Below are positions 1 through 27,959 of a stretch of 27,959 nt of DNA, one piece after another. Positions within the stretch are counted from its first letter, which is position 1; every line of letters begins with the position of its first letter. The translations under genes were made by a program, and so were the position numbers. The notes under the pieces are model-generated. The model made no database searches. It was not told where the DNA came from and saw nothing but the letters and a program-made list of their open reading frames with translations. This DNA comes from a virus (lineage: Duplodnaviria > Caudoviricetes): positions 1-27,959 of the IMG/VR virus record IMGVR_UViG_3300047387_000055. One strand, given 5' to 3'.

Positions 1-99
1 ATGGGTCACTCGTCAACACGCGTAACTGAACGCTATTTACACGCAGCAGATAAAGAACTAGCTAAGCGTGTAAACTCTATAGACTTCGCTATTGCGTAA
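1..99 (+). CDS. int: Tyrosine recombinase/integrase, C-terminal end (5'-truncated by window edge)
   Basis: Frame 1 reads MGHSSTRVTERYLHAADKELAKRVNSIDFAIA*. This matches the box II motif of tyrosine recombinases ([LM]GH-x6-T-x2-Y, with the catalytic Tyr). It is followed by a tRNA fragment and the RNAP gene, as in P-SSP7-like phages. Confidence 0.85.
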   Translation: MGHSSTRVTERYLHAADKELAKRVNSIDFAIA

Positions 100-133
100 T
101 CCAACGAGTCTATAGATCTTAAAATCATCACTT

Positions 134-163
134 TTTACATCAATTTCTGTGCAAGTTTACAAT
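134..163 (+). promoter_or_regulatory. Putative sigma70-type promoter upstream of the tRNA fragment
   Basis: TTTACA (134-139), 18-nt spacer, TACAAT (158-163). A second TACAAT lies at 170-175 within a tandem TTACAATAAAA repeat (157-167, 169-179). Confidence 0.45.
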
Positions 164-194
164 AAAAGTTACAATAAAAAGGCTGAAAAGCCTT

Positions 195-237
195 GGGAGT
201 GTGGCGGAATTGGTAGACGCGCCGGACTTAAAATCCG
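195..237 (+). mobile_element. attP core: 5' half of tRNA-Leu(UAA), not a complete tRNA gene
   Basis: GGGAGTGTGGCGGAATTGGTAGACGCGCCGGACTTAAAATCCG comprises the acceptor 5' strand, the D-arm (GCGGAATTGGTAGACGC) and the anticodon arm CGGA-CTTAAAA-TCCG (anticodon TAA). No variable arm, T-arm or 3' acceptor strand follows. It lies directly downstream of the integrase. Confidence 0.88.
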
Positions 238-262
238 ACAGACATTGATGTAGATAGTGAAT

Positions 263-292
263 GCGATTAGCCGAAAAGCTAGTCGCTTTCTT
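263..292 (+). terminator. Putative intrinsic terminator between att core and RNAP gene
   Basis: Stem GCGATTAGC (263-271) / GCTAGTCGC (278-286) with one G-U pair, loop CGAAAA, followed by TTTCTT. Confidence 0.55.
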
Positions 293-334
293 ATTGTTCA
301 AGTGTACGAAAGTGCACAGAAATATCTACAGAGC

Positions 335-2674
335 ATGCTAACCGAAAAACAGATAGAGGATCAGCAGGAATTTGAGCGTAAACAAATAAGTGGTGGACTG
401 CATAGGCTACGTTCTAACACTACAAAGTTAGAGGAGAAGACCTATGCGTCAGCTACTGTTTATGGCTCAGCATGTATAAGTTCCATATTGCCTGATCTAA
501 TTGCATTCATTGATAGTAAGAAAGAGAAATATTTAATAGCTGCTGGTAGGAACATGCAAGTTTTTCACAAGCATATTCTGCCAAGTCAAACCACTATACA
601 AGCAATGCTTTTATGTAAGGTTGTGTTTGACCATGTATTCTCTCCAGTATCCAAAAAGCATGGGTTAACTTCCATTGCACAAGCTGTTGGTTCAGCCTGT
701 GAAGGTGAAGCTCAGATGGAATACTACGAGAAAGAAGCACCAGCTTTATTAGCCACACTTAAAAAGAATTATTGGCATCAAGCCAGAGGTACAGAATACA
801 AACGAAAGTGCATACAAACCTTGATGCACAAACAACAAATATCACCATGGGTTAGTTGGGATAAGACTACTAAAATCAAGGTCGGACTATTCCTAATCGA
901 CTGCTTATGTGAGGTATCTGGTTGGTTTGAAAGAGATTTACTTATCAAAGGTAGAAAGACATATTCAATCTTAAAACCATCCGAAGAATTAATTAAACAC
1001 CATGACGAAATCATGCGAATGGCAGAGTTGTTTAGTCCTCTTGCTAAGCCTATGCTCATTCCTCCTCGCAACTGGCATCCACTCCAAGATGGTGGTTATT
1101 ATCTAAATGATTTACAAAGATGCCACCAACTAATTAGAAGGAGCGATCCCACACTAATACAGGGAGAAATACCTTACGAGTTTATTAACAAAATTCAGCA
1201 AGTTTCTTACAAGTTAAATCCTTTCATAGTAAAGGTTGCGAAGGAACTAGAAGAAAGAGGAATTAGCGTAGGAAAATTTCGACCTGTAATGCAACACGAA
1301 GTTCCTCCAAAGCCTCCAAACATGGATGATCCAGAGGCGAAGAGGAAGTGGAAGACAGAAGCAAAGATAGCTAGAGAGTTACAGGCAGCAGAAGTACGTA
1401 AGTCCTGTAGAACTAGAATGACCATGGACGTAGTACGAGAGTTTGAAGGAAAAGAATATTATATTCCTTGGAGTTTCGACTATAGAGGTAGAGCATATCC
1501 CATACCAAACCTATTGACACCACAAGATACTGACTTTGGAAAGAGTTTGATTATGTTTGCTGAAGGTCAAGAGGTAGTTGGTCAAGCTACAAATGCCATG
1601 AACTGGTTAAAGTTCCAGTTAGCTACTACGTATGGATTGGATAAAGCGACGATGGAGGAGAGGTTGGCTTGGATAGACATACCTGAGAATAGACATATGG
1701 TATGGGCTATCGTTAACGATCCGATAGATAACATTGCATTTTGGGAAAGTGCTGACGAGCCTTGGTGTTTTTTAGCTGCTGCCGAAGAATGGGTAGCAAT
1801 AAACTACGAGCACAGAACTCATACTCACCTACCCGTAGCAGTAGACGCTACATGTAGTGGTCTCCAGATTCTCGCTGGTCTCGCCAAGGACGCCTCCACT
1901 GCTCGCATGGTAAATGTCATTGGGAGCGAAAAGCCTCAAGACGCCTATGCAACCATCGCTTCAAGGAGCATGGAGGCAATCCCTGATCGGCTAAAACCCC
2001 ACTGGGATAGGAAGGTGACTAAGCGTTGTGTGATGACTATTCCATATAACGCTAAGCCCTTCTCTAATCGTTCCTACATCAGGGACGCCTTTAAAGAAAA
2101 AGGTGTTGATGTAGATAAAGAAGAACTAACTCAATGCGTAAAGGCAGTACGAGCAGCTATGGAATTAGTTGTACCCGGCGCAATGAGAGTAATGAAATGG
2201 ATAGAGACAGAAATAGCAAGAGCTATACGAGACGGAGCTGATGAAATTAAATGGACAACACCATCAGGTTTCAAAGTTAAGCAACGTCTTATGAAGACAG
2301 CAAAGAGCACTATCGAATCACAGCTAATGGGCAGAGTCAGGATATCAATTGCTGGAGCTGAGAAAGGTGTAGACCTAAAACACCACAAGAATGCGACAGC
2401 ACCAAACCTGATTCATTCATTAGATGCTTCATTGCTTCATTTGTCAGTCATGTCAACAAACTTTCCAATAGCTTTGATACATGATTCTGTCCTATGTCGA
2501 GCTACTGATATGTGTAAACTGTCCACATTGGTACGCAAAACTTACATGACTCTGTTTGCAGAGCATGAACCCCTTAACGACTTCGCCCTAGCAATAGGAG
2601 CTGAAGAAAAACCACCGATTATTGGCGACTTACAACCAGAAGCCGTAATTGATTCACAATATTTTTTCTGTTAA
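335..2674 (+). CDS. T7-like single-subunit DNA-directed RNA polymerase (gp1), ~779 aa
   Basis: Motifs: DYRGRAYP, motif A DATCSGLQ, motif B RKVTKRCVMTIPY, APNLIHSLDA, motif C IHDS. Start moved from GTG257 to in-frame ATG335 because the upstream extension runs through the terminator hairpin. Confidence 0.97.
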   Translation: MLTEKQIEDQQEFERKQISGGLHRLRSNTTKLEEKTYASATVYGSACISSILPDLIAFIDSKKEKYLIAAGRNMQVFHKHILPSQTTIQAMLLCKVVFDHVFSPVSKKHGLTSIAQAVGSACEGEAQMEYYEKEAPALLATLKKNYWHQARGTEYKRKCIQTLMHKQQISPWVSWDKTTKIKVGLFLIDCLCEVSGWFERDLLIKGRKTYSILKPSEELIKHHDEIMRMAELFSPLAKPMLIPPRNWHPLQDGGYYLNDLQRCHQLIRRSDPTLIQGEIPYEFINKIQQVSYKLNPFIVKVAKELEERGISVGKFRPVMQHEVPPKPPNMDDPEAKRKWKTEAKIARELQAAEVRKSCRTRMTMDVVREFEGKEYYIPWSFDYRGRAYPIPNLLTPQDTDFGKSLIMFAEGQEVVGQATNAMNWLKFQLATTYGLDKATMEERLAWIDIPENRHMVWAIVNDPIDNIAFWESADEPWCFLAAAEEWVAINYEHRTHTHLPVAVDATCSGLQILAGLAKDASTARMVNVIGSEKPQDAYATIASRSMEAIPDRLKPHWDRKVTKRCVMTIPYNAKPFSNRSYIRDAFKEKGVDVDKEELTQCVKAVRAAMELVVPGAMRVMKWIETEIARAIRDGADEIKWTTPSGFKVKQRLMKTAKSTIESQLMGRVRISIAGAEKGVDLKHHKNATAPNLIHSLDASLLHLSVMSTNFPIALIHDSVLCRATDMCKLSTLVRKTYMTLFAEHEPLNDFALAIGAEEKPPIIGDLQPEAVIDSQYFFC

Positions 2675-3243
2675 TGAGAAACATACACGTAACACCCGAG
2701 CCTGTAACCCTAGAGGGATATCAAGCTGTGTTAAAGCCAAGTAAGTTTGGCTATTCATTAAAAGCGATAGTTGGAGATGACTTAATCTCTCAGCTAGAAG
2801 ATGAAAGAGCAGACTGCCTTAAGTGGGCAGAGAGTAAACTTAAAAACCCAAAGAGATCGACACTAAAACCTACACCATGGGAAGAGGTATCGAAAGGTAA
2901 GTATCTAATCAAGTTTTCTTGGTCAGATGAGAAGAGACCTCCAGTTGTTGATACTGAAGGTACACCAATCAAGGATGAAACTACACCAGTATATGCAGGC
3001 AGTAAAGTTAAGCTTGGATTTACTCAGAAACCATACATACTAAGAGATGGTGTGACCTATGGCACATCACTAAAGTTATCTGGAGTACAGATAGTAAGTG
3101 TTCAGTCAGAGGTAGGTGTAGATACAGGTGATTTGGATGAGCAAGGAGCTGCTGAATTGTTTGGTAGCACTGCTGGATTCAAGGCACAAGAACCTAACGT
3201 GACACCTGACACGACACCAAGTTCAGTAGAAGACGACTTCTAA
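2674..3243 (+). CDS. Single-stranded DNA-binding protein (T7 gp2.5-like)
   Basis: Position after RNAP; GSKVKL...YGTSLKLSGVQI OB-fold-like segment; acidic tail ending EDDF; TAATG coupling on both sides. Confidence 0.9.
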   Translation: MRNIHVTPEPVTLEGYQAVLKPSKFGYSLKAIVGDDLISQLEDERADCLKWAESKLKNPKRSTLKPTPWEEVSKGKYLIKFSWSDEKRPPVVDTEGTPIKDETTPVYAGSKVKLGFTQKPYILRDGVTYGTSLKLSGVQIVSVQSEVGVDTGDLDEQGAAELFGSTAGFKAQEPNVTPDTTPSSVEDDF

Positions 3244-3599
3244 TGGCATTTCGATCAGGACTTGAAGAGAAAGTAGCTGATCTATTAGTAAGTTTGGACG
3301 TTGACTACGAATATGAGGAAGCGTCCTACCCTTACACTATTCAACACAGCTATACTCCTGATTTTGTATTACCAAATAACGGAGTAATCCTAGAGGTCAA
3401 AGGATATTGGGATCCACCATCTAGGCGAAAGATAAGACAAGTCATTAAAGATAATCCCACGATAGACCTTCGCATGGTCTTTCAAGATCCATACAAAAGG
3501 ATCTCAAAGAAAAGCAAAACAACCTATGCGAAGTGGTGTGAGCGATATGGAATATTATGGTGTGCTGCACACTGCATACCAGTTGATTGGTTGAAATGA
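3243..3599 (+). CDS. Endonuclease I / Holliday junction resolvase (T7 gp3-like)
   Basis: FRSGLEEKVA, YTPDF and ILEVKG (PD-(D/E)xK) motifs; DLRMVF...TTYAKWC C-terminal signature. Confidence 0.95.
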   Translation: MAFRSGLEEKVADLLVSLDVDYEYEEASYPYTIQHSYTPDFVLPNNGVILEVKGYWDPPSRRKIRQVIKDNPTIDLRMVFQDPYKRISKKSKTTYAKWCERYGILWCAAHCIPVDWLK

Positions 3600-5161
3600 C
3601 AGCAGAGTTTTTAAGACATGAGCCATGCGAAGTGTGTGGCTCTTCTGATGCGAAAGCTATATACAGCGACGGAAATACATTTTGTTTTAGTTGCCAAAAC
3701 TTAACAAAAGCAGACGACGATAATCACACACATCACATGCCTACAAATGTCACATTCAAAGGATCAGCCCAAAGGCTGCATAAACGAAAAATCAGCGAAG
3801 CAACCTGCCAACACTACAGAATATACAGAGACGGAGAACTTCTCCGCTTCCCTTATTTCAGCAGCGATAAGACACTTCGAGGATTCAAAACCAAAAGCAA
3901 GTTAAAAGAGTTTAAGTATGAAGGAACTACTACTGACACTTTATTTGGTCAGTCTCTTATTCCTTCTACTGGCAAACTTATCATTGTCTATGAAGGCGAA
4001 CTCGATGCTGCATCGGGGTGGGAGGCGTACCCGAACTGGGCGCATGTTTCCCTACCGCATGGTGCGGCGTCAGCCAAAAAAGACATACAGAAACAACTTC
4101 AGTTATTCCAAGGTTATAAAGAGATTATTCTCTTCTTTGACAAGGATGAAGCAGGGAAGAATGCTACGGAACAAGTGGCTGCTCTCCTACCAAGTGGGAA
4201 AGTCAAGATTGCTCACCTTCCGGATCCGTACAAGGATGCTTCTGACGCTCTCATGGCTGGAGACGGAGAGGCGATTCGCAAAGCTATCTGGAACGCGTCG
4301 CCATATCAACCGGATGGTATCGTCGATGGTAAATCGCTTCTGGAATTAGTCACTAACCCTAGTCCTCCATGTGACTTTGAGTATCCATTTGCAGGACTGC
4401 AAAGACTTACTCATGGTTGTAGATACGGAGAGCTAACGGTAATAAGTGCAGGAACAGGTCAAGGTAAATCAACCCTGACAAGACAGTTAGCGACTCACTT
4501 TTTAGATAAGGACGAGCGTGTCGGGTATATCGCACTAGAAGAATCAAATAGAAGAACAGCTTTAGGCTTGATGTCTGTAGCTACTGGTAAAGCATTACAT
4601 CTTGGAGAACATACCAAGGAAACATTACAAGAAGCATATGACTACACGCTCAAAAACTGGAATCTCTTCCTTTATGACCACTTCGGGAGTGCTGATCCTG
4701 ATACTATCTACAGTCGCATTGAATATATGGCACTCGCGCTCGAAACAAAGACCATATTTTTGGACCATCTAAGCATATTAATTTCTGGATTAGATGGAGA
4801 TGAGCGTAAGATGATCGACACCACCATGACTAAGCTGAGAAGTTTAGTTGAAAAAACAGGAATAAAACTATTCTTGGTATCACATTTACGTAGAACACAA
4901 ACAGATAAGAACCATGAAGAAGGTGCACGCGTAACTCTTGGACAACTAAGAGGTAGTGCAGCAATTAGTCAACTAGCAGATGAAGTTTGGGGGTTAGAAA
5001 GAAACCAACAAACAGAAGCTGTAGACCAGACAATCCTACGTGTTCTAAAAAACCGATACTCAGGTGAAGTAGGTGTCGCATGTCAATTGAAATACAACAA
5101 AGAAACATGTAAATACGATGAAACTACAGAGCCAATTTTCAATCCCAGCACAGACTTCTGA
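3596..5161 (+). CDS. Primase/helicase (T7 gp4-like)
   Basis: Zn finger CEVC...CFSC; TOPRIM EGELDA and FDKDEAG; Walker A GTGQGKST; IFLDHL; LRGSAAISQLAD. ATG3596 overlaps the gp3 stop (ATGA). Confidence 0.97.
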   Translation: MTAEFLRHEPCEVCGSSDAKAIYSDGNTFCFSCQNLTKADDDNHTHHMPTNVTFKGSAQRLHKRKISEATCQHYRIYRDGELLRFPYFSSDKTLRGFKTKSKLKEFKYEGTTTDTLFGQSLIPSTGKLIIVYEGELDAASGWEAYPNWAHVSLPHGAASAKKDIQKQLQLFQGYKEIILFFDKDEAGKNATEQVAALLPSGKVKIAHLPDPYKDASDALMAGDGEAIRKAIWNASPYQPDGIVDGKSLLELVTNPSPPCDFEYPFAGLQRLTHGCRYGELTVISAGTGQGKSTLTRQLATHFLDKDERVGYIALEESNRRTALGLMSVATGKALHLGEHTKETLQEAYDYTLKNWNLFLYDHFGSADPDTIYSRIEYMALALETKTIFLDHLSILISGLDGDERKMIDTTMTKLRSLVEKTGIKLFLVSHLRRTQTDKNHEEGARVTLGQLRGSAAISQLADEVWGLERNQQTEAVDQTILRVLKNRYSGEVGVACQLKYNKETCKYDETTEPIFNPSTDF

Positions 5162-5243
5162 GCTGGTGAAACCAAACCCACCCACAAAACAAGCAAAGAA
5201 AAAAGCAAAGTTTAGGGATAAAACATATACCGCTAAAAAATAA
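5118..5243 (+). CDS. Small basic hypothetical protein (41 aa), not in ORF track
   Basis: MKLQSQFSIPAQTSELVKPNPPTKQAKKKAKFRDKTYTAKK*. It fills the primase-polymerase gap and its TAA overlaps the polymerase ATG (TAATG). Confidence 0.6.
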   Translation: MKLQSQFSIPAQTSELVKPNPPTKQAKKKAKFRDKTYTAKK

Positions 5244-5761
5244 TGCTGGTATTCGATATAGAAACAAACGGATTATTATATGACGTTTCTAAAATACATT
5301 GCATTTCCATCTTTTGTACCAAAGAGGAAAAGAGCTACGTATATAACGATCAAGATGACGAGACGCCCAGTATCAGGGATGGTATCAATCAACTTATGGA
5401 AGCTGATACTCTTGCTGGGCACAATATTATTGGGTATGACCTTCCTGTTTTACGGAAGCTTAGCAGTGAGTTTTCTACTACTGCTGAATGCGTTGATACT
5501 CTTGTCCTTTCTCGCTTATTTCATCCAAATCTAATGGAGATAGATAAGAGAAGGCAATGGCGACATATGCCACTACAACTATATGGAAGACATTCACTCG
5601 AAGCATACGGTTACAGATTGGGCGAATACAAAGGAGACTTTGGTAAGACCAGTGACTGGCAAGAGTGGAGTCAAGATATGCAGGACTACATGGTCCAAGA
5701 CGTAAAAGTAACTACAAAATTATGCGAGCACTTCCGCCCTTATCTGACGCGTGTAGATTAG
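5243..5761 (+). CDS. DNA polymerase family A, N-terminal 3'-5' exonuclease part
   Basis: ExoI FDIETNG, ExoII GHNIIGYD, HSLEAYGYRLG and ExoIII YMVQDVKVT, all as in the T7 gp5 N-terminus. Ends in TAG before the polymerase domain. Confidence 0.93.
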   Translation: MLVFDIETNGLLYDVSKIHCISIFCTKEEKSYVYNDQDDETPSIRDGINQLMEADTLAGHNIIGYDLPVLRKLSSEFSTTAECVDTLVLSRLFHPNLMEIDKRRQWRHMPLQLYGRHSLEAYGYRLGEYKGDFGKTSDWQEWSQDMQDYMVQDVKVTTKLCEHFRPYLTRVD

Positions 5762-6987
5762 AGCATCGCGTCGCAGAAATATTGACTGAACAAGAAATTC
5801 ATGGATGGACATTTAATGAATCAAAAGCTCAGCAACTTGAGTCACATCTCAGAAGAGAGATGGAAGAAACTATTGACATACTTCGAAAACAATTCCCTTA
5901 CGTTGCAGGATCGTTGTTCACTCCTAAACGAGATAACGCAACACAAGGGTACAGAGCAGGATGTGAAATACAACGAATAAAGGAGTTTAACCCAACCTCA
6001 CGAGACCATATTGCATGGATTCTGACGACACATTTGAATGTCAAATTGAGCAAGACCACTACGACTGGGAAACCAATTATCGACGAGATTACATTGACGG
6101 AGATAAATATTCCCTTCTCGCTAGCATGTGCGAAATGTTTGACGATAAAGAAGAAGCTTGGAATGATATCCGAAGGCGTGAACGCATGGAACAAGCTTGT
6201 TACGACTGAAGGCAGGATACACCACAATTGCTCGGTTAGTACGAACACATTTAGATGTGCTCATCGTAAACCGAATTTGGCACAAGTGCCTGCTGATAAA
6301 GAATTTAGAGAGTTATTTACTGCCAGTCTAAGACACACCATGGTAGGTGCAGATTTAAGTGGTATTGAACTACGAATGCTTGCACATTATCTTGGCAGAT
6401 ACGACAACGGTAGGTATGCAGATATTCTTCTCAACGATGATATACATCAAGTAAATGCCGACAAGATCGGTATCACAAGACGTCAAGTTAAGACTGTCAC
6501 ATATGCCTTCCTTTACGGAGCAGGCAACGAAAAAATTGGAACCTCTTATGATAACACCCTCAAACCCAATGAAGCTAAAAAGAAAGGCAAGGAAATTAGA
6601 GAAGCGTTTGTTTCTGCAATCGAAGGTCTCGCTGACTTATTGGGAGCGGTTTCAGCTAAGTCTACTAATGGGTGGCTTTTAGCTATTGACGGTAGGAGAG
6701 TTCTAGTTGATAGTCCACACAAAGCTCTGAACTATTTACTTCAGTGTTCGGCTGGAGTTATAGCGAAGCGTTGGATGGTTATAGCGAATGATCGACTACA
6801 ACCTTTTCACACACATCAACTAGCATTCGTTCACGATGAATTGCAGTATGAATGCCGACCATATCATGCAGTTGGTGTGAAACGCGAACTAGAAACTTCA
6901 GCAATATTAGCTGGAGAGTATTACCAATTACGCTGTCCTATAGCTGCCGAAGCAAAAGAAGGTTTGACATGGGCAGACGTACATTAG
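5722..6987 (+). CDS. DNA polymerase family A, polymerase part (-1 frame relative to the exonuclease ORF)
   Basis: LEHRVAEIL...HGWTF; FNPTSRDHIA; PNLAQVP; motif A DLSGIELR; motif B KTVTYAFLYGAG; motif C FVHDE. In-frame ATG at 5722, or entry by frameshift; the true start is uncertain. Confidence 0.93.
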   Translation: MRALPPLSDACRLEHRVAEILTEQEIHGWTFNESKAQQLESHLRREMEETIDILRKQFPYVAGSLFTPKRDNATQGYRAGCEIQRIKEFNPTSRDHIAWILTTHLNVKLSKTTTTGKPIIDEITLTEINIPFSLACAKCLTIKKKLGMISEGVNAWNKLVTTEGRIHHNCSVSTNTFRCAHRKPNLAQVPADKEFRELFTASLRHTMVGADLSGIELRMLAHYLGRYDNGRYADILLNDDIHQVNADKIGITRRQVKTVTYAFLYGAGNEKIGTSYDNTLKPNEAKKKGKEIREAFVSAIEGLADLLGAVSAKSTNGWLLAIDGRRVLVDSPHKALNYLLQCSAGVIAKRWMVIANDRLQPFHTHQLAFVHDELQYECRPYHAVGVKRELETSAILAGEYYQLRCPIAAEAKEGLTWADVH

Positions 6988-6989
6988 AT

Positions 6990-7772
6990 ATGAAATTATT
7001 AATTGATTGCGACTATATAGTCTATAAATGCTGTGCAGCAGCAGAAACAGAAATGGATTTTGGAGATGACGTAATAGTTGTTACTTCTAACTTCTCAGAT
7101 GCAATGAAATGCGTAAAAAGAGATTTAGACAAAATTCAAAATGAATTAGGTTCGTTTGATGATGAATTAATATTGTTTTTTACAAGCCCTAATAATTTTA
7201 GGAAAAAAATTCTGCCCGATTACAAGGGTCATCGACAACGAAAAAAACCCTGTGGATTCAAACGTGTCATACAGGAGCTGAAGAAAGAATACAAAGTTAT
7301 CCTCAAGGATACACTCGAAGCTGATGATGCGTTAGGTATCTACGCAACAAAGTACCCCGGAAATATAATCGTCTCTCCTGATAAAGACATGAGACAGATT
7401 CCCGGTAAATTATATGACTTCAAAGAATCGGTAACGATCTCTCCAGAAGAAGGAGCAAGATGGCATTTGATACAAACTATGGCTGGCGATAATACTGATG
7501 GATATTCAGGTGTCCCGGGAATAGGTATTAAAAAAGCAGAAAAGATCTTTGAACAAAAAGGATATACGTGGAAAGCAGTCGTTGAGACCTTTGAAGAAAA
7601 GGATATGACTGAAGAAGACGCATTAATAAATGCGCGATTAGCAAGAATTTTAACTACTGACGACTACGACCATGAAAAAAGAGAACCAATCCTCTGGCAA
7701 CCTGTGGGACAGTACGAAATTGACCCTCCATCAAGATCTGGAGATGAGAGAGATCCAGTTAGCACTGTATGA
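6990..7772 (+). CDS. 5'-3' exonuclease (T7 gp6-like)
   Basis: LLIDCDYIVY, YKGHR, LEADD, SPDKDMRQIPG and GDNTDGYSGVPGIG motifs. ATG6990 lies two bases after the polymerase stop. Confidence 0.95.
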   Translation: MKLLIDCDYIVYKCCAAAETEMDFGDDVIVVTSNFSDAMKCVKRDLDKIQNELGSFDDELILFFTSPNNFRKKILPDYKGHRQRKKPCGFKRVIQELKKEYKVILKDTLEADDALGIYATKYPGNIIVSPDKDMRQIPGKLYDFKESVTISPEEGARWHLIQTMAGDNTDGYSGVPGIGIKKAEKIFEQKGYTWKAVVETFEEKDMTEEDALINARLARILTTDDYDHEKREPILWQPVGQYEIDPPSRSGDERDPVSTV

Positions 7773-7884
7773 AATAGATAAAGAAACCATGATGGAACTT
7801 TATATGAGGTTACAAGAGCAGGTTTTTAAACTCAATAATTTAATTTCACCCCTGTTACATGAAGCAAAAAAAAGAAGGTCCTGA
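7672..7884 (+). CDS. nblA: NblA-like phycobilisome degradation adaptor (putative)
   Basis: 70 aa with the pattern LTLHQDLEMREIQLAL..IDKETMMELYMRLQEQVFKLNNLI..LL, resembling the NblA helix-loop-helix (LSLEQxF..R...). It overlaps the exonuclease 3' end, where T7-like cyanophage nblA genes have been described. Recognised by eye only. Confidence 0.6.
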   Translation: MKKENQSSGNLWDSTKLTLHQDLEMREIQLALYEIDKETMMELYMRLQEQVFKLNNLISPLLHEAKKRRS

Positions 7885-8071
7885 TTACTACCAGAGAGGA
7901 AACATAGAAGTATGGGATTTCATTAGAGATCAAAGCCTGAACTATCACCTTGGAAACGTAATCAAATATATATGTCGAGCTGGTTATAAAGACAACGACT
8001 TAAAAGATTTAAAAAAAGCTGCCCATTATTTACTCAATGAAATCGAAAATAGAACCAAACAAGATTGCTAG
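7859..8071 (+). CDS. DUF3310 family protein (T7 gp1.7-related)
   Basis: PDYY...IEVWDFI...LGNVIKYICRAGYK...DLKKAAHYL signature. Confidence 0.85.
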   Translation: MKQKKEGPDYYQRGNIEVWDFIRDQSLNYHLGNVIKYICRAGYKDNDLKDLKKAAHYLLNEIENRTKQDC

Positions 8072-9443
8072 AACTGGTCGAGTTCAGCAATGGATTGATA
8101 ATCCAAAGAATCGTCTACCCGTAAGCTGCACGATATTTAACGTCGACGACAGCATGGAAGGAAGTGATGGAATCGAAGCAAGCTGGCGATTTGTGTCGCA
8201 TGCTCTCAGGTTTGGAGCAGGAGTTGCGGTCCACTTGTCGGACCTTAGACCAGCAGGAACAGAAACAAATAAAGGACCTGATACTCTCGTTGCCTCGGGA
8301 CCAGTGTCATTCGCAAAAATCTACTCAACATTAAATGAAATACTTAGACGCGGTGGTACGTACCGCAATGGGGCGTGTGTTATTCACCTCGATATTAATC
8401 ACGCCGATATTATTGACTTCGTGCAAGTCTCCAGACAAGAACTCCCATGGGTTAAACGATGTGTTGACCTCACCTCAGAACTCTGGGCTAATACAGAAGC
8501 TCGAGTCAAGGAAGCAATACTTAGAGGAATTGCAGCAGGAGACATTTGGCTATCAAAAATAAAATATGACAACAATGGGAAACGGATCAGAAGCAACGTC
8601 TGTCTTGAGGTTTACTTGCCCTCACGAGGCACATGCCTTCTCCAACATATCAATCTCGGTGCCTGTCGCATCGGCGACTTACGCCCGGCTTTCAGTCAGG
8701 GTATGTCCGAGCTGTGCAGTCTCCATGGGAGGACAGGTGTTGGAGAGTCTGGAGAGTACCTTAAACCAGAAGATGACAGACAAGTAGGACTAGGAGTATT
8801 AGGTTTAGCTAACTTTCTAGCCAACAACAACATTACATATGCCGAGTTTGGTAAGGCACTAGAGGCAGTTAACAATGCCGAGCCTTTCGAAGGTTACGCA
8901 GGATTAGCTGCACGCGAGCTCTTCCTCGGCATACAAGAAGCAGCTAACATAGCACGTGAGAACAAGATGGAAAGAGCATTCGCTATAGCTCCAACCGCTA
9001 GTTGTTCTTACAGAAGTAGAGATTTAAAAGGTTTCACTTCTACACCAGAAATAGCTCCACCAATCAGCCGCATAGTTGACAGAGATTCAGGTGAGTTTGG
9101 TGTAGAGCAAGTTAAATATGGCGACGTAGAGATCGCATCCGAGGTTGGATGGGAGAGTTATAAGTTAGTGGCAGATCAAATAATGATTATGCTCGAGAGA
9201 ACAGGATTGCTTCATGGCTATAGCTTCAACAGTTGGAGCGATATGGTGACTTACGATGAGGCTTTTATAGAAGAGTGGTTACTCAGCCCACAGACTTCTT
9301 TATATTATGCCTTACAAGTAATGGGAGACACACAGGATAAGACAGATGCTTACGCAGCTCTAGATGATACCTCTGTTGACGACTACTTGGCACAAATTAT
9401 GAGTAATAAACCAGACGAAATATCTTGTGACTGTCAGCAATGA
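8037..9443 (+). CDS. Ribonucleotide reductase catalytic subunit, minimal cyanopodovirus type without ATP cone
   Basis: PVSCT, GAGVAVHLSDLRP, ASGPVSF, RRGG, finger loop SNVCLE, CLLQHINL, R-Q-VGLGVLG, AIAPTASCS and C-terminal CDC; only 468 aa. Confidence 0.92.
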   Translation: MKSKIEPNKIARTGRVQQWIDNPKNRLPVSCTIFNVDDSMEGSDGIEASWRFVSHALRFGAGVAVHLSDLRPAGTETNKGPDTLVASGPVSFAKIYSTLNEILRRGGTYRNGACVIHLDINHADIIDFVQVSRQELPWVKRCVDLTSELWANTEARVKEAILRGIAAGDIWLSKIKYDNNGKRIRSNVCLEVYLPSRGTCLLQHINLGACRIGDLRPAFSQGMSELCSLHGRTGVGESGEYLKPEDDRQVGLGVLGLANFLANNNITYAEFGKALEAVNNAEPFEGYAGLAARELFLGIQEAANIARENKMERAFAIAPTASCSYRSRDLKGFTSTPEIAPPISRIVDRDSGEFGVEQVKYGDVEIASEVGWESYKLVADQIMIMLERTGLLHGYSFNSWSDMVTYDEAFIEEWLLSPQTSLYYALQVMGDTQDKTDAYAALDDTSVDDYLAQIMSNKPDEISCDCQQ

Positions 9444-10153
9444 ACCCCTACATAAAACTATTGTCCAGAAAAAGAACATGGACACCCGTACAAACATCTA
9501 AAGGAAAACTTAAAAGTGGAGCCGAAGAAACCATCTACCGTGCTCTTGCAATACGCCATATGGAGTTACCAGTTGGCGACTTCATTACAGAAGCACTTGA
9601 TAAAGAAGTTCCCGACACTGCACGAGCACTTCTAGAATCAAACGTTCAAGACGAAATTAAACACGATCTTGCACTGGGTTACATCACCAACGCACTAGGC
9701 GTAGATGAAAAAGCCGAAGCCGAAGCACTACGACTACGTGATGCTTGGACTGAACACCCTGACCACACCATTTGTAAAGCATTGGTAGCAGAAAGAGCAA
9801 TCTTTTTTGTTCTTCTACCATTCTTTAGATTCAATGGTGATGCAGGTCTAAGAACAGTAAGTGCAGATATATCAAGAGACGAACAAGTCCACGTAGCTAC
9901 AAACAGTTTGGTGTGTGCAGAACTAGGTCTAAAGCCTAGTCGTTCCCTAGATCTACTAAGGAAAGCAACTATCAACTGGATTATGGAACCACTTAAAAAT
10001 AGTTCCGATAGATATTTGGACAAAAAATTTTGGTTAGATGCCAGCGACAGACTTATGTACGAAGGCAAAGCACCAGAATTTTCACAGACCAAGGCAGCAA
10101 GAATGCCTGCATTTTTTGAACACTCGAATGTCAATCTCCCTCAATACTCTTAG
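9440..10153 (+). CDS. Ferritin-like ribonucleotide reductase small subunit
   Basis: Dimetal ligand pattern E(LPV)...DEIKH...(VA)E...DEQVH; ATGA-coupled to the RNR large subunit. Confidence 0.85.
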   Translation: MNPYIKLLSRKRTWTPVQTSKGKLKSGAEETIYRALAIRHMELPVGDFITEALDKEVPDTARALLESNVQDEIKHDLALGYITNALGVDEKAEAEALRLRDAWTEHPDHTICKALVAERAIFFVLLPFFRFNGDAGLRTVSADISRDEQVHVATNSLVCAELGLKPSRSLDLLRKATINWIMEPLKNSSDRYLDKKFWLDASDRLMYEGKAPEFSQTKAARMPAFFEHSNVNLPQYS

Positions 10154-10316
10154 GCTTTACAACGATAAGCTTGATGACTTAGTGAAGAAGTTAGACGATA
10201 ACTTCGGGTGGGAACCAGTCCACCCAAAAGAATCAATTGAATCAATTATGTATAGAGCTGGACAAGCCAAAGTAGTTGATTATGTCAAATCATTATTAGA
10301 AGAGGACGAAATCTAA
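10128..10316 (+). CDS. Conserved small phage protein (62 aa)
   Basis: MSISLNTLRL...ESIMYRAGQAKVVDYV. The IMYRAGQ-type motif is typical of the gene preceding the virion block in T7-like phages. ATG10128 preferred over 10038. Confidence 0.7.
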   Translation: MSISLNTLRLYNDKLDDLVKKLDDNFGWEPVHPKESIESIMYRAGQAKVVDYVKSLLEEDEI

Positions 10317-10573
10317 TGTGTGTATTCGGAGGCGGATCGCCTGCACCAGCACCACCATTACCACCAGCTCCACCACCTCCTTTACCTCCAACACCTACAG
10401 CACCACCTCCTGATCCTATGATTAAGGATGTGAATCCACAGGTAAGAAGAGCAAAGGATGACCGTGGTAATAAATCTAAAAACCAGTACTCAAAAGGTAC
10501 AGGATCATTAAGGATTAAATTAAATCCAAAAGTAAATACAGGTACAGACCAGACAACTGGGGGTCTTAATTAA
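10316..10573 (+). CDS. Small proline-rich virion protein (T7 gp6.7/7.3-like position)
   Basis: MC- N-terminus, poly-Pro tract, basic C-terminus; TAATG-coupled to both neighbours; immediately precedes the portal. Confidence 0.7.
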   Translation: MCVFGGGSPAPAPPLPPAPPPPLPPTPTAPPPDPMIKDVNPQVRRAKDDRGNKSKNQYSKGTGSLRIKLNPKVNTGTDQTTGGLN

Positions 10574-12135
10574 TGACCGCACGTAAGAGATACAATGAAC
10601 TGGTAACAGATCGAAGACAATTCCTAGACAAAGCCGTTGATTGTTCAAAACTTACGTTACCTTATTTAATTCAAGACGATACATCTACAAGACCTACACA
10701 CGAAACTCTCAATATTCCGTGGCAATCAGTTGGATCTAAGTGTGTGGTAGGACTTGCAGCAAAACTTATGCTTGCAATACTTCCACCACAAGGTTCCTTC
10801 TTTAAGTTTCAGGTAAGAGAAGATAAGTTAGGTGAAGATTTACCTCCTGAAGCGAGATCAGAACTTGATCTTTCTTTATCCAAGATGGAACGAATGGTCA
10901 TGGACTATATCGCTGCATCAAGTGACAGAGTTGTAGTACACCAAGCACTTAAACATTTAATTGTTGGTGGTAATACTCTCTTGTTTATGGGCAAAGATGG
11001 TATCAAGAACTATCCGCTCAATAGGTATGTCGTCAACAGAGACGGAAATGGTAACGTCCTAGAAATAGTTACAAAGGAATTGATAAGTCGAGACGTACTC
11101 GGTCCTAACCTTCCAGTCAAGGAACCTAACACGGGTATCGACGAAACAAATATTGGCACTCGTACTGATGATGTCGAAGTTTACACGTGCGTGAAACTAG
11201 AGAACGGCAGATGGGTATGGTACCAAGAAGTAAATGACATGATAATTCCCGGGTCACGTAGTACAGCTCCTAAGAATGCAAGTCCATGGTTAGTCCTGAC
11301 TTTCAATTCAGTAGACGGAGAACAGTATGGTCGTGGCAGAGTAGAAGAGTTCCTTGGTGATCTCAAATCTCTCGAAGGATTATCACAAGCCTTAGTGGAA
11401 GGAGCTGCGGCAGCTAGTAAAGTAATTTTTCTGGTCAGTCCCTCTTCAACTACGAAGCCAGCCACTATCGCAAAGGCTGGAAATGGAGCCATCGTACAAG
11501 GTCGGGCAGAGGACGTTCAAGTCGTCCAAGTCGGCAAGACAGCAGATTTTTCAACTGCTGCTCAGATGGCACAAACAATTGAGAGAAGATTACTTGAAGC
11601 TTTCCTTGTTATGAATGTAAGGAATGCAGAAAGAGTAACAGCAGAAGAAGTCAGACTAACTCAGTTAGAACTAGAGCAACAGCTCGGTGGAATCTTCAGC
11701 TTACTAACTACATCTTTCCTCATACCCTATTTAGATAGAACACTTTTAGTTTTACAGAGAAGTAACGAACTACCTAAGTTACCTAAAGATGTTGTAAGAC
11801 CAGCAATTGTAGCTGGTGTGAATGCTTTAGGTCGTGGTCAAGATAGAGAAGCTTTAACTATGTTCGTGCAAACTATTGCACAGACATTAGGTCCAGAGTC
11901 ATTGATGAGATTCATTAATCCTCTAGAAGCAATTAAACGTCTTGCTGCTGCACAAGGTATTGATGTTCTAAATCTTGTTAAGACTGAACAACAACTTGCA
12001 GAAGCTAAAGAAGAGCAGATGCAGAATCAGCAGAACCAGACTCTACTTGAGCAGGCTGGACAGTTTGCTAATTCTAAATTAGCTGACTCTCAGAACATGC
12101 AAGGAATGCAACCACCACAAGAACAACCTGAATAA
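10573..12135 (+). CDS. Head-tail connector / portal (T7 gp8-like)
   Basis: PWQSVGSKCV..LAAKLMLA, GEQYGRGRVEEFLGDLKSL and RNAERVTAEEVR signatures; 520 aa. Confidence 0.96.
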   Translation: MTARKRYNELVTDRRQFLDKAVDCSKLTLPYLIQDDTSTRPTHETLNIPWQSVGSKCVVGLAAKLMLAILPPQGSFFKFQVREDKLGEDLPPEARSELDLSLSKMERMVMDYIAASSDRVVVHQALKHLIVGGNTLLFMGKDGIKNYPLNRYVVNRDGNGNVLEIVTKELISRDVLGPNLPVKEPNTGIDETNIGTRTDDVEVYTCVKLENGRWVWYQEVNDMIIPGSRSTAPKNASPWLVLTFNSVDGEQYGRGRVEEFLGDLKSLEGLSQALVEGAAAASKVIFLVSPSSTTKPATIAKAGNGAIVQGRAEDVQVVQVGKTADFSTAAQMAQTIERRLLEAFLVMNVRNAERVTAEEVRLTQLELEQQLGGIFSLLTTSFLIPYLDRTLLVLQRSNELPKLPKDVVRPAIVAGVNALGRGQDREALTMFVQTIAQTLGPESLMRFINPLEAIKRLAAAQGIDVLNLVKTEQQLAEAKEEQMQNQQNQTLLEQAGQFANSKLADSQNMQGMQPPQEQPE

Positions 12136-12926
12136 TGGCAGAAACATTTTCGTATGATAATACTCCTGAAACAGAGGTTCTTTCCGAAGAGGAACAGAAC
12201 TCTCTTGAGGTAGGAGAACAGTTAGAAGCAGAACATGAAGGACTACTAGCTGGTAAATATAAAAATGCTGAAGATTTAGAAGCAGCTTACTTATCATTAC
12301 AAAAGAAACTTGGACAAGAAGAAACAGACTACGAAGAAAGCGACGAAGGATATGAAGAGGAAGAAGGAAGTGATGAGGAGGTATCTGATGAAGCTCCTGC
12401 GGTCAGTTTGATTAACGAAGCTTCAGAAGAATACTATGCGAATGATGGTCAACTTAGTGAGGAAACAATATCTAGGTTCTCCGATATGAGCAGCCAAGAT
12501 TTGGTTAATGCTTACTTAGAGATCCAAGCCAACAATCCGCAAGCTCCTCAACAAGCAGTGCAGCTTTCTGAATCAGATGTAAATCAGGTACAGAATGCAG
12601 CAGGCGGAGAAGCTAACTACAACAGAGTCATTGACTGGGCTGCTGACAACTTAACTGATGGAGCTATAGATGCCTTTGATGCGGTAGTTGACTCTGGTAA
12701 TCCTATGGCAATCAACATTGCTTTCCAAGGTCTACAAGCTGAGTACAACGAAGCTAATGGATACGAGGGAAGAATGCTACAGGGTAAACCTGCATCATCT
12801 TCAGGCGACGTGTACAGATCACAAGCCGAACTTGTCGCAGCGATGGGAGATCCACGCTATGACACCGACCCAGCTTATAGAGCTGATGTTGTAGACAAAT
12901 TAAACAATTCAGATCTTAATTTTTAA
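12135..12926 (+). CDS. Capsid assembly scaffolding protein (T7 gp9-like)
   Basis: Very acidic; LAGKYK..EDLE.AY..LQKKLG, GGEANY and AMGDPRY.TDPAYR motifs. Confidence 0.93.
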   Translation: MAETFSYDNTPETEVLSEEEQNSLEVGEQLEAEHEGLLAGKYKNAEDLEAAYLSLQKKLGQEETDYEESDEGYEEEEGSDEEVSDEAPAVSLINEASEEYYANDGQLSEETISRFSDMSSQDLVNAYLEIQANNPQAPQQAVQLSESDVNQVQNAAGGEANYNRVIDWAADNLTDGAIDAFDAVVDSGNPMAINIAFQGLQAEYNEANGYEGRMLQGKPASSSGDVYRSQAELVAAMGDPRYDTDPAYRADVVDKLNNSDLNF

Positions 12927-13057
12927 TGGCTAATAAAAAGAAAAATGCTTACAAAGACTTTGCAAAAATGACAGCAGAGTTTGGTAAAAATTGGAACACA
13001 ATTAAAACAAATACCAAAAAGAAAAGTGAGCTATATAAAAAACTATTAGATCAATGA
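12926..13057 (+). CDS. Small Lys-rich hypothetical protein (43 aa), not in ORF track
   Basis: MANKKKNAYKDFAKMTAEFGKNWNTIKTNTKKKSELYKKLLDQ*. TAATG overlap with the scaffold stop and ATGA overlap with the hli start. Confidence 0.7.
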   Translation: MANKKKNAYKDFAKMTAEFGKNWNTIKTNTKKKSELYKKLLDQ

Positions 13058-13260
13058 AAACAAAAGATCTAGATACATTATTCGATAACGAATACCCTTA
13101 CGAACCACCAGTCAGAATTATTGAAATGACACACCACAACACACATCCAATTATGACAAAAGAAGCAGAAAGATTTAATGGTTGGGCAGCAATGCTCGGC
13201 TTCGTAGCAGCACTAGGTGCCTACGTAACAACCGGTCAAATTATTCCCGGTGTATTTTAA
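13054..13260 (+). CDS. hli: High-light inducible protein
   Basis: AERFNGWAAMLGF chlorophyll-binding motif and TGQIIPGVF C-terminus. Alternative in-frame ATGs at 13126 and 13153. Confidence 0.95.
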   Translation: MKTKDLDTLFDNEYPYEPPVRIIEMTHHNTHPIMTKEAERFNGWAAMLGFVAALGAYVTTGQIIPGVF

Positions 13261-14340
13261 ATGGCAGCAATCTCAGTAACAAGAGAAAGCACAAGTAATT
13301 GGCAAAAGTTTTGCGAGTGGGTTACAAGCACTAACAACCGTCTCTATGTGGGATGGTTCGGTGTGCTTATGATTCCTTGCTTACTAGCAGCCGCAACATG
13401 TTTTATTCTCGCCTTCATAGCAGCACCACCTGTTGATATAGATGGCATACGTGAACCAGTTTCCGGTTCTTTAATCTATGGAAACAATATTATATCTGGA
13501 GCAGTAGTTCCAAGCTCCAACGCAATAGGACTGCACTTTTACCCGATTTGGGAAGCTGCCACTTTGGACGAGTGGTTATACAATGGCGGACCATATCAAC
13601 TCATTGTCTTTCACTTCTTAATAGGAGTAGCAGCATACGCTGGTAGACAGTGGGAACTATCTTACAGACTAGGAATGAGACCATGGATATTTGTAGCATA
13701 CACAGCACCACTATCCGCAGCTCTCGCAGTGTTCTTGGTTTATCCTTTCGGACAAGGGAGTTTTAGTGATGGTATGCCTCTTGGTATTTCTGGTACTTTT
13801 AACTTTATGTTCGTATTCCAAGCAGAACATAATATACTCATGCACCCATTCCATATGGCTGGTGTTGCTGGGGTATTCGGTGGATCTCTTTTCTCTGCTA
13901 TGCACGGAAGTCTTGTTACTTCCTCACTTATTGCCGAAACGACAGAGGAAGTCTCGCAGAACTATGGTTATAAGTTTGGGCAAGATGAAGAGACATATAA
14001 TATTGTCGCTGCACACGGGTACTTTGGGAGACTAATTTTTCAGTATGCGAGTTTTAATAATTCTCGTTCTCTACATTTCTTTCTTGCTGCTTTCCCGGTT
14101 ATTTGCATATGGCTAACAGCTATGGGAGTTTGCACAATGGCATTCAACCTTAATGGTTTTAACTTTAACCAATCAGTAGTTGATGTTAATGGGAAGATTA
14201 TCCCAACATGGGCTGATGTATTAAACAGAGCTAATCTTGGCTTTGAAGTAATGCACGAGCGTAACGCTCACAACTTCCCACTTGACTTGGCTTCTGCTGA
14301 GTCAACACAAGTTGCACTAACAGCACCATCTATAGGATGA
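13261..14340 (+). CDS. psbA: Photosystem II reaction centre protein D1
   Basis: [50 protein letters not shown] and [15 protein letters not shown]; no intron. Confidence 0.99.
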
Positions 14341-14450
14341 GCCATCAATCAAATGTTATGAGAGCAAGCATCACTTACTATGCACCTCAAAAGGAAGAAG
14401 AGAAAGAAACTGATAAAGAACTTTCTGACGACGATAACTCTGATAACTAA
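14337..14450 (+). CDS. Small acidic hypothetical protein (37 aa)
   Basis: [37 protein letters not shown]; ATGA overlap with the psbA stop. Confidence 0.55.
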
Positions 14451-14526
14451 TATCTTTATCATCTCTGGTGTAACCAGACATTGGCAACCACGTCCGTTCA
14501 TCCCTTCGGGGACGCATGAGAACTAA
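14380..14526 (+). CDS. Small putative membrane peptide (48 aa)
   Basis: [48 protein letters not shown]: basic N-terminus plus one hydrophobic segment. LITNxFIIxGVxRHW recalls small cyanophage hypotheticals (from memory, unverified). Confidence 0.45.
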   Translation: MHLKRKKRKKLIKNFLTTITLITNIFIISGVTRHWQPRPFIPSGTHEN

Positions 14527-14545
14527 GCATGGAACGGGGCTTAGT
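14493..14545 (+). ncRNA. Glutamine-II riboswitch (Downstream-peptide RNA motif)
   Basis: P1 CCGTTC (14494-99) / GAACGG (14532-37); P2 TCCC-TTCG-GGGA (14501-12); pseudoknot ACTAAGC (14522-28) / GCTTAGT (14539-45). Shows the CGTTCA...GACG...GGAACGG consensus and is followed by GGAG and a YRG peptide. Confidence 0.85.
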
Positions 14546-14559
14546 ATATGGAGATAACC

Positions 14560-14613
14560 ATGAAAGTTACTTTCGTATATCGTGGCGTTGCTTACACAAG
14601 AGTAGTCAAGTAG
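14560..14613 (+). CDS. DUF4278-like YRGVxY micro-peptide (17 aa)
   Basis: MKVTFVYRGVAYTRVVK*; Shine-Dalgarno GGAG at 14550-14553; directly 3' of the riboswitch. Confidence 0.82.
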   Translation: MKVTFVYRGVAYTRVVK

Positions 14614-14649
14614 ACCTTTGGGGAGGTGCGAATCCTCCCTACTCAATTT

Positions 14650-14760
14650 GGCTAAAGCCCTCTGAGGAGGATACCTTTAAGCCGTCGACGGTGGGAAAAG
14701 ACCACAAAGCGTGCCAGTCTCACGCTAGACCAATTAAGACTGCAACAATTCTAACGTTAG
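14650..14760 (+). promoter_or_regulatory. Structured RNA leader of the major capsid gene
   Basis: Stems GGCTAAAG/CTTTAAGCC capped by CCTC-TGAG-GAGG; GTGG-GAAAAGA-CCAC; AGCGTG/CACGCT whose loop CAGTCT pairs with AGACTG (14737-42). Confidence 0.6.
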
Positions 14761-14795
14761 GAACGACAATATATACCCTTACTTTTTAAGCAAAA

Positions 14796-15941
14796 ATGGC
14801 ACAACAGTCATCAGCTAACCCTACCTCACTTACACGTCAGGGTCAGCTTAATTCAGCAGGTGACGCTAGAGCCCTTTACTTAAAATTGTTCAGTGGAGAA
14901 ATGTTCAAAGGCTTCCAACACGAGTCAATAGCTCGCGATTTGGTTATGAAGAGAACATTGAAAAACGGAAAGAGTCTTCAGTTCATCTACACAGGTAGAA
15001 CAACTGCTGAGTTCCATACTCCCGGAAATTCAATTTTAGGTAACAGCGACGGCGCACCTCCAGTTGCAGAAAAAACAATAACTTGCGACGACCTATTAAT
15101 CAGTTCAGCCTTCGTGTATGAGCTAGATGAAACACTCGCACACTATGAATTGAGAGGCGAGATATCCAAGAAGATTGGATACGCATTAGCAGAGAAGTAT
15201 GACAGACTCATCTTCAGAGCTATTGCAAAAGGTGCAAGACAAGCTTCTCCAGTAGCTAAGACTAACTTCAAGGAGCCCGGTGGAACACAGATCAGAGTTG
15301 GTTCAACAACTAATGATTCTGATGCTTACAACGCAGGCAACTTAGTTAATGCTTTCTACGATGCAGCAGCAGCACTAGACGAGAAAGGTGTATCTTCAGC
15401 AGGAAGATGTGCAGTACTTAACCCTCGTCAGTACTACGCTTTGATCCAAGACATTGGTTCAAACGGACTTATCAATAGAGACGTTCAAGGTACAGCATTA
15501 CAAGGCGGAAACGGAATCATTGAAATTGCAGGTATTCATATCTACAAGTCAATGAACATCCCATTCTTAGCTAAGCATGGTGTAGCTTATGGCGGAACTA
15601 CAGGTGAGACATCTCCTTCAAACTTAGGAGACCACGTGGGTACAGCTCTAGCTGACGCACGTAAGTCTGTAACAGGACTAAACAACAACTACGGTAACAG
15701 CACAGACTTTGCTAAGTCATGTGGTTTGATCTTCCAAAAAGAGGCAGCCGGAGTTGTAGAGGCTATTGGACCACAGGTACAGGTTACATCTGGCGACGTA
15801 TCAGTCGTATATCAGGGTGACGTAATCCTTGGAAGACTAGCTATGGGAGCAGATTTCCTTAACCCAGCAGCAGCCGTTGAACTATATGTAGGTGCTACAG
15901 CACCAACAGCGTTCGGTACAACATACCCAGAGAACGGTTAA
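14796..15941 (+). CDS. Major capsid protein (T7 gp10-like)
   Basis: ALYLKLFSGEMF, RTLKNGKSLQF, EKTITCDDLLISS and VLNPRQYY motifs; 381 aa; followed by a strong terminator. Confidence 0.97.
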   Translation: MAQQSSANPTSLTRQGQLNSAGDARALYLKLFSGEMFKGFQHESIARDLVMKRTLKNGKSLQFIYTGRTTAEFHTPGNSILGNSDGAPPVAEKTITCDDLLISSAFVYELDETLAHYELRGEISKKIGYALAEKYDRLIFRAIAKGARQASPVAKTNFKEPGGTQIRVGSTTNDSDAYNAGNLVNAFYDAAAALDEKGVSSAGRCAVLNPRQYYALIQDIGSNGLINRDVQGTALQGGNGIIEIAGIHIYKSMNIPFLAKHGVAYGGTTGETSPSNLGDHVGTALADARKSVTGLNNNYGNSTDFAKSCGLIFQKEAAGVVEAIGPQVQVTSGDVSVVYQGDVILGRLAMGADFLNPAAAVELYVGATAPTAFGTTYPENG

Positions 15942-15957
15942 TTTATTCTTTTTATAC

Positions 15958-15982
15958 GGGAGCTTCGGCTCCCTTTTTTTTT
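15958..15982 (+). terminator. Intrinsic terminator after the capsid gene (T-phi equivalent)
   Basis: GGGAGC-TTCG-GCTCCC followed by nine T. Confidence 0.95.
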
Positions 15983-15986
15983 ATTT

Positions 15987-16604
15987 ATGACTACTCAAAT
16001 AGCAACCGATACCGAACTATCCGCAGTTAATTCTATCTTGGGTGGTATTGGTCAATCACCGATTACATCTCTCACAGGTAACGCATTACAAAATCCAGAG
16101 ATTGGTTTTATAAAAAATCTTTTAGATGAAACAAATAAAAATGTACAAGGTGAAGGCTGGCATTTTAATAAAGAAGATCATGTACTTAGATCTCCTGATG
16201 CAAATGGTAACTACCTAATTCCTTCTGACTACTTAAGGTTTGATGTACATGATGGATTGTATGACAGAACTAGAGATGTAGTAAGAAAAGATGGAAAGCT
16301 ATACGACAACGTTCAACACACTGATGTTTTTACAGGCGACTTATATTTTGACATAACTTACTTACGAGCTTTTACAGATGTACCTCCAACTATCCAGAGA
16401 TACATAATTGCTAGAGCATCAGTAAGAGCAGCAACACAATTAGTTTCTAATCCAGATTTAGTAAAGCTTTTAAAACTAGAAGAAGAGCAGACTAAAGCTG
16501 CTGCATTGGAATACGACTGTGAGCAGGGAGATCATACATTCTTTGGATTTCCACATGAAAGTAATTACAGATCTTATCAACCTTACAAAGCACTTATTAG
16601 ATAA
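15987..16604 (+). CDS. Tail tubular protein A (T7 gp11-like)
   Basis: TELSAVNSIL..IGQSP, VQGEGWHFN and F.DVP...QRYI.ARA motifs; position after the capsid terminator. Confidence 0.94.
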   Translation: MTTQIATDTELSAVNSILGGIGQSPITSLTGNALQNPEIGFIKNLLDETNKNVQGEGWHFNKEDHVLRSPDANGNYLIPSDYLRFDVHDGLYDRTRDVVRKDGKLYDNVQHTDVFTGDLYFDITYLRAFTDVPPTIQRYIIARASVRAATQLVSNPDLVKLLKLEEEQTKAAALEYDCEQGDHTFFGFPHESNYRSYQPYKALIR

Positions 16605-19600
16605 TGGCAAACATTACACAAACTATTCCAGCGTTAACGGCTGGCATTTCACAACAACCTGACGAGCAAAAAATTCCCGGTCAGGTGAAAGACATGGTGA
16701 ACGCCATACCTGACGTTACACAAGGATTATTAAAAAGACCTGCTGGAAAGTTTGTGGCATCTTTATCTGATGGAACAAATAATTCAACAGCAGATGGTAA
16801 ATGGTTTCATTACTATCGTGATGAGAACGAACAATATATAGGACAGATAGCACGTAATGGTGTTATTAAAATGTGGGCATGTGTTGACGTAAAAGCTGCA
16901 AACGGCTCTGTCATCCACAATGCTGGAGATGAAGTTACTGTTGTTAATGGAATAGGAAATAACACATATTTAACTCATACGGATGACGAGGATATACAGA
17001 CATTAACTCTTAATGATTTCACCTACATCAATAACAGATCCATTACAACTGAGATGGATACAACGGTTGAACCTCTTGGAAATTTTCAGAAAGAAATTTT
17101 TGTCGAGTTAAAAAGTATCAGTTATGCAAAACAGTATGCCTTAAACGTTTTTGACAATACCACTACAACAACAGTTACTACAGCCACACGTATAAGTGTA
17201 GCTCTAGTTAACTCAAGTAATAACTATTGTGATACAGGGTTCCGTATGAGAACTCATGCCGATAGAGGTAATACTCCTAATGCTAGATGTGGTACACAAG
17301 CCGGTGATGGTAGAGATGCGTTTGCACCTAATGTAGGGACACGTATTTTTAGTGTCAGTACTGGAGATACTCTTAATGACGAGGGAGCTGTTGGTGGAAC
17401 TCTAGCTAATGGAAACGAGTCAGATACTAACTACAGTTATACAGTTAATATATTTAACTCATCCAACCAAGGCAGTCAGACAGGTAGAAAGAATTTATAT
17501 TTTCGTATAGCTACAACTGGGCAATCAGTACCTTATACCGAAGGTTCTGGTTCAAGTCAGCAAACTACATATCAAGCTAGATATACAACTACACATGATT
17601 TACTTCATGGAGGAGAAGGTTGGCAGCAAGGTGATTACTTTTATGTATTTATGAAAGATGGTTACTACAAAATAACCATAGATGAAATAAGTACTTCAGT
17701 TGTTCAGGCAAACCTTGCGTTAGTCAGACCTCAACCTACACCTTTCGATACTGAAACTACTATTACTGCTGAAAGTATTCTTGGTGATATAAGAACTGAG
17801 TTAATAGCTAGTGGTAATTTTAGTGCTTCTGATATAAGTCAAATAGGTACAGGATTACATATAAAACGCAATGCTATATTCAATGCTTCTACGCCAGTAG
17901 GAGAGCTTTTAAATGTTGTAGCTGGAAAGGTTAACGATGTAGGAGACTTACCCTCTCAGTGTAAGCACGGGATGGTTGTAGAGGTTATTAATAGTGTTGC
18001 TGAAGAAGATAATCACTACGTTAAATTCTTTGGTAATAATGATAAAGATGGTGAAGGTACATGGGAAGAATGTGCTAAACCCGGGAGAAAGATAAGACTA
18101 AAAAGGTCAACTATGCCAGTGCTTCTTATAAGAACTGCTGACGGTAATTTTAGACTTACTGAATTAAATGGATCTACATATAGTATTGGTGGTGTTACTC
18201 AACCAGCAGTTCCTCAATGGGATGATGCTTTAGTTGGTGATGATGTAACTAATCCTGAACCTTCATTTATAGGCAAAAATATTAATAAACTACTTTTCTT
18301 TAGAAATAGGTTTGCAATACTTGCTGATGAAAATATAGTTATGTCTCGTCCCGGAGACTTTACTAATTTTTTTGCTAAGTCAGCTATACAGCTAATAGCC
18401 AGTGATCCGGTAGATATAGCAGCTAGTTCAGAATATCCAGCAATATTGTTTGATGGAATACAAACTAACACAGGTTTAGTTTTGTTTTCTAAAAGTCAAC
18501 AATTTATGCTGACTACAGATAGTGATGTATTTAGTCCAACAACAGCTAAGATTAATTCTCTTTCTACTTATAACTTTAACATTGCAACTAATCCTATCTC
18601 TCTTGGTACTACACTAGGTTTTCTAGATAATGCCGGTAAGTTCTCAAGATTCTTTGAGATGGCACAAGTGCAGAGAGAAGGTGAACCACAAGTAATAGAA
18701 CAAAGTGCAGTAGTTTCTAGACTATTTGAAAAAGATTTAAAACTTATATCTAACTCTAGAGAAAACTCAGTAATCTTTTTTAGTGAAGAAGGTACCTCTA
18801 CTCTTTATGGTTATAGATATTTTGACCAAATTACAGAAAGAAAACTAGCATCTTGGTTTAGGTGGACATTGACTGGAACAATTCAGTACCACTGTATGCA
18901 GGATGACAACTTGTTTGTTGTTGTACGTAATGGTGGTAAAGATCAATTGCTTAAGTATTCAATCAAGATAGATGCTAATACTTTTGCTTTAGCAGAAAAC
19001 AGAGTACACCTAGATCATTTAATGTCAGTAAGTGGTTGGAGTTATAACGCTACAACAGGTAAATCAACAAAAGCCAAGCCAACTGGTTTAGAAAGTTCTG
19101 CTCAACTAGCAGCTTACGATGTAGATGCAGGTAATAACTTAGGTAGATATGGTCTGATTACTATTAATGGAAATAATTTAGAACTAGATGGTGATTGGTC
19201 TGGAGAAACATTTCTGATTGGTTATCAATACACAATGGAAGTCAAGCTTCCTACTATCTACTACCTAACTCAAAGCGGTCAAAACTGGAGAGCTGATACT
19301 AGAGCTAACACTGTTATACACAGAGTTAAGTTTGGTTTCGGTCCGATAGGTTTATATGAAACTACACTTAATAGAATTGGAAGATCTGACTATACAGAAG
19401 TATTTGAAGTATCTAGTGCTAACCAATATTCAGCTAACACAGGAGCAATTGTTGACGACAATATTTTAAGAACAGTTCCTGTTTACGACAGAAATATAAA
19501 CGCAGCATTAACTATTAAATCTACACACCCAGCTCCAGCGACAATACATAATTTGACGTGGGAAGGAGTTTACAACAATAATTTTTACGAGCGTGTCTAA
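16604..19600 (+). CDS. Tail tubular protein B (T7 gp12-like), 998 aa
   Basis: ITQTIP.L.AGISQQPD, GLLKRP, W....VGDD.TNPEPSF and FFRNRF..L motifs. Confidence 0.94.
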   Translation: MANITQTIPALTAGISQQPDEQKIPGQVKDMVNAIPDVTQGLLKRPAGKFVASLSDGTNNSTADGKWFHYYRDENEQYIGQIARNGVIKMWACVDVKAANGSVIHNAGDEVTVVNGIGNNTYLTHTDDEDIQTLTLNDFTYINNRSITTEMDTTVEPLGNFQKEIFVELKSISYAKQYALNVFDNTTTTTVTTATRISVALVNSSNNYCDTGFRMRTHADRGNTPNARCGTQAGDGRDAFAPNVGTRIFSVSTGDTLNDEGAVGGTLANGNESDTNYSYTVNIFNSSNQGSQTGRKNLYFRIATTGQSVPYTEGSGSSQQTTYQARYTTTHDLLHGGEGWQQGDYFYVFMKDGYYKITIDEISTSVVQANLALVRPQPTPFDTETTITAESILGDIRTELIASGNFSASDISQIGTGLHIKRNAIFNASTPVGELLNVVAGKVNDVGDLPSQCKHGMVVEVINSVAEEDNHYVKFFGNNDKDGEGTWEECAKPGRKIRLKRSTMPVLLIRTADGNFRLTELNGSTYSIGGVTQPAVPQWDDALVGDDVTNPEPSFIGKNINKLLFFRNRFAILADENIVMSRPGDFTNFFAKSAIQLIASDPVDIAASSEYPAILFDGIQTNTGLVLFSKSQQFMLTTDSDVFSPTTAKINSLSTYNFNIATNPISLGTTLGFLDNAGKFSRFFEMAQVQREGEPQVIEQSAVVSRLFEKDLKLISNSRENSVIFFSEEGTSTLYGYRYFDQITERKLASWFRWTLTGTIQYHCMQDDNLFVVVRNGGKDQLLKYSIKIDANTFALAENRVHLDHLMSVSGWSYNATTGKSTKAKPTGLESSAQLAAYDVDAGNNLGRYGLITINGNNLELDGDWSGETFLIGYQYTMEVKLPTIYYLTQSGQNWRADTRANTVIHRVKFGFGPIGLYETTLNRIGRSDYTEVFEVSSANQYSANTGAIVDDNILRTVPVYDRNINAALTIKSTHPAPATIHNLTWEGVYNNNFYERV

Positions 19601-20105
19601 ATACATTCACCCAGCAACGTTAGAGGCTGCACTTCGTGTGGCTTCTAACCTTTTACCCGACGATTATCGGGAGGTTACAGAAGGTCATGGACATGACCCT
19701 TTAAATGCACTTGTCGTAGGTTTTCATAACTGCGACTCAGTTTATTTTGAAGTGCCAAATGGCGAGATAGCAGGCATGGCAGGAGTTCACGAAGGTGGAC
19801 AAATCTGGATGCTTTGCACCCCAGCTATCTACGACTATCCTCATACCTTTGCTAGAGAAGCAAGACGGTATGTGAATGCAAGAACAGAAAAGTTACTGTG
19901 GAATATTGTTGACGAAAGAAACAAAGTCCATATCAAGTTACTTAGGTTTTTAGGTTTTAAATTTCTTAGGAGATTTCCCTACGGACCAAACAATTTATCC
20001 TTTATAGAATTTTGCCGTGTGCAGTCCAGCAGCAATAGGACCAGCAGTAGGAGCAGTAGGCTCCGCGATGCAAGCGTCCCAAGCCAACAAAGAAGCGAGA
20101 CGTAA
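19593..20105 (+). CDS. T7 gp13-like protein (acetyltransferase-like fold)
   Basis: GTG start; IWMLCT and LWNIVDERNKVHIKLLRFLGFKF signature; position after gp12. Confidence 0.8.
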   Translation: MSKYIHPATLEAALRVASNLLPDDYREVTEGHGHDPLNALVVGFHNCDSVYFEVPNGEIAGMAGVHEGGQIWMLCTPAIYDYPHTFAREARRYVNARTEKLLWNIVDERNKVHIKLLRFLGFKFLRRFPYGPNNLSFIEFCRVQSSSNRTSSRSSRLRDASVPSQQRSET

Positions 20106-20796
20106 TTACGAGTATAAACTCAAAGTCCGTGAACGTAAGTGGATGCAAACAAGAGCCACTTACGCATCTAAAAAAGTTCAGTTCGAGGAAGAGGTTGACC
20201 AAGCAAACATTGCAGCTCAACGAGCTTACTCAAGAACACAACAACAATTAAATAATGCAAAATCTCTAGCAATCTTAGAAAACCAAGAAGATTTTAAAAA
20301 GATGTTAGCCAACGAAGGTGCGATAGAAGTTTCTGCTGCCGAGCGTGGGGTTAGAGGTAGAGCAGTAGCTAGACAATTAGTTATGAACAAAGGCAACTTT
20401 GGTATTAGTCAAGCACTAAGATCCAGAGGCTTAGCTCAAGCTGGTTATGCAGCTAAAGAAAGTAATGCAGATGTTAATAGACAATTAAAAGGACAACTAA
20501 ATAGATCCTTTGGAAAGGTAGCTATCCAGCCAGTACAAGACTTAGCACCACCTCCTCCAGTAATGCAGAACGTAGGTATGACATTCATGCTTGGCATGGG
20601 TAAGGCGTTAGGTGCTGGGTTAGAAGGTATGGATACAAATACTAATCCATTTAGTAATACACCCGGAGTTACACCAGACGTTATTACACCACCATCAACG
20701 GTTAATTATGGTACTACATTTCCTTCAGGTAGTTTTGGATATGGAACACCAGCTACACGTTTAGGTTTGGCTAACAATAGAAATCTTTATTTATAG
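20017..20796 (+). CDS. Internal virion/ejection protein (T7 gp14-like)
   Basis: GTG start giving MCSP; Ala/Gly/Gln-rich; synteny. Confidence 0.8.
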   Translation: MCSPAAIGPAVGAVGSAMQASQANKEARRNYEYKLKVRERKWMQTRATYASKKVQFEEEVDQANIAAQRAYSRTQQQLNNAKSLAILENQEDFKKMLANEGAIEVSAAERGVRGRAVARQLVMNKGNFGISQALRSRGLAQAGYAAKESNADVNRQLKGQLNRSFGKVAIQPVQDLAPPPPVMQNVGMTFMLGMGKALGAGLEGMDTNTNPFSNTPGVTPDVITPPSTVNYGTTFPSGSFGYGTPATRLGLANNRNLYL

Positions 20797-20798
20797 TT

Positions 20799-22862
20799 AT
20801 GATTCCTAATTATCAAATATCTGGGCAGTCAGTAACTCCACAAGAAGTACTAGATGTTATCCCAGAACAAGAAGCATCTGATAAAGCTATTCAGCAATCA
20901 GAAGAAAGATACCTACAGCAGTTAGAAAAAAACTCTGCTGATAGAGTTAGAAATACAGAAAAGATGTACGAGGGTTTAGCTACTCTTTCATCTAAAGTCG
21001 GAGACATAATACAGAAAAAACAAGATAAATATAGAGCAGACAGAGAAGCACAGATAAAACTAGACATACTAACTAGAGGTGTTAGTCCAGAACTAGAAGC
21101 AAGATTTAGAGGAGAAAGATCACAACTATTCGATGATGATCTAGCTACACAAGAGTTTGCATCTAAATACGAAGAGGAAACCGGTGACTCTATCACCGCT
21201 CAAGAATTTCGTAATATGGCTGGCTGGGAAAAGTATATGGTTGCAGAACAATATGCTTTACAGAAAGCTAAAGGCTACGACCAGTATGTTTACGATGCTT
21301 ACGAAACTACAAAAATAGATGTTATTAGAGATGGTCAACAAGTTTCTGTTGGTCACATGGATAATCTATCTCCATCTGAACAAGCAGCATTAGACACAAA
21401 GATTAAGTTTGAATATGCAAAGCAATTTGCAGGATTAAATGAAGCACTTGTAGCCACTGTTGTTAAACCAGAAATAGATAAGTTTGATAAGAAAAGAAGA
21501 GATGAGCAAGCTGTAAAAAGAGAAGCTGCATATAAAATCCAAGTCAAAGAATCTGATGACAGAATGATAGAACTTGGATTTGCAACAGCTAATCCTGAAG
21601 ATGGTCATCAACTAGCTCACGATTGGGCTGCTAGATATTCAGCTAGAAATAGAGTTTCTATCCAAGCAGGAAGAATAGCTTTTAAAGAAAGTCTTGTAGA
21701 TCTTGTATCTAATAATAAGATTTCATATGCAGAAGCTATGTCTATTGTTAGTCACGAAATAACAGCTCGTGACGGATCTACTAAGACTATGACTTCTTGG
21801 AAAGAGTGGGACAGTCTAGGAGAAGAATTAGCAGATGCAAATGTTAAGGCACAATCTGCTAAAACAGATGACAGAAATGCTGATATAGCTGCTGATGTAG
21901 AAATAATAAAGTCTTTACAGAATCCTACTAACGAACAAAAAATGCAGCTCATGGCTGTGTATAAACAAAAGTATGATGGTTTTATTCCTTCTGATATACA
22001 AGGTGCATTGAGAGGTCACTTAGATGACGATGTTGCTGAAGAAAGTCTTCAAGAATCGATTCGCTACCAAGGTGGTGTATATGATTTTGAACTAGCTAAT
22101 GTCAGCACAGAGTTATTTAATAAATACAAAGATAAGCTTATTGTTGCTGGATCTTCTGCTGTAGGAACTGACGACCATAAGAAAGCTAACGAGTTTATTA
22201 CAACTTATACAAACGAAGGAACTGGTAATAAATTTGGAGAGACAGATGCTAAGTCTCCTCAATGGTTATCTTTACGCGACAATTTATCTGAACTATATTT
22301 CACAACCTACAAGAACACTTTATATAAAGGTGGTGTAAAAGTAACTACTGAAGCAGATGCTGATAGAGCTGCAAAACTTGCAGTGCAACAAGCTGTAGGA
22401 GATGAAAATACTCTTACCAGAATGATGAGTATAGATTTTACAGATGATGGCGATGAAACTTACAACCGGATGATGCAAGTATCTATGACTGAATCAGGTG
22501 GAGGTAAGTGGAGAAGAAATAAAATTACATCTAATGCAGAGGTAGATGCTGGTTTAATAGCTTGGCATAATACACCTTTGAAACAATCTAAAGACTTACC
22601 TTCTTACTACAAAGATTTAGCAATGAGAATGGGTATCAATCCTGTTGATTTAGCTAACTCACAACTTAGGTATCTTGTAGATGAAGATGTACAAGTAGAA
22701 GAACAGCAAGAAGAATATAATCAGAAAATTTTAAATCTTATATATAAATTTCCAACTCGTGAAAAGATCACAAGAGCAAGACTTGAGGCAGAAGGAGCTG
22801 GAGATCAAAATGCAAAAACATCAATTTTCAACAGAAAAGCTTTAACAATAACGGACGAGTAA
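20799..22862 (+). CDS. Internal virion/ejection protein (T7 gp15-like)
   Basis: 687-aa helical-looking protein between the gp14 and gp16 positions; called by synteny. Confidence 0.75.
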   Translation: MIPNYQISGQSVTPQEVLDVIPEQEASDKAIQQSEERYLQQLEKNSADRVRNTEKMYEGLATLSSKVGDIIQKKQDKYRADREAQIKLDILTRGVSPELEARFRGERSQLFDDDLATQEFASKYEEETGDSITAQEFRNMAGWEKYMVAEQYALQKAKGYDQYVYDAYETTKIDVIRDGQQVSVGHMDNLSPSEQAALDTKIKFEYAKQFAGLNEALVATVVKPEIDKFDKKRRDEQAVKREAAYKIQVKESDDRMIELGFATANPEDGHQLAHDWAARYSARNRVSIQAGRIAFKESLVDLVSNNKISYAEAMSIVSHEITARDGSTKTMTSWKEWDSLGEELADANVKAQSAKTDDRNADIAADVEIIKSLQNPTNEQKMQLMAVYKQKYDGFIPSDIQGALRGHLDDDVAEESLQESIRYQGGVYDFELANVSTELFNKYKDKLIVAGSSAVGTDDHKKANEFITTYTNEGTGNKFGETDAKSPQWLSLRDNLSELYFTTYKNTLYKGGVKVTTEADADRAAKLAVQQAVGDENTLTRMMSIDFTDDGDETYNRMMQVSMTESGGGKWRRNKITSNAEVDAGLIAWHNTPLKQSKDLPSYYKDLAMRMGINPVDLANSQLRYLVDEDVQVEEQQEEYNQKILNLIYKFPTREKITRARLEAEGAGDQNAKTSIFNRKALTITDE

Positions 22863-22898
22863 CTGCGGTTTACTTGCCGTTCGTTAGGCAATATTACC

Positions 22899-25800
22899 GT
22901 GGTAACTATGGAAGATGAAATGAATCTCGAGATAGGAATATCTGGAGATGGACTAAGCGAAGAAGAGACTGCTGCGGCAGTCCAAACTATGCAAGAAGCC
23001 GAGCAAGAGCGTGCTGAGCTTCGAGAACAAAACGCTCAAATAGAAGAACAAAAAACTGAAGCTAATAAACCTGAAGGAGCAAACTTAGGTGACTATATAG
23101 CTGATACTGTTAAAGCTCCACTAGCTGGTGCTAGAGATGGTGTAGCCAATATAATTACTGCTCCAGAAAGAGTCATTGACTTTATATCTGGAGAAATGCA
23201 AGAAGAATCTGAAACTGAAGAAGGCTATCAGACTGAGTGGGATTCATTACTTTATGGAGAGAATGATCCTTTAGAAACTAAAACTTGGTGGGGTGGTTTA
23301 ATCAGAACAGGTACTGAAGTCGCAACCACTTTAGGTTTAACAGGTGGATTCGGAGGTGTAGGAAAAGTTGGTAAAGGTTTAACCTTTATGCAAAGTCTTA
23401 AAACTGGTGCATTAACTGGTGCAAGATTTGACCTACTAGATAAAGACTCACAAGACGATAACCTTTCTGGAATGCTTAAGGAAAGATTTCCTTTACTAGA
23501 CACTCCACTCGCTACACAAGATGGTGACAGTCCAGTAATGAAAACTGTCAAAAACGTAGTAGAAGGAATGTTTATTGGAGGTATATTCGATAGCGTTTTA
23601 TATGGAGTATCCAAGAATAAAGAAGGAATAAAAGAGGTAATCGAATCTAGAAGAAAAAGTGTTAAGTCACAGCAACTAGAAGAAGCTGCTACTCAAATGA
23701 AAGAACCCGGATTTAGAGCAAGTAAGAATCCAAAACTAGCTAACAAATCACAAGGTGGTACTACTTCATTAGAGACAGGTCCAGCTCTTAACAAAGCTAG
23801 AAGACAAAAGAAAACACAACTAGGTTCCGAAGAAGGAAGTATTGGTTCCTCACTATCTAACACCGAAGTCACTGCACTTACAAAAGGAACAAAGGAAGCT
23901 AGAGGAGTAATAGAAAAAGTACTACGTAGATTTAGAAGTCAAGGTTATGTTCAGCAGATGCAAGAGACTGCTGCCAGACAAGGTAAGACTCTCGATGAAA
24001 TGTATGCACAGGATCTTGATACTTACAAAGCAGTATTTGAAGGCAGAAATACATCTGACATGACTCCTGAAGAGTTCTGGAAAGAAATTAGTAAGGAAAA
24101 ATTAGTACGTAAGAGTGGAAAGAAAACACTATATTCTTATGTTTCTAGTGAATATGCTGATGCTATAGATATGATTAATGCTTCTCTATTTAATGAGATT
24201 AGAGATGCAGGAGTTACAGCTAGAGAATTAGCAAATATATATGACATCAAAGATATTGATGGTCCTGCACAGCAGATGGTTAAAAAACTTATAGCTGGTT
24301 TGCAGATGAGAAAAATGGCTAGTGCTGATATATCTCAACAACTACGACAGTTTGGAAAGATGAGGGGTAAAACAATTACTCCAAAACTACAAGCTGAGAT
24401 GATAGACAAACAAGTACAGGAAAGTGTTGATGCTTTCCGTATGGCGTTGGATATTACTGGTGATGAAGGTGACGAGATATTTAAAGCTATGTTCGAGGGT
24501 ATCTCTATGGCTAAAGATATTCATACACTCGACGATCTTGACCAGTTTATGCGAGTCAAGATGAGAGGTGGTGAATGGGGTGGAGATCCTAAAAAGACTG
24601 GTGCATTTTTAAGAGAGATGGGATCTATGTTTACTCATAGTGTTTTATCTGGACCTAAAACAGCAGTCCGAGCAATCTTAGGTACGTCTACTGCAACCTT
24701 TACTAGACCTATGGCTATGGCTTTAGGTGGATTAATGAAGGGTGACGGTACAACTATGAGAGCTGGATTAGCATCATTAAATGCTATGCGTGAAGCAATA
24801 CCAGAATCTTTTGAATTATTTAAAAGAAAACTTAATTCTTATTGGGCTGGTGACATCTCTACTATGAAAACCAGATATGTTGAAAGAACTAAGTTAGATG
24901 ACCAATGGCAAATGTATGGTCACTGGGCAGAGACTAGAGGCGATGTAACAGATAAGGCTTTATATAGAACTGCAAATATGGTCAGAAGTTTAAATGACAA
25001 TAGTTTCTTAACCTACTCAACCAAGATCATGGCATCTACTGACGATGCTTTCGCATTAATTATTGGTAGAGCTAGAGCTAGAGAAAAAGCATTCTTAAAA
25101 GCAGCAGAAAAACTACCTGATGGTAACTTCCAAAACCTAGATGCTAAGTTCTTTAGAGAGTACGAAGATAATTTTAATAAAGAAATCTTTGATGCTAACG
25201 GTAATATCACTGATAAAGCTGCTGAATATAGTAGAAAAGAAGCTACTCTTACTCAAGACTTAACAGGTTTCTCAGCGAAACTTGGTGAAGCTTTTAACGA
25301 AGCACCTTGGGCTAGACCATTCTTTCTATTTGCTAGAACAGGTATTAACGGTTTAGCACTTACTGCAAAACATACTCCCGGATTTAACTTCTTAGTAAAA
25401 GAATTTAACCAGATAGCTAAAGCAAAACCCGGAGATAATCTCCAATCACTCAATAAGTACGGCATATTTAATAGTCGTGATCTTATGAATGCTAAAGCTA
25501 TCCAGAACGGAAGATTAGCTATGGGTAGTGCAGCATTGAGTATGGCATCAATGGCATATCTTAGTGGTGGATTACATGGTAATGGACCAACAGATAGAAC
25601 ACAAAGACAAGCATGGTTAGATGCTGGATGGAAACCAAGAACAATCAAGATTGGTAATGTCTGGGTTAACTATGATGCCTTTGAACCTTACAACCAGATA
25701 CTTGCGTTAGTAGGAGATATAGGAGATCACCAACAGTTAATGGGTGAAGAATGGGCTGAAGATAGATTATCTAAATTAGCAATGGCATTAGCTGGTACTG

Positions 25801-26558
25801 CTACAAGTAAATCTTACTTAGCAGGATTACAGTCATTTGTAGATTTATTTTCTGGTGCTCCCGGACAACAAGAAAGAATTATTGCTTCATTGATGAACAA
25901 TACTCTTCCATTATCTAGTCTTAGAAATGAAATAGGAAAAGTTCTTACACCTTATACAAGAGAGCTAGGTTCTGATATACAAGACTCTATTAGAAATAGA
26001 AACTTAATAACTGAGAATATCGCAGCAGATCCACTACCAATTAAATACGACATCTTAACTGGCAGACCTATTAAAGATCACGATTTTATTACTCGTATGT
26101 TTAATGCGTTCTCACCTGTGAATTTCAACATAGATTACACACCCGGAAGAGAGTTGTTATTTAACAGTGGTTATGACATGAGAACTTCTACATACTCAGC
26201 TCCAGATGGAACAGATTTATCTGACAGTCCAAAAGTTAGATCAATGTTCCAGAAAGCTATAGGTGAGCAAAACCTAGAAGCAATCTTCGACAAGATGGCA
26301 GCAGAGGAGTCGATACAAATTTCTCTTGCTGAGATGAACTACTACAAGAAAAATGGTATGAGCGATGTTGAACCAAGATCATTCCCACATTACAAGCGAA
26401 TCGCAAAAGTATTTGACAAGGCTAAGAAACGAGCTTGGGCAAGTCTTAAAAATGATAACGACGTCCAAAAGCTGCTCATTGAAGAAAGAGATCAAAAATT
26501 AAAAAACAGAAAAGCAAACAAAGGCACGATAGACAAAATCTTAGAGATGCCTAAATAA
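22899..26558 (+). CDS. Internal virion/ejection protein (T7 gp16-like)
   Basis: 1219 aa; PFFLFART..N and GNGP......AW...GWKP motifs typical of cyanopodovirus gp16. Start is GTG22899 or ATG22908. Confidence 0.8.
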   Translation: MVTMEDEMNLEIGISGDGLSEEETAAAVQTMQEAEQERAELREQNAQIEEQKTEANKPEGANLGDYIADTVKAPLAGARDGVANIITAPERVIDFISGEMQEESETEEGYQTEWDSLLYGENDPLETKTWWGGLIRTGTEVATTLGLTGGFGGVGKVGKGLTFMQSLKTGALTGARFDLLDKDSQDDNLSGMLKERFPLLDTPLATQDGDSPVMKTVKNVVEGMFIGGIFDSVLYGVSKNKEGIKEVIESRRKSVKSQQLEEAATQMKEPGFRASKNPKLANKSQGGTTSLETGPALNKARRQKKTQLGSEEGSIGSSLSNTEVTALTKGTKEARGVIEKVLRRFRSQGYVQQMQETAARQGKTLDEMYAQDLDTYKAVFEGRNTSDMTPEEFWKEISKEKLVRKSGKKTLYSYVSSEYADAIDMINASLFNEIRDAGVTARELANIYDIKDIDGPAQQMVKKLIAGLQMRKMASADISQQLRQFGKMRGKTITPKLQAEMIDKQVQESVDAFRMALDITGDEGDEIFKAMFEGISMAKDIHTLDDLDQFMRVKMRGGEWGGDPKKTGAFLREMGSMFTHSVLSGPKTAVRAILGTSTATFTRPMAMALGGLMKGDGTTMRAGLASLNAMREAIPESFELFKRKLNSYWAGDISTMKTRYVERTKLDDQWQMYGHWAETRGDVTDKALYRTANMVRSLNDNSFLTYSTKIMASTDDAFALIIGRARAREKAFLKAAEKLPDGNFQNLDAKFFREYEDNFNKEIFDANGNITDKAAEYSRKEATLTQDLTGFSAKLGEAFNEAPWARPFFLFARTGINGLALTAKHTPGFNFLVKEFNQIAKAKPGDNLQSLNKYGIFNSRDLMNAKAIQNGRLAMGSAALSMASMAYLSGGLHGNGPTDRTQRQAWLDAGWKPRTIKIGNVWVNYDAFEPYNQILALVGDIGDHQQLMGEEWAEDRLSKLAMALAGTATSKSYLAGLQSFVDLFSGAPGQQERIIASLMNNTLPLSSLRNEIGKVLTPYTRELGSDIQDSIRNRNLITENIAADPLPIKYDILTGRPIKDHDFITRMFNAFSPVNFNIDYTPGRELLFNSGYDMRTSTYSAPDGTDLSDSPKVRSMFQKAIGEQNLEAIFDKMAAEESIQISLAEMNYYKKNGMSDVEPRSFPHYKRIAKVFDKAKKRAWASLKNDNDVQKLLIEERDQKLKNRKANKGTIDKILEMPK

Positions 26559-26574
26559 ACAATAGGTGGATACC

Positions 26575-27959
26575 ATGGCGGTACAAACAACTGAAGAATT
26601 TAAAAATGGCGGAGCCACCTCTTACGCCATCACAATTGAATATTTAAAAGCAAGTGATATCAAAGTAAGAATTGATGGAACTTTACAAACTTATGTAGCC
26701 AGCAGTCCCGGCTCTGGTCAATACACCGTAAGCGGAACAACAGTTACTCTCGGAGCACAAGCTGCTTCAGGAACTGGAAATGTACATATATATAGAGAAA
26801 CAGATGTAGATACCGCAGCAGCCGTGTTTGTTGCTGGATCATCTATTAAAGCAGCAGATCTAAACGCTATCCATGATATGGCTAGGCTTGGTCTTAGCGA
26901 AGCACGTTCAACAACTATTGAATCTGACATCAAAGATGGAGCAATAACATCTGCAAAAATTAAAGATGGCACGATTGTGAATGCTGATGTAAATGCTTCG
27001 GCAGCAATTGATGGTTCAAAAATACAGGCATCTAGTGGTTCTAATTCTGGAACTATGTCCTCTGCTAATTTTACAAAGTTAGCAGGAATAGAAACTGGAG
27101 CAACAGCAGACCAGACAGCAGCAGAAATAAAAACACTTGTTGGTAATGCAACAGATAGTAATGTTTTTACAGATGCAGATCACAGCAAGTTAGATGGTAT
27201 AGAAGCTGGTGCTACAGCAGATCAGACTAATGCAGAGATAAGAGCAGCAGTAGAAGCCGCAACAGATTCTAATGTATTTACAGACGCAGATCATACAAAA
27301 CTAAATAATATAGAAACTGGTGCTACAGCAGACCAGACTGGTGCAGAAATAAAATCTGCATACGAAGGCGAGTCTAATACCAACGCTTTTACAGATGCTG
27401 AAAAAACAAAACTTGGTAACTTAGGTTCTTTAAACGCTTTATCAGATGTAAATACTTCTGGTGTAGCTGACGGCAAAATACTTAAATATGATGCTTCTTC
27501 ATCTGCATTTATTATTGCTGATGACGGTGGTAGTGGTTCCGGAGGTAGTTCTACATTTACAGGATTATCTGACACACCAGCTAACTATGGTAGTGCTGCA
27601 AACAAAACACTTAAGGTAAACTCTTCTGGTAATGCGATTGAGTTTGTTGATGTATCTACAGATATAGTAAGTGACACTACACCACAACTTGGTGGTAGTC
27701 TAGATGTACAGGGATTTTCCATTACTACAGGTAATATAAACGGAGATATTAATTTAACTCCTAATGGTACAGGTGTTGTTGAGATTAGAGGTAATACTGC
27801 AAATAACAGTGCAAATGTAGGTACTCTACAATTTAACTGTCAAAACAATAGTCATGGTGTAAAAATTCAATCACCACCTCATAGTGCTGGAGCAAGTTAC
27901 ACATTAACTCTTCCAAATACTGCGGGTAATAACGGACAGTTTTTAAAAACAAATGGTAG
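26575..27959 (+). CDS. Tail fibre protein (T7 gp17-like), 3'-truncated by window edge
   Basis: AGGTGG RBS, then MAVQTTEEFKNGGATSYAITIEYLKASDIKV...IYRETD...F.AGSSIKAADLN (T7 fibre anchor domain). Later DTTPQLGGSLDV and YTLTLP...GQFLKTNG fibre motifs. Open to the end of the window; missing from the ORF track. Confidence 0.93.
   Translation, partial: MAVQTTEEFKNGGATSYAITIEYLKASDIKVRIDGTLQTYVASSPGSGQYTVSGTTVTLGAQAASGTGNVHIYRETDVDTAAAVFVAGSSIKAADLNAIHDMARLGLSEARSTTIESDIKDGAITSAKIKDGTIVNADVNASAAIDGSKIQASSGSNSGTMSSANFTKLAGIETGATADQTAAEIKTLVGNATDSNVFTDADHSKLDGIEAGATADQTNAEIRAAVEAATDSNVFTDADHTKLNNIETGATADQTGAEIKSAYEGESNTNAFTDAEKTKLGNLGSLNALSDVNTSGVADGKILKYDASSSAFIIADDGGSGSGGSSTFTGLSDTPANYGSAANKTLKVNSSGNAIEFVDVSTDIVSDTTPQLGGSLDVQGFSITTGNINGDINLTPNGTGVVEIRGNTANNSANVGTLQFNCQNNSHGVKIQSPPHSAGASYTLTLPNTAGNNGQFLKTNG
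27076..27408 (+). repeat. Three tandem 111-bp (37-aa) repeats in the tail fibre
   Basis: Units start at 27076, 27187 and 27298, each of the form KLxxIExGATADQTxAEI...(D/N)(S/T)NxFTDA(D/E)xx. Confidence 0.92.

Follow-up and report, generated by a model that had tools for sequence, protein, structure and literature searches.

The psbA-capsid interval

The stretch of DNA analysed here, which we will call the window, is a virus record of 27,959 nt that is about 62% complete. Its gene order, as read from the list of ORFs, is T7-like (RNA polymerase, replication genes, portal, scaffold, hli, psbA, capsid, tail), and the virus is a marine cyanobacterial virus of the T7-like cyanopodovirus type. The interval between psbA and the capsid gene shows 84% identity to that of P-GSP1, and the features that we have found in and around it are collected in Table 1. 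Elsewhere in the window, the DNA polymerase region (5243-6987) is split into two overlapping ORFs (5243-5761 and 5665-6987), an arrangement that has been described for clade B T7-like cyanophages (PMC12695635).

Table 1. Features of the psbA-capsid interval and its flanks, in window coordinates.
Feature	Position	Strand	Basis
psbA (photosystem II D1), upstream context	13261..14340	+	ORF list; placed like the annotated psbA of P-GSP1, P-SSP7 and S-TIP37
37-aa ORF, overlaps the psbA stop, acidic tail	14337..14450	+	phrog_23119 (E 6.5e-9); 18 distinct variants in relatives
48-aa ORF, basic start and hydrophobic segment	14380..14526	+	phrog_28543 (E 1.2e-7), phrog_1679 (E 3.8e-5)
Glutamine-II (Downstream-peptide) riboswitch aptamer	14492..14545	+	Rfam RF01704
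Shine-Dalgarno-like GGAG	14550..14553	+	4 nt 3' of the aptamer, 6 nt 5' of the start codon
17-aa single-repeat YRG peptide gene	14560..14613	+	YRG ORF in all pattern-matched cassettes; synonymous-biased change in this frame only
tRNA-like element (tRNA-half mimic)	14600..14645	+	Covariation, fold, spacing constant with real tRNAs
Capsid leader core	14650..14705	+	Conserved at capsid loci; covariation; no Rfam match
Second perfect palindrome, about 40 nt 5' of the capsid start	14751..14760	+	Self-complementarity kept
T7-like major capsid protein gene	14796..15941	+	75-83% identity to capsids of the top cultured cyanopodovirus matches
Intrinsic terminator-like hairpin and U-run, 3' of the capsid gene	15958..15983	+	

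A previous sequence-only reading of this DNA had placed a riboswitch between psbA and the capsid gene. The placement holds, but two small ORFs of 37 and 48 aa between psbA and the switch had been missed. The first of them is found in relatives either 5' or 3' of the riboswitch cassette. The final codons of the second cross the aptamer, with the stop located within the 5' strand of its 7-bp helix, and translation of this ORF would compete with or disturb the folding of the aptamer. Such reading through the aptamer is seen in the window phage and in P-GSP1, while the 38 distinct variants detected in relatives have other end points in many cases, often away from any aptamer. One relative has a capsid gene that is seemingly broken after its first codons by non-coding sequence (near 3800-3930 of that locus), possibly an intron.

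A glutamine-II riboswitch and its single-repeat peptide

The aptamer matched the Rfam Downstream-peptide model over its full length (model positions 1-60 of 60, E 5.9e-10) with 51.6 bits against a gathering threshold of 33. This was the only gathering-level Rfam match in the window, and none of 14 control genomes had a match to the Glutamine-II model. The P1, the UUCG-capped P2, the 7-bp pseudoknot, the GGAG and the 17-aa ORF of the earlier reading are all present in the sequence where they had been located: positions 14495-14499 pair with 14532-14536, a 4-bp hairpin is capped by UUCG (14501-14512), and a perfect 7-bp helix (14522-14528/14539-14545) is followed, after 4 nt, by the GGAG. The names given to these stems appear to follow an older drawing, since in the crystal paper the UUCG hairpin is P1, the 7-bp helix is P2 and the pairing of the 5' end with GGAACG is the pseudoknot (PMC6698751). 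With C1 of the crystal numbering set at 14495, the ligand-pocket bases C1, G2, G18, C19, C39, G40 and G41 and the A33:G42 pair, mapped by hand from the published structure onto 14495-14538, are all kept. Judged from its sequence, that is, from the RF01704 match and the intact ligand contacts, this element is a glutamine-II riboswitch, as had been proposed.

The 3' helix is maintained at 6-9 bp in 101 of 103 distinct phage copies though its sequence varies, and the spacer between aptamer and ORF is similarly purine-rich in most relatives. The minimum-energy fold of the aptamer region alone, obtained with a program that cannot model pseudoknots, was no better than that of shuffled sequences (z -0.3 to -0.5). 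Covariation of a putative anti-Shine-Dalgarno pairing was weak and not significant (the value was reached in 293 of 5000 permutations). For host copies, binding of L-glutamine and ON regulation have been published, and the copy of strain MED4 is described as an ON switch in a GFP fusion, probably acting on translation (PMC6212724; PMC6698751).

The presence of this switch in phages is not new, because the P-SSP7 copy (NC_006882.1/19588-19642) has been a row of the Downstream-peptide alignment since 2010 (PMC2864571, supplement); the novelty implied by the sequence-only reading was therefore overrated. The main text of the same paper gives downstream ORFs of 17-100 aa, and its passages on this motif do not discuss phage. 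Glutamine riboswitches have also been reported in the methylophage Melnitz (PMC9004378) and in T4-like cyanophages (PMC9602691; PMC9964418). The class had been taken as known but lacking an established function in infection, and no such function for the switch or for the peptide was found in the literature searched, which was thin on subscription papers, e.g., the P-SSP7 transcriptome.

Among the 80 closest of 597 capsid matches in IMG/VR, 57 held the whole psbA-capsid interval and 56 of these carried the switch (54 by a strict pattern and two by a looser one), a proportion that describes one clade because the relatives were these closest matches. A second set found through the capsid leader motif (see below), which partly overlaps the first, had the switch in 47 of 52 loci. 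Ten of 14 named isolates carried it (seven detected by Rfam, two by pattern, and S-SBP1 with an ORF in the hairpin loop), and Syn5, P60, S-CBP2 and S-B28 had no switch in the capsid region examined. The loose aptamer pattern was found at 121 loci in the one of 64 parts scanned, and a pattern scan of genome contigs gave 44 matches that are mostly due to chance. Upstream of the phage copies a strict NtcA box was not enriched (2 of 101, shuffle mean 2.3), and a relaxed NtcA pattern was found in 19 of 101 against 7 in shuffles. At five loci, S-SBP1 among them, the first hairpin loop of the aptamer in the psbA-capsid interval contains a complete ORF of 54-61 codons that starts in or near the 5' strand of the aptamer and stops just past the conserved CGCA; the S-SBP1 copy was missed by Rfam.

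The switch lies within 40 nt of the end of psbA in 22 of the 56 loci, and it is a mobile module of the scaffold-capsid interval that is strictly tied to neither neighbor. The cassette could be a neutral passenger, acquired from the host together with psbA and with no role in infection. In the sampled host genus every genome (41 of 41) has 2-9 switches, many unrelated small ORFs have entered the psbA-capsid interval, and some phages are without the cassette, all of which would fit such an origin. However, its conservation in all but one of the close relatives among the best 80 of 597 capsid matches, its presence in S-TIP28 and SS120-1, which have no psbA in the region examined, and the phage-specific forms of the peptide, which also show coding selection, make a passenger very improbable.

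A YRG ORF was located directly 3' of the aptamer in all 107 distinct pattern-matched cassettes. It has 17 aa in 49 of them, and all but two are 13-38 aa long, the remaining two having 51 and about 80 aa. In the window, translation from a further in-frame ATG (14548) would yield 21 aa; as this ATG overlaps the Shine-Dalgarno sequence, 14560 is the likelier start. Among 62 distinct cores, the in-frame single-base codon differences were 5536 synonymous and 1890 non-synonymous, and the ratio is reversed in the two remaining frames (1204:5461 and 597:7453). These counts are pairwise and, like the covariation counts given below, not independent of phylogeny. The other two frames have stops in 35 and 27 of the 62 cores. 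The second Tyr is invariant in 62 of 62, and it was not a selection criterion as the YRG was. These patterns indicate that the 17-codon ORF is under coding selection, and the peptide gene recognized earlier can be taken as real, selected and related to the host Downstream-peptide ORFs, with which it has the YRGxxY repeat in common. The host ORFs (38 distinct, one of them on a phage-type contig) have 33 aa and two repeats, 46-58 aa and up to three repeats, or 100-104 aa without the motif. At the sequence level, the window peptide is a single copy of the repeat, which occurs two or three times in host peptides. One class of the host glutamine-II switches, seen at four loci, is located 5' of an ORF of 100-104 aa with a hydrophobic N-terminus and no YRG.

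A Pfam search gave no match for the window peptide (21-aa form) at E 10. Of 12 proteins searched, six, which are longer phage forms, matched DUF4278 (PF14105) with E 0.0016-0.11 and 13-19 bits, below the cut-off of 25.3 bits. The nearest Atlas clusters of a host 33-mer were DUF4278 at 0.87, which is a lead only, and its predicted structure, of low confidence (pLDDT 64), shows the second repeat as a beta-hairpin with RG at the turn.

The peptide had been proposed to modulate nitrogen assimilation. The route through glutamine synthetase is weakened, because DUF4278 corresponds to the N-terminus of IF17, which inhibition does not require and which mainly affects stability (PMC6316151), and the 17-mer is one repeat. 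A direct glutamine synthetase inactivating factor of the kind suggested for the IF17-like proteins of hosts, which would damp ATP-costly ammonium assimilation in nitrogen-replete infected cells, would be in line with the same riboswitch logic that controls gifB, DUF4278 ORFs having been held to be IF17-like by Klähn et al. (PMC6212724), with the basic character of the window peptide, and with the N-terminal region of IF17, which seems to improve inactivation (PMC6316151). However, the Prochlorococcus proteins are described as missing C-terminal residues on which contact with the enzyme critically depends (PMC6212724). The phage peptide is even shorter: its 17 residues are all repeat and the enzyme-contacting C-terminal region of IF7/IF17 is absent, as judged from the published requirement (PMC6212724; PMC6316151). 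A complex prediction with two copies of a Prochlorococcus glutamine synthetase and the 33-aa two-repeat YRG peptide of the same genome (score 0.00, mark 0.32) counts neither way; the window 17-mer is below the size of the tool. We regard direct inactivation as possible, if doubtful. Given the single repeat and the missing inhibitory part of IF17, the peptide is read here as a putative minimal mimic of the host repeat.

The capsid leader and the slot before it

Coupling of the capsid gene to glutamine had also been suggested, and in its simple form it is not supported. The published reporter data fit a translational ON switch of the adjacent ORF. The capsid start is 182 nt from the peptide stop, and a search for terminator-like sites between 13470 and 14920 found none, which speaks against a transcription-attenuating riboswitch that controls the capsid gene by a terminator or antiterminator. 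The switch was within 360 nt of the capsid start in 38 of 56 capsid-anchored relatives and farther in 18 (maximum 1129 nt), most of these having other ORFs in between, and some relatives without the switch keep the capsid leader. Direct control is unlikely, because the cassette can be up to 1.1 kb away or missing while the capsid keeps a leader of its own. There is room for an indirect control, since the last codons of the peptide gene form half of a tRNA-like element. In P-SSP7, psbA is reportedly co-transcribed with the capsid genes.

The interval 14600-14795 is filled by a separate conserved structured RNA that had been missed by the sequence-only reading. The leader core is made of a C/AUAC internal-loop stem with a tetraloop hairpin (14650-14683), a perfect palindrome (14682-14691) and a 3' hairpin (14691-14705). 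It was found 5' of the capsid gene in 68 of the 70 loci whose flank was long enough, both where the switch is present and where it is absent, and as a single copy in the window. In the outer stem, 48 distinct strand pairs gave 5.71 pairs against 4.76 ± 0.10, a value reached in 0 of 5000 permutations. In an alignment of 30 rows, 88.8% of the cells pair and the covariation score was 0.161 versus 0.043, although the structure slid by one column scores nearly as high (0.143). The C/AYAM internal loop is conserved and common to distant phages (9 of 14 isolates with a strict descriptor). Both zero-loop palindromes (that of the core and the second one closer to the capsid) vary in their central four bases among relatives and are still self-complementary; 139 of 155 leaders have the second one at a length of 8 nt or more, compared with 29 on average after shuffling. 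Palindromes of this kind could allow the formation of RNA dimers.

Searched against Rfam, the leader had no match with the E limit at 10 (the window), 3 (17 loci) or 1 (nine isolates). The leader and hairpin patterns were found in one of 61 host-family genomes. The contig concerned, from a Prochlorococcus single-cell genome, carries the phage-type cassette along with the hairpin and the capsid leader (within positions 35500-38600) and is probably an infecting or integrated T7-like phage. The literature search, thin on subscription papers, found no report of this leader. A leader of this kind, the front slot of which can take a tRNA, a mimic or a hairpin, is missing from Rfam 15 and is apparently new to the catalogues.

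The front slot is occupied in the window by the tRNA-half mimic. A 5-bp acceptor-like stem (14600-14604/14640-14644) is stacked on a T-arm of 6 bp with a 7-nt T-loop (14621-14639), and a small hairpin that holds the peptide stop stands in the place of the D and anticodon arms. The element, which overlaps the last codons of the peptide gene, has no cloverleaf, and as a tRNA gene it was recognized neither by ARAGORN (0 genes) nor by Rfam (no tRNA match at E 10). The slot 5' of 159 distinct leaders contained the mimic in 82, a hairpin with a conserved loop in 71, a full tRNA in five (anticodon TCC by eye, two of the five confirmed by Rfam) and a hairpin variant in one. Between the T-loop closing base and the start of the leader there are 14-15 nt in 77 of 77 mimics, and likewise in four of four tRNAs with enough flank. 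The stack of acceptor and T-arm, capped by a consensus T-loop, measures 11-12 bp in 74 of 77 mimics, taking the best-pairing position. The acceptor-like stem is perfect in 53 of 74 sequences, and nine of its 16 distinct 3' strands pair perfectly, while 5000 permutations gave 1.6 on average and never more than 7, the pairs having been counted by script as the stem was not aligned by MAFFT.

Of 121 matches to the hairpin form, 105 were within 260 nt of a capsid gene and two were elsewhere, the other 14 being on sequences too short for a decision. All 14 named cyanopodovirus isolates, including the four without a riboswitch in the capsid region, have the slot 139-188 nt 5' of the capsid, with the T-arm in eight and the hairpin in six, and no second copy was found in 67 kb of flank. 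We discarded the possibility that the mimic is part of the host cassette, as it was 3' of none of the 38 host-locus ORFs and of none of the 31 capsid-distant phage cassettes. At one locus (3' of its position 1501) near-identical short elements come after both a conserved-loop hairpin and, at some distance, a tRNA-like gene, as though hairpin and gene were equivalent front ends.

RNase P and RNase Z measure the ~12-bp acceptor/T stack from the T-loop. The spacing of 14-15 nt that is common to mimic and tRNA suggests a candidate cut site for tRNA nucleases. A real tRNA in the slot, once matured, would leave the transcript cut at the 5' edge of the leader, and we infer the same for the mimic. By this analogy the mimic is likely a processing site for a host tRNA-maturation nuclease and would act as a cutting signal for the capsid message. 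Among contigs assembled from RNA runs, two oligo-dT libraries from one study span 14257-15004 and 14256-15194 without differences and may be DNA. In three metatranscriptomes no contig covered 14612-14659, although contigs cannot show RNA ends, strand or level. Contigs start at 14666-14679 in three runs and one contig covers 14574-14663, positions that in assembled contigs do not show ends.

Leader and slot might instead be a protein-binding or RNA-dimerising element, with a role in assembly or in the autoregulation of the capsid, or else they might act at the DNA level, e.g., as a late promoter. In T7, gene 10 has a promoter to itself, and the internal loop common to distant phages together with the two palindromes that change in sequence while staying self-complementary would also be expected under such roles. 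On the other hand, a real tRNA at the same slot spacing would need excision there, compensatory changes favor RNA structure over a promoter read as sequence, and the leader occurs only once in the window (about 62% complete as a record). We consider these roles unlikely as the explanation of the element, although they are not exclusive and would be compatible with processing.

A different possibility is that the glutamine signal reaches the capsid through the mimic. Glutamine would promote translation of the peptide, and ribosomes ending at 14611-14613 would unfold the mimic, changing the cutting of the capsid mRNA and the amount of capsid; a terminating ribosome would have this effect because the 5' strand of the mimic starts in the ORF or its stop. 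This is the case in 67 of 70 peptide-adjacent mimics, at several offsets (-15 to -2), and 62 of the 82 mimics have switch and peptide directly upstream, most of the others having a YRG ORF or a remnant of it. The 38 of 56 loci with the switch close to the capsid point in the same direction. However, the mimic is kept at five loci without cassette where psbA abuts it, as well as in Syn5, P60 and S-CBP2, which have no switch in the capsid region examined; 15 leaders join an adjacent cassette to the hairpin form, which starts after the stop in the examples inspected; and the overlap may reflect genome compaction or shared ancestry. We find this coupling rather unlikely. If true, host glutamine would set the release of capsid mRNA, a metabolite sensor being wired to virion production by way of RNA processing.

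Proposed mechanism and relation to known systems

We consider it probable that a host-type glutamine-II riboswitch turns on the YRG peptide and adjoins a separate capsid leader with a predicted tRNA-like processing site. This proposal is built on the identity of the aptamer and its intact ligand pocket, the coding selection on the peptide, and the covarying tRNA-like element and leader. The cassette would be read inside the psbA-capsid polycistron, without a promoter of its own. Without glutamine, the 5' end of the aptamer may pair weakly with the Shine-Dalgarno sequence, which would be freed by ligand binding, and by analogy with the published host copies high host glutamine would turn on translation of the 17 residues. 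The peptide would fold as one beta-hairpin, replace the host riboswitch-controlled YRG peptides and dock on the same partner in nitrogen regulation, without being a full inhibitor of the IF17 type. RNase Z or RNase P would cut the tRNA-like element, giving a capsid mRNA that starts with the structured leader, and would do so both with and without a riboswitch in the neighborhood. The frequent overlap of mimic and ORF fits a coupling of the two parts, which is here treated as secondary.

The picocyanobacteria that T7-like cyanophages infect dominate the oceans where nitrogen is scarce. A sensor of nitrogen status with an unannotated 17-codon gene, nearly fixed in a clade, represents an auxiliary function that can be tested in P-SSP7, S-TIP37 or S-SBP1. 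With its one repeat, the peptide is the smallest form in which the DUF4278 repeat occurs naturally, and it could be a simple probe for the partner of this repeat. The leader front slot is kept in every named cyanopodovirus examined, and the exchange of tRNA, mimic and hairpin predicts an exact cut site that, if true, would help to explain how a transcript that also carries photosynthesis genes yields abundant capsid mRNA.

Switch and peptide are of a known kind in a known host range. Like the members of the Glutamine-II/Downstream-peptide class (RF01704; PMC2864571; PMC6212724; PMC6698751), the window copy has a full-length match, the ligand-contact bases and a short ORF downstream. However, it is located inside a phage psbA-capsid interval instead of a stand-alone 5' UTR, and its ORF is followed by a tRNA-like element, whereas many host ORFs are followed by a hairpin and a U-run. 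The peptide has the hydrophobic-x-YRGxxY repeat under a glutamine riboswitch that is found in the DUF4278/IF17-like peptides of picocyanobacteria (the 33-codon ORF of Yfr6 type) and in the N-terminus of Synechocystis IF17, but with one repeat instead of two or three, no Pfam-level match and no inhibitory C-terminal region.

Processing signals are known in the C4 RNA of phages P1 and P4, in the mascRNA of MALAT1 (tRNA-like, cut by RNase P or RNase Z) and in the RNase III sites of T7. The mimic resembles the tRNA-like ones in its stack of acceptor and T-arm of 11-12 bp capped by a T-loop and in its location between cistrons. It differs in having no D or anticodon arm, in that its 5' half is coding sequence and its cleavage is a prediction, and in being interchangeable with a real tRNA and with an unrelated hairpin at one slot. 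As to the leader, Fremin 2023 describes predicted structures before the major capsid gene of aquatic tailed phages, among them five candidate viral RNAs at no more than 25 nt from PHA00201 capsid genes (DNAVirus_231, 3706, 3823, 3864 and 5397; PMC10690425). The 3' part of the leader may already have been predicted among these five; in contrast to candidates so close to the gene, the leader core has its 3' end some 90 nt short of the start codon.
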